64,000 nt of DNA, taken from assembly GCA_016192995.1 (NCBI GenBank), contig JACPTB010000001.1:65110-129109 (forward strand), written 5' to 3'. Below are positions 1-64,000 of the stretch, in pieces. A program made the position numbers and the translations under genes. The notes beneath the pieces are model-generated. The model did no database searches and had not been told where the DNA came from. It was given only the letters and a program-made list of their open reading frames with translations. Origin of the DNA: Candidatus Woesearchaeota archaeon. Its GTDB lineage: Archaea; Nanobdellota; Nanobdellia; Woesearchaeales; DSVV01. How positions within the stretch are numbered: the stretch's first letter is position 1; each line of letters begins with the position of its first letter.

Positions 1-186
1 AGAATCATGCTCCTTGTTTTAGACAAATTCCTTTGGTTAGGATTTGGTATTATGGCAGTAGGGTTGTTTATGATAGTTACTGGCGCTCAAGACCTTTATA
101 GAGGAATTTCATTTATGGTTGCAGGAGCAGTATTATTAGTGATATTCATGCTGTTAATTGTTAAAGAATATGAAATTGTTAAGTAA
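1..186 (+). CDS. small hydrophobic membrane protein, 3' end of an ORF that may start outside the window (internal ATG at 7)
   Basis: Open frame from position 1 to TAA at 184-186. Translation ..DKFLWLGFGIMAVGLFMIVTGAQDLYRGISFMVAGAVLLVIFMLLIV gives two hydrophobic helices. Confidence 0.3.
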   Translation, partial: RIMLLVLDKFLWLGFGIMAVGLFMIVTGAQDLYRGISFMVAGAVLLVIFMLLIVKEYEIVK

Positions 187-196
187 TAAGATAATA

Positions 197-204
197 TTTA
201 TATA
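197..204 (+). promoter_or_regulatory. archaeal TATA-like box (TTTATATA) about 25 nt upstream of the ORF starting at 226
   Basis: AT-rich TATA-like octamer preceded by purine-rich BRE-like bases. The spacing to the ATG suggests a leaderless or short-leader transcript. Confidence 0.4.
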
Positions 205-225
205 ATCACTTGTATTTATTTATTT

Positions 226-1032
226 ATGCTTAACCATTTTGGATGGAAAAAGACATTATTAATAACCATACTTATTGCAGCTATTCTTGTTATTGCAAGC
301 TGTTCTAAAGTAGAATGCAGAAAAGACACACAATGCGTTCAAAAAGCATGCCAAACTGCAGTATGTTCAAATAATGTTTGTAAATACACTCCTGTCCCTA
401 ACTGCTGTGGCAATTTGCAATGCGAAGCAGGAGAAACACGTTGTTCTTGTGAAGTAGATTGCAAACCAGCTTGTAAAGGAGATGTTATTCTCGAACAAAT
501 GCAATCAAAGAACAAAACATCTGAATATTTGCAATATGCTTGCAATGAAAAAACTCAAAATTGTGAAGTGCAGGTAAAAAAAGAAAAAGTAAAACCTATT
601 ACGTTGATCAATTCATGGCAGCAGCCAAATCTCCGTTTAGATATGGAATTAAAATACAAACAACCGTTTGATGTGGCAAAAGATGAAGTTCAGGTTAAAA
701 TATCACTGCAAGATGCTGATGCTAAAGTGAAATTACCTTTAGTGATATCTAAAGTGCAAATTATTTCAGGCCAAGAGTTGTTAGGAAGTAAAAATCTCAA
801 TGAAAAACTCAATAGTATTGGCGCTTCTACCATGGTTTCTATTCCTATTATAGCTCAGCTTAATACTTGGGAAGAGAAGCGTGCCATTAAAGTAAAAGTA
901 GATTATGATGCTCTTGTTTTTAAAACTGAAGAAATTATTGAACAATCTCGAAATAATGTTGAAAAACAATTCTCTGGTCAAATAATATTTGTTAAAACAG
1001 GAGAAGATGAATCTGAATCGAGCAGTAAATAA
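226..1032 (+). CDS. secreted or lipoprotein-like cysteine-rich protein, function unknown
   Basis: N-terminal signal/TM segment (LLITILIAAILVIASCSK) followed by a dense Cys module (CRKDTQCVQKACQTAVCSNNVCKYTPVPNCCGNLQCEAGETRCSCEVDCKPACKG). No recognisable enzymatic motif. Confidence 0.5.
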   Translation: MLNHFGWKKTLLITILIAAILVIASCSKVECRKDTQCVQKACQTAVCSNNVCKYTPVPNCCGNLQCEAGETRCSCEVDCKPACKGDVILEQMQSKNKTSEYLQYACNEKTQNCEVQVKKEKVKPITLINSWQQPNLRLDMELKYKQPFDVAKDEVQVKISLQDADAKVKLPLVISKVQIISGQELLGSKNLNEKLNSIGASTMVSIPIIAQLNTWEEKRAIKVKVDYDALVFKTEEIIEQSRNNVEKQFSGQIIFVKTGEDESESSSK

Positions 1033-1044
1033 TGTAAATAAACT

Positions 1045-1617
1045 ATGGTAAAAAATATCGGAATTAAGCAAAAAAGAGCTGTTGAATTGTCAGTGAATTT
1101 CATTGTTATGTTGATATTAGGTTTAGCGATCTTCTCGGTGGGGATGTACATTGCAACACAAGTTTTCTTCAAAGCTCGTGACCAGGCAAAAATATTAGAT
1201 GATGATATTAAATACGCGATAGAAAATGATTTGCGCGATAGTTCTGAAGAAGTGACGATTGGTTTGATCAGGAGATCAGTTGAACGGGCAGGCAATGATG
1301 TTTTTGGTGTTGGGATTGCAAATCGTGATGAAGCAGAGACTACTTACAAGATTGATGTTTCTTTTGCAGTTTATGAGAAAGAGGAAGGCAGCGGGAGCAA
1401 TGATCAAACATATAACAGAATTATTTTCCCTACTAAAAATTCAGCAGAATTAAATCAAATAACTATAAAACCACATGAAATTAAGATTATGAATCTGCCG
1501 TTTACCGTTCCTAAAGATACTCCTTCAGGGAGTTATGTATATAATGTAAGAGTTCTTAAAAAACTCGATACTACGCAGGTAGGAAAATTGCAGAAGATAT
1601 ATATAGATGTAAATTGA
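1045..1617 (+). CDS. putative archaeal type IV pilin-like protein (class III signal peptide)
   Basis: N-terminus MVKNIGIKQKRAVELSVNFIVMLILGLAIFSVG has a basic stretch, a KRA/V candidate prepilin cleavage site and a roughly 20-aa hydrophobic helix. The rest of the protein is hydrophilic. Confidence 0.35.
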   Translation: MVKNIGIKQKRAVELSVNFIVMLILGLAIFSVGMYIATQVFFKARDQAKILDDDIKYAIENDLRDSSEEVTIGLIRRSVERAGNDVFGVGIANRDEAETTYKIDVSFAVYEKEEGSGSNDQTYNRIIFPTKNSAELNQITIKPHEIKIMNLPFTVPKDTPSGSYVYNVRVLKKLDTTQVGKLQKIYIDVN

Positions 1618-1663
1618 TGAAATTGTAACTCTATTATTATGTTAGCAAAAAGAGGTCCATACA

Positions 1664-4081
1664 TTGTATAAAAATATGAATCTAGGGTTTATTTTTTTAG
1701 TTGTAATTAGTTTATTTGTTGTTAGTATATCAAATTTACCTCTGTCAGTGAATTCTTTTGAAGGAACAGGTTTAGTTATAGGTATGTCTTGCAAGGCAAA
1801 TGCAGATTGTAGAAATGTTAATGAAGTGTGTTATAGTAATATGTGTATTAATAGAGCGTGGATTACAAAGTTAGATAAAATGTCTGCTGAGAAAAAACAG
1901 AAAATACTGGAACAGTTTAAAGCAAAATATGAAAAATCTCAAACACAGCCTGCTTCTAATTCTCAACCAACACCAGTTCAAGAGCAATCAGTTGAGAAGG
2001 AAAAAGAATCAGGTAAAATCTCATCATTATGTGGTAATGGTATTGTAGAACAAGATGAAGTATGTGACGATGGTAATGATGATGATACTGATCAATGCAG
2101 ATTTAATTGTTCTTTATTTATCAAATCTACAGTATCACCTTATGTTATGTGTACTAAAGATGTTATTTTGAAAGTTTTTGATGCAAATAAAATTCCTTTA
2201 AATAAAGCAATTGTTTCTATTTATAATTATGAAAATACAATGTCTGCTACATCAGGTTCACAACCAATTCATTTTCCTTGGGATCAATATCCAGAAACTC
2301 TGTTAATGGTGAAAGGAAAAACTAGTGAATCTGGCGAGTTTAAGATCGAAAATGAATGGTTAACTAACACAAAAATGTATGCTTTTGTTGTTGAAAAGAA
2401 GGGATTTCTTCCATCATTTGTTGATGAAAAACAATGTTTTACCAATTATAAATATGACTTTTTTCTTCAAACTCCTCCAAGTCAGTTTTTAACTATTGAT
2501 CAGAAACAAAATGTACTTCCAGTAACTGTGATGATTACTAACACACACATTTCTAACTTAGAGGTAAGTGGTAGAGAAATAATGTTTCCTTATATTCCCT
2601 CAGTTCGAGAAGATCTTTCTAATAATTTACAAAGCGTTGATATAACTTTAAATATTTTTCAAGTGAAAACGACATTGTATCCCAATCAGAAAGAAACTAT
2701 GTTTTTACAGAAGAAAAGTAGTAATGTTAAGTTAAATCAACTTAATGTCTTTATGTATACTCTTCCCGAAGGAATCTATTATTCGTTTTTTAGTTTCAAA
2801 TTAAACTATAAGGATGGTAGTAAAAAAGAATTTAATTATTATCCAAATCATGCAACATGGGGAACTATTATTGAAAAACCATCATTTGTAGATCAGAAGC
2901 TTCTAACTCAAAGTATAGAATATATAAGCTCAGTTAGAGTTTATCCTCAACAGAATGAAGAAAAGTTTGTAAGTCTTATGGGAGAGAATACTGGGGGCAA
3001 TACAAAATTAAATATTGTTTTTTTAAATGTAGGTTTTGATAAAGAACTATTTAAATCTATAGTTAATCATTTGATCTATTCTAATAAAGGATTTACCAAC
3101 GTAGAACCATATATGTCCAATAAAGATAAGCTAAACTTTTGGTATTATCCGGATATACTCTCTTATGATGAAGCATCATGGCCAGTTAGTGAAAATACTA
3201 AAATAATCGCTCAGCTTGTGCCACTTACGAAAACCCAGAAAATATATCTCAGTCATGATATTAAAGGTAAAACTTTCTTCATTGCATTAGTTAATGATGA
3301 TCAAATTATTAGTGATACAATAGCTGGAGCTGGAAAGTGTAAATTTGAGAAAGGAACTCAAGTTGCTATAAATAAAAATATGTTACTACAATGCTTAAGT
3401 GGAAAAGATATGTCACAATGCTTTGATCAATTTGATTTGGCTAGAGTTTTTAATCATGAGATGGGTCATGAGATAGGAATCTTAGGAGAAGAGTATGTAG
3501 ACAATAATAAACTATTTGACATCAATTCTTTTGTTAGTAACCAAAAATATCTTTATAATAATTATAAGTCAAATACCTTTTTTATCGAAGGTTTGGATCC
3601 AACAGAATATTGTTTTACTTCACTATTTACAGGTGGAAAAATTCCTTATAACTATATTGGAAATGAAGTGATATGTTCATCTCAATTTAAAGTTCTTAAT
3701 TGTACTCAAAGCCAATGGGGTGATCTTATAGGTAATGGTTGTGGATCAGATGGATTAGTTGATTGTGGAAAAGATGATCCTAATTATTATTGGGAAGTCG
3801 GATGTTACTCAGGTGGTGGGATGTCTGGGGGGAAAAATACAGGGTCAAATCTTCTCAAGCCAACACGCTTTTCTATAATGCATTTAGGAGGAAAGTTTAA
3901 TTATGCACTTGAAAAGAGTCCTACTTCAAGGGTTTATGGTGTTGCAAATGAACGCTCTATCTGCCGCGCAATAAAAACATATACTGGTTCAGCAGGTGGA
4001 GTCTGCAATGAACTATGTATAGATGGCTGTAAACAAGGTGAACGTTGTATACAGGGAACATGTCAAGCTGTTAAAACTTAA
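1664..4081 (+). CDS. large secreted cysteine-rich protein with HExxH zinc-metallopeptidase-like motif
   Basis: Signal peptide is present. N- and C-terminal Cys-rich modules flank the protein. CGNGIVEQDEVCDDGNDDDTDQCRFNCS matches the Myxococcus-type cysteine-rich repeat pattern CGNG..E..E.CDDGN....DGC...C. HEMGHEIG matches HExxH. 805 aa. Confidence 0.5.
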   Translation: MYKNMNLGFIFLVVISLFVVSISNLPLSVNSFEGTGLVIGMSCKANADCRNVNEVCYSNMCINRAWITKLDKMSAEKKQKILEQFKAKYEKSQTQPASNSQPTPVQEQSVEKEKESGKISSLCGNGIVEQDEVCDDGNDDDTDQCRFNCSLFIKSTVSPYVMCTKDVILKVFDANKIPLNKAIVSIYNYENTMSATSGSQPIHFPWDQYPETLLMVKGKTSESGEFKIENEWLTNTKMYAFVVEKKGFLPSFVDEKQCFTNYKYDFFLQTPPSQFLTIDQKQNVLPVTVMITNTHISNLEVSGREIMFPYIPSVREDLSNNLQSVDITLNIFQVKTTLYPNQKETMFLQKKSSNVKLNQLNVFMYTLPEGIYYSFFSFKLNYKDGSKKEFNYYPNHATWGTIIEKPSFVDQKLLTQSIEYISSVRVYPQQNEEKFVSLMGENTGGNTKLNIVFLNVGFDKELFKSIVNHLIYSNKGFTNVEPYMSNKDKLNFWYYPDILSYDEASWPVSENTKIIAQLVPLTKTQKIYLSHDIKGKTFFIALVNDDQIISDTIAGAGKCKFEKGTQVAINKNMLLQCLSGKDMSQCFDQFDLARVFNHEMGHEIGILGEEYVDNNKLFDINSFVSNQKYLYNNYKSNTFFIEGLDPTEYCFTSLFTGGKIPYNYIGNEVICSSQFKVLNCTQSQWGDLIGNGCGSDGLVDCGKDDPNYYWEVGCYSGGGMSGGKNTGSNLLKPTRFSIMHLGGKFNYALEKSPTSRVYGVANERSICRAIKTYTGSAGGVCNELCIDGCKQGERCIQGTCQAVKT

Positions 4082-4112
4082 ATTTATTGGAGGTATAATC
4101 TAATAAAATTCA

Positions 4113-4880
4113 TTAGCAATTCCTTATCATACTAATAAACGAATCAACTTCCAATGATGCATTCCCTGGAAGAACACCGTCAACATCTTGAAGAATAAGA
4201 ATTTCTCGAATATTGTCTGGTTTGACGCTGCCGCCGTAAATAATATACATTTGTTCAACAACACGTTGATGATATAACTGAAGCAAGCTGGCTCGTATAA
4301 ATGCATGCATTTCTTCTATTTCAAGCAATCCTGCTGGTTGTTTTTTTTGATCGCCTTTGCTAATCGCCCACAAAGGTTCATACGCAATCACGATATTCTT
4401 TGCTTGTTTCTGATCAACATTTTTCAAACATTGTTTTAGTTGTCGAAGCACAAAATCTTTGTACTCATCTTCTTTTCGTTGTTTTACGTCTTCTCCAATG
4501 CATAAAACAGGAGTAAATCCCTGTTGTAATGCGGTAAGAAGTTTTTTATTGACCATTTCATTAGTTTCTCCAAGTTCACGTCTTTCAGAATGACCAATAA
4601 GAACATATTTTACCTTAAATTCTTTTAACATTAAGGGGGAGACTTCACCAGTAAACGCGCCTTTAGCTTCATAAAAAATATCTTGAGCGCCAAGTTCAAG
4701 AATATCACGCTTTAATACGTTGTTTACTTCGCTTAATGCAGTAAATGAAGGGCATATAACAAGATTAAAATATTCAATATGCTTGATCTTCTTCTGAAAT
4801 TCTTTGACAAATGCAACTGATTCAGCAGCAGTTTTATTCATTTTCCAATTACCAATAATCAAGGGATCTTTGGTTGACAT
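4113..4880 (-). CDS. tpiA: triosephosphate isomerase
   Basis: IIGNWKMN, AYEPLWAI and IYGGSV motifs. Start moved to MSTKDPL (4880) because the ORF-track extension to 4931 runs toward the MITE at 4943-5093. Confidence 0.8.
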   Translation of the reverse strand: MSTKDPLIIGNWKMNKTAAESVAFVKEFQKKIKHIEYFNLVICPSFTALSEVNNVLKRDILELGAQDIFYEAKGAFTGEVSPLMLKEFKVKYVLIGHSERRELGETNEMVNKKLLTALQQGFTPVLCIGEDVKQRKEDEYKDFVLRQLKQCLKNVDQKQAKNIVIAYEPLWAISKGDQKKQPAGLLEIEEMHAFIRASLLQLYHQRVVEQMYIIYGGSVKPDNIREILILQDVDGVLPGNASLEVDSFISMIRNC

Positions 4881-4942
4881 ACCTATTTCAAAGCATATGT
4901 TCTTTTTAAGCTTTTTGGATGAAAGGCACAATCCAATTTGTA

Positions 4943-5093
4943 AGTGATATTGCGAAAAGTGCCACCATCTTTTTTGCGAGGCTCTTCTTATCTTTCATCG
5001 AGTGTTATCCGAGGTTCCAGAGAGGATAGCACAATCGATAACTGCATCTTAAGCCGAGCCGATGGTTGCCGAAAGCATTTTCGCAATATCACT
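4943..5093. mobile_element. MITE-like element, family 5 (TIR AGTGATATTGCGAAAA(G)TGC)
   Basis: About 17-bp terminal inverted repeats at 4943 and 5077-5093. Lies between the rluA-like stop (TGA 5089-5091, inside the right TIR) and the tpiA promoter. No clear TSD. Confidence 0.55.
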
Positions 5094-5841
5094 CGTTTTT
5101 TGGATTGTGCCGAATGAAACCGATTATGTTTTTACCTTTTTCATCGAGAAATCCTAAGAAATCTTCAGGTAACGGCGCAGTAAATGCATATTTTTCATTC
5201 CCAAAAGTAAATGAGACTTTAAAACTATGAAGCAGCATCCGCGGTGATTTAATTCTGGTTAAATGTTCTGGCAGTAACTGATGTTCATGGGTTGTATAAT
5301 ACTTAAACACGCGGTCAGCAATGTAAATCTTATCTCCAACAATAGGATGTTTAATTGAAGCAAGATGCACCCTAATCTGATGTTGTCTTCCAGTTAAGGG
5401 TTTACAGAGAACAAGTGTATATTTTTTCCCCTCTTTAATGAACGTATGCAAAGGTGTTATTCCAGTAATACTTTCTTTTCCTTGAGGACTTATCTTAACC
5501 TTCCACTTAATATGGGTGCCTCGTTTTTCAGCAAGCGGTTGATTAATAGTTATCGGTTTAGTAAGTACGCCAAATACAATGGCAAGATATTCCTTGTTAA
5601 AACCTCGTTCAGACATTTTATGGTAGAGTACTTTTGCTGTTTGCGTTAATTTTGCACATACTATTATTCCAGAAGTATCAAAATCAAGCCTATTAATAAG
5701 ATGAATTTGTTGATAATGTCCTTGTTGTTTAAGAACATCGAGCAAAGAATTATCCTCATATACACCTCCTGGATGGCTTGCTATTTGTGGAGGTTTATTA
5801 ACAATAAGAAGATGTTCATCTTCGTAGATAATGGGTATCAT
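5089..5841 (-). CDS. pseudouridine synthase, RluA family
   Basis: HRLDFDTSGIIVCAK (HRLD..TSG catalytic motif) and overall RluA/TruC-like architecture. Confidence 0.8.
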   Translation of the reverse strand: MIPIIYEDEHLLIVNKPPQIASHPGGVYEDNSLLDVLKQQGHYQQIHLINRLDFDTSGIIVCAKLTQTAKVLYHKMSERGFNKEYLAIVFGVLTKPITINQPLAEKRGTHIKWKVKISPQGKESITGITPLHTFIKEGKKYTLVLCKPLTGRQHQIRVHLASIKHPIVGDKIYIADRVFKYYTTHEHQLLPEHLTRIKSPRMLLHSFKVSFTFGNEKYAFTAPLPEDFLGFLDEKGKNIIGFIRHNPKNE

Positions 5842-5887
5842 ATGATGGAAGAATAAGCATACGATTAAAAAAGGTTATGAGAAAAAA

Positions 5888-6053
5888 GGCTTCATCCAAA
5901 AATAAGGTTAGCACCCTCAGGTCGAAACTCTTTGAAATATTCATGAAAAGAGGTCGGAGGGTAGGCTCCTTCGGAGCACGACCGTTTAAGCGAAGATAAT
6001 AAGCGAAGTTTCGAAGGTGCTAACCTGGCGGCAGCCATTTTTTGGATGAAGCC
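5888..6053. mobile_element. MITE, family 4 (TIR GGCTTCATCCAAAAA...TTTTTGGATGAAGCC)
   Basis: Perfect terminal inverted repeats. 9-bp direct duplication GAGAAAAAA at 5879-5887 and 6054-6062. Confidence 0.8.
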
Positions 6054-6105
6054 GAGAAAAAATACAAAACATTATATATCTCTATTTTCTCAACACTATG
6101 TTATG

Positions 6106-6456
6106 GAATTAAAACAAGTTATCTTAGTACGTGAGGATCTTAAATTACCTAAAGGCAAATTAGCTGCGCAAGTTGCTCATGCTGCAGTAGATGCGGCATT
6201 GAAATTGCAGAAAAAAGATGAATCCTTATTAAAGAGATGGTATAATTCAGGGATGAAAAAGATTGTTCTTAAAGTAACAGATGAAAAAGAGTTGTATAAA
6301 TATATTCAAATAGCTAAAGATCAAGGTATCATTACTTCTATTATTACAGACGCAGGGCATACGGTTGTTAAACCAGGTACTGTTACTTGTGGAGCCATTG
6401 GGCCAGCTGAGGAAGAGCAAATAGATGCGATTACGAGTAAATTGAAGATGATGTAG
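6106..6456 (+). CDS. pth2: peptidyl-tRNA hydrolase, archaeal PTH2 type
   Basis: MELKQVILVREDLKLPKGKLAAQVAHAAV ... GHTVVKPGTVTCGAIGP. The ORF-track start at 6046 lies inside the MITE TIR and is probably spurious. Confidence 0.8.
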   Translation, partial: ELKQVILVREDLKLPKGKLAAQVAHAAVDAALKLQKKDESLLKRWYNSGMKKIVLKVTDEKELYKYIQIAKDQGIITSIITDAGHTVVKPGTVTCGAIGPAEEEQIDAITSKLKMM

Positions 6457-6589
6457 TTTAGTCACCATTGCGTAATACTAACGAAAGTTTAAATAGTAGT
6501 ACTTCCAAAAATAAAATTTGTGGGGTATGGGGAATAAGTATCACACAAAGACTTTAGTTTAGAAAACATATTCCTTAAGGGAAAGAGGG

Positions 6590-7267
6590 GTGATTTTTTT
6601 GACACTAGAACAATTAGGTGCTTCAATAGCACAGCCATTACAAGAGGTATTAAGTAATTTCTTACAATTTGTGCCTGGATTGATAGGGGCATTTGTAGTT
6701 TTAGTTGTAGGATATCTTGTAGGATGGGTAGTTTATTTTGTTTTGAATCGATTTTTTACCGCAGTGAAGCTTGATGAGATGCTCATTAAGAAAACAAATC
6801 TTTCAAAACGCGTTGGTGACTTAAAATTTGGTCATATTCTTGCAGTTGTTTCGAAATGGTATGTATTTATCCTTTTCTTGACACCAGCAGCAAGTCTTAT
6901 TAATCTTGAGACAATGTCTGAATTTTTAATTATGGTATCATTTTGGATTCCAAATTTAATCGCAGGTGTATTAATTGCGTTGATTGGTTTAGTAGCAGGT
7001 GATTACACCTATTCAAGAATTGTGGAAACAAGAGCAAAAGATGCTGAACTTGTTGCAAAAATTGCACAATGGGTAATCATAATATTTGTCTTCCTCATTG
7101 CGCTTGAGCAAGTTGGTTTAAGCATTTCAGTTGCAAGAAACACCTTCCTTGTTGTGCTCGCAGGATTAATGTTAGGTGTTGGTATTGCAGTTGGTATCTC
7201 ATTCGGAGATGCAATGAAAGAACCAGCAGGAACCTTTATGCGCAAGCACTTTAAAGGAAGAAGATAA
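6590..7267 (+). CDS. integral membrane protein, unknown function (possible GTG start)
   Basis: Several long hydrophobic helices. No catalytic motif recognised. Confidence 0.4.
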   Translation: MIFLTLEQLGASIAQPLQEVLSNFLQFVPGLIGAFVVLVVGYLVGWVVYFVLNRFFTAVKLDEMLIKKTNLSKRVGDLKFGHILAVVSKWYVFILFLTPAASLINLETMSEFLIMVSFWIPNLIAGVLIALIGLVAGDYTYSRIVETRAKDAELVAKIAQWVIIIFVFLIALEQVGLSISVARNTFLVVLAGLMLGVGIAVGISFGDAMKEPAGTFMRKHFKGRR

Positions 7268-7315
7268 ACGAAATTATTTTTTCTTTTTGATTTTTTCAAT
7301 TTTGTTCTCCAAAAC

Positions 7316-7323
7316 ATTTATAA
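7316..7323 (+). promoter_or_regulatory. TATA-like box (TTTATAAA) upstream of rps3ae
   Basis: 26-33 nt upstream of ATG 7349. Confidence 0.4.
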
Positions 7324-7348
7324 ATCATCAGTAAATTCATGAAGTAAT

Positions 7349-8035
7349 ATGGCTAAAGCAACTAAAACACAAACACGTGTAGCAAATTGGAAGAAGAAGA
7401 AGTTAATTCCTATTTATACCGATAACACTTTTAATAATTTCTTGCTTGGAGAAACTATGGTTGAAACTCCTCAGGCATTAGTGGGAAGATGCATTTCTAC
7501 AAATTTGATGTTATTAACTGGTGATATGAAGAAACAAAACGTTAACCTTAAATTCAAAGTTACGCGCGCTGAAAACAACAGAGCAATTGCTGAGCCTCTT
7601 GGTTATTATACTTCTTTTGCTTCAATAAAGCGTATGGTAAGGCGCGGCCGTGATAGAATAGATCTTTCATTCGTGGGTAAAACTGCAGATCATAAATCTG
7701 TTCGTATAAAACCAATACTGATTACAAAATCATCAACAACAAGGGCAGTATTAACCTCATTACGGAAAAACTGCTTAGTATTAGTCACTAATTTTCTTAA
7801 AGAAACAAAATATGCTGATACGTTTGTTCATGTTATGAGCAATCGCCTTCAAAAATATTTAAATGATAGCCTTAAACGAATTTACCCTCTGCGAACTGTT
7901 GAAATTCGTGTTCTTGAGTTAGAAAAAGTAAAAGGCGCAGCAAAAGTTTCTGAAGCAATTAAAGAAATTCAGCCAGAACAGCCTTTAGAAGAAGCTGCAG
8001 AAGTAACGCAGCCAGAAGAAGCAGTTTCAGAATAG
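7349..8035 (+). CDS. rps3ae: 30S ribosomal protein S3Ae (eS1)
   Basis: Conserved W..K.W..I.AP / VGR..E..L.DLTGD pattern (ALVGRCISTNLMLLTGDMKK) and acidic C-terminal tail. Confidence 0.85.
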   Translation: MAKATKTQTRVANWKKKKLIPIYTDNTFNNFLLGETMVETPQALVGRCISTNLMLLTGDMKKQNVNLKFKVTRAENNRAIAEPLGYYTSFASIKRMVRRGRDRIDLSFVGKTADHKSVRIKPILITKSSTTRAVLTSLRKNCLVLVTNFLKETKYADTFVHVMSNRLQKYLNDSLKRIYPLRTVEIRVLELEKVKGAAKVSEAIKEIQPEQPLEEAAEVTQPEEAVSE

Positions 8036-8053
8036 ATCAAGGCAACAATAAGG

Positions 8054-8061
8054 TATATAAA
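8054..8061 (+). promoter_or_regulatory. TATA-like box (TATATAAA) upstream of bud32
   Basis: About 26 nt upstream of ATG 8084. Confidence 0.4.
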
Positions 8062-8083
8062 TCTCATTACTATTTTTAGAAAT

Positions 8084-8674
8084 ATGAAACTCATCATGCA
8101 TGGTGCGGAAGCTAAGATTTATAGAGATAAAAATAAAATAATTAAGATCAGAGCTGAGAAAAAATACCGTTGCAGGGAATTAGATGAATCATTGCGTAAA
8201 CATCGCACAAGAAAAGAAGTGAAAATATTAGAAAAGATCGCAAAACTGAAGCTTGCTCCGAAATGTATATCATATAACGATGTTGATACTGTTGAAATGG
8301 AATTTGTTGAAGGAAAAAAACTCTCAGAACATCTTGAAAGACTCAAGTATAAACAGGTTTGTTTTATCCTTGGTCAAAAAATACGGCAGCTTCATGATCT
8401 TGAAATTATACATGGTGATTTAACAACAAGCAATTTAATATATGATGATCAAGAACATAAACTTTATTGCATTGATTTTGGTCTAAGCTATACTTCTACA
8501 AAGGACGAAGATAAAGCAGTTGATTTGCATGTATTGCATGAAGCACTGGTCAGTAAGCATTATAGCATTGCTGATAGGGCATTTAAAGAAGTCTTACAAG
8601 GGTATGATTCTAAAAAGGTTGAAAAAAAGTTAGTGTTAGTAGAATTACGAGGACGAAATAAACAGAAATCATAG
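8084..8674 (+). CDS. bud32: KEOPS complex kinase Bud32 (Kae1-associated kinase)
   Basis: About 196 aa atypical kinase. IIHGDLTTSNLIY catalytic loop and DFGLS motif. No Kae1 adjacent. Confidence 0.75.
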   Translation: MKLIMHGAEAKIYRDKNKIIKIRAEKKYRCRELDESLRKHRTRKEVKILEKIAKLKLAPKCISYNDVDTVEMEFVEGKKLSEHLERLKYKQVCFILGQKIRQLHDLEIIHGDLTTSNLIYDDQEHKLYCIDFGLSYTSTKDEDKAVDLHVLHEALVSKHYSIADRAFKEVLQGYDSKKVEKKLVLVELRGRNKQKS

Positions 8675-8829
8675 GTATGTAATAAGTCTTCTTCGGTTGT
8701 AGCGCCGGTTCAGCTTTTGAAGTGTATATCAATTGGATTTTTCTCTCTGGCACTCCGAAAAATCCTCGATAGTTACTAAGAAGAGCTTCACAAAATAGGC
8801 GCTAAAACCCCAGACTTATTACGTACGAT
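8675..8829. mobile_element. MITE, family 1 (TIR GTA(C/T)GTAATAAGTC...GGCGCTAAAACCCCAGACTTATTACGTAC)
   Basis: Terminal inverted repeats. Internal conserved core GGATTTTTCTCTCTGGCACTCCGAAAAATCC at 8724-8754. 7-bp TSD ATCATAG (8668-8674, which includes the bud32 TAG stop, and 8831-8837). Confidence 0.75.
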
Positions 8830-8838
8830 CATAGCGGC

Positions 8839-9011
8839 TTCGGTGAAAATGTAGTTTTTGGTGCCATGCTGGTGATTATCTTTCAAATTAATGAACGAGA
8901 AAAAAGGAAATTCCAATAGGAATTTTTTCCTTCTTATAAATAAGCGGGATAATCACGGCACCAAAACCGAGGCTATGCCGAGATTTTCACCGAAGCCGAT
9001 CATAGCATTAA
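8839..9011. mobile_element. MITE, family 3 (TIR GGCTTCGGTGAAAAT...ATTTTCACCGAAGCC)
   Basis: 9-bp TSD GATCATAGC at 8830-8838 and 9012-9020. It inserted into the right TSD copy of the adjacent family-1 element. Internal palindrome TTTTTGGTGCCATGCTGGTGATTATC / GATAATCACGGCACCAAAACC. Confidence 0.8.
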
Positions 9012-9052
9012 CTATATAAACCACCTTATTAATATCTACAGATAGGTAGGGG

Positions 9053-10156
9053 TTGTATATGAGTTTAGCACAAGATAAGAATTACATGCAACAAGCACTA
9101 GAACTTGCTCTTCGAGGCAATACGCTTCCTAATCCTTTTGTTGGCTGTGTTATTGTCAAGAATAATAAAGTCATTGCAACAGGTTATCATCGAAAGCCTG
9201 GTGAAGATCATGCTGAAATTAATGCACTATCTAAAATTAGCCTAAAAAAGGCAAAAGGTTCTACTATTTATTTGACGCTTGAACCATGCTGTCATTACGG
9301 CAAAACACCACCCTGCATTGACAACATACTTGCAGCAAAACCAAAACGTGTAGTTATTGGTATGAAAGATCCATTTCTCTTAGTTAATGGAAAAAGCATT
9401 GCTAAAATTAAAAAAGCTGGCATTGCCGTGAGTGTCGGTGTTTTAGAACATGAAATTAAAAAAGTAAACCGGGAATACATAAAATATATTACCAAAAAAG
9501 AGCCGTATGTATATTTAAAATCTGCGATTACAAAGGATGGAAAAATTACTTGGGCAGATGGTAAAAATAAACAAATTTCTGGAGAAGACGCGCGTATTTT
9601 TGTTCATAAGTTAAGAAACAGAGTTAATGCAATTCTCGTGGGAATTAATACAATACTTCATGATAATCCACGTTTAACAACCCGGCTTCCTGAAGCTGAG
9701 AAACATAAACGTATCAAACAGCGAGGAATGGATCCATTAAGGATTGTCCTCGACAGCACCCTGCGTATTCCTCTTAATGCAAGAGTTCTTAATAATAATC
9801 AAGTTATTATTGTCACGACAAGGAAAGGTTATGAAACAAGAAAAGCGCGATTGCTTGAAAAAAAAATCAAACGTTTTATCGTTTTCAAAGACCACATTAA
9901 CTTAAGAGTTTTGATGAAGATACTCGCAAAAGAAGAGCAAGTTGCAAGCATCTTGCTTGAAGGAGGAATGATTCTTAATACTTCAGCGATTAATAGCAAA
10001 ATAGTTGATAAATTAGTTCTGATTATTGGGGACTTTAAAGTAGGTAATGGTATGACCTTATTTAAAAAACAAGTCAAAAAATTTAAGTTGACTGATATCA
10101 AATCAAACCTTGCAGGCAATGACCTCATTGTAGTAGGTAAAGTTAAGTATATTTGA
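9053..10156 (+). CDS. ribD: bifunctional riboflavin biosynthesis deaminase/reductase RibD
   Basis: N-terminal CMP/dCMP-type deaminase Zn motif (HAEINAL ... LEPCCHYGKTPPC). C-terminal RibG reductase-like domain. Confidence 0.8.
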   Translation: MYMSLAQDKNYMQQALELALRGNTLPNPFVGCVIVKNNKVIATGYHRKPGEDHAEINALSKISLKKAKGSTIYLTLEPCCHYGKTPPCIDNILAAKPKRVVIGMKDPFLLVNGKSIAKIKKAGIAVSVGVLEHEIKKVNREYIKYITKKEPYVYLKSAITKDGKITWADGKNKQISGEDARIFVHKLRNRVNAILVGINTILHDNPRLTTRLPEAEKHKRIKQRGMDPLRIVLDSTLRIPLNARVLNNNQVIIVTTRKGYETRKARLLEKKIKRFIVFKDHINLRVLMKILAKEEQVASILLEGGMILNTSAINSKIVDKLVLIIGDFKVGNGMTLFKKQVKKFKLTDIKSNLAGNDLIVVGKVKYI

Positions 10157-10193
10157 TTACAGGGCAAACTCGAACTAAATAACAGGTGAAAAT

Positions 10194-10583
10194 GTGGGAT
10201 TAACTGAACCGGAAAATATGGATGATTTATTGTATTTCACGAATAGAGGAATTAAAGAAGGCAAAGTAAAAGCATGGGTTTATAAAAAGCTCTGCCCTCA
10301 ATGCAAAAAAGAAAAAATGGGAAAACCTGTTGGTGATGAAGGTAATATTAAAATCAGAGCAAAAGAATATCAATGTCCTGGTTGCAAATATACTGAAGAA
10401 AAGAAAGAACATGAAGAATCATTAAATTTAGAGGCAAAGTATACTTGTCCTGATTGCATGAAACAAGGCGAGGGCGCAACATTATACAAGAGGAAGAAAT
10501 TTCAAGGTGCAGATGCCTATGTTGTTGAATGCCAGCATTGCAAAGCTAAAATTCCAATAACTAAAAAATTAAAGGGTGTTTAA
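10194..10583 (+). CDS. zinc-ribbon protein with four CxxC pairs, unknown function
   Basis: CPQC, CPGC, CPDC and CQHC motifs with regular spacing. Lys-rich. Confidence 0.5.
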   Translation: MGLTEPENMDDLLYFTNRGIKEGKVKAWVYKKLCPQCKKEKMGKPVGDEGNIKIRAKEYQCPGCKYTEEKKEHEESLNLEAKYTCPDCMKQGEGATLYKRKKFQGADAYVVECQHCKAKIPITKKLKGV

Positions 10584-10586
10584 GAA

Positions 10587-10629
10587 GTACGTGGAAAGCT
10601 TAGAGCACTCCTCTAAGCTTTCCACGTAC
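10587..10629. repeat. 19-bp inverted repeat hairpin (GTACGTGGAAAGCTTAGAG-CACTC-CTCTAAGCTTTCCACGTAC)
   Basis: Perfect palindrome 4 nt after the stop of the Zn-ribbon gene. Starts with the GTACGT hexamer also found at family-1 MITE tips. Confidence 0.6.
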
Positions 10630-10673
10630 CATAGCTAACAATCTTTATATATACTACCCATAATACTGGTTCT

Positions 10674-11967
10674 ATGAATCCATTGCAAACAATTTCTCCA
10701 TTAGGCGGAAGATATTATGATAAAACTGAATTGTTAGTTCCTTTCTTTAGCGAACAGGCATTCTTTAAGTATAGAATTCTTGTTGAAACTGCCTACTTAG
10801 TAGCTCTATCTGAAGTAGAAGGATTTTGCTTGAGAAAATTTACTGATGAAGAAAAAGATTTTTTGAACAATCTTTCGAAACTTTCGCTGGAAGATACTGA
10901 AATTATTAAAGAGATTGAAACAAAAGGATATCAAGACATCCCTCCAACAAATCACGATGTTAAAGCAATTGAATATTTTATTAAACTGAGATTAGAAGCA
11001 ACGTCACTTCATGACTGCAAAGCATTTGTTCATTTTGAAAGTAGATCAGCTTATTCTGCTCATTAATTCTTTCGCAAAAAATTACCAGGATGTTCCTATG
11101 CTTGCAAGAACCCATGGACAACCTGCATCCCCAACAACAGTCGGCAAAGAGTTTCTTGTATTTAATAGCCGGCTTAAAAGGCAATTAGAATACTTAAAAT
11201 CCCATAAAATAACAGGAAAATTAAATGGCGCTACTGGCAATTATAATGCGCAGGTTGCTGCATTTCCATCTATTGATTGGATTAAATTTTCAGAGCAGTT
11301 TATTTCTTCATTAGGAATTGAACCAAATCTAATTACAACACAAGTTGAGCCGAAAGATAGTTATGCTGAAGTATTTGATTGTTTACGAAGGATAAATGTT
11401 ATTCTCCTTGATTTTTCACAAGATATGTGGCGTTATATCAGTGACAACTGGTTTATTCAAAAACCAGTAGCTGGAGAGATTGGGAGTTCAACGATGCCGC
11501 ATAAAATAAATCCTATTGATTTTGAAAATGCAGAAGGCAATCTAGGATTAGCAAATGCATTGTTTGATTTTTTTTCTCGAAAATTACCCATTTCAAGATT
11601 GCAGCGCGACTTGTCAGATTCCACTGTTTTGAGGAATATAGGGGTTGCTTTTGGCCACTGCTTAGTTGCTTATGAAGCACTGTTTAAAGGGGTATCAAAA
11701 ATCGAAGTGAATAAAGAAGAATTAGTAAAAGCGTTGCAAGATCATCCTGAAATAATTACTGAGGGAATACAAACGATATTACGAAGAGAAGGCTTAACTA
11801 CAGCTTACGAACAATTAAAGGAGTTAACAAGAGGGAAAAAAGTGACTTTACAAGAAATTTATTCTTTTGTTGAACAATTAGATTGTTCATTGCGGGTAAA
11901 AGAAGATCTAAAGAAAATAAATCCAGCAAATTATGTTGGGATAAGCTTCCGGCTCTGTCCCGAATGA
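10674..11967 (+). pseudogene. purB: adenylosuccinate lyase (purB), disrupted: two overlapping frames, 10674-11066 and 11011-11967
   Basis: N-terminal part (SPLGGRYY..) is in frame 0. The remainder (MLARTHGQPASPTTVGKEF ... SSTMPHKINPIDFENAEGNLG) is in frame +1. The expected HFG.TS.D..DTA segment between them appears missing or shifted. The last five codons and the stop (11965-11967) come from the MITE at 11951-12113. Confidence 0.6.
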
Positions 11968-12113
11968 AGTTTTTGGTGCCATGCTGGTGATTATCCTTCC
12001 AATTAGTACGTGGGAAAAAAGGAAGTTCCAGTAGGAATTTTTTCCTTCTTATCAATAAGTGGGATAATCACGGCACCAAAACCGAGGCGTTAGCCGAGAT
12101 TCGGGACAGAGCC
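11951..12113. mobile_element. MITE, family 3 (TIR GGCTCTGTCCCGAAT...ATTCGGGACAGAGCC)
   Basis: Terminal inverted repeats. Flanking 9-mers TAAGCTTCC / TAAACTTCC (TSD with one mismatch). Same internal GGTGCCATGCTGGTGATTATC module as 8839-9011. Confidence 0.75.
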
Positions 12114-12157
12114 TAAACTTCCAATAACTATAAAAAGCCATCAACCATAAATCTACT

Positions 12158-13282
12158 ATGAAATCCTATTATTTCGACTATGCTGCCGCCACCCCTATTT
12201 GTAAAGAAGCATTAGAAGAATATAATTATATCAGTGAGAAATTCTTTGCTAACCCATCCAGCAGCCATTATCTTGGAAATCTCGCAAAACAAAAATTGGA
12301 AGAATACCGAATGCGAGCTGCAAAGATATTACATTGTTTGCCTGAAGAGATTATTTTTACATCAGGAGGAACAGAAAGTAACTTTATTGCAATTTCTGGT
12401 GTTATTAATAATAATTATGATAATCAGAGTGAAATTATTACTTCTCATCTTGAACATCCTTCAATTATAGAAGTTTGTAAACAGAAAACTAAACAGGTAA
12501 AGTATGCCACTGTTGACAAAACAGGTATTGTTTCATGTATTGATTTGAAAAAGAAAATTACGCGCAAAACAAAACTTATCACTATTCATTATGCTAATAA
12601 CGAGCTTGGCTGCATTCAACCATTGTCTAACATTAAAAAAATAAGCAATAATATTATTTTTCACAGTGACGCGTGCCAAGGTGCATTGCTTGAACTCAAT
12701 GTTAAAAAATTAGGTGTTGATTTATTAACCTTAAATTCTGCAAAATGTTATGGGCCTCGAGGAGTTGGTTTATTGTATAAGAAAGAGAGCATTTCTCTTT
12801 CACCGGTTATAGTCGGAGGAGGGCAGGAGTTTGGCTTGCGCTCTGGCACACATAATTTAGCGGGCATTGGAAGCTTTGTTGTTGCGTTAGAAGTAGTGCA
12901 AAAACAAAGGAAAAAAATATTGGAAAAATTAACTTTATTAAGAAATTATTTTATAATAAAAATAAAACAGAGTATTGCAAATCTCCTGATTAATCAAACT
13001 AAACAATCGAAAAATCAGTTGCCAAGTATTATTAATATCGGTTTTAAAAGTATTGTTGCTGAAGAATTAATTAATTACTTATCTTCTCAGGGAATTGCTA
13101 TTTCAAAAGGAAGCGCTTGCAGTGCAGGGATTATAACCTTAAGTCACGTGTTACAAGCTATTAATGCTAATCCTGATTATGGATATATCAGGATCTCTTT
13201 TGGCAAAGATACGACACAACAAGAAGTGGATTATCTAATTAAATCCTTGATTTTCATCGTAAATAGTTTAAGGAACTGTTGA
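12158..13282 (+). CDS. cysteine desulfurase / class V aminotransferase (IscS/NifS-like)
   Basis: HLEHPS, FHSDACQG and LNSAKCYGPRGVG (PLP-lysine region) motifs. Confidence 0.75.
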   Translation: MKSYYFDYAAATPICKEALEEYNYISEKFFANPSSSHYLGNLAKQKLEEYRMRAAKILHCLPEEIIFTSGGTESNFIAISGVINNNYDNQSEIITSHLEHPSIIEVCKQKTKQVKYATVDKTGIVSCIDLKKKITRKTKLITIHYANNELGCIQPLSNIKKISNNIIFHSDACQGALLELNVKKLGVDLLTLNSAKCYGPRGVGLLYKKESISLSPVIVGGGQEFGLRSGTHNLAGIGSFVVALEVVQKQRKKILEKLTLLRNYFIIKIKQSIANLLINQTKQSKNQLPSIINIGFKSIVAEELINYLSSQGIAISKGSACSAGIITLSHVLQAINANPDYGYIRISFGKDTTQQEVDYLIKSLIFIVNSLRNC

Positions 13283-13340
13283 ATAGTGATTGTTTAAGTA
13301 AGTACATAAAATTTATAATAAAAACTTCTTTACAAAGAAT

Positions 13341-14105
13341 ATGTACCGATTAGATGGACATAGAGCATATTTATCAGTAGGAGGGGAATGTGCATATCGC
13401 TGTACCTATTGTTATACACTAGTTCCTAGTTATAATCACCAACGAGCAATAGGTATAACTGATTTAGGTTTAGATCTAAATGAATTAGTTCTTGAACACA
13501 GAGTTGAAGTAGTTAAAGTAGGTTGTGACACTGAAGTTTTTGTCAACCCTGCATTTGGTCTTGAAGTGATAAGAAAAATAGCTAAATGGGGAACACATAT
13601 ATCATTTGCTACAAAACAAAATTTATTAGAAGGAACTGTTGAAGAATTAGCTGAAATTTGTGCTGAAATGGAAAGTAGAAAAAAACCTAAAAAACTTATT
13701 GCATTTGTATCTTTGCTTGGTCGTGAAATAGCAGATTCTTTTGAAAGGGGAGTTCCGACTTACCAAGACAGAGTTGAAACAGTGAAACGATTGTATGCAG
13801 TGGGTATTCCTACGTTTGTTTATATGAAACCTCTGATGCCAACAATACCTACTAAAGCAATAGATAATGTAATAGAAGAAACAACAGGTAATTGTTCTGG
13901 TTATGTTGTTGGTTCAGGTGTGTTTTCAAAATCACAACTTAAGATAACACAAGCAACTGATGCAACTCCAATTGCTATTCCTAAATGGTTTTCAAGTGGA
14001 ACTCAAGGACAATTCTTTAGTGTTATTGATGAACGCATACAATCTTATTTGAGAAGAGCTGGTTTCTTTTCATGTTCAGATCATGCAATAAATTATGTAC
14101 TTTGA
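13341..14105 (+). CDS. radical SAM protein, spore-photoproduct-lyase-like (SplB family) DNA repair enzyme candidate
   Basis: GECAYRCTYCYT matches the C...C..C radical SAM cluster motif in the SPL-type C.YRC.YCY context. Confidence 0.55.
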   Translation: MYRLDGHRAYLSVGGECAYRCTYCYTLVPSYNHQRAIGITDLGLDLNELVLEHRVEVVKVGCDTEVFVNPAFGLEVIRKIAKWGTHISFATKQNLLEGTVEELAEICAEMESRKKPKKLIAFVSLLGREIADSFERGVPTYQDRVETVKRLYAVGIPTFVYMKPLMPTIPTKAIDNVIEETTGNCSGYVVGSGVFSKSQLKITQATDATPIAIPKWFSSGTQGQFFSVIDERIQSYLRRAGFFSCSDHAINYVL

Positions 14106-14115
14106 CCGTCTCAAC

Positions 14116-14323
14116 GGCTCTGGTGAAAATCTCGGCATAGCCTCGGTTTTATTAAAAATCACTATTTTTAATCCCTGAGATCCTTCGGATTCAGGTGACA
14201 TCAGTTCGGCTTTTTATTGGTTCATGTTATTGGATTTTTCTCTCTGGCACTCCGAAAAATCCTCACTTATGAAATTAAAGAGCCTCACCAAAAGATGCCA
14301 AAAACTACATTTTCACCAGAGCC
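14116..14323. mobile_element. MITE, family 2 (TIR GGCTCTGGTGAAAAT...ATTTTCACCAGAGCC)
   Basis: 9-bp TSD CGTCTCAAC at 14107-14115 and 14324-14332. Inserted 2 nt after the radical-SAM gene stop. Contains the shared core at 14232-14262. Confidence 0.85.
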
Positions 14324-14375
14324 CGTCTCAACATAAAAATTAAGAAGGTAAATAAGAATCAGCAAGAGCTTTAAA

Positions 14376-14428
14376 TCCTTAAAATAAAAGAATAAATGAT
14401 TGAAATGATTGAAAAGCCTCTGGCGGGA
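14376..14428. repeat. direct duplicate of the tRNA-Thr 3' end plus flank (AAGAATAAATGATTGAAAAGCCTCTGGCGGGAATTGAA)
   Basis: About 45 bp repeated at 14376-14428 and 14510-14557. The second copy is the genuine 3' end of tRNA-Thr. Confidence 0.7.
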
Positions 14429-14533
14429 ATTGAAGCCGCGCAGCCTTTTAAAAAAAGCCTGGGGAAAACAAAGCAAGTACGACATTTACTTTGTAAAGTC
14501 GTACGAATGAAGAACAAGAATAAATGATTGAAA

Positions 14534-14605
14534 AGCCTCTGGCGGGAATTGAACCCGCGACCTCTACCTTACCAAGGTAACGCTCTACCACTGAGCCACA
14601 GAGGC
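14534..14605 (-). tRNA. tRNA-Thr (anticodon GGT)
   Basis: Reverse complement GCCTCTGTGGCTCAGTGGTAGAGCGTTACCTTGGTAAGGTAGAGGTCGCGGGTTCAATTCCCGCCAGAGGCT folds into a canonical cloverleaf with anticodon loop TTGGTAA. Confidence 0.85.
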
Positions 14606-14649
14606 AAATGATAAGATAAATTAATCATTCATTTTTAAATGTTCTTAAT

Positions 14650-15375
14650 CTATTTCATTGCAATCGTGCTTGGCGCTCTTCTCCCAACTGAAGGGCCTTC
14701 TTTAACAGTAAATCCTGCGTTTTTAAGATTATCACGTACCATTCTGGCACAACTATACGTCGTAAGAATACCGCCTTTCTTAAGCAGCTTAAAAATATCT
14801 TTAAATAATTCTTCATTCCATAATTCTGGACATTTTTTTGGTGAAAACGGATCAAAAAAACAGATATCAAATGTTTCAAATTCAGAGATGGCTTTAATCT
14901 TATCCCGTACATCACCCAACATTACTTTAACACAAACATTTTCTCGCTTGATCTCATAATATTGGTGTTTATTGTTTTCAATTTTATTTTTAATAACTTG
15001 TTTAATCAGGTTATAGTGTTTGAAAGAAGGATTAATCTCAAGAATTTTACTTAAAATATCTTCATCAATTTCAAAGCCAACCACTGCAACATTACAAGAA
15101 GGATTTTCCAACAAAATAATATCCAGTGCAGCAGCAGAATTATATCCTAAGCCAAAGCAAATATCCAATATCTTAATTGAACCTTTTTTTGCAAGTTCTT
15201 TTACTTGAGTTGGTTCGGCAAATTTCTTCAACGCCTCTTCAACAGCGCCAGAAGTGCTATGGTAGGTTTCTTGGCTCTGCTCGTTAAAAAACGTTACACT
15301 TCCATCATTAGTTAGCACTTGTTTCATAACAAAACCTTTTTCAAAATCCTTTTCTATTTTTAAGAAATGCAACAA
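14650..15375 (-). CDS. SAM-dependent methyltransferase, MnmC N-terminal (DUF752)-like
   Basis: DICFGLGYN (SAM motif I), FFDPFSPKKCPELW and GGILTTYSCA resemble the MnmC2 family. Confidence 0.5.
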   Translation of the reverse strand: MLHFLKIEKDFEKGFVMKQVLTNDGSVTFFNEQSQETYHSTSGAVEEALKKFAEPTQVKELAKKGSIKILDICFGLGYNSAAALDIILLENPSCNVAVVGFEIDEDILSKILEINPSFKHYNLIKQVIKNKIENNKHQYYEIKRENVCVKVMLGDVRDKIKAISEFETFDICFFDPFSPKKCPELWNEELFKDIFKLLKKGGILTTYSCARMVRDNLKNAGFTVKEGPSVGRRAPSTIAMK

Positions 15376-15907
15376 AGTTTTCAGCTAAAACTAGTTCTCC
15401 ATGTTCGATAACATATCTAAAGGGCAGAATAACCTCTTCCCCATCATCCATCGGAATAACCAGTTCATCAATAAAATTGAACTCTTCAAATTTCATTCCT
15501 GATAATATTTTCCAGCTAACATAAACTGCAGTGTTTGTTGACATTTGAACATTGCCAATATTTCTTTTTTCACAGATAAGGTGTTCGCTGAGTTTAGTTT
15601 TTGTTCTTTTGTCAGCAGGGTAATTTCCTAGAATGCCACCAAAAATAAAATAATCAAATTTATTTTTATCATCAGGAGATAATGTTTTCTCAGCTAAAGG
15701 ATCAAGAATGCAGACTTTTTTAAGATTTAAAGCAATGACTGATTTGTTCTCAACAGAACCTAATGGTTTCAATTTTTCAGCTGCTGAACTTCCTTTAATA
15801 TTAGTAAACATAATATTTTCTTTGCCAACAGTTTTACTGCAATGCGTGTATTCCAATAATGACCAATTATACAATCGTCCGTCTAAGTGTTCAATAATGA
15901 ATTTCAT
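15341..15907 (-). CDS. SPOUT-class methyltransferase, Sfm1/PF04252-like
   Basis: MKFIIEHLDG..WSLLEY, CILDPLAEKTLSPDDKNKFDYFIFGGILGNYPADKRTK and LPFRYV closely parallel the Sfm1-family pattern as recalled from memory. Confidence 0.55.
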   Translation of the reverse strand: MKFIIEHLDGRLYNWSLLEYTHCSKTVGKENIMFTNIKGSSAAEKLKPLGSVENKSVIALNLKKVCILDPLAEKTLSPDDKNKFDYFIFGGILGNYPADKRTKTKLSEHLICEKRNIGNVQMSTNTAVYVSWKILSGMKFEEFNFIDELVIPMDDGEEVILPFRYVIEHGELVLAENFVAFLKNRKGF

Positions 15908-15950
15908 AAAATTAAAAAATGATGAGGGATTTATAAATTATGTTCATTAT

Positions 15951-16112
15951 GGCTCTGGTGAAAATATAGTTTTTGGCATCTTCTCGTGAGGCTCTTCAAA
16001 GTAATGTGTGGGAATTTTTCGGAGTGCCAGAGAGAAAAATCCAATAAAATAAATCCATTAAAAGCCGAACTGATGCCAAAACCGAGGCTATGCCGAGATT
16101 TTCATCAGAGCC
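15951..16112. mobile_element. MITE, family 2
   Basis: TIR GGCTCTGGTGAAAAT / ATTTTCATCAGAGCC. 9-bp TSD GTTCATTAT at 15942-15950 and 16113-16121. It supplies the last two codons and the TGA stop of the ORF at 16105-16614. Confidence 0.85.
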
Positions 16113-16614
16113 GTTCATTATAGGTTGGGACAAGAAGTAAAGTATCACGTAATATTCTTATAGGATCAACTAAACTTCCCGGGGAAAATTCTGAAGCAAA
16201 AGAAGGATTTTGATCTACCACAGTAAATCTATTATTATTCATTGGTAATATAACCTGCTGCAGAAAATCACCATGTTTATAATCATAAGATATTGATAAT
16301 TGAGGTACTTTATTAGATACTACTATTTGCACTAATTTTCTGTATTCCATATTTTCTGGTCCAAAAGCAACAAAGCAAGTGTAACTGCCATCATCATTTA
16401 GCTGAATTTTTCTTGAATTGCAAGCAGCGGTCTTTTTAATATAATGATACAATCGTTGGGCATAAAAATTAATTTGCTCCTCTCTTGACATAAATTCATA
16501 GGGAGACGGATCAGGGTCAATGATAAAATCAATGCAGCCTGGCTGAAACAATAATCCGAAACCTAAAGCAGCTTGTACCGTCAATTTTCTTATAATGGAG
16601 GTTAATTCCATCAC
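16105..16614 (-). CDS. hypothetical protein
   Basis: 169-aa ORF with no recognisable motif. The C-terminus ends inside the MITE. Confidence 0.4.
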   Translation of the reverse strand: MMELTSIIRKLTVQAALGFGLLFQPGCIDFIIDPDPSPYEFMSREEQINFYAQRLYHYIKKTAACNSRKIQLNDDGSYTCFVAFGPENMEYRKLVQIVVSNKVPQLSISYDYKHGDFLQQVILPMNNNRFTVVDQNPSFASEFSPGSLVDPIRILRDTLLLVPTYNERL

Positions 16615-16675
16615 TTAAAGAAAAAAAGGCCGATTTAAATAAATGATCAAAATTTAATCATTTAATCACATTTAA

Positions 16676-16840
16676 TCATAATCAGTCATATATTCTTCTA
16701 ACTCATATTTGTTAAAATGAGTTCTATTCATTATTTCTCTGAGGCTTTTTTCTTTATCCTTATCAACGCTTTTCTTTGCCTGTATCTGATGTACTTCTTC
16801 TACTTCTTCAAACATTTCTTCATGCATCTTAGTCACCATA
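16676..16840 (-). CDS. small acidic hypothetical protein (54 aa, below ORF-track cutoff)
   Basis: ATG-TAA frame MVTKMHEEMFEEVEEVHQIQAKKSVDKDKEKSLREIMNRTHFNKYELEEYMTDY in an otherwise ORF-free AT-rich region divergent from vapBC. Confidence 0.2.
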
Positions 16841-16954
16841 TAGTAGTTTTTATAGATTTTAGTAGTTAATAGGTTATTTATATAGTTTACTACTACAAAG
16901 TACTCTATATATTAAGCGAAATATTTATATACACGTACGTGTACACGTACGTGT

Positions 16955-17206
16955 ATGGCAACAAAAACATTGACTATAACGGAAGATGCGTATAATCTTT
17001 TGAAGACACAAAAGTTAGCAGATGAAAGTTTCTCTGAAGAGATAAGTAGATTATTGTCTGAAAAGAAAAAAGGCTCTATTTGGAATTATTATGGGATATT
17101 ATCAGAAGAGGATGGACAAGCTATAATGGACCATTATTTGGAACGAAAAAAGGGAAATATTATTGAAGCAAAAAAGAGGTTGCAACGTATACATGGCATT
17201 ACTTGA
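16955..17206 (+). CDS. vapB: type II antitoxin VapB-like
   Basis: Small ORF overlapping the downstream PIN gene by 14 nt. Typical antitoxin size and arrangement. Confidence 0.6.
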   Translation: MATKTLTITEDAYNLLKTQKLADESFSEEISRLLSEKKKGSIWNYYGILSEEDGQAIMDHYLERKKGNIIEAKKRLQRIHGIT

Positions 17207-17579
17207 TACAACATATTTGATCGACCTCTTAAGAGGGAAAAAGGAAACTGAAAATATAAAAGGAAAATATCCAGAATTGTTTACGACACAGATTAATATG
17301 TATGAAGTTATATCAGGACTATTTTTGAAAAATGTTACTTCACGTGATTTACCAAGAGCATTAGAATTTTTTAACCAAATCAATGTGCTTCCCTTAAATG
17401 ATAATGCTCTGATTAAATCAGCAGAAATTTATGCTTATTTAGTTAAAAAAGGGGAGCCCATAGATGATTGTGATTGCCTTATAGGAGGCATTGCACTAGC
17501 ACATGGAGTTACTACTGTTGTAACTAAGAATGTGAAACACTTTGAACGTATAAATGGATTAAAAATAGAAACATATTAA
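17193..17579 (+). CDS. vapC: PIN-domain toxin VapC
   Basis: MALLDTTYLIDLLRG start with acidic residues spaced as in PIN domains (D5, E, D near C-terminus ...DDCDCLIGGIALAH). Start moved to 17193. Confidence 0.75.
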   Translation: MALLDTTYLIDLLRGKKETENIKGKYPELFTTQINMYEVISGLFLKNVTSRDLPRALEFFNQINVLPLNDNALIKSAEIYAYLVKKGEPIDDCDCLIGGIALAHGVTTVVTKNVKHFERINGLKIETY

Positions 17580-17603
17580 ATACCTCGCTGGTTCTATCCT
17601 AAT

Positions 17604-18335
17604 ATGGTACTAAAAGAGGTCTTAGAATATGAAATAGCTGAAGGAATTATTCTGTTCGTTTTCCCTCACCAGCAGCTTATGACTAAAACCTTCATGCGTT
17701 TTCAAGAGCATTATGAATCGCCAAGATTCAGGGGCAAATTCTTTTCACGTGACGAATTTGAAGTATGGTATAATGGCCAAAAAGGCGCAAATACTGATGG
17801 AAGCTGTAAATACTACGATGACTGGAACGGATTTAATGTTCCTTCGCTTTTTTTCGATCCTTTTTACCAGGGAAAATTTGATCCTCTTGATGCCTATGAA
17901 AAAGCTTTGCTTGATCGATTAAAAAAGCGAAAACATCCTTTCTATGTTATTGGCATTCACGCACATTCAGAAAAACCAGCTTTACAGCATGAAATTGCTC
18001 ATGGATTATTTTATGCAAATCCTGCTTACAAAAAAGAAGTGCTTTATGCTCTTAAAGGAATTGACGTGTCTACAATATTAAAATATCTTGAAGAATCCGA
18101 CGGTTATCATCCAGATGTCTGGCAGGATGAAGTACATGCCCATATACTTTCAAGCAGAACAAAGTTAAAAGAGAAAGAAGTTGACTTTCAACCGTATGAA
18201 GAAATGCTGGTGAAATTAGATGTTATTTTTGAGAAATATTTCAAACCAAAGAACATTGCTCAATTTAAGTCTTTAATCCAGCGCTATGATAATACTGAGC
18301 ATGAATTACAGGATGATTTTAATTTTCTTTTTTAA
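17604..18335 (+). CDS. hypothetical protein with HExxH motif (HEIAHG); possible SprT/DUF45-like metallohydrolase
   Basis: HEIAHGLFYANP is the only recognisable motif. Second His-rich patch HAHSEKP. Confidence 0.4.
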   Translation: MVLKEVLEYEIAEGIILFVFPHQQLMTKTFMRFQEHYESPRFRGKFFSRDEFEVWYNGQKGANTDGSCKYYDDWNGFNVPSLFFDPFYQGKFDPLDAYEKALLDRLKKRKHPFYVIGIHAHSEKPALQHEIAHGLFYANPAYKKEVLYALKGIDVSTILKYLEESDGYHPDVWQDEVHAHILSSRTKLKEKEVDFQPYEEMLVKLDVIFEKYFKPKNIAQFKSLIQRYDNTEHELQDDFNFLF

Positions 18336-18344
18336 CAAAAAACA

Positions 18345-18588
18345 GTACGTAATAAGTCTTCTTTAGGTTTTAGCACCAGTTCAGCTTGAAATGTGATTAA
18401 ACATTGGATTTTTCTCTCTATAAATATAATCCCGACTCCCTCAATAATATAAATCAAGGATTCATAAGTTGGCTTGCGTCTGGGATTATAAGACTTGCCT
18501 ATCGGCAAGGAACCCCGAAAAATCCCCAATAAATATATAAGAAAAGCTTCACAAAAATAGGTGCTAAAACCCCAGACTTATTACGTAC
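18345..18588. mobile_element. composite MITE: family 1 carrying a nested about 93-bp palindromic element
   Basis: Family-1 TIRs at both ends. 8-bp TSD AAAAAACA at 18337-18344 and 18589-18596. Internal insert (TTGCCGATAGGCAA ... ATAATCCC(G/A)GAC ends) is identical to the insert in 34720-34961. Confidence 0.8.
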
Positions 18589-18677
18589 AAAAAACAACAA
18601 CCTTTATAAATAACCGCCAAATCTAACGTATTATTCGCCCGATAACTATTAACTAATAGAAGGGTGGAGGTTTAAGG

Positions 18678-19325
18678 ATGGATATAAAACAAGTGCAGGA
18701 TGCACTGAAGAAAGCACGCGAACAAGGAAAGAAAAGAAATTTTTCTCAAACAGTTGACTTAATAATTACCTTGCAAAATCTTGATCTTAAAAAACCAGAA
18801 CAACAAGTAGATACGTATATCACCCTGCATTATCCAAGAGGCAAGCCTGTAAAAGTATGCGCGTTAGTTGGTCCTGAATTGAAAGATGAAGCTGAAAAGA
18901 TTTGTGATAAAACACTTCATGTTGATGAGTTTAACAGTATTGACCAAAAAAAGGCTAAAAAGCTTACAGAAGATTATGATTTCTTTATTGCCCAAGCTAA
19001 TATGATGGGAAAAGTAGCAACAACTTTTGGTAAAATACTTGGTCCGCGAGGAAAAATGCCAAACCCAAAAGCTGGATGTGTCGTGCCTCCTAAAGCAGGA
19101 CTTAAACCATTATATGATAAACTCCAAAAAACACTTCGCCTAACGGCAAAAACAGCTTTAATGATACAATGTTTTGTCGGGAATGAAGCAATGAAGGATG
19201 AAGAAATTGTTGATAATATTATGACTGCATATAAAAGTTTGATTAATGTTTTACCAGCGCATGAGAATAACATTAAAACTATATATCTTAAATTAACCAT
19301 GGGCAAACCAGTGAAGGTACTATAA
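18678..19325 (+). CDS. rpl1: 50S ribosomal protein L1
   Basis: Conserved L1 N-terminus and FDxxIA/GKxLGPRGxMP motifs (GKILGPRGKMPNPKAG). Confidence 0.9.
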   Translation: MDIKQVQDALKKAREQGKKRNFSQTVDLIITLQNLDLKKPEQQVDTYITLHYPRGKPVKVCALVGPELKDEAEKICDKTLHVDEFNSIDQKKAKKLTEDYDFFIAQANMMGKVATTFGKILGPRGKMPNPKAGCVVPPKAGLKPLYDKLQKTLRLTAKTALMIQCFVGNEAMKDEEIVDNIMTAYKSLINVLPAHENNIKTIYLKLTMGKPVKVL

Positions 19326-20186
19326 ATGGCAACTAAACACGTAGCTCCAGAAAAGCTTGATCAAGTGAAAAAATTTGTTGAATTAATGATTAAGTATCCT
19401 ATTATTGGAGCAGTTGACATGGAAAATCTTCCAACCAAGCAGCTTCAGAATATGCGAGCTTCATTACGAGGCAACGTTGAATTGCTCGTAGGGAAGAGAA
19501 GATTAATGAAATTAGCAATTGCAAAGGCAAAGGATAAAAGAAAAGACATTGAACAATTAATTCCTCACTTAAAAGGTATGCCAGGATTGCTTTTCACCAA
19601 TGAAAATCCATTTATTTTATATAACAAATTAAAAAAGTCAAAATCATCAGCTCCAGCTAAAGGTGGACAAACTGCTCCAAAAGATATTATGATTAAAGCA
19701 GGTGTAACTCCTTTTGCACCGGGACCAGTTATTGGCGAGCTTGGCGCTATTGGTTTGAAAGTAGGTGTTGAAGGAGGCAAAGTTGCCGTTAAAGAAGACA
19801 AAGTAGTTGTTAAAGAAGGTGAAGTAATTAAAGCTAATGTTGCCTCAATCTTAACAAGATTAGGAATCGAGCCAATGGAAATCGGGTTAAATGTCGTTGC
19901 TGTTTATCAAGAAGGCACTATTTTCCAAAAGTCAGTGCTTGATGTTGATGAAACTGCCTATATTAACAATATCACTCAAGCTGCTCAATGGGCATTTAAT
20001 TTAGCAGTTGAAGCAGCATATCCTACTCAGGAAACCACTATCTATTTGATTCAGAAAGCGTTTAAAGAAAGCAAAGCGCTTGCTCTTAGTCAAAATATTT
20101 TGGGAAAAGAGGTTGTGGGTGAGATTTTAGCTAAAGCTCATCAAGAGATGCAATCTGTTAAGTCAGTTGCAAATATTCAAGATTAA
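19326..20186 (+). CDS. rplP0: 50S ribosomal protein L10 (acidic P0)
   Basis: Immediately follows L1. P0 architecture. Confidence 0.85.
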
Positions 20187-20205
20187 ATATACGGAGGAAT
20201 TTACC

Positions 20206-20517
20206 ATGGAATATGTATATGCTGCAATGCTTTTACATAAAGCAGGACATCAAATCAACGAAGCAAATGTTACGAAAGTACTAACAGCTGCAGGTGCTAA
20301 AGCTGAAGAAGCTAAAGTCAAAGCGCTTGTTGCTGCATTAGACGGCGTGAACATTGACGAAGCTATTAAGAAAGCTGCTGTTGCGCAAGTAGTAGCTGCT
20401 CCAGCTGCTGCTAGTGGAGAACATAAAGCAGAAGGCAAAAAAGAAGAAAAGAAAAAAGAAGATGACAAAAAAAGCAATGAAGCTGCAGCAGCAGGTTTAG
20501 GTGCTTTATTTGGTTAG
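20206..20517 (+). CDS. rpl12: 50S ribosomal protein L12 (P1)
   Basis: [14 protein letters not shown] start. Ala/Glu/Lys-rich tail ending GLGALFG. Confidence 0.85.
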
Positions 20518-20525
20518 GTCTATTA

Positions 20526-20545
20526 ACTTTTTTTATTTTTTCTTT
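20526..20545 (+). terminator. oligo-T archaeal terminator after L12
   Basis: TTTTTTTATTTTTTCTTT run directly after the stop codon. Confidence 0.4.
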
Positions 20546-20616
20546 AAACAGCTTTCTGGATAGTAATGCAGTAAAAGATATGTTAAATAAGAGTATTGAA
20601 TAATGTGGTTTAGACT

Positions 20617-21507
20617 ATGACTGAATCAGTACATAAACAGGAACTTTTGAAACAGATGCATGCATTGAAGCAGGCTGTTCAGGAACTTAAAACTACGTGT
20701 AATAATCTTCATCAGGAGAAAGAGAAACTCTATGAAGAAAAGCAGAAAGTGGGCAATCATATTAAAGAATTAATTGGAACGTTAAAACAATCAAAAGAAA
20801 AGCGTGATTCTTTCACCCAATTGGTTAAAGATAAAAAAGTAAAGAGAGATGAACTGCACGATGCAGTTAAAAAGAAACTTGATGAATTAAAAGAATTGGA
20901 AAAACAGCGTGGAGAAGTATTGAAAAAAAAAAATATTACTGAGCATCCTTCTGAGATAAAACGAAAAATCAAGGCATTAGAATACAGAATAGAGACTTCA
21001 GGAATGTCGTTTGCTAAAGAACAGGAATCAATGAAGCAAATAAATTCATTAAAAAAAAGATATCAGGAAACAGCTGTTGCTTCTGAATTAAACCAGAAAA
21101 TTGCAACCCTTGAAAAAGAAGTCCGGCAATTAAAACAAGAAGCAAATCTTTCCCATCATGTCGTGCAAAGCACTGCCCAGGAAAGCCAGAAAAAACACGA
21201 AGAATTAGTAGGTTCTTCCAAAGAAGTGGAAGCTCTTCGAACCAAAGAAAAAGAGTTATACGATGCCTTTTCAAAGCTAAAACATGATTTTAATGAAAAA
21301 AATCATGAGCTTAAAGAGAAATTAAAGCAGTTAAACGAACTATATGCTCAATTAGATATGGATAAAGAATTTAAGAAGCATGAAAAACAAAAACATGATG
21401 AAGCTACCTTAGAAGAACGACGGAAACAAGTTGATGAAAAACTCAAAAAAGGCATGAAGTTAACAACCAAAGATATTATTGCATTCCAAGGAAATGATGA
21501 TAGTTGA
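20617..21507 (+). CDS. coiled-coil protein, unknown function
   Basis: Heptad-rich Lys/Glu sequence throughout. Confidence 0.4.
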   Translation: MTESVHKQELLKQMHALKQAVQELKTTCNNLHQEKEKLYEEKQKVGNHIKELIGTLKQSKEKRDSFTQLVKDKKVKRDELHDAVKKKLDELKELEKQRGEVLKKKNITEHPSEIKRKIKALEYRIETSGMSFAKEQESMKQINSLKKRYQETAVASELNQKIATLEKEVRQLKQEANLSHHVVQSTAQESQKKHEELVGSSKEVEALRTKEKELYDAFSKLKHDFNEKNHELKEKLKQLNELYAQLDMDKEFKKHEKQKHDEATLEERRKQVDEKLKKGMKLTTKDIIAFQGNDDS

Positions 21508-21619
21508 AATTTCTTCAAATTTTCCGTAAAATTTTTTATTGTTAAGTTTTTTAACGGACATTTTTTCAATAAAACCGTAAATCTTCCGAAAAGTATGGGA
21601 GGATTTTCGGTTTTTTCGG

Positions 21620-21640
21620 CGATGGGTTTATTAAGGAGTT
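21620..21640 (+). promoter_or_regulatory. 21-nt motif CGATGGGTTTATTAAGGAGTT, repeated identically at 63857-63877
   Basis: Exact repeat seen by eye. Contains a TTTATTAA TATA-like box. Both copies are preceded by TTTTCGG-rich sequence. Confidence 0.5.
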
Positions 21641-21699
21641 CTTCCTCTCATTAATATGCATGGAAACAAATATAACTAATAATAGAGGCGTTTACTAAA

Positions 21700-22536
21700 A
21701 TGAAACATGCTATCAAATTGTTCAATAATAAGAAGATTCGTGTTGAATGGGATTCCGAAAAAGAGAAGTGGTACTTCTCAATAGTAGATGTTATACATGT
21801 GCTTACTGAAAGTCCAAATCCACGGAAATATTGGAGTGTGCTAAAAACAAGGTTAAAAGTCGAGGGAAGTGAGTTGGCTACAAATTGTAGTCAACTGAAA
21901 ATGCTTTCATCTGATGGTAAATATTACAATACAGATGTTGCTGACACGGAACAATTGCTTCGCTTAATTCAGTCAATTCCATCTAAAAAGGCAGAGCCAT
22001 TCAAGATGTGGCTTGCAAGAGTTGGTCGTGAAAGAATTGATGAAACTGAAGATCCTGAACTTGCAATTGATAGAGCAATGTATTTATATTTACATAAAGG
22101 ATATTCTCTTGACTGGATAAATCAACGATTAAAAACAATTGAAGTGAGAAAACAGCTAACTGATGAATGGAATAGGGTTGGAATTACAAAACAAGAAGAT
22201 TATGCTATTTTGACAAACGAAATTACAAAAGCATGGTCTGAAAAGACAGTTAAGGAATATAAACAGTTAAAAGGATTGAAAAGAGAGAATTTAAGAGATA
22301 ATATGACAAATATTGAATTAATCCTAAACATGCTTGCAGAAGCAACAACAAAGGAGATCTCAGAAAAAGAAAATCCTGACTCTTTTGAACAAAGCAGAGA
22401 AATTGCAAAAGAAGGTGGAAAAACTGCAAAAGTTGCAAAAGATAGAATAGAAAAAAGATTAGGTCAAAAAGTGGTTAATTCTAAGAATGCTAAAAAAATT
22501 CATTACAGCGATAAAAAGTGGATTAAGGATGTTTGA
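21700..22536 (+). CDS. Bro-N domain / DNA-damage-inducible protein D (DinD)-like protein
   Basis: N-terminus IRVEWDSEKEKWYFSIVDVIHVL fits the Bro-N pattern. Central and C-terminal region parallels E. coli DinD (..YKQLKGLKRENLRDNMTNIELILNMLAEATTKE..), recalled from memory. Confidence 0.55.
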   Translation: MKHAIKLFNNKKIRVEWDSEKEKWYFSIVDVIHVLTESPNPRKYWSVLKTRLKVEGSELATNCSQLKMLSSDGKYYNTDVADTEQLLRLIQSIPSKKAEPFKMWLARVGRERIDETEDPELAIDRAMYLYLHKGYSLDWINQRLKTIEVRKQLTDEWNRVGITKQEDYAILTNEITKAWSEKTVKEYKQLKGLKRENLRDNMTNIELILNMLAEATTKEISEKENPDSFEQSREIAKEGGKTAKVAKDRIEKRLGQKVVNSKNAKKIHYSDKKWIKDV

Positions 22537-22611
22537 GATTGAAACAAAGATGATTTTCAAGATAAACTAATTAATAATTAATCAAAATTAATAAAAAGAA
22601 ATTTAAACTCT

Positions 22612-22785
22612 CTATTTTCTCTCCATATACTGGCATTTGCCACAGGTCAATCGATCTTTGTGGTTAGCAAGCGCATAGCCAACACCGCATTTTGGGCAGT
22701 GTTTATTATTTCGCTGCAATTTATCGCCGCTTACCATGTATCTTTTTGGTCCTGATTTTTTTCCTTTTGGTTCTTTTTTTTCTGC
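22612..22785 (-). CDS. rps27ae: 30S ribosomal protein S27ae (eS31)
   Basis: KRY...CPKCG.GYALANHKDRLTCGKC zinc ribbon. Start at MAEKKEPK. Confidence 0.8.
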   Translation of the reverse strand, partial: AEKKEPKGKKSGPKRYMVSGDKLQRNNKHCPKCGVGYALANHKDRLTCGKCQYMERK

Positions 22786-22817
22786 CATACATATCACATA
22801 TTTTGATGTTAAACGAT

Positions 22818-23150
22818 TTATGCTGCTGCTGGTTTTGCTTCTTTCACTTCAGCAGAACCTTCTTGTTTTTCCTGATGTTTTGCTACTAATTTTTTATGTT
22901 CAAATTTTTCAAGAACGTCTCGTTTTTCATAAACATTAACAATCACCTTTACTACTCTATCACCAAACTGCGGATAAAGATGTTTGATAATAACCAATGA
23001 AGGATCTACTTTTAATTGTTTAGCTAGCAGATTTCTGATGGTTAGCCTGGAAGGAGTTGCAGCTTCAGCAGTAAGCTTAGCAGTTACTCTTTTTCTTGAT
23101 AATAAAGGAGTATCTTTTTGTTTGAGAATTTCAATGTTCATAATGTTCAC
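22818..23150 (-). CDS. rps24e: 30S ribosomal protein S24e
   Basis: NPLLSRKR..V..H.....PSR..IR..LA motif (TPLLSRKRVTAKLTAEAATPSRLTIRNLLAK). Start may be the internal MNIEIL at 23141. Confidence 0.85.
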   Translation of the reverse strand: MNIMNIEILKQKDTPLLSRKRVTAKLTAEAATPSRLTIRNLLAKQLKVDPSLVIIKHLYPQFGDRVVKVIVNVYEKRDVLEKFEHKKLVAKHQEKQEGSAEVKEAKPAAA

Positions 23151-23332
23151 CTTACCTTTATGGCATATTCTCCTTTTTGGTCAATAGCCATTTTTTTAGC
23201 AATCACTGATTTTTCAGGATTCATAATAATAATTCTTCCTTTCCAGCTTGGTGTGTAATCGTCAGCATTTTCTTTAACGTCACTAGCATCCATAATCATT
23301 TTTGTTTGTTTATGCGCAATTTTTTTACCCAT
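23147..23332 (-). CDS. spt4: transcription elongation factor Spt4 / RNAP subunit E'' homolog lacking the Zn-ribbon cysteines
   Basis: WKGRIIIMNPEKSVIAKKMAIDQKGEYAIKV matches the Spt4 core. Position between rpoE' and S24e is canonical. Zero Cys in 61 aa. Confidence 0.65.
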   Translation of the reverse strand: MGKKIAHKQTKMIMDASDVKENADDYTPSWKGRIIIMNPEKSVIAKKMAIDQKGEYAIKVR

Positions 23333-23354
23333 GAATTTCCCTCATCAAGATTAG

Positions 23355-23963
23355 TTATTCTTTTTTACCTTCTTTACTTTCTCCTTTAGACTTATGTTCC
23401 TTAGATTCTTTAGCTTCAGATGGAACAGATCCTTTTTTTTCATCATACCATTCAAGCTTGCCTAAGCCAGTCTGCCTCATCGTTAGCCCTAATTTAGGAT
23501 TGCTGACATCAGTATAACTAACTGCAATAATTCGCGCTCTGCAAGTATCTCCAATTTTTAAGGCACGTTTGCTGTCTCTGCCAGTTAATACTTTGTCTTT
23601 TCCAAAACTAACAAAATCATCCATGGTTTGTGAAATATGAATCATCCCATCAATTGGTCCTATGGAAATAAATGCACCAAAATCAGCAATGTCTTTAACT
23701 TTGCCAACAACTACTTCCTGAAGTTCAGGTTTAAAGGTTAGAATGCTAAAGGTAACGGTGTGATATGCTGCTCCATCACCATGGATGATAACGCCTTCTT
23801 TTATTTCTTTGACTTCATCAACATCAATGACAATCCCTAATTCTTTAGAAATATAACCTTCATACTTTTTCTTCAGCATTTGAATAACTGAAGATGATAA
23901 TTCTAAATTGAATAACTCAGGTGGAACCCTGATGTGATCAGATAAAGTCATTTTATAATACAT
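23355..23963 (-). CDS. rpoE1: DNA-directed RNA polymerase subunit E' (Rpo7)
   Basis: N-terminal Rpb7-like fold plus S1 domain (GKVKDIADFGAFISIGPIDGMIHISQ). Confidence 0.85.
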   Translation of the reverse strand: MYYKMTLSDHIRVPPELFNLELSSSVIQMLKKKYEGYISKELGIVIDVDEVKEIKEGVIIHGDGAAYHTVTFSILTFKPELQEVVVGKVKDIADFGAFISIGPIDGMIHISQTMDDFVSFGKDKVLTGRDSKRALKIGDTCRARIIAVSYTDVSNPKLGLTMRQTGLGKLEWYDEKKGSVPSEAKESKEHKSKGESKEGKKE

Positions 23964-23966
23964 AGA

Positions 23967-24350
23967 TTACGCCTCAATTAGTTGAATATACTTCTTTTGC
24001 CGTAGCACTAATACGTTTTTAAGCTTCCTTTTTAAATCTTTGTCTTGTGTAGCTATGATATACTCATCTTTGAGATGAACAAGGATATCATCAACATAGT
24101 CTTGTGAAGGTATGGTGAGGATTTTAATCTTTTTAGCTTGGACAAGCTTTAAGGCAAGCTGAGCAGCCTGTTTATCTTTTCCTGTTTGTTGTTCTACGAT
24201 CTTTTTAAGCTCTTCTAAGCTTTTATCAAGCACATAAAGTTCATAGTTGAAATTACAGGTATTTTCAAGCTCTCTGAATATATCTACTCCTAGTGAACCA
24301 GGTATGAGTAAAAAATTGGTGTCTAATAGGATTTTCTTGCCATCTGGCAT
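23967..24350 (-). CDS. PIN-domain protein (rpoE-operon associated)
   Basis: ILLDTNFL start and acidic residues in PIN spacing. Typical first gene of the archaeal rpoE' operon. Confidence 0.6.
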   Translation of the reverse strand: MPDGKKILLDTNFLLIPGSLGVDIFRELENTCNFNYELYVLDKSLEELKKIVEQQTGKDKQAAQLALKLVQAKKIKILTIPSQDYVDDILVHLKDEYIIATQDKDLKRKLKNVLVLRQKKYIQLIEA

Positions 24351-24397
24351 ATAAAAATAACGTTTTTGAAGTCATTTATAAATGTTTTCTTAAGTGT

Positions 24398-24465
24398 GCT
24401 GTGTTGCATAATTATTCCATACCTTTGGTTAAACCCAAAGGTATGGAATAATTATGCAACACAGC
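24398..24465. repeat. perfect 31-bp inverted repeat separated by 6 nt (GCTGTGTTGCATAATTATTCCATACCTTTGG-TTAAAC-CCAAAGG...)
   Basis: Arms 24398-24428 and 24435-24465 are exact reverse complements. Sits in a divergent intergenic region. Confidence 0.7.
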
Positions 24466-24510
24466 AAAGGATAAACAATCTTTTTAAATAATTATGTTAT
24501 TCTTTATTGA

Positions 24511-25113
24511 ATGTTAGCACAAGCAGGAGATTTGGAAGGAATGTTAAGAGGAACTTCTTCTGATCCTACTATTGCTGAACATAGGGAAAAAAGAAATTTA
24601 TTAGCAAATATCAGAACAAAAATCATTGATATATCTGATTGGACTGAAAAAGTCTTTTTAGCATATGATGATGTCCGAGCAATGAGTACTGATGAGCATG
24701 GTCAAGATCAGTCTGGTTTTAGATCAGTATTGGGAGATGTTAACCGACAAATTTGTTATCCTTTGGAGCGTATCAGTGCGCAATTAAATGCTTATCTTCG
24801 TGTTCTTGATGATCCTGAAATAGGAAAGACATATTCTAAATGGCATCCTTTCAAAGCAAAATATGTTCGAGAAGTTACTCACGCTGCTGCAGAAATTTAC
24901 AGACAATTAGGCTTAGGTAAATTACAAGAATTAGATGAAATAACCGAAAGAACTCATGCTAATGGTTATAGTGGTATAGCAGCAGCGTTAGGATCTTTTA
25001 TTGATCATGTATCAGGAAAAACAGAAACTCCTGAAAAACAAGGATGGAGAGATTATATTGTATTGAAAATAATAATTGATCGTTATCAAATGGTTTTAAA
25101 GGATTTAAAATAA
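24511..25113 (+). CDS. hypothetical protein
   Basis: 200-aa ORF. Composition (Arg/Ala/Gly-richer) differs from neighbours. No motif recognised. Confidence 0.4.
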   Translation: MLAQAGDLEGMLRGTSSDPTIAEHREKRNLLANIRTKIIDISDWTEKVFLAYDDVRAMSTDEHGQDQSGFRSVLGDVNRQICYPLERISAQLNAYLRVLDDPEIGKTYSKWHPFKAKYVREVTHAAAEIYRQLGLGKLQELDEITERTHANGYSGIAAALGSFIDHVSGKTETPEKQGWRDYIVLKIIIDRYQMVLKDLK

Positions 25114-25200
25114 TAGGTTTATTTAATGGCAACAAGAGAAACATTACGTGAAAGAACGAAAAGAAAACATATGAAACCTAAAGAAGACTTATTATGTATG

Positions 25201-25537
25201 GGGCTTCATCCAAAAAATGGCTGCGCCAGGTTAGCGCCTTCGAAACTTTGCATATTTCAATCGCATAAACAGTCACGCTCCGAAGAAGCCGTCCCTCTGA
25301 TCTCTTTAAACAGCTCTGTCCCGAATCTCGGCTAACGCCTCGGTTTTGGTGCGGTGATTATCCCACTTATTGATAAGAAGGAAAAAATTCCCATTGTAAT
25401 CTCCTTTTTTCTAGATTATTTATTTTAAAGATAATCACCAGCATGGCACCAAAAACTTTATTCGGGACAGAGCCCTTTAAACCGGTACTGTAAAGAGTTT
25501 CGACCTGAGGGCGCTAACCTCATTTTTGGATGAAGCC
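25201..25537. mobile_element. composite MITE: family 4 element carrying a nested family 3 element
   Basis: Family-4 TIRs GGCTTCATCCAAAAA / TTTTTGGATGAAGCC. 9-bp TSD TATGTATGG at 25192-25200 and 25538-25546. The right end abuts the antiporter stop codon. Confidence 0.85.
25312..25473. mobile_element. MITE, family 3, nested inside the family 4 element
   Basis: TIR (A)GCTCTGTCCCGAAT / ATTCGGGACAGAGCC. 8-bp TSD CTTTAAAC at 25304-25311 and 25474-25481. Confidence 0.8.
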
Positions 25538-26778
25538 TATGTATGGGAAGAGTTTTTATTTTCTATTCCTTTTCCCAACCAAAATCGAGTAAAAGGAGCA
25601 ACTATGGTTGCAAACACTAATGAGTATAACACAAACAAGACCATTAAATCAATAATACTTTTTAATTCTGGATATACTGCAATTTGCGTTGATAGCACAA
25701 ATATCACGGTCGCTATACCAATACCTTTTGGCATAATTAGGGTCATGAATAGTCTTTCTTTAAAAGTGCTTTTATCATGCATGGATGAGATATAAACTGC
25801 AAGGAACCGAATTAAAATATAAATCCCAAATAATTTTAAAGAATTTAAGAAGAATATCAAATTGATTCCGGTAATCTTAAATCCAATCCCTACCAGAATA
25901 AAAACAAGAATCATCAAAAAGTTTCCAAATAATGTTGGAAATGAATAGAGTTCTTTTTTCTGTTCAACATAATAATTGCCAAAAAATAAACCAGTGACTG
26001 TAACTGCTAGTATACCGTTCCCACCAAGATGTTCTGCAAGAATATATGCTAAAAATGCTGAGCCAATTAATAACAACGGTGAAAAACTTTCTGGAACTCC
26101 TTTTTTGAATATCTTTCCAAGAATTAACCCTATAATGACACCAGCGCCAATTCCAACGACAAATTGGCTGATAAATGGTTTTAACTGTTCAAATAACGTA
26201 GTTAGTAACAGAGTTTTTCCTTGACTTTCATCCGATGAAACCGAAAGCGCTTTCATCAAGTCAAGAATAATAAATGGAATAAGTACTGTTAAAGGAGTAT
26301 TAATAATTGATTCTATACGAAGAAGTTCGATTATTTTATTTCCTTGATGGTTTTTGAAGAGGTTTAAACAAACATCAGCAGCAGTTGCTCCCATAGTGGC
26401 AGCAAAAATAAGAATCAAGAATAGATTATCAAGATAAAACAAGTAGGAAACTGCAATACTAAGCAAGAATGCATTGACAAAAAGAAAAACAATAGCTAGT
26501 TTCAAGGCTTTTCCTGTTAATTGATCTACTAATTTCCACTTAAACCTTGCTGAGCTATCAAAAACAATAATTACCAATGCTATGATTGCGATAATAGTTA
26601 AAAAAGCAGGTGGAAAATCAAACAATGCCCTTCCAGGAAAGGTAATTTGTGTTAATCCAATGCCTGCAAGAATTAATAATAATACATTTGAAATTCTCAA
26701 GTATCGAGCAAGAACTGTACACATAATTCCAACAAACAAGATAATAGTAAGATCAGTAAGGAATGGTAATGACTCCAT
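25537..26778 (-). CDS. cation:proton antiporter (Na+/H+ exchanger-like) membrane protein
   Basis: About 12 hydrophobic helices and overall CPA-family-like layout. No unique signature verified. Confidence 0.5.
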   Translation of the reverse strand: MESLPFLTDLTIILFVGIMCTVLARYLRISNVLLLILAGIGLTQITFPGRALFDFPPAFLTIIAIIALVIIVFDSSARFKWKLVDQLTGKALKLAIVFLFVNAFLLSIAVSYLFYLDNLFLILIFAATMGATAADVCLNLFKNHQGNKIIELLRIESIINTPLTVLIPFIILDLMKALSVSSDESQGKTLLLTTLFEQLKPFISQFVVGIGAGVIIGLILGKIFKKGVPESFSPLLLIGSAFLAYILAEHLGGNGILAVTVTGLFFGNYYVEQKKELYSFPTLFGNFLMILVFILVGIGFKITGINLIFFLNSLKLFGIYILIRFLAVYISSMHDKSTFKERLFMTLIMPKGIGIATVIFVLSTQIAVYPELKSIIDLMVLFVLYSLVFATIVAPFTRFWLGKGIENKNSSHT

Positions 26779-26869
26779 GATTATTCTACGAAAAAGAAGA
26801 TTTATATGTTTTTTGGATAAGTAAATTGGAAAGTTTTAACAGTTCTAAGTGCAGAACTCCATTCTCCGA

Positions 26870-28123
26870 TTACCCCTTTAGTAACCACTTCCAGACGGGA
26901 ATTGCTATTATTGTTTTATCTCCAATTATAAATTTATCTTCTTGATTATAAGTTAAAATTAATCCTTCTTTCAGCTTAAATTTCTTCATGGCGCTAACTA
27001 AGCCAGTTATTTCCCTCTCCCTACTATTTTCATTAAGTTCATAGCAAACCTGCATGGCTTTGACAATTTTTAGACCTTCTCTAATTAAAAAATCACATCC
27101 ATTTTCTTCTTGAAAGTAGAATATCTCTTTATTTTTCCTTCTTAAATTGATAAAAACAAGGTTTTCAAGCAGCCGACCCCGGTCATCAAAGAAAGAAGCA
27201 GAATTTTTGGCTGCAAAACCATTATCTATTGCATAAATTTTCTTAGGATTAACCAGCATTTTTTTCAGAGAATAATCGAATCGCTGAATAGTGAACAGCA
27301 GGTAGGTGTTTTCAAAATAAGAGATAAAAGCTATGACTGTATTAATCGAACCTAATTTAAAATTCTTTTTAAGAGAGTTATACGTAAAGGGCTTCCCAAT
27401 ATTTGTCAAGAGATAAGTAGCCAGGTCTTTCAATATTTTTTGGTTTCTTAGTTGATACCTAGTTATAATATCTCTAGCAAGTATATCCTTCAGTAATTCT
27501 TGAAGAACATCCGGTCTTTTTAGTTTTAAATATTCTGCAAAACCACCCTCAGAGAAATATTCTTCAAATGAAACTAAGGAGGGTTTCTCTTTTTTAAGCC
27601 TTAGAAATTCTCTAAATGAGAACGGAAATAATTCATGATTTAAGTGTCTCCCTGTTAGTTTTGTTCCGAGTTCCTGACTTAAAAGAGACGCATTAGAACC
27701 CGTAATTATCACGTGTTTCTTCAGGTCAACCAGTCTTCTTACAAAAATCTCCCATTTAGCAATATTCTGAATTTCGTCAAAAAAATAATAATTCTGTTCT
27801 TTATACTCTTCGTGAAAGACTTGGTCTAATTTTTCAAAATCACCTATATCAAACTCTCCGGCTCGTGAGTCCTCAAAATTAAAATAGTAGAATCCTTTCA
27901 GATTTTTCATCAATTGCAGAAGCAAGGTGCTTTTTCCACATCTTCGTATTCCTGATAAAATCAAAGCAAAAGGCACATTTAAATCGATAGTTGATATATC
28001 TTCCCTCTCTATGCCTAGATCAAATAAGGCCATTTCTTCTCTTTGCAATCTTACCAGTCTTCTAAGTGTTTCTTTATCTATCATGTAACTTTCTAATACA
28101 TTTAGATTTATAAATGTTTGCAT
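26870..28123 (-). CDS. AAA ATPase of the COG1373/DUF4143 family
   Basis: Walker A ILSGIRRCGKSTLL and Walker B FFDEIQ. C-terminal DUF4143-like region. Paralog at 50229-51491. Confidence 0.7.
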   Translation of the reverse strand: MQTFINLNVLESYMIDKETLRRLVRLQREEMALFDLGIEREDISTIDLNVPFALILSGIRRCGKSTLLLQLMKNLKGFYYFNFEDSRAGEFDIGDFEKLDQVFHEEYKEQNYYFFDEIQNIAKWEIFVRRLVDLKKHVIITGSNASLLSQELGTKLTGRHLNHELFPFSFREFLRLKKEKPSLVSFEEYFSEGGFAEYLKLKRPDVLQELLKDILARDIITRYQLRNQKILKDLATYLLTNIGKPFTYNSLKKNFKLGSINTVIAFISYFENTYLLFTIQRFDYSLKKMLVNPKKIYAIDNGFAAKNSASFFDDRGRLLENLVFINLRRKNKEIFYFQEENGCDFLIREGLKIVKAMQVCYELNENSREREITGLVSAMKKFKLKEGLILTYNQEDKFIIGDKTIIAIPVWKWLLKG

Positions 28124-28125
28124 TG

Positions 28126-28160
28126 CTAATGAACAATAGTGTTCATTACTAATGAATACA
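28126..28160. promoter_or_regulatory. inverted repeat TAATGAACA-N4-TGTTCATTA plus third half-site, candidate operator
   Basis: Perfect 9-bp inverted repeat immediately upstream of the ATPase start, in a divergent region shared with mscS. Confidence 0.4.
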
Positions 28161-28298
28161 AATGGATTTTAGAAGCACGTTTATTATTGCGACCTTCGGT
28201 TGCAATAATGATACTTGCACTGGTGTTCGCAAGTTTGTTTTTACTATTTGTCAATAATAATAAAGCTTAATATAAGGTAGAATATAAAATAAGGGTTT

Positions 28299-29756
28299 AT
28301 GGGGAATATATTACTTGGGATTGCCATATTCTTAGTAGTTCTAGCTATTTCTATTTTTCTCCGGCATTACTTTAAATATCGTTTTTTTAAGAACATAAAG
28401 TTCTTTGCAGATGCAACTCCAGCTTTAACAAAATGGTTATTTTTTATTATTTTAACACTCGGACTGCATATTGCATTTCTCGTTTCTGACATTGATAGCA
28501 ATCTTCTGTTATTAGTTAAAGCAGCGGAAATACTGCTTATCGCAAGGTTATTATGCATTGCTTCTAATGCCATAGCTGATTATTCAACGTCATTATGGGG
28601 AAAAACAATTGGTTTTAGAAACCGCATTAAACTAATCAAATTATTTAATGTTCTCACAAAAACAGCAATAGTTGTATTGGCAATTGACATACTTTTAGGA
28701 TTATGGGGAATTGATATTTTCACCAAAGGTTTTGATATCATTAATATTATCCAGCAAAATAATTTTACTAAAGCATTGATTTTACTCATTATTTATTTAA
28801 TTATTGCGCGATTAGTATTGTATCTTTGTAAAACCTATTTCACTGAAGTTGTTCACGATACTAAAACAAAATTCGATGATCTTATCCTAGAAAAAAGCGA
28901 GTATAGCATTTCTTGGCTTATTGTCTGCTATGGGTTAAAAGTTACGTTAAAAACAATGGGATATCAGGGAACAATTATTACCGTAGTCAATACCTTTATT
29001 GTGATCATAGTTGCTCTCACGTTCATTGCAATTATTGAAAGCCTTATTCGTTATGTAAAATATAAAACTGCCTCAGCAATGAATGAGGAAAGTATTCAGG
29101 TTTTTGCAAATATCAGCAAAATCATTAGTATTCTTATTGCATTATTTACTATATTAGTATTATGGGGCATTGAAATCAAATCACTTCTCTTAAGTTTAGG
29201 AGTATTAAGCGTCGTGATAGGTTTTGCTTTAAGAAGCACGCTTGATAATATGATAAGCGGCATTTCAATGATGTTAGACCAAAGTTTTTCAGTAGGTGAT
29301 ATTGTCAAAGTAGGCGAAAATGAAGTTGGTGAAGTTGCGCAAATTGGCTTGCGATCAACTAAGATAAAAACTCTTGATCATCAGTACCTTATTGTTCCTA
29401 ACGCAGAACTTGCAACAAAAACAATCATTAATTTTGCAAAACCAGATCCTAAAATACGAGTAGTCATCCCTGCGGCAGTTGCTTATGGTTCAGATACTGT
29501 CAAGGTGGAAAAAGTATTGAGAAATTGTTTAAAAGGATTTCCTCATCTTGTTGACCCTGACAAAGCAGATGTAAGAATGATAAAAATGAGCGATTTTTCA
29601 CTTGATTATCAGGTTATTTTTTTCATTGATAATTATCGCGAGCGATTTAAAGCAGTTCATAGCATGACGAACAAAATATACGCAGCATTACGAAAGAACA
29701 AGCTCGAAATACCATTTCCTACAAGAACTGTTTATTTAAGAAAGGGAAAACGATAA
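28299..29756 (+). CDS. mechanosensitive ion channel, MscS family
   Basis: Multiple N-terminal TM helices. Conserved MscS pore/beta domain (LSVVIGFALRSTLDNMISGISMMLDQSFSVGDIVKVGENEVGEV..IGLRSTKIKTLDHQYLIVPNA). Confidence 0.75.
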   Translation: MGNILLGIAIFLVVLAISIFLRHYFKYRFFKNIKFFADATPALTKWLFFIILTLGLHIAFLVSDIDSNLLLLVKAAEILLIARLLCIASNAIADYSTSLWGKTIGFRNRIKLIKLFNVLTKTAIVVLAIDILLGLWGIDIFTKGFDIINIIQQNNFTKALILLIIYLIIARLVLYLCKTYFTEVVHDTKTKFDDLILEKSEYSISWLIVCYGLKVTLKTMGYQGTIITVVNTFIVIIVALTFIAIIESLIRYVKYKTASAMNEESIQVFANISKIISILIALFTILVLWGIEIKSLLLSLGVLSVVIGFALRSTLDNMISGISMMLDQSFSVGDIVKVGENEVGEVAQIGLRSTKIKTLDHQYLIVPNAELATKTIINFAKPDPKIRVVIPAAVAYGSDTVKVEKVLRNCLKGFPHLVDPDKADVRMIKMSDFSLDYQVIFFIDNYRERFKAVHSMTNKIYAALRKNKLEIPFPTRTVYLRKGKR

Positions 29757-29811
29757 AGTATGAATCGAAAGTTATTTATAATAGTAAGGCATAACTTACT
29801 TAGGTGATAGT

Positions 29812-30078
29812 ATGGAATATGCAATAGCAAAAGTAAGTACAAAAGGACAAATAGTTATTCCGACCTCATTAAGGGACAATGTAAAAACAGGAGACGAATT
29901 TCTTATGATAAGAGATGAGGGGAGAATTATATTAAAAAGTATGAAATCTCTTGCTTTAAATCTACGCGACGATCTTGCATTTGCTGAAGAAGTAGAGAAA
30001 GCATGGCAGGAATATGACAAAGGGAAATTTCAAAAAAAATCTAAGGAAGATTTTCTCAAGGAGTTACAAGCATGTTAG
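29812..30078 (+). CDS. AbrB/MazE-type antitoxin
   Basis: SpoVT/AbrB swapped-hairpin motif KVSTKGQIVIPTSLRD. Overlaps the downstream toxin by 7 nt. Confidence 0.6.
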   Translation: MEYAIAKVSTKGQIVIPTSLRDNVKTGDEFLMIRDEGRIILKSMKSLALNLRDDLAFAEEVEKAWQEYDKGKFQKKSKEDFLKELQAC

Positions 30079-30320
30079 AAATAGAACATAGAGAAAATTT
30101 CCTTAAAAAAATTAGTAAAATAAAGCATCAGACCATCAAAGAACAAATCAAGAAACAAGTTGAGAAAATAATAGAAACTCCAGAGATCGGAAAGCCAATG
30201 CGATATAGTAGAAAAGGAACTCGCGAATTATATGTAAAACCTTATAGGCTAGCGTATGCTTATTTTCAAGAAGAAAAGAAGATTGTTTTCATTGATCTTT
30301 ACCATAAAGATGAGCAGTAA
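30072..30320 (+). CDS. RelE/ParE-family toxin
   Basis: 82 aa. C-terminal YRLAYAYFQEEKKIVFIDLYHKDEQ is typical of RelE-fold mRNA interferases. Confidence 0.65.
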   Translation: MLEIEHRENFLKKISKIKHQTIKEQIKKQVEKIIETPEIGKPMRYSRKGTRELYVKPYRLAYAYFQEEKKIVFIDLYHKDEQ

Positions 30321-30327
30321 CGTAAAA

Positions 30328-31284
30328 TTATATCTTCAATTTCTTAACAACACTTTTCTGCAAAGCTTCTAAATCAGTGAATCCTTTAACTGAAAAAGAA
30401 GTTATTGTTTCAGGCGGCAAAATATCAGACTTACTAAAATAAACAATCACTGGCTTTTCTGATTTTTTAAGATGATTGAATAATTTCTTCTGATCAGGAA
30501 TAGTTGCTGCTTGTTCAGTAAGATCAAAAACATAAATAATTACCTGTGCGCAATACTGCAAAGCAAGATGCGCCTGCTGTTCAATAGTATTCATTTTCTC
30601 GAATCTGTTTAAAGTTCCCGGCGTATCAATGAATTGAACGCGCTTGGATTTATATTGCCAGTATCCTAAATTAAGTGATTTTGTCGTGAAAGGATAATTT
30701 TCAATCTCTGGACTTGCAGAGGTAAGCTTTTTCAATAAGGTTGATTTACCAACATTAGGAAAGCCAGCTATGCATACGGTAGGGCAAGAGGTTTTAATTG
30801 CAGGAAAGTTTTTCATGGTTTTCCTGGCTTGTTCCAACATTAAAAGCTCTTTTTTAATTTGCCGTAAAAAAGAGGAAGTTCTTCCATAAAATGCTCTTCT
30901 ATGATTATTAACAACAGTAATATCTCTCGATAGCTTAATATTTTTTGAGGTAAGGCTTGTTAACTCATTAATTTTTTTAACGCACCAGTTCAAAGCTCCC
31001 AGAGATTTCTTAAGATGAACATAGTCTAACGTAATTTTAATAAGTTCTTGATAAAACGGATCAAGCTGGTCTATGCTTGGAAATGAGGTAAGAATACCCA
31101 TTAACTGTGTTGAAAGCACGTTTCTGATCGTAGTAATTTTTTCAAGCTCAATAATCTTTGACTTTTGGAGCTTATTAAATGCTTTAACCTCACGTTGCCG
31201 TTCAGCTTGCTCATTTGCCCTTCTAAAGGCAAGCCCTAAATAGAAATCATCAGTTTCCACTTTTTGAAGATTTTGAAAGTTCAT
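30328..31284 (-). CDS. NOG1-family GTPase
   Basis: G1 GFPNVGKST, G3 IDTPG, N-terminal NOG1-type helical domain. Confidence 0.7.
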   Translation of the reverse strand: MNFQNLQKVETDDFYLGLAFRRANEQAERQREVKAFNKLQKSKIIELEKITTIRNVLSTQLMGILTSFPSIDQLDPFYQELIKITLDYVHLKKSLGALNWCVKKINELTSLTSKNIKLSRDITVVNNHRRAFYGRTSSFLRQIKKELLMLEQARKTMKNFPAIKTSCPTVCIAGFPNVGKSTLLKKLTSASPEIENYPFTTKSLNLGYWQYKSKRVQFIDTPGTLNRFEKMNTIEQQAHLALQYCAQVIIYVFDLTEQAATIPDQKKLFNHLKKSEKPVIVYFSKSDILPPETITSFSVKGFTDLEALQKSVVKKLKI

Positions 31285-31319
31285 AAAAGATTATAACTAA
31301 GGATGCTTTATAAATCTGA

Positions 31320-32465
31320 CTAATCACAGAATTCTTTAAGTAATCTTACACCTTCTTTTATTGTTTCAACACTGCATGCATAACTCAACCTTATATAATC
31401 ATCCCTACCAAAAGCAATCCCTGGAACAACAGCAACATGCTTCTCTGCTAAAAGTCGTTGGCTAAATACTTCTGAACTTAAACCAGTATTTTTAATAGAA
31501 GGAAATGCATAAAATGCGCCTTCAGGAAGATTGCAAGTAATGCCTTTGCAAGTTCGTAATCCTTCAACAAGCAGATTTCGCCGTTGCTCAAATTCATTTC
31601 TCATCTTTTCAACACAACTTTGATCACCATTATACGCAGCAACACTTGCATGTTGCGCAATGCTGCAAGAGTTAGAGGTCATCTGGCTTTGCAGCGTGTC
31701 CATTGCTTTGATAATATCTTTTTCAGCTGCAGTAAATCCTATTCTCCAGCCAGTCATAGCATAGGTTTTGGAGACAGAGTTAACAATAATTGTCTTTTTC
31801 TTGATATCCTGTCCTAAGCATGCAATGCTTTTATTCTTTTTTCCATCATAAATAAAATGTTCATACACTTCATCAGAAATAACATACAAATTATGCTTCA
31901 GCACAAGCTCTTTTATTTTTTCTAATTCTTCTTGTTCGATAATTGCTCCGCTTGGATTTGAAGGTGAATTTAAAATAAGTATTTTTGTTTTTTTCGTGAT
32001 TTTTTGTCCAATCAATTCTGTAGTTACTTTGAGGTGTTTTGTTCCACAAAACACAGGAGTTCCTTCTGCAATTTTTACTTGCTCAGGATAACTCGTCCAA
32101 TAAGGAATAGGAATAATCACTTCATCGCCTTTGTTAAGTAACGCAAAAAATACATTGATCAAACTATGTTTGCCTCCATTGGAAACAATAATTTGTTCAG
32201 GTGTATAGGTAAGATTATTTTCTCGCTGTAATTTTTGGCAAATTGCTTTTTTCAATGGAAGAATCCCAGAATTCTCAGTATATTTAGTATAGCTTCTCTC
32301 AAGTGCGTCAACAGCAGCATCTTTTATATGCTGAGGTGTATCAAAATCCGGCTCGCCAGCACCAAAACTAATAACAGTAACACCTTTGCTCCTTAATGCA
32401 ATAACCTGCCCAGTAACTGCCAATGTTTTACTTTCAGAAATATTACTAAGACGTTTTGCGAGCAT
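31320..32465 (-). CDS. class I aminotransferase (aspartate aminotransferase-like)
   Basis: NSPSNPSGAI and SVSKTYAMTGWRIGF (PLP lysine) motifs. Confidence 0.75.
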   Translation of the reverse strand: MLAKRLSNISESKTLAVTGQVIALRSKGVTVISFGAGEPDFDTPQHIKDAAVDALERSYTKYTENSGILPLKKAICQKLQRENNLTYTPEQIIVSNGGKHSLINVFFALLNKGDEVIIPIPYWTSYPEQVKIAEGTPVFCGTKHLKVTTELIGQKITKKTKILILNSPSNPSGAIIEQEELEKIKELVLKHNLYVISDEVYEHFIYDGKKNKSIACLGQDIKKKTIIVNSVSKTYAMTGWRIGFTAAEKDIIKAMDTLQSQMTSNSCSIAQHASVAAYNGDQSCVEKMRNEFEQRRNLLVEGLRTCKGITCNLPEGAFYAFPSIKNTGLSSEVFSQRLLAEKHVAVVPGIAFGRDDYIRLSYACSVETIKEGVRLLKEFCD

Positions 32466-32497
32466 AATAATTTCTTATTAATAAGAAATTAATAAAT

Positions 32498-33022
32498 TTA
32501 TTTATTTTCATGGACAAATAGTTTGCAAGTGCAGGGTAATTTATACTGCGCTTTTTTCAATGCTTTTTTCGCAACATCAAGATGTTGTTTTTCAACATAG
32601 GCGCTTAATACAATCTGCCCTTCTTTAACCTGCGCTGCAATGCCAATGGGCTTGCCAAAAGCAAATGCCATCCCCGTACTCATACGGTCTGCACCTGCGC
32701 CTGAAGCTAATGGATTTTCACGAAGAATATGATGTGGATAGGGACGTAATAGGAGCTGAAAGCCGCTTTTGCCAAGGGCTTTTTCCAATGTTCTGTTTGA
32801 AGTAAGCCTTGCTGATTCTAAGCAGTTATGTCGTAATTGCAAAGATTCAGTTACACAAAGATCTACTTGGTAAGGAAATTTCCTTGATAAATCACCCATA
32901 TTATAACGAACAATTTTACTATGGGGAGAAGCACGCACATACGCTTTCTGCCTAAATTTAGATCTTCTTGTATAAGGCCGATCAATGCGCCTATAAGAAA
33001 CACCTTTTCGTAATTTTGCCAT
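32498..33022 (-). CDS. rpl10e: 50S ribosomal protein L10e (uL16)
   Basis: MAKLRKGVSYRR...RLTSN...Q conserved L10e N-terminus and core. Confidence 0.9.
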   Translation of the reverse strand: MAKLRKGVSYRRIDRPYTRRSKFRQKAYVRASPHSKIVRYNMGDLSRKFPYQVDLCVTESLQLRHNCLESARLTSNRTLEKALGKSGFQLLLRPYPHHILRENPLASGAGADRMSTGMAFAFGKPIGIAAQVKEGQIVLSAYVEKQHLDVAKKALKKAQYKLPCTCKLFVHENK

Positions 33023-33064
33023 GATTGTTGAGTTTATGGCTTATTTATAAATTTTGTTATCAAG

Positions 33065-33222
33065 TGTACGTAATAAGTCTGGGGTTTTAGCGCCTGCTTT
33101 TGTGAAGCTCTTCTTAACTTTACTTTGGGGATTTTTCGGAGTTCCAGAGAGAAAAATCCAATTGAAGAACACTTCAAAAGCTGAACCGGCGCTAAAACCT
33201 AAGGAGGACTTATTACGTACTA
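33065..33222. mobile_element. MITE, family 1
   Basis: 29-bp TIRs GTACGTAATAAGTCTGGGGTTTTAGCGCC / GGCGCTAAAACCTAAGGAGGACTTATTACGTAC. 8-bp TSD TATCAAGT at 33057-33064 and 33223-33230. Sits 43 bp upstream of the rpl10e start. Confidence 0.85.
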
Positions 33223-33263
33223 TCAAGTTAGTGACACTAAGATTATACCACTAATTGAATTTC

Positions 33264-34565
33264 TCACTCATTAATTTTCCATAATTTAGTATCCTTATCC
33301 CAAGCAACTTGTTTTCTATATCCTTTCCCACCAACATATATTTCACACCCATTACCTGGATTTGAGAAATCAAAAATAGGAATATCAACATGGCTTGAAG
33401 CACGAGGAAATACTCCTTGGTCTTTTAATCGCTCTGCAAGAACATCTCTTTTTGTCAAATCAAGTTCTTTCATTAATTCAGGAACAGATTCTTCAGAACC
33501 ATTACCTAAAGCAAGAACTAAAACACCACCTCGTTTTTCAGTATAAAACGGAACTTTCATTCTTGGATCAATACCTGGATGTAATCCTAATGATACTTCA
33601 CCAATACCATGTGTTTTACCTGTTGGTTTTCCCTGTGCATCATAAACTTTAACAATTGCATCTAAATTATGACCGCTATCTTTGACAGCATTATAGCTTG
33701 TCACCGTTCCATCGTCGCCAAATTTAAGCTGTATACCGTTCAGAGTGTAATTTTTATAAACAAAAGGGACGCTAGTAAAAACACTTCCTTTAACTGCATT
33801 AGTTACAGGTGTTAAAAACATTTCTCCACCTGGCATATTTTTATGGCCATCATCAAAAACAGCAACACGATGTTCTATTCCTACATATAATGTTGCTCTT
33901 GTTGTACCTGCAAATTGATGAGTTATGATTTCTATGTAATCTGCATCATCAAGTAATGTTTTAAGTTCAGCATAATCTTGTCCCATTTTCTGGTAATTTA
34001 CATCAATACAAGGACTTAGAGCAGCTTTTCTAAATGCAGCCATATTTACCTGTCCCCTTTTATCAAGAAATCCATTGCTTCGTGCTTCTGCTCTCGTTGG
34101 ATATAAAGCAACAGTCCATGGTTTTGAACGCATCATTTTTTGTCCATAGGGACTTAATGTTCGCCAGAACAAATCATTCATTGCACTGGTCGAAATACCT
34201 TTAACTGAATTATATCTTTGTGGATCTTCAACACCCTTAATATTAAGATAAACGGTATTCTGTTGATCTAATAATGCACCTTCACTGTTAGCAGCAGCAA
34301 TAACTTTGCTAGGATCACTTGCAGTTGCTGCTTCAACTAATAATGCAACACGTTCTCGAGGATCATGCATTCTATTAAGGATTGTTCCTCCAGCTTGTTC
34401 AACTTCTCTAACAACAAGATCAACAAGTGTTTGTTTTTCTCTATTAGCTTCGCCAGAAAGATGGACAGTTATACCTTGAAGACTTCCACCTGCGACTTGC
34501 CCTGCAAGAGAATAATGAACTAATTGTTGTGCATATCTATTTAACTGATCTTCAAACTGAGTCAT
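33264..34565 (-). CDS. aminopeptidase, M29 (AmpS/PepS) family-like
   Basis: GEMFLTPV (cf. EEVFTAP), HVD and THGIGE motifs in the order seen in M29 enzymes. Comparison is from memory. Confidence 0.55.
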   Translation of the reverse strand: MTQFEDQLNRYAQQLVHYSLAGQVAGGSLQGITVHLSGEANREKQTLVDLVVREVEQAGGTILNRMHDPRERVALLVEAATASDPSKVIAAANSEGALLDQQNTVYLNIKGVEDPQRYNSVKGISTSAMNDLFWRTLSPYGQKMMRSKPWTVALYPTRAEARSNGFLDKRGQVNMAAFRKAALSPCIDVNYQKMGQDYAELKTLLDDADYIEIITHQFAGTTRATLYVGIEHRVAVFDDGHKNMPGGEMFLTPVTNAVKGSVFTSVPFVYKNYTLNGIQLKFGDDGTVTSYNAVKDSGHNLDAIVKVYDAQGKPTGKTHGIGEVSLGLHPGIDPRMKVPFYTEKRGGVLVLALGNGSEESVPELMKELDLTKRDVLAERLKDQGVFPRASSHVDIPIFDFSNPGNGCEIYVGGKGYRKQVAWDKDTKLWKINE

Positions 34566-34719
34566 AGTACTATGTTTCCTCCATTTCTATTCCAGATAGT
34601 ATCCTTCTAAAATATCTTAACATCCCCAGAAAATTGAGGTATTTACCTCTTATTAATAATGAAAAAACCAATGTTTTATAAAGTTATCTATTTCAGTATA
34701 GTTCCACCATAATACAAGG

Positions 34720-34961
34720 TACGTAATAAGTCTGGGGTTTTAGCGCCTACTTTTGTGAAGCTCCTCGATATCTTTATTTGGAATTTTTCGGGGTTCCTTG
34801 CCGATAGGCAAGTCTTATAATCCCAGACGCAAGCCAACTTATGAATCCTTGATTTATATTATTGAGAGAGTCGGGATTATATTTATAGAGAGAAAAATCC
34901 AATCGAAATAATATGTTTAAGCTGAACCGGCGCTAAAACCTAAAGAAGACTTATTACGTAC
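34720..34961. mobile_element. composite MITE: family 1 with nested about 93-bp element (same subfamily as 18345-18588)
   Basis: Family-1 TIRs. Insert TTGCCGATAGGCAAGTCTTATAATCCCAGAC...GTCGGGATTATATTTATAG sits between TTCC and AGAGAG of the core. No clean TSD seen. Confidence 0.75.
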
Positions 34962-34986
34962 CATACCAGTATATCGAGGTGATTAC

Positions 34987-35535
34987 ATGGTCTTATTAGA
35001 ATCCAGGTATGATACATTAAAACACGGAGATAAAGCACCTTCCTTTGCGTTGAAGAGTATTTCAGGAAAATTATGTTTTTTTGACAAAGTTTCTGGTTAT
35101 CAAGGATATGTGATTATCTTCATGTGCAATCATTGTCCTTATGTTGTACCTAAAATAAAAACTATGATTGATCTGCAAAAAGAATTTCCTCAGATTAAAT
35201 TTATTGGTATCAATAGCAATAACAACCCTGAGTACCCAGATGATAATTTTGAACATATGCAGAAATATGCAGCGCAGTGGAAATTAAATTTTGAGTATGT
35301 GATTGATGAAACTCAAGAGATAGCAAAGAACTATGGAGCAACCTGCACGCCTGATCCATTTCTCTTCGACAAAAACAAGAAATTAGTCTATCATGGAAGA
35401 CTCGATCAATTTCATGGTAAAGAGCAAGGCAATGGCGAAGATCTGCGGCATGCAATTAAAGAAATGCTTGCAGGAAGAAAAGTTTCAGATGACGAAATGT
35501 ATTCCATGGGTTGTTCAATCAAATGGATGAAATAA
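34987..35535 (+). CDS. thioredoxin-fold redoxin (TlpA/peroxiredoxin-like)
   Basis: CNHCP active-site motif in a thioredoxin-like context (YVIIFMCNHCPYV). Confidence 0.55.
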   Translation: MVLLESRYDTLKHGDKAPSFALKSISGKLCFFDKVSGYQGYVIIFMCNHCPYVVPKIKTMIDLQKEFPQIKFIGINSNNNPEYPDDNFEHMQKYAAQWKLNFEYVIDETQEIAKNYGATCTPDPFLFDKNKKLVYHGRLDQFHGKEQGNGEDLRHAIKEMLAGRKVSDDEMYSMGCSIKWMK

Positions 35536-35604
35536 GATTAGAACTAAGGAAATAACAATAAGTTGATTATCAGAAAATAAAGACAATAATATAGGTGAAG
35601 CATT

Positions 35605-36144
35605 TTGATCATTACTATCTCTGGAAAACCTGGTGCTGGAAAAAGTACCGTGGCAAAATTAGCAGCTCGAAAACTGAAGATGAAGCATTATTCTGCTGGA
35701 GAGTTATGGAGAAAAATTGCCCGAAGGAAAAAGATAACTATTTTGCAATTAAATAGATTAGCTGAAAAAAATCCGAATTATGACAAGAAATTAGATGCAG
35801 AAGTTGCAAAACTAGGAACAACACAGGACAATTTTGTTATTGATGGAAGATTGGCGTTTTATTTTATTCCAAATTCTGTTAAAATATTTCTTGATGGTTC
35901 CTTAGAAGTTCGCGCTAAGCGTATTCTCAAAGACAATCGCAAGGAAGAAGATAACCTAACTATTGCCGATACGATAGAAAAAATCAAAAACAGGGAGGGA
36001 TCTGAGCGTAAACGATACAAAAAACTTTATGGCATAGATATGTATCATTCAGAGCATTTTGACCTTGTCATCCCTACCTCTAAAGCGAGCATTTCTCAAG
36101 TAACAAACAAGGTTGTTTCCTTCATAAAAAACAGGAACATTTAA
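35605..36144 (+). CDS. cmk: archaeal-type cytidylate kinase
   Basis: MIITISGKPGAGKSTVAKLAA ... VIDGRLA ... LEVRAKRI parallels the archaeal CMP kinase family. Confidence 0.8.
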   Translation: MIITISGKPGAGKSTVAKLAARKLKMKHYSAGELWRKIARRKKITILQLNRLAEKNPNYDKKLDAEVAKLGTTQDNFVIDGRLAFYFIPNSVKIFLDGSLEVRAKRILKDNRKEEDNLTIADTIEKIKNREGSERKRYKKLYGIDMYHSEHFDLVIPTSKASISQVTNKVVSFIKNRNI

Positions 36145-36224
36145 AAACAATGGTGTATTATTCACCTAGAAGTGGCACTGTTAAAAATTATATGAATTTA
36201 TATTTAAAACATTGAGGTAAAACT

Positions 36225-38531
36225 ATGGGTTTAGTAAGTATTGTAAAGAGATTAGCACAGATTATGGGTGTGGTTGGTGGGTTAGCTGCAGCAACACCTG
36301 CCTTTGCTGATGAAACTCCTGAGAGATGTGAATCTGTTCGTACTAATACACCACCATTAATAGAGAGATATAAACAATTATGGTCAGATTTAGATACAGA
36401 TTTAGGACCTCATCTTGCTTCTGCAAGCGAACTAACACAAACTCAATCACAGATGTATGCTTCTCAAACAGATGTTTTGAGAAGAATTGCGCAAAGTAAT
36501 ATTAGAAAAATAGATAGTTTACTACAAGCATTACCCTTAGCAGAAGGACAAGGACATATTGATAGTGGATACACCTGTGTAGATTTAGATGCAAAGTTAT
36601 ACGATATAGAAAAAAGTTTCGAAAGAGCTCAAAAAAAAGCAGATGAGATAAGAGACACGGCCAAACGCCATAAAGAAATTCTAGCTGCCCTTAACCATGC
36701 GGTTTGGACTAGTGATTATAGTAGGTTTCATCAATCTAAACGAGAACTTGCATTCGATCTCTCTAGTGAAACGGATTACACAGAGATAGGTGATATTATT
36801 GCTCAAATTGGTGATTACGCACAAGCTTTGCCTGATTTGACAGGTAACTTAGCTATTGCATCAGACAAAGGTACACCTAAATCACCCCCGTCAAGATCAG
36901 GAACAAGCGGAACAACATATAGTCAAGCACCTTCAAGAACATCAGTTTCATCTTCAACAACATCATTAACACTAGTGCTTGATGCTAATGCAATTCCAAC
37001 AGGAATTGGACAAGATATTATCAATAATAGTTATGCATATGCTGCTGCTCATCCAAAACAAGGAAAATCTCAACCAAGAACAGCTTATCGATCACCTATG
37101 ACAAGATTTTGGGCTTTGTTCAAAGGAGCTAATGCAGAGAAAGCAACAAGACATACTTCAGCTAATGTATTAGACGCAATAATTGAGCAAGGAAGAGATA
37201 CACATTTTTCTTTTTCTGGAATAGGAAGATGTGATTATTTAACAGCAGTAGCTGAAAAAACTAAAGATATATACAATAATGGACGATATCATGGACAATT
37301 TAGAATTAGCGATGTTGAAGTAAAAGGTTGTGATAATACTGAGAAGGTAAAATCAGTTACAACTCCACCATCAAATATGCAACCTCAACAACCTGCTCCT
37401 CCAAATGACAATAAAGTTAGACCAGGAGAAGTACATCCTGATTTTCCTACATTCCCAAAAGAGACACTCGATGCACTTCCTGGAACATCAACTGACAATA
37501 CTTTAGATACTCTTATGAAAACCTATACTGCTCATAACCATGCATTTAGTAATGGTCTTTTGGATGCTCATAAATATGTTGCACAAGTTAAGGCAGCAAT
37601 GAGTAAAGGAAATAATGATCTTTATGTTACTGAAAACGGCAGACTTGCAAGAGCAATCTTAGCAAATGAAGGCAGCTTAGTGCGCAAATATAATGATAGA
37701 ATTGCTGATCTGATGGAAGTTGTTGCTGATACAAGCGATCAACGTGCTTTAGATGAAATTCAACGTGCATTAGTTGATGCAACAGCGCGAAGTTATGTGC
37801 GACGCACACCTAAAGTTTTAGCACAATTAGCAGGAGCAGCATTGGCAGTTGAACAAAAGCAAAAAGCAGTTGCTTCTACTCTTGAAAATAGTGTTGGAGC
37901 AGGCTCAGGTCCTGAACCATTAACACATGATCGTGTTCATTATGCAACTGCACGTTACAAAGCAGATGAAGCTATTGATACTTTACATAGTGCATTGATG
38001 ACTGAGAATTATGATTTAGCTCAAAGATTAGCAGGACGAATGTCACCTCGACAAGTAGTAAAAGCAGAATTAGAAATGAATAGAAGTTATGCTTTAACCG
38101 ATCAACAAAGAGCACAATATGGACGCTTCTTTGAAGGAGCAGAACATGCTGCAAACGAACGTGAAGCTCATGTGCGCGCTCAAGCAAGAGAACAAGAATA
38201 TGCTGAAGATTTAGCGCAACTTGGAAATGCTCCCGGATTAAGAACCCATCGTGTGTATAATCAAGTTCGCGCAGGATTAATTGATGGTAATACTGATGCA
38301 TTGAAAATATTGCAAGAAAATGGTATGTTAACATTACAACATATTACAGCTATTGAAGCTGGTATTGATGGAACTCAATTAACAGCAGCAAAAAGAGCAA
38401 GAATTGCTATGGATCTTGAATTTGTTGAACGGTATTTATTATCACCAGCAACTACACCTCGAGATCCAGCAGCAGCACAAGTAATTGCATTTCCACAAAG
38501 AACTGCTATAATTTATGACAAAGCTGCTTAA
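36225..38531 (+). CDS. large secreted protein of unknown function (Sec signal AFA/DE)
   Basis: N-terminal signal MGLVSIVKRLAQIMGVVGGLAAATPAFADE. 768 aa, Ala/Gln/Thr/Asp-rich, compositionally unlike neighbours. Confidence 0.45.
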   Translation: MGLVSIVKRLAQIMGVVGGLAAATPAFADETPERCESVRTNTPPLIERYKQLWSDLDTDLGPHLASASELTQTQSQMYASQTDVLRRIAQSNIRKIDSLLQALPLAEGQGHIDSGYTCVDLDAKLYDIEKSFERAQKKADEIRDTAKRHKEILAALNHAVWTSDYSRFHQSKRELAFDLSSETDYTEIGDIIAQIGDYAQALPDLTGNLAIASDKGTPKSPPSRSGTSGTTYSQAPSRTSVSSSTTSLTLVLDANAIPTGIGQDIINNSYAYAAAHPKQGKSQPRTAYRSPMTRFWALFKGANAEKATRHTSANVLDAIIEQGRDTHFSFSGIGRCDYLTAVAEKTKDIYNNGRYHGQFRISDVEVKGCDNTEKVKSVTTPPSNMQPQQPAPPNDNKVRPGEVHPDFPTFPKETLDALPGTSTDNTLDTLMKTYTAHNHAFSNGLLDAHKYVAQVKAAMSKGNNDLYVTENGRLARAILANEGSLVRKYNDRIADLMEVVADTSDQRALDEIQRALVDATARSYVRRTPKVLAQLAGAALAVEQKQKAVASTLENSVGAGSGPEPLTHDRVHYATARYKADEAIDTLHSALMTENYDLAQRLAGRMSPRQVVKAELEMNRSYALTDQQRAQYGRFFEGAEHAANEREAHVRAQAREQEYAEDLAQLGNAPGLRTHRVYNQVRAGLIDGNTDALKILQENGMLTLQHITAIEAGIDGTQLTAAKRARIAMDLEFVERYLLSPATTPRDPAAAQVIAFPQRTAIIYDKAA

Positions 38532-38555
38532 AACATTTTTAATGTCTGATTCAGA

Positions 38556-38626
38556 GTACGTAATAAGTCTGGGGTTTTAGCGCCTACTTTTCTGAAGCTT
38601 TTCTATCTTTACGTTGAGGATTTTTC
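38556..38626. mobile_element. truncated family 1 MITE (left half only)
   Basis: GTACGTAATAAGTCTGGGGTTTTAGCGCCTACTTTTCTGAAGC...GGATTTTTCGGAGTTCCAG then the homology ends. Confidence 0.7.
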
Positions 38627-38794
38627 GGAGTTCCAGAAGGTGAAGGAAAGCATTTAGAACAATACAGAAACTCACGAGAGCTTGATGTTGAGGTTGCTGT
38701 TGACAGCTTTGGAAATAGTGTGATAACTCAGTTGTACCTACAAGATAAGCCCTGGATAAAACCTTGAATAGTATTTTTCTTCACTACTGATTAT

Positions 38795-40438
38795 TTACCA
38801 ATATCTTGCTCTCTCTGCTGTTTTTTCTAACGCAGGTAATAATCCTAATAATCCTATATATTGATCTTGTTGTCTTTTAAATTCATTAGGATCTAATGCT
38901 TTAATTTCTTCCATTGCATATTTTATATTTGATAGTATCTCTGGGATTCTGCTTGCCATAAATAATCTTTTCTTTGTATCAAACCAGGCACTGTAAAAAC
39001 ATAAACTTCTAAAAATAACTGAATGTAAATAAGCCATTTTCAAACTCTCAGCCAATGATTTTGATCCAATTAACTCTTCAGGAGTTGATCCCAAGTCCTT
39101 ATATGCTTTAACATATGCTTCTAATCCATTAAAATCATGTTCAAATGTTTTCCCGCAATAATCCCCAAACCGATAAAGATTTGCCACTTCATTTATTAGA
39201 GGAACGCTTGACATCCTTTCTAATTCAAAGTCAACTCTTCCTATTTCAGAAACACCTTTCCTTTTATCAATAACAACTATATATTGTTTAGGATGGGAAT
39301 CTAAGTTAACTACTTCAGGGATATTTTTAAATACTCGAAATATGGTTAAACTAGTGAGAAAATCACAATCACGTGGTTCTAAAAAGCCATATTTACAATA
39401 ACGGTTACTATCTTCAAATCTTTTTTTTAATTCTTTGCTCGGATCAAATTTTCCTAGTACAATAAACTCTTCACCAAGAATGTAATGAAGTTTTCCAGTT
39501 AAAGTTGCAACTTCAGGTAAAAAAGATAATGCAATAGATTTATATTTTCTTGATCTCAATGCCTCATCTAATGTAATTCCTCGTATACGCTCATCGTAAC
39601 GAGCAAATCTTTCGTTGTTGATATACACATAACCAATAGTGTGCGGTAATTTTAATTTAATTCCAGCTTCATCTAATTTTTTTCGAACAATTGTTCGTAC
39701 TCTTGCTTCATTTCTTAATTCTATAAAATTTGATTTTATAACACGAACATTAAGTTCTGTAATATTTCTAGCGTATTTAACTACTTTCACATCAACATCT
39801 CGTCCACCATCACCTAAAGTTTCCTTTACGTCTCCATTTTTCTCGAGCCACACAGCAAATGTTTGATCTAATTGGTTTATTTCTTCAACTCTTCCCAATC
39901 TTGTCAACACTCTTTTAAGACCATCATAATGAAGAGGATTTAAGGTGTAACAAACAAGATATTTTTTATCTTCAGAAACTACACCATATTGAAAAGTAGG
40001 TGAATAATCAAAAGTATTTGGGGAGCTTTGTAGACTATTGTTTAGAGCATCTTCTAAAATTGAATTATGAGAACGATACCATCTAGATCTCATTTTGTCA
40101 AAAGCAAACATTGGTATCCCAAAAAATAATCCCCCTATTATGATTGCGTCTAAAAAAGTTCCCTTGTTTAATGGTGGGTATATTAATGCAGCATATAAGA
40201 AAGCATTTACTTTGCCTGAGGTTTGAAGATCTTCAAATAATTTTTTTAAAACTGATCTTCTTATTTTATCTGAAAATATTATGTGTGATATAGAATATTG
40301 AATAGACGTTTTACCTAAAGAGGAAACTTCTTGATAATCTTCTAACTCAAAAATAGTTATACCATCATCTGTATCGATAGTTAAAAGAAAAGGAGATTCA
40401 CGAACAATATCATCTATACATCTCTGATCCAAAAGCAT
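38795..40438 (-). CDS. hypothetical protein (547 aa) immediately downstream of rps7
   Basis: Long ORF with no Walker A motif and no recognisable signature. Occupies the usual EF-2 position. Confidence 0.45.
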   Translation of the reverse strand: MLLDQRCIDDIVRESPFLLTIDTDDGITIFELEDYQEVSSLGKTSIQYSISHIIFSDKIRRSVLKKLFEDLQTSGKVNAFLYAALIYPPLNKGTFLDAIIIGGLFFGIPMFAFDKMRSRWYRSHNSILEDALNNSLQSSPNTFDYSPTFQYGVVSEDKKYLVCYTLNPLHYDGLKRVLTRLGRVEEINQLDQTFAVWLEKNGDVKETLGDGGRDVDVKVVKYARNITELNVRVIKSNFIELRNEARVRTIVRKKLDEAGIKLKLPHTIGYVYINNERFARYDERIRGITLDEALRSRKYKSIALSFLPEVATLTGKLHYILGEEFIVLGKFDPSKELKKRFEDSNRYCKYGFLEPRDCDFLTSLTIFRVFKNIPEVVNLDSHPKQYIVVIDKRKGVSEIGRVDFELERMSSVPLINEVANLYRFGDYCGKTFEHDFNGLEAYVKAYKDLGSTPEELIGSKSLAESLKMAYLHSVIFRSLCFYSAWFDTKKRLFMASRIPEILSNIKYAMEEIKALDPNEFKRQQDQYIGLLGLLPALEKTAERARYW

Positions 40439-40486
40439 ATTCTAAGAAATACCTTATGCTTTTAATATTTTTATAGAAAAACACAC

Positions 40487-41083
40487 TTACCTGCTCGAAT
40501 CTGCCTGCCGTTCTACTTCGTATTTCTTGGCAATAGCTATAGAGTTACCATTGCATTCAGCAGCATTCACTAGTTCATCTGCTAAAATATCAACAAACTT
40601 CTTTTTAGAATTAAAGCTCTTCTGATAAGAACCTTGAATCATATACCGGATTGTAATATCAATTCTTCTCTGTGGAGCGCATTCAACTGCTTTAGGATAA
40701 CGAGCACCCCCATATTCAATTGTTATAACTTCCTCTCTGGGAGCTGCATTTTCAAGAGCTTTAACTAATACTTCAACAGGATTCTTTTTTGTCTTTTGTT
40801 CAATGATCTTAAGCACCTGCTCCATCAACCGAAAAGCAGTGCCAGCTTTTCCTGTGCAATGATAGGATGTTTTGAAATGTTTTTTTGATTTATGCCCAGG
40901 TATCATAAGCTTGTTCATAAAACGTTCTATGATATTTACTCTTGATTTATGAAACTTATTTCCAGCATATCGCGCACCAGTTCTTGGCACGATTACAGAG
41001 CTTAAACTGATATAATTTCTTAAGCCAGGATCATTAACCTTAATTCCCTGCAAACTCCATTTATTGAATACTTTAATCTCCAT
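40487..41083 (-). CDS. rps7: 30S ribosomal protein S7
   Basis: Conserved S7/uS7 sequence and position after S12. Confidence 0.9.
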   Translation of the reverse strand: MEIKVFNKWSLQGIKVNDPGLRNYISLSSVIVPRTGARYAGNKFHKSRVNIIERFMNKLMIPGHKSKKHFKTSYHCTGKAGTAFRLMEQVLKIIEQKTKKNPVEVLVKALENAAPREEVITIEYGGARYPKAVECAPQRRIDITIRYMIQGSYQKSFNSKKKFVDILADELVNAAECNGNSIAIAKKYEVERQADSSR

Positions 41084-41085
41084 GT

Positions 41086-41523
41086 TTATTTCCTTGCCTT
41101 TTCTAGTTTACCTTTTCGCAATGCGATTAAGCTTTGATCATTAACTTTGATAACTCGCCATCGTGTTCCTGGAATGTCACCCATCGCACGGCCCATTTTT
41201 CCACCAATACATTCGATAATAACTTCATCGTGCTCATCAATAAGCTTTGTAGCGCCATCTCCTGGAAGAAATGCAGTTACCTGCTTGCCATTTTTTATTA
41301 ATTGAATTCTTGCGCATTTACGCATTGCTGAGTTTGGCTGTTTTGCTTCAAGCTGCTTTTTCTCAATAACTATACCTCGAGCTTGTGAACAGCCACCAAG
41401 AGGATCTGATTTTTCCTTTAAGCCCAAAAACTTTCTTTTAAAACGTTTATCAGCTAGTTTAGAGTAAAATCTTCTTTTCCCTAATTTTTTTGCTGTGTTT
41501 AATCCGGATGGTTTGTGTCCCAT
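41086..41523 (-). CDS. rps12: 30S ribosomal protein S12
   Basis: PNSA.RK and GGK..A.GDIPG motifs ([27 protein letters not shown]). Confidence 0.9.
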
Positions 41524-41539
41524 AGTATGTTACCTTTGT

Positions 41540-41968
41540 TTATACAACTTTGATTTCATTGATATTAAAATATCTTTTGGTTATTGCCTCAAAATTCCTT
41601 AAATTTTGAGCAACTCTCCCTATGATTAACCCTCTTGTTTTTGAATCAAGAGGAGTGATCGTGACAATCTCATCTTCAATCTGTATATCCCTTGTTTTTA
41701 ATGGATACAAGACATTTCTTATGAACTGCGATAATTCTGGATTAAACTCCACTATTTTAAGCTTTCTATTTAATTTTGCTTCAAGCGCTTTTACTTTAAC
41801 ACCATTTTTGCCAACTGCATTAAATAGTTGCCCTTGGTCAACCACAAATATCTGCATTTCATGGTTGTCAGTGAAACAATCTTTGACTTTAGCTCCGGTA
41901 AATCGCTCAAAATACTGCATAAGCCCTATGGTTTCAAGATCCAATTTAATTTTCAAGGACTCACCTAC
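41540..41968 (-). CDS. nusA: transcription termination/antitermination factor NusA (archaeal, two KH domains)
   Basis: KIKLDLETIGLMQYFERFTGAKVKDC and GKNG/GRVAQNL KH signatures. A GTG start at 41968 adjoining the L30e stop is more likely than the track ATG at 42010, which overlaps rpl30e. Confidence 0.75.
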   Translation of the reverse strand, partial: VGESLKIKLDLETIGLMQYFERFTGAKVKDCFTDNHEMQIFVVDQGQLFNAVGKNGVKVKALEAKLNRKLKIVEFNPELSQFIRNVLYPLKTRDIQIEDEIVTITPLDSKTRGLIIGRVAQNLRNFEAITKRYFNINEIKVV

Positions 41969-42261
41969 TTGAGCAAACCAACTACAGAGATTGAAAATGG
42001 TTTCTTGCACAATACACCAAGCTCTTCGTTGGTGTATTTTAATTCATGAACATCGCATTTTGTTAATTTTGTATAGTAGTCAACATCTTCTTTAACTGAT
42101 GCTGGACAATTTGACGTAGTAAATACCGTAACCAGCTTCCCAGTTCGCAAGTGAGTTAAAGCTCTTTTTGTTCCAATGATAGCTTTTTTTTTTGCAATAG
42201 CCTCTTGTATCTGGGCAATGTCCTTTTGCAATTCCTTTTTCCTTGCCATATTGTGTAACAA
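41965..42261 (-). CDS. rpl30e: 50S ribosomal protein L30e
   Basis: L30e/L7Ae fold sequence (GKLVTVFTTSNCPASVKEDV). Position between rpoA'' and nusA. Confidence 0.85.
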   Translation of the reverse strand: MLHNMARKKELQKDIAQIQEAIAKKKAIIGTKRALTHLRTGKLVTVFTTSNCPASVKEDVDYYTKLTKCDVHELKYTNEELGVLCKKPFSISVVGLLK

Positions 42262-42297
42262 CTCTGCACTGTTTTTTAAATGTTTACCTTACAAGCT

Positions 42298-43437
42298 TTA
42301 TTTAACCTTGCCTTTAGTATATAATTTGGGCAAGCCTGTTCCAATAGGAACTGGTTGATTAACCATAACATTTTCTACAATACTATTCAAGGGATCTATT
42401 TCACCGCTTAATGCTGCATCCATTAAATGTCTGATAGGAGTTTCGAATGATGCTCTTGCCAAGACACTTGATTTCTCACTTACAACACCATATCGCGTGA
42501 TACCTTTTATTTTTCCTGAAATACTCATAGTATCAGCAACTAACATAATGTGACGGATATCAACGTTTAAACCTTGAGCTTCAATAACTTTAAACACTTC
42601 TTCAACAACTGCCTGCCGCGCTGCTTCTATGCCAAGCACGTCTCCAATTTCAATAACATCATTAGACTTTGTTCTTGTACAATCAACTTTTTCATGATTA
42701 AGCACATCCATCAAATTACTTCCTGCAGTAATAATAATATATTCTTCTCCTTTTTTAACCGGCAGCACTTGAAGAATTCCTTTAATCCCTGAAACGTACA
42801 CATCTTTCAGTTTTTCTTTTAATTTAAATACTGCATTAATAGAATCATCTTTTTTTGGTTTAATAACCAGAAGATTGCTGTCTAATTTAACCGTAATCCC
42901 TCGTATGTTTGCACCAATACTCTTAACAACATCCTCTGATTTTAATTCTAAACGATTAACTTTATCCATATCCAAAGTAACATCTACGGTTGATTTTGCC
43001 ACATTGATTGTGAATTCTTTAGCTAATTCCTTTAATCTGCTTTCCTTAATAGATTCAGCTACTTCACGAATATTTTTTCCCTCGGAAAAAGGTTTTTTCA
43101 AGTAGATCTCCATCATCGGAGTTGATAATGATTTGCTGCAGTCGAGAATTTCAATAATACGCGGCAAACCAGTAGTAACGTTCATCTCAGCTACACCTGC
43201 AAAGTGAAAGGTGTTTAAGGTCATCTGCGTGCCTGGTTCACCAATGGATTCTGCGCTTAACAAACCAACACATTCACCAGCCTCAACCTGACTGTCATGA
43301 TATTCTTGGCATGTTTTTTCCAATATTTTTTTAAGTCTGGTTTTATTAAAACCATGGGTGAGTTCTTTAAGCTCAACTAAAACACTTTCTGGCAATTTAT
43401 CCTTGTATTCATTAAAAAGTTCTTCCATGTGCATCAA
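42298..43437 (-). CDS. rpoA2: DNA-directed RNA polymerase subunit A''
   Basis: Homology to the C-terminal third of the largest RNAP subunit. Follows rpoA1. Confidence 0.9.
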
Positions 43438-43440
43438 CCT

Positions 43441-46041
43441 TTATTGAACTGATTCAACAATATTTTTAACATTAATTTTTCCGCCTTCACTTTTTGCAAC
43501 ACTGACACCATCATCTCCATATTTAAATTGGATTATTTTCTGGGTTGCATCTCTTACCGTACCATCATATTCTACTTTTAAATCCTGCAATGCATTAGAT
43601 AATCTCCGGTAAAGATATCCTGATTTAGGGGTTCTTAATGCTGTATCCATCAGAGAGTCTCTGCCAGTCATAGATGCAAAGAAAAATTCACTTGGCGTTA
43701 ATCCTGATTTAAAACTGCCTCTGATAAAACCACGGCTTGCAGGGCTTAAATCACCTTTTTTATAACAAGACAAGGTTCTTTGCGTATAACCTTTTTCTAT
43801 TCGTTTTCCTCTCATAGCTTGCTGTCCTACGCAACCTGCCATCTGCGCAAGGTTCAAAGGACCACCTCGCGCTCCAGAATCACTCATCATTAATGTTCCT
43901 GTGCCTCGAGAAACATGCTTTGAAACTAATTGTCCTGTCTCGTTTCTTGCTTTATTTAATTTTTCAAGAATTTTTAATTCTAAAGTTTCTGCAACAGTTC
44001 TTCCTGGGAATGCGTCTAATTTGCCTTGCTTGTAAACTTCAATCAATTCATCTACTTCACCATAAGCTTTATTCAATACTTCATTAATAGTATCATGCGC
44101 TTCCTTAGGCAAGTCAGTATCATGCAAAGCAGCAGTAAAACCATGACGCAATAATGTTTCGACTCCTAATCTGAAGATCTTTCCTAAAATTCTGATAGTT
44201 TTTTCTGCGCCATATTGTTTATGCAGCGTACGCAATAATAATCCTGAACCTTCACCAAGATTAGCCTTATCCATAACTCCCCTGAGAAGCACCCCATCCT
44301 TAATTTCAACAAGAGCATCATTTTTCTTATCAATCTCAGGTTTGCCGGTGTATGATTTTGCATGACCTTCGAAATTAAAATCATTTGGCAAAAGAACGCT
44401 GAATATTTCTTTACCGGTAATACGCTCTTTGTTCGGCAACTTTTCGAAGTTAGTTTCCCTGATCGCTAATAATAATTCTATTGCCTGATTTCTTGTTACA
44501 TTCATATACTTTGTAAGAACATAATTTCCTGAAATTGAATCCTGTACACAACCAATAATGCTTAATCCATATCGTGGAGAAATTAATTGTGTTTGTACCT
44601 GCATTAAAATTTGAGCCTCTGCTCGCGCTTCCTGGGTTTGAGGAATATGCAAGTTCATTTCGTCTCCATCAAAATCTGCATTATAAGGAGCGCAAACTGC
44701 AGGATTTAACCTAAATGTTTTGTAGGGAAGCACTCTGATGCGGTGGCACATCATGGACATTCGGTGCAAACTTGGCTGCCGATTGAATACTGCAATATCA
44801 CCATTCATTAAATGCCGTTCAACCGTATAACCTGGCTGCAATTCTTCTAAAAGCTGCTCTTTTGTTTCATCAGTAATTTTTTTCTTCTTTCCATCAGGCC
44901 TGACGATATAATTGCTGCCAGGATAATTTTTAGGCCCACGTTCAACAAATGCGCGGATATATTTAGCATTCCATGCAGTAATAGTTTCCGGGACTGTAAG
45001 CTTCATTGCTACTTCCAAAGGAACTCCTACTTCATCCAAATCAATCATAGGGTCAGGAGAAACTACGGTTCGCGCAGAAAAATTAGTTCTTTTACCTGCT
45101 AAGTTATATCTAATACGGCCTTCTTTGCTTTTAATCCTTGTACTTAATGTTTTTAATGGCTGACCACTTCTGTGCCGGGCAGGAGGTAATTGTGCAACTT
45201 CATTATCAAAATAGGTTGTAATATGATACTGCAATAAGTCCCATAAATCTTCGATAATAATTTCTGGAGCGCCTGCATTAATATTTTCAAATAAACGTTG
45301 ATTAATTCTGACGATATCCCCTAATTTGTGGGTTAAATCATCTTCACTTCTTTCACCTGTTTCCAGCGTGATGCTTGGACGCATGGTTACTGGAGGAATC
45401 ATAAACAAAGTCAACACTGCCCATTCAGGACGGAAAGACTTTGCGTCAATACCAAAAATTAAACAGTCTTCATCAGGAATTTTTTCCAATCTTGATCGAA
45501 TTTCAATAGGAGTAACACGCTTTTCATTTTCAAGAATAGTTGTTGGTTTTTCTACATTAATTTTATACTGCTTTGCTTTGCATCGCGGGCATTTGCTTGC
45601 AGTCTTTAATGATTTAATAATCTCTTTAATTCGTTTTCTTCGCGCAAGCAGACCTGCTTCATTCGTTAATTTTTCAAGCTCATCGCGATGCGCATCTATT
45701 TTGTTTTGAGGAATAAGAATTCGCCCGCACTCGCGGCATGTTGCCTTGAGCAACGTAACAATAACACCAATATAATGAATATGAATAACCGGCCTTGCTA
45801 ATTCAATATATCCAAAATGGCCAAGACTTTCTTTTAATTTTAAGCCGTCAGTTTTACAGGTTAATCCAGGATCAATAACTCCCAAACGAATGTCCATTAA
45901 ACCGCCGTCAACAGGATATCCTTCTTTATCATATAATTCAGGAGTTACAATTTTAGCTACTGCCATCTCTTTAATTATTTTAGGAGACAACACTCCAAAC
46001 TGGATGCTTTTGATCTTTTTGTATACAAATTTTTCATCCAT
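43441..46041 (-). CDS. rpoA1: DNA-directed RNA polymerase subunit A'
   Basis: NADFDGDEMNLH catalytic motif and zinc-binding N-terminus. Confidence 0.95.
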   Translation of the reverse strand: MDEKFVYKKIKSIQFGVLSPKIIKEMAVAKIVTPELYDKEGYPVDGGLMDIRLGVIDPGLTCKTDGLKLKESLGHFGYIELARPVIHIHYIGVIVTLLKATCRECGRILIPQNKIDAHRDELEKLTNEAGLLARRKRIKEIIKSLKTASKCPRCKAKQYKINVEKPTTILENEKRVTPIEIRSRLEKIPDEDCLIFGIDAKSFRPEWAVLTLFMIPPVTMRPSITLETGERSEDDLTHKLGDIVRINQRLFENINAGAPEIIIEDLWDLLQYHITTYFDNEVAQLPPARHRSGQPLKTLSTRIKSKEGRIRYNLAGKRTNFSARTVVSPDPMIDLDEVGVPLEVAMKLTVPETITAWNAKYIRAFVERGPKNYPGSNYIVRPDGKKKKITDETKEQLLEELQPGYTVERHLMNGDIAVFNRQPSLHRMSMMCHRIRVLPYKTFRLNPAVCAPYNADFDGDEMNLHIPQTQEARAEAQILMQVQTQLISPRYGLSIIGCVQDSISGNYVLTKYMNVTRNQAIELLLAIRETNFEKLPNKERITGKEIFSVLLPNDFNFEGHAKSYTGKPEIDKKNDALVEIKDGVLLRGVMDKANLGEGSGLLLRTLHKQYGAEKTIRILGKIFRLGVETLLRHGFTAALHDTDLPKEAHDTINEVLNKAYGEVDELIEVYKQGKLDAFPGRTVAETLELKILEKLNKARNETGQLVSKHVSRGTGTLMMSDSGARGGPLNLAQMAGCVGQQAMRGKRIEKGYTQRTLSCYKKGDLSPASRGFIRGSFKSGLTPSEFFFASMTGRDSLMDTALRTPKSGYLYRRLSNALQDLKVEYDGTVRDATQKIIQFKYGDDGVSVAKSEGGKINVKNIVESVQ

Positions 46042-46078
46042 AATGCAACACCTTTAATTATTCATTATTTTTATTACC

Positions 46079-47881
46079 TTAAAACTTGTTTTCAAGGTCT
46101 AAGCGAGGATAAATCCCTAAGCTTTTGATTTCGTCTAATAATAATTTGAAAGCATAACTTATTTCGATGTATGACATCTCACTTTCTTCTCCATAAATCG
46201 GAGAAATCGCACGATTCTTTCGCGCATCAAAGTAACCAATCAAACCACTCTTTTCGCAAACAGGAACTATAACTCTGTCTGAATCAAAGCGCTCTTTTAA
46301 AAGAAGGCTTGCGCCGTGCGCTACAAAGGTATCTTTTTCCATCTCTCCTAATCTTAATCCACCTTCTTTTGCACGTCCCTCTGTTGGCTGTCGTGTTAAC
46401 AACTGGATTGGTCCTCGAGCGCGAGAATGCAATTTGTTTGATACCATATGTTTTAATTTGAGATAATACATATTGCCAACGTAAATCTGCGCTTCAAACA
46501 TTTCTCCACTCATGCCATTGTAAAATGTTTCAGTACCATTCTCTCTAAAACCCATAGATAACAATTCTTTTCGAATAGCTTCTTCTGGTTCAGCTTCAAA
46601 AGTAGTTCCATCAATATATCTTCCTGCTAATGCTCCTGTCTTTCCACCGACTAATTCAATCAAATGCGAAATAGTCATTCTTGAAGGAATACCATGCGGT
46701 GAAAACAATAAATCTGGAACAATCCCTGATGCAGTAAAAGGCATATCTGCTTGATCAACAATCAATCCGATAACTCCTTTTTGACCATGACGGGAGGTGA
46801 ATTTATCCCCTACTTCTGGAATTTTTCTGTCACGAACACGAACCTGCACTAATTTATTTCCTTCTTCATTCTCAGTAAGCAGAATAAAATCAATAATTCC
46901 TCGCTCACCATGTTTTACTACCATGGAAGATTCTCTTCGAAGATTAGAAGCTAAATTATATTCATCTGCGCCGCTTAAAAATCGCGGAGGTGAAGTTTTT
47001 CCAATAATTACATCTCCTTCTTTAATGCTTGCTTCAGGATAAATAATGCCATCTTCTTCCAATAAACGATAATCTTTTTCACTTCTATACCCGCGAACTT
47101 CTTTATCAGGGATGCAAACTTCATCCATTAAACCGCCTGAATATCGCAATTCATCAGCAACACTGGGCCTGAAATAGGTAGATCTTCCCATACCTCGTTC
47201 AACAGAACCTCGGTTAAGGATAATAGCGTCTTCCATGTTGTATCCTTTAAAACTCATAATAGCGACAACAACATTTTGCCCAGAAGGATGGCTATCATAA
47301 TTAGAAATATCATGCATAATAGTTTGAACAACAGGTCGTTGAGGATAATCCAGCAAGTTAACATCCATATCCATTCTAATATGATAATTTGCTGCGTATA
47401 CTCCTAATGCCTGCTTTTGGTTTTTACTTCCTGCGTTTAAACGTGTTGATTGGTTGTAGTTACCATAAGGAACAAGCGCTGTGCACAATCCTAAGATAGT
47501 TAAAGGTGCAATTTCAAGATGCGTGCATTCGGGCGTGATTTCTTCTGGCGTAAATGCAACAAGCGCATTTTCTTCTTCAAGCGCATCAAGATATTCAATA
47601 ACTCCCTGAGCAAGAAGATCTGACCAGGTTAATTCTCCTTTTTCAAGCTGATGAACATGCTTTTCGGTGAGAAGGGATTTACCGTCTTTAACAACCACTA
47701 ATGGCCTTCGCAAACGGCCTTTACAGGCTTCAATTTCAACAATATCTTCTCCTTTGTTATACAATATATTCACATTAGAAGTTAATGCGTTTTTTCGGCG
47801 TTCAGCAACGGTGCTTTCTACAAATTCAACAGGGTTTTCAACAGTACCAACAAATTTTCCATTAAGATATACGTCAGTCAT
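46079..47881 (-). CDS. rpoB1: DNA-directed RNA polymerase subunit B' (C-terminal part of split B)
   Basis: GDKFTSRHGQKGVIG and C-terminal Zn ribbon. Confidence 0.9.
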   Translation of the reverse strand: MTDVYLNGKFVGTVENPVEFVESTVAERRKNALTSNVNILYNKGEDIVEIEACKGRLRRPLVVVKDGKSLLTEKHVHQLEKGELTWSDLLAQGVIEYLDALEEENALVAFTPEEITPECTHLEIAPLTILGLCTALVPYGNYNQSTRLNAGSKNQKQALGVYAANYHIRMDMDVNLLDYPQRPVVQTIMHDISNYDSHPSGQNVVVAIMSFKGYNMEDAIILNRGSVERGMGRSTYFRPSVADELRYSGGLMDEVCIPDKEVRGYRSEKDYRLLEEDGIIYPEASIKEGDVIIGKTSPPRFLSGADEYNLASNLRRESSMVVKHGERGIIDFILLTENEEGNKLVQVRVRDRKIPEVGDKFTSRHGQKGVIGLIVDQADMPFTASGIVPDLLFSPHGIPSRMTISHLIELVGGKTGALAGRYIDGTTFEAEPEEAIRKELLSMGFRENGTETFYNGMSGEMFEAQIYVGNMYYLKLKHMVSNKLHSRARGPIQLLTRQPTEGRAKEGGLRLGEMEKDTFVAHGASLLLKERFDSDRVIVPVCEKSGLIGYFDARKNRAISPIYGEESEMSYIEISYAFKLLLDEIKSLGIYPRLDLENKF

Positions 47882-47885
47882 GTTT

Positions 47886-49373
47886 TCACCTTACGGTCTT
47901 TAGCCCTATGTTTTTAAGCATTTTGACTACTTTATCTTCATCTGCTTCTAAGGAAACCTGCGCTAATAATGCAAGGTTTTTTCGCAACCCAATATTAGTA
48001 CCTTCAGGAGTTTCTATAGGACAAAGTCTTCCTAAATGTGTGCTATGCAATTCACGTGCTTCAAAATTTTCCTGAGAACTTGATAATGGAGAAACAACTC
48101 TTTGTAAGTGGCTTAGGGTTTCTAAGAAATTAATTCTTTGAATACGCTGGCTAATTCCTTTTCTGCCGCCGATCCAATTACCAGTAGCCATGGAACTGTA
48201 AATACGAGACGTCAATAATTTTTCCCTGATGATTACTTTAATTGAAGGAAATTTACCGCGCTTTACAATACGCTGGAAGTTATACAATAAATCACCGATC
48301 AATACTTTCAGGTTAACTCTGAATAATTCACCTAATAAATCTCCACTCATTTTCATTCTTTTATTCATGTAATGATCTTTATCTGAAATCTGAATTTTAT
48401 TATTTCCTACGTCAATGAAACGTTTTAATAATTTGCATAAGTTGTATGCTTTAAACATTCTATCTTCTTTATTGATCCCTAAATGCGGCAATAAATATTT
48501 ATCAAGAATTTCCTTCATACGCTCAACGCGAATTTCTTTTGACTGCGTAATACCAATTTTTTTTGCAACGTAATCCAACGCTTCTTCTTCAGATTTAATA
48601 TCGACAAACTCGTATAAATTAATATAAATCTCATCGCTTTGCTCTTCGCCTGCAACATACCGCATAATGTCTTCATCTTTAATTAAACCAAGAGCTTTAA
48701 CCATGACAATTAAAGGAATACGCTTTACTCGGGTGAATGATAAATAGAATAAACCATCTTTTAAACGCTCAAAGGTATGTGGAATTTTGTACGATCCTGA
48801 TTCGGAAAATAATTTCCCCACATATTCGCTTGGACCAATAGTATCCTGGCTCACTAAAAACCTATTTGCTGCAAGATCCTCGATATTGATCAGCACCCTC
48901 TCTGTGCCATTAATGATAAAATAACCGCCTAAATCATCAGGATCTTCACCGCGCTTAATCAATTCCTCTTTGCTTAAACCATGAAGATGACAGTATTTAG
49001 AGCCAAGCATAATCGGCAAATTTGCAATTTGCGTCGTGAATGATTCACGCTGAATACCATTAATATGCGCGCTGATTTCAATAAATACAGGAGCAGCATA
49101 ACTGATTTTTCTCAACCTCGCTTCAATGGGATAAATAGGTCTTTTAGAACCATCAGCTTCAGTGATTTCTGGTTTGCTTACCCAAATACGGTCGAGCCTG
49201 ATTTTAAATTCATCAACATTGCTTGGAATAATAGTAGGCTCAACAATTTTATTTTCTTCAACAATAAGCGGCAATTCCTGTTCAATAAACTCATTAAATG
49301 ATTGTATATCCGATGCAACTAATGAATGCTCTTCAAAATATTTTTTGATTAACATTTCAGAATATTTACGCAC
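47886..49373 (-). CDS. rpoB2: DNA-directed RNA polymerase subunit B'' (N-terminal part of split B)
   Basis: Rpb2 N-terminal protrusion/lobe homology. Split-B arrangement as in many archaea. Confidence 0.9.
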   Translation of the reverse strand: MRKYSEMLIKKYFEEHSLVASDIQSFNEFIEQELPLIVEENKIVEPTIIPSNVDEFKIRLDRIWVSKPEITEADGSKRPIYPIEARLRKISYAAPVFIEISAHINGIQRESFTTQIANLPIMLGSKYCHLHGLSKEELIKRGEDPDDLGGYFIINGTERVLINIEDLAANRFLVSQDTIGPSEYVGKLFSESGSYKIPHTFERLKDGLFYLSFTRVKRIPLIVMVKALGLIKDEDIMRYVAGEEQSDEIYINLYEFVDIKSEEEALDYVAKKIGITQSKEIRVERMKEILDKYLLPHLGINKEDRMFKAYNLCKLLKRFIDVGNNKIQISDKDHYMNKRMKMSGDLLGELFRVNLKVLIGDLLYNFQRIVKRGKFPSIKVIIREKLLTSRIYSSMATGNWIGGRKGISQRIQRINFLETLSHLQRVVSPLSSSQENFEARELHSTHLGRLCPIETPEGTNIGLRKNLALLAQVSLEADEDKVVKMLKNIGLKTVR

Positions 49374-49623
49374 TTACAACACCTCGGTAATAAACAACTT
49401 CACCTGCAGTAGGACTTTTCTTGACTACTTTGATAATATCCCCTAATTTTACGTCTAAACGTCGAAGAGCAGGATCAGTTATGAGAATTCTAGGAAGCTG
49501 ATGAATAGAAACATTGAATTGAGCAAGAACCTCTTTTTTTTCTTTTTCATTAAGCTTAACATGCTTAGGAACTAAAACATGTTGAGCAACATCAAAATTT
49601 GTTTGTTTTTTAACTTTTTTAAC
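49366..49623 (-). CDS. rpoH: DNA-directed RNA polymerase subunit H (Rpb5-like)
   Basis: HVLVPKHVKL..EKKEVLAQFNV...LPRILITDPALRRLDVKLGDIIKVVKKSPTAGEVVYYRGVV. Start moved to MVKKVKK because the track start at 49719 overlaps tRNA-Lys. Confidence 0.8.
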   Translation of the reverse strand, partial: VKKVKKQTNFDVAQHVLVPKHVKLNEKEKKEVLAQFNVSIHQLPRILITDPALRRLDVKLGDIIKVVKKSPTAGEVVYYRGVVSA

Positions 49624-49664
49624 CATGTTTATACCCAAGCTCATGATATCAATATTAAGTATAA

Positions 49665-49761
49665 CGGGCCAGACGAGATTTGAACTCGCGACCACCCGAT
49701 TTCTTAGGAAGCTGAGCATCCTTAAAAGTCGGGTGCTCTATCCAGGCTGAGCCACTGGCCC
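49665..49761 (-). tRNA. tRNA-Lys (anticodon TTT) with about 22-nt canonical-position intron
   Basis: RC GGGCCAGTGGCTCAGCCTGGATAGAGCACCCGACTTTTA[intron]ATCGGGTGGTCGCGAGTTCAAATCTCGTCTGGCCCG. Acceptor, D, anticodon and T stems all pair. Confidence 0.7.
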
Positions 49762-49774
49762 TTTGAGCAAAAAA

Positions 49775-49886
49775 CGCCCTGGCCGGGACATTCAGCGAAT
49801 ATTGCCTCTTTTAAGCAGTATTCAGGTTTTGAACCCGAGTCGGAACCGTGACAGGGTTCCATGATAGGCCACTACACTACCAGGGC
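49775..49886 (-). tRNA. tRNA-Asp (anticodon GTC) with about 39-nt non-canonical intron in the T-loop (59/60)
   Basis: RC GCCCTGGTAGTGTAGTGGCCTATCATGGAACCCTGTCACGGTTCCGACTCGGGTTCAAA[ACCTGAAT...GAATG]TCCCGGCCAGGGCG. Every stem pairs only if the insert is removed from the T-loop. Confidence 0.6.
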
Positions 49887-50004
49887 TTTTTACTGATGAA
49901 TGAACTAGTATTCCGTCTTCTAACTTAAAAATAGAGTCCATTTACCCCCAATTTAAGATAAGAAAGACTAGTATAGCAATTCATCATACTAATGGCTTTT
50001 TATT

Positions 50005-50052
50005 GGTTATTTATAAAACTTTTGCTTATCCGTTGACTCAACAATGGATAAG
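50005..50052. repeat. 17-bp perfect inverted repeat hairpin (AAAACTTTTGCTTATCC-N14-GGATAAGCAAAAGTTTT)
   Basis: Exact reverse-complement arms between divergent tRNA-Asp and tRNA-Tyr. Confidence 0.7.
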
Positions 50053-50090
50053 CAAAAGTTTTAAATAAAGTGGCAAAACCTAAAACATAT

Positions 50091-50218
50091 CCTCCTATAG
50101 CTCAACGGCAGAGCGTTCGGCTGTAGATAACTCACTGCAATGACATTGGATTATCCATAAGAATGAGTTGCAGCCAGCTGAACCCGAAAGGTTCCCGGTT
50201 CAAATCCGGGTGGGGGGA
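50091..50218 (+). tRNA. tRNA-Tyr (anticodon GTA) with about 56-nt intron
   Basis: CCTCCTATAGCTCAACGGCAGAGCGTTCGGCTGTAG[intron]..CCGAAAGGTTCCCGGTTCAAATCCGGGTGGGGGGA. C1-G72 pair, anticodon loop CTGTAGA. Confidence 0.65.
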
Positions 50219-50228
50219 TTTCTTTATC

Positions 50229-51491
50229 TTACTCTACCATCCATTTATAAATAGGCAACACTTGTATCTTTTTGCTTTTCATCCGTATATCTTCTGTTTG
50301 TTCATGGGTCAGCATTATTCCTGTTTTCAACTTGAATTTGTCCATTGCTTCAATTAAACCTGCTATTTCTCTTTCCTTATTATCTTTATTCAGGACGTAG
50401 CATACCTGTATGGCTTGTGTTATTTTTGTCCCTTTTTTTGTTATAAAATCACATTCGTTTTCATTAGTATAATAAAATACCTCATTGTTTCTTCTTTTTA
50501 ATTCAATAAATACCATATTTTCCAGTATTTTTCCCTTGTTTTCTGAAAAGTTTGTCCCACATATTTGATTGAATGCAGAATCCACGAGATATATTTTTCT
50601 TGGGGAGTTAAGCTGTTGTTTCAGTGAATAGGAGAATTTCAGCAGTTCAAAAAACAAATAAGAGTTACTTAAGTAAGAAATATATTCTTTGACGGTTATC
50701 GCATTTCCTAAACCAAGAGTTTTCTTTAATGAGTTGTAGGTGAATTGTGAGGAAATGTTTGTACCAAGTAGGTTTATCAGTTCTTTAATTATCTTCTGCT
50801 TTCTTATAGAATATCTTGTTATAACATCCTTGTATAATATATTCTCATAAACTGTTTTAATATATTCTTTATCCTTGTTTTTTAGGTATTCCGGCAAACC
50901 CCCTAATGATACATACTCTTCAAAGAGCTTTATCAATTCAACTTTCTTCTCAACGATGTAAAAATCATTTTTCTCTAAGGTTATATTCCTAAATTTAAGA
51001 AATTCTTTGAAAGAAAATGGATAGACTTCAAACGGTTTGTATCTCCCGGTCAATCTCGTACCAAATTCCTTGCTAAGTAAAGAAGCATTAGAACCTGTAA
51101 TTATGACTTTCTTTCCCTCATCCTGCAATCTTCTAACAAACGTCTCAAACTTATCTATATTCTGTATTTCATCAAAAAAATAAATATTTATCTTGCCATA
51201 TTCTTCAATAAGAACCTCATTAAGCACTTCAAAATCCTGAGCCATAAAATCCAAGAATCTTTCATCCTCAAAGTTAACATAACACCAATCAGACACATTT
51301 TGCATAACTTCCTTAAGCAGCGTAGATTTGCCGCATCTTCTAACACCGGTAAGAATAATCACCCTATCATCCTTAATCCACTTTAAAATTTCGTCCAGCA
51401 GATCTCTCACAACAAAACGTTGTTTAGTTAAAATCTCCTGTTTTTGCCTCATTACTACTTTCCTTAAGATATCCTTGTCAAACATACTCAT
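50229..51491 (-). CDS. AAA ATPase, COG1373/DUF4143 family (paralog of 26870-28123)
   Basis: ILTGVRRCGKSTLL Walker A, FFDEIQ Walker B. Collinear with the other copy. Confidence 0.7.
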   Translation of the reverse strand: MSMFDKDILRKVVMRQKQEILTKQRFVVRDLLDEILKWIKDDRVIILTGVRRCGKSTLLKEVMQNVSDWCYVNFEDERFLDFMAQDFEVLNEVLIEEYGKINIYFFDEIQNIDKFETFVRRLQDEGKKVIITGSNASLLSKEFGTRLTGRYKPFEVYPFSFKEFLKFRNITLEKNDFYIVEKKVELIKLFEEYVSLGGLPEYLKNKDKEYIKTVYENILYKDVITRYSIRKQKIIKELINLLGTNISSQFTYNSLKKTLGLGNAITVKEYISYLSNSYLFFELLKFSYSLKQQLNSPRKIYLVDSAFNQICGTNFSENKGKILENMVFIELKRRNNEVFYYTNENECDFITKKGTKITQAIQVCYVLNKDNKEREIAGLIEAMDKFKLKTGIMLTHEQTEDIRMKSKKIQVLPIYKWMVE

Positions 51492-51594
51492 TAGTAATTA
51501 GTACATATATATAAATATTCTCATTGAAAATGAGTAGAAACTCGAAAGCAGGTAATCATCGTCAAAAGATGGTTCGTTCTTCACCTTTCTCAGT

Positions 51595-53055
51595 CTATTC
51601 ATTTGCTGCAAGCGCCGTGTTAGAATTGACTTTAACTATATGGCCAGAAGCTGTTTTAAATTTAGCGCTTGCATAAGGTAGTCTCATATTGCCAATGATT
51701 TTTAAACGTGATTTTATTTTATACGTTAAAATACGCTCTTCATAGCCTTCAAGAGCAGCTATGCTCCATCTGATAACAGTACCTTTCTTCTCATGTTTTA
51801 AGATTTTATCCGGCGCTAGAGTGCCATGGCTGAATTCTTTTTCAACTTGCGCTATATGAGTTACTCGATCCATAATAAATACTTCTTCTACAGGCTTATT
51901 TGTTCTATTTTTTACATGAATCAACACTTTAATGTGAGACATATTGCTATTTGCATCGTCTTTGTTTAAAACAACAGCTTCTTTAGATATGATTACAGGA
52001 CTCCTAAACACAAAATAAGCTATAACCCCAAGAATCAGAAGGATAATTGCAGTAAATAGATATCTGAAATTAGTGCTTATAACAATTATTTGCTTTTCTT
52101 GAGGGGGAATATCAAGAGTCCACGTAAAATAACGCTCACCTTCTTCGGTAATCACTTCTCCTTTAGGCATCGCTGATGTAAACAGCTGGTTAAACAAGGT
52201 AGTTTTGAACGTGATCTTTTCGTTATTGACTACATTACCATCATTAGTAAATGTTTTAGTAATTACTTCTTTAAGAAACTGCTTATTAACATCCTCTTCT
52301 GTTTTGAGATCAGAATAAGCCTTAACTTTAATCACTTTTTTAGTCGAAAATGATCCTTCTTCAGCAGCTACCGTAACCATTAACAGGTCATTTTGAGGAG
52401 GTGTTAATGGATCATAAATAACGGTAAAACTCTCAGTTTTTCGCTCGAGAGGCGCCAGCGAAATCATTTTATCTCCATTAAACAGTTTGCTTTCAACCAT
52501 TACTTTTAATTCAGGAATATTAAGCTTGTTTTTGTTGAGAAGGTTTATTTTTAATTCAAATGGCTGGCGAGGATCTACTTGCTCAGGAAAATCAACATCA
52601 AGATTTATTGAAGGGATATATCCTCCAACAGTATTAGATGGATCTTTAACAATTAATATACTGCTTACTTGCTGGCTATTGCCGCCTTTTTTTGAAGTTA
52701 TATCTAAATTGAACTCATGAGGGCCATAATTAACAATTTCTGAAGGAATAACATATATTTTAAAGCTGACTGTTTGTCCTGGTTGAAGATTAATCCCAGA
52801 AAGATATGAAAGCTTTTCAGTTTCAATACTCCATTTATTGCCGTTGTAAAAATTTAATATGAAACTATCAGGTTCTTCATTAAGGTTGGTAATGCTGAGC
52901 TGATAAACAGCTTTTTCTCCTGGCAAAGCTGCGTAAGTAATTTTAGTAAACTTAACCTGAAAATCAGAAAGAGCTGTTACAAAACTAAAGGTTAACAAGA
53001 GCATTGTTAAAAAAATAAGTGATACACGACCTGCTCGACCCCTTTTTTGCACCAA
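51595..53055 (-). CDS. cell-surface protein with signal peptide and C-proximal TM anchor, unknown function
   Basis: N-terminal hydrophobic signal LIFLTMLLLTFSFVTALS. Beta-rich extracellular part. TM helix AIILLILGVIAYFVF. Confidence 0.4.
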   Translation of the reverse strand: MVQKRGRAGRVSLIFLTMLLLTFSFVTALSDFQVKFTKITYAALPGEKAVYQLSITNLNEEPDSFILNFYNGNKWSIETEKLSYLSGINLQPGQTVSFKIYVIPSEIVNYGPHEFNLDITSKKGGNSQQVSSILIVKDPSNTVGGYIPSINLDVDFPEQVDPRQPFELKINLLNKNKLNIPELKVMVESKLFNGDKMISLAPLERKTESFTVIYDPLTPPQNDLLMVTVAAEEGSFSTKKVIKVKAYSDLKTEEDVNKQFLKEVITKTFTNDGNVVNNEKITFKTTLFNQLFTSAMPKGEVITEEGERYFTWTLDIPPQEKQIIVISTNFRYLFTAIILLILGVIAYFVFRSPVIISKEAVVLNKDDANSNMSHIKVLIHVKNRTNKPVEEVFIMDRVTHIAQVEKEFSHGTLAPDKILKHEKKGTVIRWSIAALEGYEERILTYKIKSRLKIIGNMRLPYASAKFKTASGHIVKVNSNTALAANE

Positions 53056-53135
53056 GATTAAAACCCCTGTATATTACCTTATTAATTCCCTATTTATATC
53101 TAAATAGCTTTATAAAACTTTCTATCTCGAGTTCA

Positions 53136-55616
53136 TTATTTCTGGAAAGATACTCTGCTTATATGACCTGTTTTCTCGATTTTAATCACCGTATCAACAA
53201 AACTCTCTATTTTAGCTTCATGACTGACCATAATTACCTGTTTAATAAGAAGCTCGCCTAATACGTCTTTAAGCTGATCTAATTGTTCATGGCTAAAACC
53301 CTCAGTAGGCTCATCAAGAATAAGAATATCCTTCGTTGCAATAGAATTCATAAATTCATTAATTACTTTGTTTAACGCAAGCCTGTATGCTAGACAAACA
53401 GCAGTTCGTTCACCACCTGAAACACTAGTAATATCAAGTTCATAGCCATTTTGCTCAATAACTGGGGTAAATTCCTCATCTAAACGCACACTGATCATTT
53501 CATCACCCATCAAGAGCTTAAACCAATCGATGAAGATACGATTGAATTCATGATATACCTGAAGCATAACCTGCTTTTCAATAACAAAGGTGATATTAAC
53601 AAAAAATTTGTTCAACCAGTTGGTGTACTGATTAATCGCAGTAATTTTCTTTTGAAAAACTAATTTCTCATCAAGTTCCTGCTTTCGTTTTTCCAGCAGT
53701 TCAATACTATACTGTTTTTCGGTTTCTAACTTTGTTTTTTCTATAGAAAGCTTCTTCTCTTGAAGATTTAATTGCTCAAGTTCCTGCTCAAACTGTTTAT
53801 ATCTTATTTCGCTTTCCTTTGTTTCTTGCAGTTTACTGCTTGCAACCATTATCTTATCTTTTGTAACAAGCAATTCATTGCTTGCTAGCCCGTTGTTTTT
53901 AGAAAGCATTTGTTCTTCTGTTTCAAGCTCTGAAAGCCGACTAATTTTTACCTGGCGCTGCTGATTGATTTCGTGATATTTTTGCCATTGCTCAAGAAAC
54001 AATTTATACTGGTTCCGCTTTTGCACATATTCTTCTGGTTTATATTCTTTCAGCAACTCTTGTTCTTTGATAATATGACTTCTAATCTCTTCTGCTTTTT
54101 CTAGAAGTTTTTCTTTATCTTTAATCTCATGATCCACTCGTTCCAGTGAAGCAAGTTCAACCTGGAGCTTTTCCTGCTCCAGCTCCCGACGCTGGGCTTG
54201 TTCGAGCGCTTGACGGCTAGCATAGACTTGCTGTTCACTAGCTTTCTTTTCAGCATTCAACACCATTAAATGCTTTTTAGCCTCATGGCATTCTCTCTCT
54301 TTAAGCATATATACTTCTGCTTTGTGTTCTTCATTAACTTCCTGGAGACAAGTAGGGCATTTATTTAGCTCAGCTAGCTTTTCCTTTACTTTTACTGCTC
54401 GATCAATAGTAATTTCATGCTCAGTGACATAACCAGCAACAACAGAAATATTTTTTTCAAGGTTAAGTATTTCTTGCTTCAAAAAATTTATATCTTTTTT
54501 GCTGCTCTTCAATTTTTCCCATGTTGTTTTTTTTAATTCAAAACAATTAAGAACTATTTTTTTTTGCTCTATTTCCTGACGGAGCTGCGTAATTGTTTTT
54601 GTATTGAACAATAATTCTTCCTGGTTTCTCAGCTGCCGTTCTTTATATTCCTGATATTCTTCATCAAGTTTTTGCAATGAGCGCTCTATTTCATCGCGCG
54701 GCATGTCAGTTGGTTTTTCAATAACAAGGGATTGCAGTTCTTTTTTTAATGCTTCTTTGTGCAGACTGTTTTTTTCAGCCTGCACTGCTATTTTTTCTTT
54801 TAATTCATGAAGATTCCTTAACCTTGTTTCTTCAACTGCCAAGGCTTGTTTAGCATTATAGTATTCCTGCACCTGCTGCTGCTGCTGTTGAAGCTGAACT
54901 CTTTTTTCATGCTGCTGATCTTTTATGAAGCTCATCTGCGGCAACAATTCTTGAAGATTAGCTTCCAGCTCTTTTATCTTCAGCTTATATTCTTTTATTT
55001 GAGCTTCTTTTTCAGGGATATCGTGTACAAGCCCTTCAAAATAAGCGCGCTGTAATTTCAACTGTTTGACAATAATTATTGCATTTTCTCTGATTTTTTT
55101 ATATTTTTCAACATTGAATACTCTCCTCAATGTTTCAAGCCTTGTTTCTTTACTTTCCAGCAAAATACGCTTCATTGCTTCCTGCGGCGTATACACGGTG
55201 TAACGATAAATCAGGTCTTTGGTCTTGGTAAGGAGATCATCAGAATAGCCAAGCAGCTCCAATATTTTTGCTTTTAATTCTATAGCAGTGCAGTCTGTTT
55301 TAACATCATCAATAATAATAAAACCACTTTCTTGTTTGACACTATTGGATCTCCGCAGATTACGATGGATAATAACTGATTTTTTGCTGATTTCACTGGC
55401 TAATTCCACGCAACCTTCATGCTTGCCATTCCGAAGAAGAGCATCGCCTTCAAGACTCCCTCGAATAAAACCAAATAACGCAAATTCTATGGCATGGAGA
55501 ATAGTTGATTTTCCAGCGCCAATATCGCCTGAAAGCAATATAGTGCCTTCTGGAAAAACAATTGTTTCATCAGTATACGAACGAATATTGTGCAGTTTGA
55601 TTGATTTAAAAATCAT
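53136..55616 (-). CDS. rad50: DNA double-strand break repair ATPase Rad50
   Basis: Walker A GDIGAGKST, long coiled coil, CPTC zinc hook, signature LSGGERTAVCLAYRLAL, Walker B ILILDEPT. Confidence 0.8.
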   Translation of the reverse strand: MIFKSIKLHNIRSYTDETIVFPEGTILLSGDIGAGKSTILHAIEFALFGFIRGSLEGDALLRNGKHEGCVELASEISKKSVIIHRNLRRSNSVKQESGFIIIDDVKTDCTAIELKAKILELLGYSDDLLTKTKDLIYRYTVYTPQEAMKRILLESKETRLETLRRVFNVEKYKKIRENAIIIVKQLKLQRAYFEGLVHDIPEKEAQIKEYKLKIKELEANLQELLPQMSFIKDQQHEKRVQLQQQQQQVQEYYNAKQALAVEETRLRNLHELKEKIAVQAEKNSLHKEALKKELQSLVIEKPTDMPRDEIERSLQKLDEEYQEYKERQLRNQEELLFNTKTITQLRQEIEQKKIVLNCFELKKTTWEKLKSSKKDINFLKQEILNLEKNISVVAGYVTEHEITIDRAVKVKEKLAELNKCPTCLQEVNEEHKAEVYMLKERECHEAKKHLMVLNAEKKASEQQVYASRQALEQAQRRELEQEKLQVELASLERVDHEIKDKEKLLEKAEEIRSHIIKEQELLKEYKPEEYVQKRNQYKLFLEQWQKYHEINQQRQVKISRLSELETEEQMLSKNNGLASNELLVTKDKIMVASSKLQETKESEIRYKQFEQELEQLNLQEKKLSIEKTKLETEKQYSIELLEKRKQELDEKLVFQKKITAINQYTNWLNKFFVNITFVIEKQVMLQVYHEFNRIFIDWFKLLMGDEMISVRLDEEFTPVIEQNGYELDITSVSGGERTAVCLAYRLALNKVINEFMNSIATKDILILDEPTEGFSHEQLDQLKDVLGELLIKQVIMVSHEAKIESFVDTVIKIEKTGHISRVSFQK

Positions 55617-55660
55617 ATAATCGTGAGCATGGTTGTATTTTTATAGATTTATATCATCTA

Positions 55661-55826
55661 GGCTTCATCCAAAAATGAGGTTAGCGCCCTCAGGTCGAAA
55701 CTCTTTACAGTACCGGTTTAAAGAGGTCAGAGGGGCGGCTCCTTCGGAGCGTGACCGTTTATGCGATTGAAATATACGAAGTTTCGAAGGCGCTAACCTG
55801 GCGGCAGCCATTTTTTGGATGAAGCC
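55661..55826. mobile_element. MITE, family 4
   Basis: TIR GGCTTCATCCAAAAA / TTTTTGGATGAAGCC. 9-bp TSD TATCATCTA at 55652-55660 and 55827-55835. 45 bp upstream of the rad50 start. Confidence 0.85.
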
Positions 55827-55862
55827 TATCATCTAATAACATATACATGAAACATAATCAAA

Positions 55863-56069
55863 GGCTCTAATGAAAATCTCGGCATAGCCTCGGTTTTATT
55901 AAAAATCACTATTTTTAATCCCTGAGATCCTTCGGATTCAGGTGACATCAGTTCGGCTTGTTAAGAGTATATCTTATTGGATTTTTCTCTCTGGAACTCC
56001 GAAAAATCCCCACACTTAAACGTGAAGAGCCTCACAAAAAGATGCCAAAACTACATTTTCATTAGAGCC
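55863..56069. mobile_element. MITE, family 2
   Basis: TIR GGCTCTAATGAAAAT / ATTTTCATTAGAGCC. Nearly identical internally to 14116-14323. No TSD found. Confidence 0.75.
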
Positions 56070-56079
56070 TTAGTTAGAA

Positions 56080-57066
56080 CTATCTCTTCAATCTCTCTTT
56101 CAATTCTTTAATCAAGATTGCTTCTCGCGGTTCTACTTTTTCTTCTAAGGCAAGATAATAACTTGCTAAACTTCCAATGAGGAATGCTGTACACAATCTT
56201 GTCAGCTCATTTGAACCAGTAACTAATATTTCTGTTGTTGCAAAACCTCTGCTTTTAACTAATTGTTTCATTACTTCAAACCGTTTTTTCATCACAGCAG
56301 TTTCTTCTGCGTCTTTGAGGAAAATAACATGGTAGTCTGATGCCTTTTTTCTGAAACCCATGAGTTCATTATGGCAAACTTCAGGCATTAATCCTGCAAA
56401 TGCATGAACTTCACTATTTTCATTGAAGTCACATTTCCAACGGTATGCAACTGAATAAAGATGATCTGATGCATAGATCAACGGCGTTTTATCGCGCAAG
56501 CTTAATCCTAAGTCATAAGCAACTTCATGAATTTTAGGGCTTTTTAATGCTGCTATTGTTTCTTTGATAAAGTCAACTTGTGACGGAATAAGTTTAGAAT
56601 TTTCAAGAATACGAAGCATCATGAAAAACATTGTTGGGGAAGAATAGCGAGGCTCTGGAAACAAAGGCATAATAAAATAATGATTGTCATTAAGCTTGAA
56701 AATATCCTTTAATTTGCCGCCAGTAAATAACCCAATGCATTTAGCTCTTCTCTTTGATGCTTCTTTGTATGCTGCAACAGTTTCTTCAGTATTGCCTGAA
56801 TAACTGCAAACAAAAACCAAGGTTCTTTTATCTACATACAGGGGAATAGTATAATCATTAACAACATCAACACGTAGTTTAGTATTTCTCAAATAAGTTT
56901 TAAGAATTCTTCCTGCAATCCCGCTGCCACCCATCCCTATAATCAAAACGGTATCAACTGCATCAGGAATTGCATAGCCGCCAATAATTTCTACTGCTTT
57001 TACAATATGCACAGGCATGTCGAGAATAACCTGTTTAATCGGATCAATAGTTTCGGTTTCTGGCAT
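56080..57066 (-). CDS. SIS-domain bifunctional phosphoglucose/phosphomannose isomerase
   Basis: IIGMGGSGIAG and CSYSGNTEET SIS motifs. About 330 aa archaeal PGI/PMI layout. Confidence 0.6.
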   Translation of the reverse strand: MPETETIDPIKQVILDMPVHIVKAVEIIGGYAIPDAVDTVLIIGMGGSGIAGRILKTYLRNTKLRVDVVNDYTIPLYVDKRTLVFVCSYSGNTEETVAAYKEASKRRAKCIGLFTGGKLKDIFKLNDNHYFIMPLFPEPRYSSPTMFFMMLRILENSKLIPSQVDFIKETIAALKSPKIHEVAYDLGLSLRDKTPLIYASDHLYSVAYRWKCDFNENSEVHAFAGLMPEVCHNELMGFRKKASDYHVIFLKDAEETAVMKKRFEVMKQLVKSRGFATTEILVTGSNELTRLCTAFLIGSLASYYLALEEKVEPREAILIKELKERLKR

Positions 57067-57233
57067 AATTAATGTGAATTAACCTTACTATTTATAGTTA
57101 TTGGTTCTAAGTACGTAATAAGTATATTTATAAGGTAGTAATACCTAAGAGTAACCATATTGTCGGATTTACGGTTTAGAAGTGGAAATATTTATATTAA
57201 GAGATCAAACTCTTAAAAGAGGTGTGAATCAAA

Positions 57234-57479
57234 ATGGAAAATGCTATTGAAAGTACTCAAAAAGAGAAAACTATATTAGTTGAAATTGAATATGCTGAAG
57301 ATTTTCAAGAGTTTATACTTTTAAATAATGATGTTCTTGTAGATGAAGAGAATAAGAATATGATTATGAATGCAGAAAAGGAGGAACTTTTGCAAGTTGT
57401 TAAAGAGATTGGTTCAACACCAATAGTAATCAAATCAGTTCATAAATATGATGAAAACTTCTTGCTAAAGAATTTTTAA
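57234..57479 (+). CDS. small acidic hypothetical protein
   Basis: Its TAA stop is immediately followed by the ATG (57480) of the next ORF. Confidence 0.3.
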   Translation: MENAIESTQKEKTILVEIEYAEDFQEFILLNNDVLVDEENKNMIMNAEKEELLQVVKEIGSTPIVIKSVHKYDENFLLKNF

Positions 57480-57953
57480 ATGCCATCAGTGAAGTTCCGA
57501 TATAGAATACTTACAGATATACATTTTGTAAGGTGGTTAATCAATAAGGATAAGACTTGTTTTCTTAAACTAACACATATTAAAGCTTCTTCTGCAGATT
57601 GTAAGAAAGAACATAATGTAATTGTTGAAGAAGATGCACAAAAAATAATTGAAGAAAAAAATATCAAAGAATCAAATTTAAGGGCAGCGTTTAAAGGATT
57701 ATCGATACCGCATGAAATAACTAAAGTTCTACAAGATAAATACGACAGGATGATTCTATTTGCAATAGTTTTGGCTACAGATAAACCATATTTTACTTAT
57801 ATATTAACAACTAAGGATCACATTAGTAAGTATAATGGATCGTTACATATTAAAAATGTAAAAAGTATTTCTGTAAAATCAGAAGAAGAAGCACTAAAAA
57901 TCATTGATATTCTTTGGCAAGAATTTTGTTTTATAAGGGAAACTAAAAGATAA
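57480..57953 (+). CDS. hypothetical protein
   Basis: 157-aa ORF coupled to the upstream small ORF. Confidence 0.35.
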   Translation: MPSVKFRYRILTDIHFVRWLINKDKTCFLKLTHIKASSADCKKEHNVIVEEDAQKIIEEKNIKESNLRAAFKGLSIPHEITKVLQDKYDRMILFAIVLATDKPYFTYILTTKDHISKYNGSLHIKNVKSISVKSEEEALKIIDILWQEFCFIRETKR

Positions 57954-58146
57954 ATTACTATTGTAACTTATATCGAAATTATACAAAACAACCAAACTCC
58001 CTCAACTTAACAACTACAGACTTACCAGAACTTATAACAGACAAAATTTATAAATTACCTTGAGGTTCTTGAATAGGGCAATGTGGGTAGTTGCTTACCT
58101 GAAGCCAACAGTACCTTGTACTGCATAAAAGAATGGAGGCAGAACT

Positions 58147-58725
58147 ATGGGATTATACCAGCATATTAGAAAAGTATGGAACAAGCCTAAAGAAAGCTTA
58201 GGTCCTTTATGGCAGGAAAGGCTTATTGCCTGGAGGCAAGAAAATTCTAGCACGAGAATTGAACGGCCTACAAGAATTGATCGCGCTCGATCACTTGGTT
58301 ATAAAGCTAAAGAAGGTGTTATTGTCGTGCGGCAGCGAGTTCCTCGAGGAGGACATTATCGCTCAAAACCTTCTGGCGGGCGAAGACCAAAACGTTTTGG
58401 AAGAAGAAAAGATCTTCATAAAAATTATCAATGGATTGCAGAAGAACGAGCAAATAAAAGATATGTTAACTGCGAAGTTCTCAATAGTTATTACGTCGCC
58501 CATGATGGTCAATATTATTGGTATGAAATTATCCTCGTAGATAAAAATCATCCAGCAATTAAGCGCGATCATGAATTATCATGGATCACTGAAGCGCAAC
58601 ATACAGGGCGAGTCTATCGAGGCTTGACCAGCGCTGCAAGAAAAAGCCGTGGCTTGAGAAACAAAGGTATTGGCGCAGAAAAGGCGCGACCAAGTTTGCG
58701 AGCGCATGATAGGAAAATGAGATAG
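58147..58725 (+). CDS. rpl15e: 50S ribosomal protein L15e
   Basis: MGLYQHIRKVWNKPKE ... highly conserved L15e sequence with an Arg/Lys-rich core. Confidence 0.9.
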   Translation: MGLYQHIRKVWNKPKESLGPLWQERLIAWRQENSSTRIERPTRIDRARSLGYKAKEGVIVVRQRVPRGGHYRSKPSGGRRPKRFGRRKDLHKNYQWIAEERANKRYVNCEVLNSYYVAHDGQYYWYEIILVDKNHPAIKRDHELSWITEAQHTGRVYRGLTSAARKSRGLRNKGIGAEKARPSLRAHDRKMR

Positions 58726-58729
58726 ATTC

Positions 58730-58749
58730 ATTTTTTTATTTTGTTTTTT
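58730..58749 (+). terminator. oligo-T terminator after rpl15e
   Basis: TTTTTTTATTTTGTTTTTT directly after the stop codon. Confidence 0.4.
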
Positions 58750-58776
58750 AAAATATAAAAAAGATAAAAAATAAAA

Positions 58777-59040
58777 TTACCAATTCACTTCATCTAATTC
58801 CTGCTCAAAATTATTGAAGTTTTCATCGCTTAACTCTTGTTCAAGAGTTTTCGCTTCATTCAACGTTGTTTCTGTTTCTTCAACATCTCCTGGTGCTTGT
58901 TGCACCACAGCTGTATCAGTACTTTCCTGAAGAGAATCAGGAGAGTTGGAAGCACTCTTTTCGTTGTTCAGATTTGTTGAACAACCAACAAAAGCAATAG
59001 ATACCAACAACAATCCGATAATGGTTAATACATATTTCAT
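58777..59040 (-). CDS. small secreted acidic protein (lipoprotein-like)
   Basis: Signal peptide with VGCST. Very acidic mature part. Confidence 0.35.
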   Translation of the reverse strand: MKYVLTIIGLLLVSIAFVGCSTNLNNEKSASNSPDSLQESTDTAVVQQAPGDVEETETTLNEAKTLEQELSDENFNNFEQELDEVNW

Positions 59041-59059
59041 TTGTCAACACCTCTCTCTT

Positions 59060-60478
59060 TTATTGGACTGTTACTGCAACATTTGTTTCTGCTTCTCCAG
59101 TAACTTTAGCACTTATATCAACTACTGCTTCTTCCACTTCTTCTTCAGATTCAGTGATTTCATACTCTTCTTTGTCCTGCAATGATCCTCGGCATTCGCC
59201 TAACAATCCAGGTTGATTGCTGTTAACAAACTTAATTCCTTGCTGCATAAACTTTGGTACATCGTGCATTGCTTCAAATGCCTTGCTCAGCTCTTTTTTA
59301 GCAGCATCTATACTTCTTTGAGCTTGTTCACCGTCTTCTGAAGATCTTGCCTTGTCAAAAAATTTCTGGGCTTGTTCATAATGCTCTTTAGCAGAAGCTT
59401 GTTTCTCAACTATTTGCTTAATAACTTGCATTAAATTTGCAGTGTCAACACTTGTTTCAAGCTTTTCTTCAGCGCATTCTAATGCTGCAACTGCTTTCTC
59501 TGAACTTTGAAATAATCCCTGAGCTGCTCCCTGTAATGAACGTTGAGCATGCACTTTTATTCTATGCTTAAAAAGCTTGTAAATATGTTTTAGTTCCTGC
59601 GCTTGCGCTCTTATTTCTTCTTTAGTTGTGGCAAGTCTTGCCTGTTCAATGATTTTATCCAATCTTTCGACTGCTGCTTCAAGCTCATCAACTGCTTTGT
59701 CATCATAATTATTTTCTTCTACTTTTTCAAGGATTTTTTCTAAATGTGCTTGCAGCCGTTCAGATGATTGTATGACAAATTCTTTTGCCTGTTCAAGAAT
59801 TTCTTCATCACTTGCGCCTTTTTCTTTAAGTTCAAGGAATTTCTTGCGCGCTTCTTCAGCATGCTGTTCTGCCCGCTCAAATTTCTTTTCAGCTTGTAGG
59901 TATCGCAGCCTTACTTTTTTCAAATCTTGAATTGCAAGCCTTTCCTTTACTTGGGCTTTTTTAAGCTTCATCTTATCAAGCCTTTCTCTGCATGCATCTT
60001 CGTTGTCTTTGCATGCTTGCATAAACACTTGTAAATCTGCTCTATCCATATGGGCTAGAACTTCAGCTTGATGTTCATTCATCTTTCCAAGAAAATCTGC
60101 TTTATGCTGTTGAACTGCATATTTCAGCTTTCTCTTTTGTTCATCTGATAGTTCTTCAAACCCTTTTTTCATAAACCAATCAGCTTTAGCTTCTTTAAAA
60201 TTATCTTTTAACTTTTCTTCATATTCTTTTCTCCTTTCTTTCATTTCTTTGATCTTTTCCCTTTGTTTTTCACCATAGGTATCTTTACCATTATTATCAT
60301 ATCCGATTTCAGCTTCAGCTGAAGCTTCTGCTTCAACATTTCCTGATACTTCTCCAGAAGAAGTGTCACTTCCTGTATTTTCATCTCCCGTACCTGACTC
60401 TGCAGCTACAAGAGGAACTACTCCTATCATATATAACAATACAACCAATACCACATAGATTCTTTTCATTTCGTACAT
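59060..60478 (-). CDS. secreted coiled-coil protein, unknown function
   Basis: Signal peptide, acidic Ser/Gly/Asp/Glu-rich stretch, then long Lys/Glu heptad coiled coil. Confidence 0.4.
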   Translation of the reverse strand: MYEMKRIYVVLVVLLYMIGVVPLVAAESGTGDENTGSDTSSGEVSGNVEAEASAEAEIGYDNNGKDTYGEKQREKIKEMKERRKEYEEKLKDNFKEAKADWFMKKGFEELSDEQKRKLKYAVQQHKADFLGKMNEHQAEVLAHMDRADLQVFMQACKDNEDACRERLDKMKLKKAQVKERLAIQDLKKVRLRYLQAEKKFERAEQHAEEARKKFLELKEKGASDEEILEQAKEFVIQSSERLQAHLEKILEKVEENNYDDKAVDELEAAVERLDKIIEQARLATTKEEIRAQAQELKHIYKLFKHRIKVHAQRSLQGAAQGLFQSSEKAVAALECAEEKLETSVDTANLMQVIKQIVEKQASAKEHYEQAQKFFDKARSSEDGEQAQRSIDAAKKELSKAFEAMHDVPKFMQQGIKFVNSNQPGLLGECRGSLQDKEEYEITESEEEVEEAVVDISAKVTGEAETNVAVTVQ

Positions 60479-60857
60479 CTTCTCATCCTCCTTAAAGAGC
60501 TTTCGCTAGTTGTTTAGGCACTTTGAAAAGCAAAGTATTTGACTCTGGGCTATCTTTAAAAAAAATAAAAGGTGTGGTGCTTTCACACCACACCACTGAG
60601 CATTAGCTCATGCAAAGATAGCCTAAACCTATCAGTTGTTTGCAACTGATATATGCTTAGTAGCGTGTCTTGTTTATAAATATTCTTTCAAAAAACTTAT
60701 ATTAAAGCTTTATAACAGGATATAAAGCTTTATAAAAGCTAAAATAAGCTTCTTTTTCTTTATTAAGATTTTTTTACTGGTTATTTAGCATAATAACTAG
60801 TTTAAAAAATCTTAATAAGTAACAACCTTTTTATACATAAACAACATTATTGTTAGT

Positions 60858-61733
60858 ATGAAGCATATTTTTATCTTGATCGTTGGCGTTATTCTTGTTA
60901 TGTTTTTAGCACCTCAAATATTTGGCGCTACTATTTCAGGAACGATATATGATTATTCTCTTAAAAAAGGAGATAATATTATCGTCACTATTGATTCAGT
61001 GCCGCCGCAGAAATACATCTCAAAAGAGGGAACCTATCATTTTACCATTGGATTTGGAGAATATCTCCTTGAAGCTAAACGCTATGAAGATAATGTATTG
61101 CGAGATGCAGCTTCGGAAAAGATTGTTATTGATAAAGAAGGAGATTACCTTGTAGATCTTATTTTATTTCCTTCATTTGAACAGGAACAAAAACTTATCC
61201 AGGACTTGCCTGAAAATTTTGATCCTTATGAAGAAAAGAAAACACCCTATAAAGTTATATTTGCTGTAGCAGCTTTTCTCTTGTTAATCATAATAATTTA
61301 TTATATTAAACATGCTGAAAAGGAAGTAACAGATGAACAAAAAGAAAAATTGCGTAATGGCAAAAAGAATAAGAAGAAAACAGGAAAAAAACAATCAAAA
61401 CCAGCAAAAGATGAAAAGAGTCAGGAGCAAAATCAAAAGCAAGAAACTCAACAAAAGGCATCTCTAGCCTTTTCAGCAGCGGCAGATACTAACCTTTCCC
61501 AGGGCGAACAACCATTATTCGAAACAACCCAAGGAGATAAATATTTTCAACAAATCACTGCACTACTCAAAGAACAGCAACGTGTTACTCAAAAAGAAAT
61601 TAGAAAGCAAATTCCTTTATCTGAAGCAAAGATTTCATTGATTATTACTGAAATGGAAACAAAGGGAATCGTGCAAAAGATTAAAAAAGGCAGAGGAAAT
61701 ATTATTGTTTGGAAGGGCAATCAGAATAATTAG
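60858..61733 (+). CDS. membrane-anchored protein with C-terminal winged-helix DNA-binding domain
   Basis: Signal/TM helix at N-terminus, extracellular beta domain, second TM (AVAAFLLLIIIIYYI), Lys-rich linker, C-terminal wHTH-like segment QKEIRKQIPLSEAKISLIITEMETKGIVQK. Confidence 0.45.
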   Translation: MKHIFILIVGVILVMFLAPQIFGATISGTIYDYSLKKGDNIIVTIDSVPPQKYISKEGTYHFTIGFGEYLLEAKRYEDNVLRDAASEKIVIDKEGDYLVDLILFPSFEQEQKLIQDLPENFDPYEEKKTPYKVIFAVAAFLLLIIIIYYIKHAEKEVTDEQKEKLRNGKKNKKKTGKKQSKPAKDEKSQEQNQKQETQQKASLAFSAAADTNLSQGEQPLFETTQGDKYFQQITALLKEQQRVTQKEIRKQIPLSEAKISLIITEMETKGIVQKIKKGRGNIIVWKGNQNN

Positions 61734-62000
61734 TTTTACTGTTTTAAAAGTATTTATAAATAAAATTGATATTTACGATAAGATGAAGTCCGAAACAAGA
61801 AAAAAGGTAAAAGAACTTGTAAAAGGTGTAATCCTTTCAAAAATTGATAATTATAGTGCTGAAACTGAATACAAACCATTTTTTCAGGCAATTTTCACAA
61901 AAGAGCAAATCTTAACTCACACTATTGTCCATTTATTCCTGAAAAAGATTTTCCACAATTATTAAAATTCGCTCAAGAAAAAGGAGTAATTCCCTAATAA

Positions 62001-62687
62001 TCATGCCTTTATCATATGAAATATAATCTCAGCATAAGGTTGTCTATCTCTTTCTGTTCTATTCAAAACAGGTCTTTTAAACTGCTCAACTATCTTTAAA
62101 CCACTTTTCTCTGCGATTCTTGGATAGAGATTATATTTATCATTAGCTACAATAAAGAAATCTCCATTATCTTTAATAAATTGACTTATGTTTATGAAAA
62201 CCTTACTTATGCCTTCAACATACTCATCTTTCGCTTTTTGTCCTTGACCTTTAAATAAAGGACTTATTTCTTTATTGTCTTTTCTTGAAATGCCAAATAA
62301 CTCGTAAGCGTAAGCATGTTGCTCATGGTAATCTATTTGACCAACATAAGGTGGAGAAGTAAAAATTCCATCTATTTTTTTATTTACTAAAAGCTTGTAA
62401 AAGTCAGGATTTTGCTTTTTGATTTCTCCAAAAATATCAGCTTCTCTTGAATCTCCATGAATAACACCTGTATATACTTTCTTCTTGATATTTGAAAAAT
62501 CCTTTAATCGTGCAATTGTATCAAACGTATATCTTCTCAAATGCCCGTTTATGGTATTTAGTGGAGTGCATATTTTTTTATGCTTTCTGCAGTAATATGG
62601 TCCTGTTTGTGGCTCTTTTAATGTTGCTAAATCTGAATGGGTTGTTGCCCTGCATGACCTCGCAGTTCTGCTTAATACTATTCTCAT
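62001..62687 (-). CDS. DNA methyltransferase, catalytic-motif IV half (SPPY), probably N4-C or N6-A
   Basis: GDSRE ... IDGIFTSPPY motif IV. In frame with, and separated by a single TAA from, the upstream ORF at 62763-63599. Confidence 0.55.
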   Translation of the reverse strand: MRIVLSRTARSCRATTHSDLATLKEPQTGPYYCRKHKKICTPLNTINGHLRRYTFDTIARLKDFSNIKKKVYTGVIHGDSREADIFGEIKKQNPDFYKLLVNKKIDGIFTSPPYVGQIDYHEQHAYAYELFGISRKDNKEISPLFKGQGQKAKDEYVEGISKVFINISQFIKDNGDFFIVANDKYNLYPRIAEKSGLKIVEQFKRPVLNRTERDRQPYAEIIFHMIKA

Positions 62688-62762
62688 AATATTCTTTATT
62701 TTCTCATCTTTTTCATTCTCAATTAATTTTAAGTAATAAAATAATTCTTGTTTAACTCTCTT

Positions 62763-63599
62763 TTAGAACCATTTTGACAAGAAACTATTCATCTTTTTTT
62801 CGTCAAGAAGTATTGTTTTATCTTTAGTTCCATTCTTTTCAAAAAACTCTTTATTTTCTTTAAGGAATTGCTTTAGTTTTTCGTCTCCGTATTTTTCTTC
62901 CTCAAGTTCTCCCTTAAACACTCTTCTTTTAAATTCTGGATTTGGGAAGAATCTTTTGTTAAACTCATTCAGTTTTTCTTTAAGTTCAAAGTCAAATGTA
63001 TCATCAAACACTTTATTACTAAAATTAATAGTTTGAGTTAAATTATTCTTTAAAGTATAGTTTAACTTGAAAATATCATATTCATCTAACTTAACTTTAG
63101 AAATCATACAGTTAAAATCTGAAATGTCAATACCTATGGAATGTAACCCTAATTCTGAGGATTGTACCAACGTTGTACCACTCCCCATAAATGGATCAAG
63201 AATGATGTTTCCAGATTTAAAGAAAATCTGTTTTTTGTAGTCATTTAAATGGGAATCTAAAAAGTACTCAACTAATTGAGGTATAAACTTTCCTTTATAG
63301 GGATGCAATCTATGAACGTGCTTAGTTGTGTCAGATTCTCTTAATTGAGAGAAAGATAATCCCCAGTTTAAATCATTTCCTAATTGACTTTTCCAAGATT
63401 CTTGTTTTTTTACTAAATGTTCATCATAATATTGCTTCAGTTCATCTAAATTAATTTTTATTTTCTTTTCTTCATCCAAATACTTTTTAATTTTTGCATA
63501 TTGAATAAGATAGCTTATATTTGAAGTAGTTACAGGTCTATCTAAATAATCGCTTGCCCATTGCGATGCTTGACCTAAAGATAAAAGTTCTTGGCTCAT
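62763..63599 (-). CDS. DNA methyltransferase, SAM-binding half (motif X/I: HPYKGKFIPQLVEYFL ... ILDPFMGSGTT)
   Basis: Classic DPFxGSGTT motif I with preceding motif X. Start ATG overlaps the stop of the upstream RHH ORF (ATGA). Confidence 0.55.
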   Translation of the reverse strand: MSQELLSLGQASQWASDYLDRPVTTSNISYLIQYAKIKKYLDEEKKIKINLDELKQYYDEHLVKKQESWKSQLGNDLNWGLSFSQLRESDTTKHVHRLHPYKGKFIPQLVEYFLDSHLNDYKKQIFFKSGNIILDPFMGSGTTLVQSSELGLHSIGIDISDFNCMISKVKLDEYDIFKLNYTLKNNLTQTINFSNKVFDDTFDFELKEKLNEFNKRFFPNPEFKRRVFKGELEEEKYGDEKLKQFLKENKEFFEKNGTKDKTILLDEKKMNSFLSKWF

Positions 63600-63736
63600 T
63601 TTTCCACTTTTTTTGTTTTTTCTTCCATGAATACTTCTATGCTTCTTGATAATGCCACTGCATTTTTCTTACAAAATTCTTTATATTTTTCGTAGGTATC
63701 TTCATCAAGACTTAATGTCACATTTCTTTGTCCCAT
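63596..63736 (-). CDS. ribbon-helix-helix (CopG-like) small protein, 46 aa
   Basis: Manually translated MGQRNVTLSLDEDTYEKYKEFCKKNAVALSRSIEVFMEEKTKKVEK. Beta-strand VTLSLD then two helices. Not in the ORF track (under 60 aa). Confidence 0.4.
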   Translation of the reverse strand: MGQRNVTLSLDEDTYEKYKEFCKKNAVALSRSIEVFMEEKTKKVEK

Positions 63737-63903
63737 AATCAACCCCTCAAATGAATACAAATGTATATAATTGAGTTACTATATAAAGTTTTCTGACTAT
63801 TTACCAATACTTGATTTTTCCCGGAAATCTTTCCAATTTTGTCGGAAATTTTGATGTTTTTTTAGCGATGGGTTTATTAAGGAGTTTTCAGGCTAAATAT
63901 CTT

Positions 63904-64000
63904 ATGAAATTGCTGAGAACTCTAACAAAATATAGTTTACTATTGATCGTTGGTGTTGTCTTACTATATTATTTTAGATATGAAATTACCGGTTACACTA
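63904..64000 (+). CDS. membrane protein, N-terminal fragment continuing beyond the window
   Basis: MKLLRTLTKYSLLLIVGVVLLYYFRYEITGYT. Preceded by the 21-nt motif copy at 63857-63877. Confidence 0.3.
   Translation, partial: MKLLRTLTKYSLLLIVGVVLLYYFRYEITGYT

Follow-up and report, generated by a model that had tools for sequence, protein, structure and literature searches.

The interrupted methyltransferase gene close to one end of the window (by which we mean the whole 64,000-nucleotide stretch of Candidatus Woesearchaeota contig JACPTB010000001.1 that was analysed) very probably marks a decaying type II restriction-modification (R-M) cassette of the TdeIII kind, in which the endonuclease gene (R) was deleted and the methyltransferase gene (M) then acquired a nonsense mutation very recently. 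In its present form the cassette is a non-working remnant of a member of this kind of system, with a TAA in M and about 200 of 253 R codons lost (Table 1). It represents an ordinary dying defence system, and not a case of recoding or a new kind of enzyme.

Table 1 Features of the decayed cassette, in window coordinates.
Feature	Coordinates	Strand	Remarks
R-M cassette extent	61746..63793	-	Bounded by the DNA homology to L004, the closest intact relative
TdeIII-family restriction endonuclease remnant, codons 1-52 of about 253	61783..61938	+	96% amino-acid identity to the L004 endonuclease
Deletion scar	61939..62000		8 unrelated codons and the stub stop (61963-61965), then 35 nt to the M stop
Methyltransferase frame, interrupted	63599-62001	-	Only in-frame stop is the TAA at 62765-62763
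Methyltransferase codons 1-278	62766..63599	-	N-terminal helical domain, motif X (HPYKGKF), motif I (DPFMGSGTT)
Premature TAA, codon 279	62763..62765	-	Ancestral TCA (Ser), single C>A
Methyltransferase codons 280-532 and stop	62001..62762	-	Helical insertion, Cys/His cluster, motif IV (SPPY), C-terminal strands
46-aa probable ribbon-helix-helix regulator, intact	63596..63736	-	ATG 63736-63734, TGA 63598-63596
Shine-Dalgarno-like GAGGGG	63743..63748	-	6 nt before the start codon of the 46-aa ORF
Perfect palindrome ATACA-TT-TGTAT, ATACATTTGTAT	63755..63766	-	Between the TATA box and the Shine-Dalgarno/start codon
Archaeal TATA box TTTATATA	63780..63787	-	5' neighbour is an A-rich BRE-like stretch

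One methyltransferase frame interrupted by a premature TAA

A preliminary description of this DNA had reported a 46-aa ORF (63736-63596) overlapping a methyltransferase start by ATGA, the motifs HPYKGKF and DPFMGSGTT in the first methyltransferase ORF and GIFTSPPY in the second, and all of these are borne out by the sequence, with GIFTSPPY located in the C-terminal part. Its view that the two ORFs form one methyltransferase in a single frame, broken by one TAA, also stands: the N-terminal ORF (63599..62763) encodes 278 aa, and the 3' part continues in the same frame with no second stop as far as 62001. Codons 280-532 are no longer translated from the methyltransferase's own start. In Pfam searches, with the layout taken from the alignment of intact relatives, codons 1-278 correspond to profile positions 99-219 of PF01555 (E 6e-14) and the C half to positions 1-70, so that the halves are complementary pieces of one domain; the rejoined protein matches the profile at E 3e-17.

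Motif I (DPFxGSGT) and motif IV ((S/D)PPY) are common to the window enzyme and the beta-class N6/N4 amino-methyltransferases of PF01555 (M.PvuII, M.RsrI, M.MboIIA, CcrM), whereas the half-domains of the window enzyme stand in reversed order, X-I first and IV last, and an insertion of about 175 residues (roughly 176-350) carries an invariant Cys/His cluster. This motif order, earlier called unusual, is the norm for a large and already modelled family, as the closest intact relative (P0001, 93% identical) matches the PADLOC MTase_II model PDLC03249 from end to end (positions 13-538 of 541, E 1e-222). With the rejoined methyltransferase, NCBIfam gave weak matches only, far below the curated cut-offs. 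The best matches of the methyltransferase profile in a PDB sequence search were N4-cytosine and beta-class adenine methyltransferases, over motif I only, and the matches of a fold search were all generic Rossmann methyltransferases that share this linear order, e.g., Trm11, at TM-scores up to about 0.26-0.4.

Two sets of relatives served for comparison, 80 taken from reference genomes and the 120 nearest proteins in the database. All 120 proteins, at 72-93% identity, are uninterrupted and about 530 aa long, and in 80 of 80 genome loci one ORF of 513-594 aa spans the junction, the shortest being clipped by a contig end, well beyond what chance would give. The family is distributed over DPANN archaea, CPR bacteria and many other phyla, in more than 590 species-level genomes. 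At the position of the TAA, at least 90% of the aligned relatives have Ser, and both of the closest DNA relatives, L004 and L005, have TCA at codon 279 with identical flanking codons; the TAA therefore arose by a single C>A nonsense mutation. It is the sole lesion in the gene. Across 191 near-invariant columns, the window methyltransferase deviates once (G446S; family mean 0.72), and dN/dS against L004 is around 0.06 in both halves (N half 0.074, C half 0.053), compared with 0.056 between two intact copies. Judged from this divergence, the low dN/dS in both halves and the single deviating column indicate that the nonsense mutation is very recent, and among the four options listed in the preliminary description it is recent pseudogenisation that the evidence favours.

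That the TAA differs from TCA by a single base would also fit a sequencing or assembly artefact that hides an intact gene. However, the identical TAA is present in three independently assembled contigs from three sequencing runs (SRR12113418, SRR12113428, and SRR12113419), which match the window at 100% identity over 1.7-8 kb, and records of the exact 278-aa product exist for four contigs. The neighbouring endonuclease deletion is likewise found in L001 and L002, the two assemblies that reach the endonuclease, so the cassette is really degraded, and the sequencing error proposed earlier is extremely unlikely.

Readthrough or recoding of the TAA, through a suppressor tRNA, an alternative code or programmed readthrough, would allow the full-length enzyme to be made, and the frame past the TAA is indeed perfectly preserved. 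In its default mode, ARAGORN moreover reports a 'tRNA-Stop (tta)' at 49665-49761. This candidate suppressor was rejected: the Rfam alignment puts a 23-nt insertion in its anticodon loop, and ARAGORN with introns allowed identifies a tRNA-Lys(UUU) whose 22-nt intron is canonically placed. It was the sole such call, and no suppressor tRNA is present. Inspection of the window's other genes found TAA to be a genuine stop, and the commonest one: of the 49 ORFs that are 150 aa or longer, 27 end in it. The ribosomal L1, PIN, and RpoA' genes, each with a further gene downstream in its own reading frame, stop at TAA, and the window's same-frame ORF pairs are distinct genes. Since relatives also encode the Ser with an ordinary TCA, the recoding or readthrough suggested earlier has very little to commend it.

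Alternatively, the two halves could function as separate polypeptides, one of 278 aa that binds AdoMet and a catalytic one of 228 aa that restarts at ATG 62687, the first start codon past the TAA, 25 codons downstream and in frame. Natural two-subunit cytosine-5 methyltransferases are known (M.AquI and M.EcoHK31I). Neither half of the window enzyme is further damaged, dN/dS is low in both, and the AlphaFold model places the break in the helical insertion, outside the Rossmann core. However, a very recent mutation would leave dN/dS just as low, and the gene is split in none of the 80 genome loci and none of the 120 database relatives. A restart at 62687 drops residues 279-304 (26 residues), among which R281, V282, Q284, E285, L286, Y289, and N303 are invariant and which include a helix modelled with pLDDT >90; no Shine-Dalgarno sequence precedes this ATG, in contrast to the GAGGGG before the start of the 46-aa ORF; and with R deleted, nothing is left to protect against. 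With no relative split and seven invariant residues missing from the C-terminal ORF, we regard the two-subunit enzyme of the preliminary description as highly improbable.

Remnant of a TdeIII-family endonuclease beside the methyltransferase gene

The preliminary description found no restriction enzyme nearby. However, 36 nt beyond the methyltransferase stop lies a 52-codon remnant of the cognate endonuclease gene, convergent with the methyltransferase gene. The stub alone (61783-61938) matches PF09520 (RE_TdeIII) at E 2e-4, and the L004 endonuclease, from whose residues 1-52 the identity in Table 1 is taken, matches the same profile over positions 2-242 of 242 (E 3e-62). DNA homology of the stub to L004 stops at 61938, and the stub ORF as it stands, scar codons and stop included, covers 61783-61965. 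The scar has no homology to L004, L011 or L017 and occupies the place of about 600 nt of endonuclease gene (about 200 codons gone), a place filled in these three relatives by a complete endonuclease gene encoding 253-259 aa. A reading of 61939-62011 as the frame-shifted C-terminus of the endonuclease was rejected, as it is unlike any of 72 C-termini. No family for the endonuclease was found in NCBIfam, and a PDB sequence search with it gave no match.

Throughout the family, the two genes are linked. An endonuclease of the TdeIII family (about 260 aa) adjoins the methyltransferase in 72 of 81 loci, at a median gap of about 4 nt, and this neighbour also matches PADLOC REase_II models. Intermediate stages of decay exist among the relatives, with R in three fragments beside an intact M in L075, and M present with no R within 6 kb in L019, L024, and L072.

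The last three loci, as well as the intact state of the gene for the 46-aa protein, would also suit a methyltransferase that had always been an orphan under the control of a regulator, in which case the stop codon would be a switch between on and off states or a neutral loss with no connection to a restriction enzyme. Against this stand the 52 TdeIII-family codons of the window itself, which have the position and orientation seen in the nearest relatives L004, L011, and L017, and the presence of the endonuclease in the great majority of loci; moreover, a base substitution cannot serve as a reversible switch, and no repeat tract contains the break. An always-orphan enzyme is thus most unlikely, and the earlier label of an orphan or defence-island methyltransferase gives way to that of a family linked to a TdeIII-type endonuclease, of which a truncated copy remains at 61783-61965.

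The upstream gene, promoter region and cassette limits

When L004 is compared with the window by blastn, two segments match, 63793-62012 (91.6% identity) and 61938-61746 (88%), and no other match is found in either flank, the flanks being unrelated. Within these limits, the 46-aa ORF, whose stop overlaps the methyltransferase ATG (63599-63597) as ATGA, probably encodes a ribbon-helix-helix (RHH) regulator. An RHH gene lies upstream of M, overlapping its start, in 10 of 15 archaeal relatives, and the coupled RHH ORF of the preliminary description is indeed conserved as a partner whose translation overlaps that of M, and it is probably RHH-like. In Pfam, DUF6364 appears below threshold in all ten members of the 46-aa family (best E 2.9e-5; 24.9 bits for the window protein, cut-off 27.3) and CcdA weakly in three of the ten; the 46-aa protein matched no helix-turn-helix (HTH) family there. 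Aligned with hhalign, the family profile is collinear with CopG end to end over 39 columns (E 2e-4, probability 45%). A PDB sequence search with the RHH profile returned chance matches only, and single-sequence AlphaFold modelled the protein as one long helix, which is uninformative on the fold.

The TATA box TTTATATA is kept in nine of the ten upstream regions aligned from relatives with an RHH gene and is the putative promoter element of the cassette; directly 5' of it, a GGNCC site with variable N is conserved in nine archaeal relatives. The palindrome ATACATTTGTAT is a candidate RHH operator. Its core, ACATTTG[TA]AT, occurs at the same position in 11 of 12 RHH loci (three copies of the window sequence counted), was not found upstream of the methyltransferase gene in six archaeal loci without an RHH gene, and has only two occurrences elsewhere in 877 kb; among the loci compared, ATACATTTGTAT and the RHH gene co-occur. 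The Shine-Dalgarno-like sequence is kept as GAGG(G/T) in relatives.

Proposed course of decay and comparison with known systems

In its intact form, the cassette consists of a putative promoter, a small probable RHH regulator, an amino-methyltransferase of about 532 aa (M), and a TdeIII-family endonuclease of about 255 aa (R), the latter convergent with M in the window's clade. M would protect host sites, probably through N4-methylcytosine in GGNCC, R would cut unmethylated incoming DNA, and the RHH protein would repress the operon from the palindrome overlapping the transcription start. Loss of M is lethal while R is active, and it is on this established lethality that we base the order of events, R first and then M. 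Deletion of about 200 R codons would have come first, removing both the defence function and the lethality of M loss; M would then have gained TCA>TAA at codon 279, a change that is very recent and common to the sampled population, in which a minority intact allele may nevertheless persist. An apparently split orphan methyltransferase would thereby be a routine stage in the life of a mobile R-M cassette, in which the endonuclease is lost first and the methyltransferase next, and the window would offer a cleanly dated example of the second step. Annotation should label 63599-62001 a pseudogene and 61783-61965 a fragment of an endonuclease gene, with no alternative genetic code to infer.

As the probable target site we take GGNCC, presumably the specificity of TdeIII according to REBASE/Pfam; the GGNCC site conserved beside the archaeal TATA box is an indirect hint at it, although specificity can vary within an endonuclease family. 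Literature searches for GGNCC returned m5C enzymes only, and neither the TdeIII specificity nor the methylation type found confirmation there. In the window, GGNCC is mildly under-represented (24 observed, 39 expected, z = -2.4), and GGCC, CTAG, and GANTC show equal or stronger depletion. Avoidance of GGNCC, being weak and unspecific, was dropped as evidence.

The cassette is of a known kind, belonging to a common TdeIII-type R-M family whose methyltransferase is already modelled (PDLC03249). Like the TdeIII system of Treponema denticola (R.TdeIII = TDE0911, M = TDE0909), the systems of the window's relatives are two-gene type II systems, mobile between distant hosts, and their endonuclease matches RE_TdeIII over the whole profile; by analogy, the partner they share suggests that the window M is homologous to M.TdeIII (TDE0909). 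The published copy in H. pylori PeCan4, a horizontally spread relative with 53% (M) and 62% (R) identity to T. denticola, shows the same mobility (PMC3467074), and TDE0911 is a working restriction barrier (PMC12878829, PMC8265222). In contrast to TdeIII of T. denticola, the window copy is dead, with R reduced to 52 codons and M carrying a nonsense codon. The archaeal copies have an RHH gene before M, and none is mentioned for the Treponema and Helicobacter systems in the descriptions consulted. The host of the window's cassette is an AT-rich archaeon, apparently of the DPANN group.

In R-M systems regulated by C proteins (PvuII, BamHI, AhdI, Esp1396I, and Csp231I), a small DNA-binding protein heads the cassette and a palindrome lies in its own promoter, an arrangement that the 46-aa protein and its conserved candidate operator resemble. 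However, known C proteins are HTH activator-repressors, usually co-transcribed with R (review PMC3874152), whereas the regulator in the window looks like an RHH protein and is coupled to M, with R convergent. A palindrome placed between the TATA box and the start codon points to plain repression. The RHH repressors of plasmid and toxin-antitoxin operons (CopG, Omega, CcdA, and PaaR) are of the same size, 45-46 aa with the window protein collinear to CopG, and likewise stand at the head of an 'addiction' operon whose promoter contains a palindrome; in toxin-antitoxin systems, RHH regulators act strictly as repressors (review PMC3874152). Unlike them, the window protein reaches no curated RHH family in Pfam, and its partner is a methyltransferase, not a toxin.

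In the bacterial relatives L027 and L045, a small HTH protein occupies the same slot, that of L027 being a classical Xre-type HTH (PF01381, E 3e-17). We tentatively raise the possibility, on balance rather doubtful, that the regulator slot is interchangeable across domains, filled in DPANN archaea by an RHH protein that has a palindromic operator of its own, in about 20 CPR bacterial loci by a full LexA-like repressor, and in a few others by a classical Xre-type C protein. If the slot proteins truly control the cassette, the archaeal RHH protein would act as a 'controller protein' outside the HTH class, the LexA-like version would couple expression of the restriction system to DNA damage, and the conserved GGNCC site abutting the archaeal promoter could add a methylation-sensing feedback; the window would then hold a dead copy that still keeps its RHH gene and operator. 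A slot swappable between RHH, LexA-like, and Xre proteins across the more than 590 species-level genomes may merit separate study. The LexA-like slot protein combines a LexA DNA-binding domain with an S24 peptidase.

The interrupted methyltransferase frame

The statements made from the sequence in the preliminary description, namely that a small gene (RHH, for its probable ribbon-helix-helix product) is coupled to a DNA methyltransferase gene (M; 63599-62001, minus strand) split by one TAA, were all borne out by a minus-strand reading of 61500-64000 and by the ORF listing (table below). Single-frame translation of M contains exactly one internal stop; the next in-frame start, ATG 62687, lies 25 codons past it, and GIFTSPPY is located in the downstream part of the frame. 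In Pfam, the N half of M matches positions 99-219 of the PF01555 (N6_N4_Mtase) profile and the C half positions 1-70; the two ORFs therefore complement one another, each supplying half of the catalytic domain. In a 19-sequence alignment, at least 90% of the sequences have Ser in the stop column, and the nearest DNA relatives of M, at loci L004 (91.6% identical; the closest intact relative) and L005 (87%), carry TCA at this codon with identical flanking codons. The lesion in M is a single C>A transversion.

Features of the cassette in the window
Feature	Position	Strand	Basis or remark
Archaeal TATA box	63787-63780	-	conserved in aligned upstream regions
Perfect palindrome ATACA-TT-TGTAT	63766-63755	-	about expected transcription start
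GAGGGG Shine-Dalgarno	after palindrome	-	upstream alignment
RHH ORF, 46 aa	ATG 63736, TGA 63598-63596	-	sequence reading, ORF listing
M start ATG	63599-63597	-	ATGA overlap with RHH stop
First M ORF, 278 aa, with HPYKGKF and DPFMGSGTT	TAA at 62765-62763	-	ORF listing
Small ORF, member of endonuclease cluster	ATG 61783, end 61965	+	neighbour clustering

Thousands of relatives were retrieved in a protein search with the rejoined M as query; the top 120 share 72-93% identity over 99-100% of the query, are 525-550 aa long and, where they have a name, are annotated as DNA methyltransferases from Pacearchaeota, Woesearchaeota or Nanoarchaeota. At least 592 M loci turned up in a scan of species-representative genomes; among the 80 kept are DPANN archaea, numerous CPR/Patescibacteria and members of scattered other phyla. 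M also matches, over its full length, a type II model in PADLOC derived from REBASE (E 1e-222). Both the family and its X-I...IV motif order are known, and the order had been over-read as unusual. In the AlphaFold model of P0001, the closest intact protein at 93% identity (pLDDT 78, pTM 0.77), a Rossmann core with ordinary linear strand order is joined by a helical domain at the N terminus and by an insertion, also helical, of ~175 residues (roughly 176-350), which carries the invariant C316, H321, C337, H340 and C344. This Cys/His cluster (residues 316-344, window ~62654-62568, minus strand), modelled with two short strands, lies in the insertion that separates the AdoMet-binding half from the catalytic half and may form a zinc-binding element for DNA recognition. 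Foldseek against the PDB returned no close solved structure, only generic methyltransferases such as Trm11, and nothing in the structure search contradicts the sequence-based assignment of M.

A sequencing error, one of the options raised initially, is contradicted by independent assemblies. The exact 278-aa product is recorded for four contigs, three of which, from three sequencing runs, match the window at 100% identity, including the TAA, over stretches of 1.7 to 8 kb; the deletion in the neighbouring endonuclease gene (R) likewise marks a cassette that is truly degraded. Recoding, readthrough or suppression of TAA finds no support either, since TAA is the commonest stop in the window, ending 27 of 49 ORFs of at least 150 aa. 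Elsewhere in the window, consecutive long ORFs sharing a frame were different genes (S3Ae/RIO-type kinase, PIN protein/unknown, ribosomal L1/L10, RpoA'/RpoA'' and PIN-like protein/Rpo7), with the exception of one pair without Pfam matches. On the plus strand, an 81-aa and a 157-aa ORF (57234-57479 and 57480-57953) share a frame, with TAA followed directly by ATG; they have no Pfam match and could be two genes or one interrupted gene. Suppression gained apparent support from a 97-nt 'tRNA-Stop (tta)' reported by ARAGORN in default mode (49665-49761, minus strand). Aligned to Rfam tRNA (55.9 bits), this sequence shows 23 inserted nt in its anticodon loop, and ARAGORN with introns allowed reads it as tRNA-Lys(UUU) whose 22-nt intron occupies the canonical archaeal 37/38 position; it was rejected as a suppressor, and ARAGORN, with the Rfam check of this sole candidate, yields no suppressor tRNA. 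The same tRNA-Lys(UUU) would trip any automated recoding screen. A functional split enzyme restarting at ATG 62687 is unlikely: M is a single uninterrupted ORF in all 80 kept loci, the start has no preceding ribosome-binding site on reading the sequence, and the restart would lose residues 279-304, which include seven invariant positions and a helix modelled at high confidence by AlphaFold.

Endonuclease remnant and probable order of decay

Clustering of M neighbours across 81 loci revealed a ~260-aa protein adjoining M in 72 of them (median distance ~4 nt), on the same strand in 61 and convergent in 11. The L004 copy matches the whole Pfam RE_TdeIII profile (PF09520, E 3e-62) as well as PADLOC REase_II models. 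Codons 1-52 of the window's member are 96% identical to it, and DNA homology to L004, L011 and L017 ceases at 61938; the following eight codons and 35-nt spacer match nothing, the C-termini of 72 family members included. As L011 and L017 hold a complete 253-259-aa gene in this convergent position, ~600 nt of the endonuclease gene have been deleted from the window. The preliminary description, which saw no restriction enzyme nearby, had missed this stub (61783-61938, plus strand) beside M, and its presence contradicts a methyltransferase that was always an orphan. In L004, the convergent M and R are separated by an inserted 368-aa ORF (7622-8725, plus strand) without Pfam match, which L011 and L017 lack.

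The recognition site of TdeIII, and with it that of this cassette, is probably GGNCC (REBASE, Pfam). The product of M would be N4-methylcytosine, because an amino-methyltransferase acting on an adenine-free site must make this base, and the SPPY form of motif IV fits. TdeIII of Treponema denticola, namesake of the endonuclease family, acts as a working restriction barrier (PMC12878829, PMC8265222), and close relatives have been transferred to Helicobacter pylori (PMC3467074). Homology with L004 extends from 63793, exactly in the TATA region, to 61746, which is 37 nt before the endonuclease start, and the flanks outside 61746-63793 are unrelated; these limits mark a mobile unit, ~2 kb here versus ~2.65 kb intact.

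M shows one deviation (G446S) in 191 near-invariant columns of 121 sequences (family mean 0.72), and its dN/dS versus L004 is 0.074 upstream and 0.053 downstream of the stop (0.056 between two intact copies). Neither measure reveals further damage in M, and the nonsense mutation is therefore very young relative to the synonymous divergence of ~0.47. The expected earlier stages of decay are found in relatives: at L075 (2945-3712) the endonuclease lies in three fragments (53, 89 and 49 aa) adjoining an intact M, and at L019, L024 and L072 M is present with no endonuclease within ~6 kb. Type II systems exert post-segregational killing, and loss of M with active R is lethal (review PMC3874152), so R would have been lost first and M afterwards. 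Pseudogenisation, listed at the outset as one option, is the right answer, with TCA>TAA as the sole lesion in M beside the R deletion. The window carries a TdeIII-type regulator-M-R cassette in late decay, a dead member of an already known kind of restriction-modification (R-M) system; the finding is real and its explanation ordinary.

Probable regulator and promoter

Ten of 15 archaeal relatives encode the small protein upstream of M, in most cases overlapping it by the same 4 nt. Sub-threshold DUF6364 matches in all 10 members, weak CcdA matches in three and a collinear hhalign match of the family to CopG (E 2e-4) provide modest evidence for a ribbon-helix-helix fold of the 46-aa protein. 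Of the 12 RHH loci examined, the window sequence's three copies included, 11 have the palindrome core at the same position; it is absent upstream of M in the six archaeal loci without the RHH gene and occurs only twice elsewhere in 877 kb. The palindrome is a candidate RHH operator, through which, on the simplest reading, the RHH protein would autorepress the RHH-M operon. In nine archaeal relatives the BRE/TATA of the cassette promoter has a GGNCC sequence immediately on its 5' side. This sequence precedes the M start by 199 or 198 nt in L006, L008, L009, L010, L015 and L017 and by 40-54 nt in L007, L013 and L014. Its N varies (G, A, T, C) with GG and CC kept, and the window, L004 and L005 lack it; it may represent the target of the system itself, serving methylation-dependent feedback.

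The DNA-binding protein before M differs by lineage, being RHH in DPANN archaea and LexA-like in ~20 bacterial, mostly CPR, loci (including L020, L021, L026, L031, L034, L039, L041, L042 and L054). The LexA-like gene lies directly upstream of M on the same strand (median distance ~20 nt), and the two copies tested (L020, L039) combine LexA DNA-binding and S24 peptidase domains; the gene may be a cassette member or a conserved neighbour. In L027 and L045 a ~70-aa HTH protein fills the slot, that of L027 being confirmed as Xre-type (HTH_3). This lineage dependence is the only mildly new element, at the family level.

Surroundings and window composition

Divergent from the RHH gene, a gene at 63904-64000 (plus strand) runs off the window end into L001 (6041-4965), an assembly carrying sequence identical to the window. 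Its 358-aa product is a PLD-like protein with a membrane anchor and two HKD motifs (PF13091, E 1e-36) and is not a partner of M. Past the window end, L001 1593-4895 holds a second R-M pair that looks intact, consisting of a 290-aa beta-class methyltransferase (PF01555, with SPPY) and a 197-aa HNH endonuclease, as well as a nucleotidyltransferase/HEPN pair; the dead cassette is therefore located in a small defence island. Word counts in the whole window versus a second-order Markov model show strong under-representation of GANTC (119 observed, 191 expected, z = -4.9) and CTAG (56 observed, 101 expected, z = -4.5), and over-representation of GCNGC (z = +4.7).
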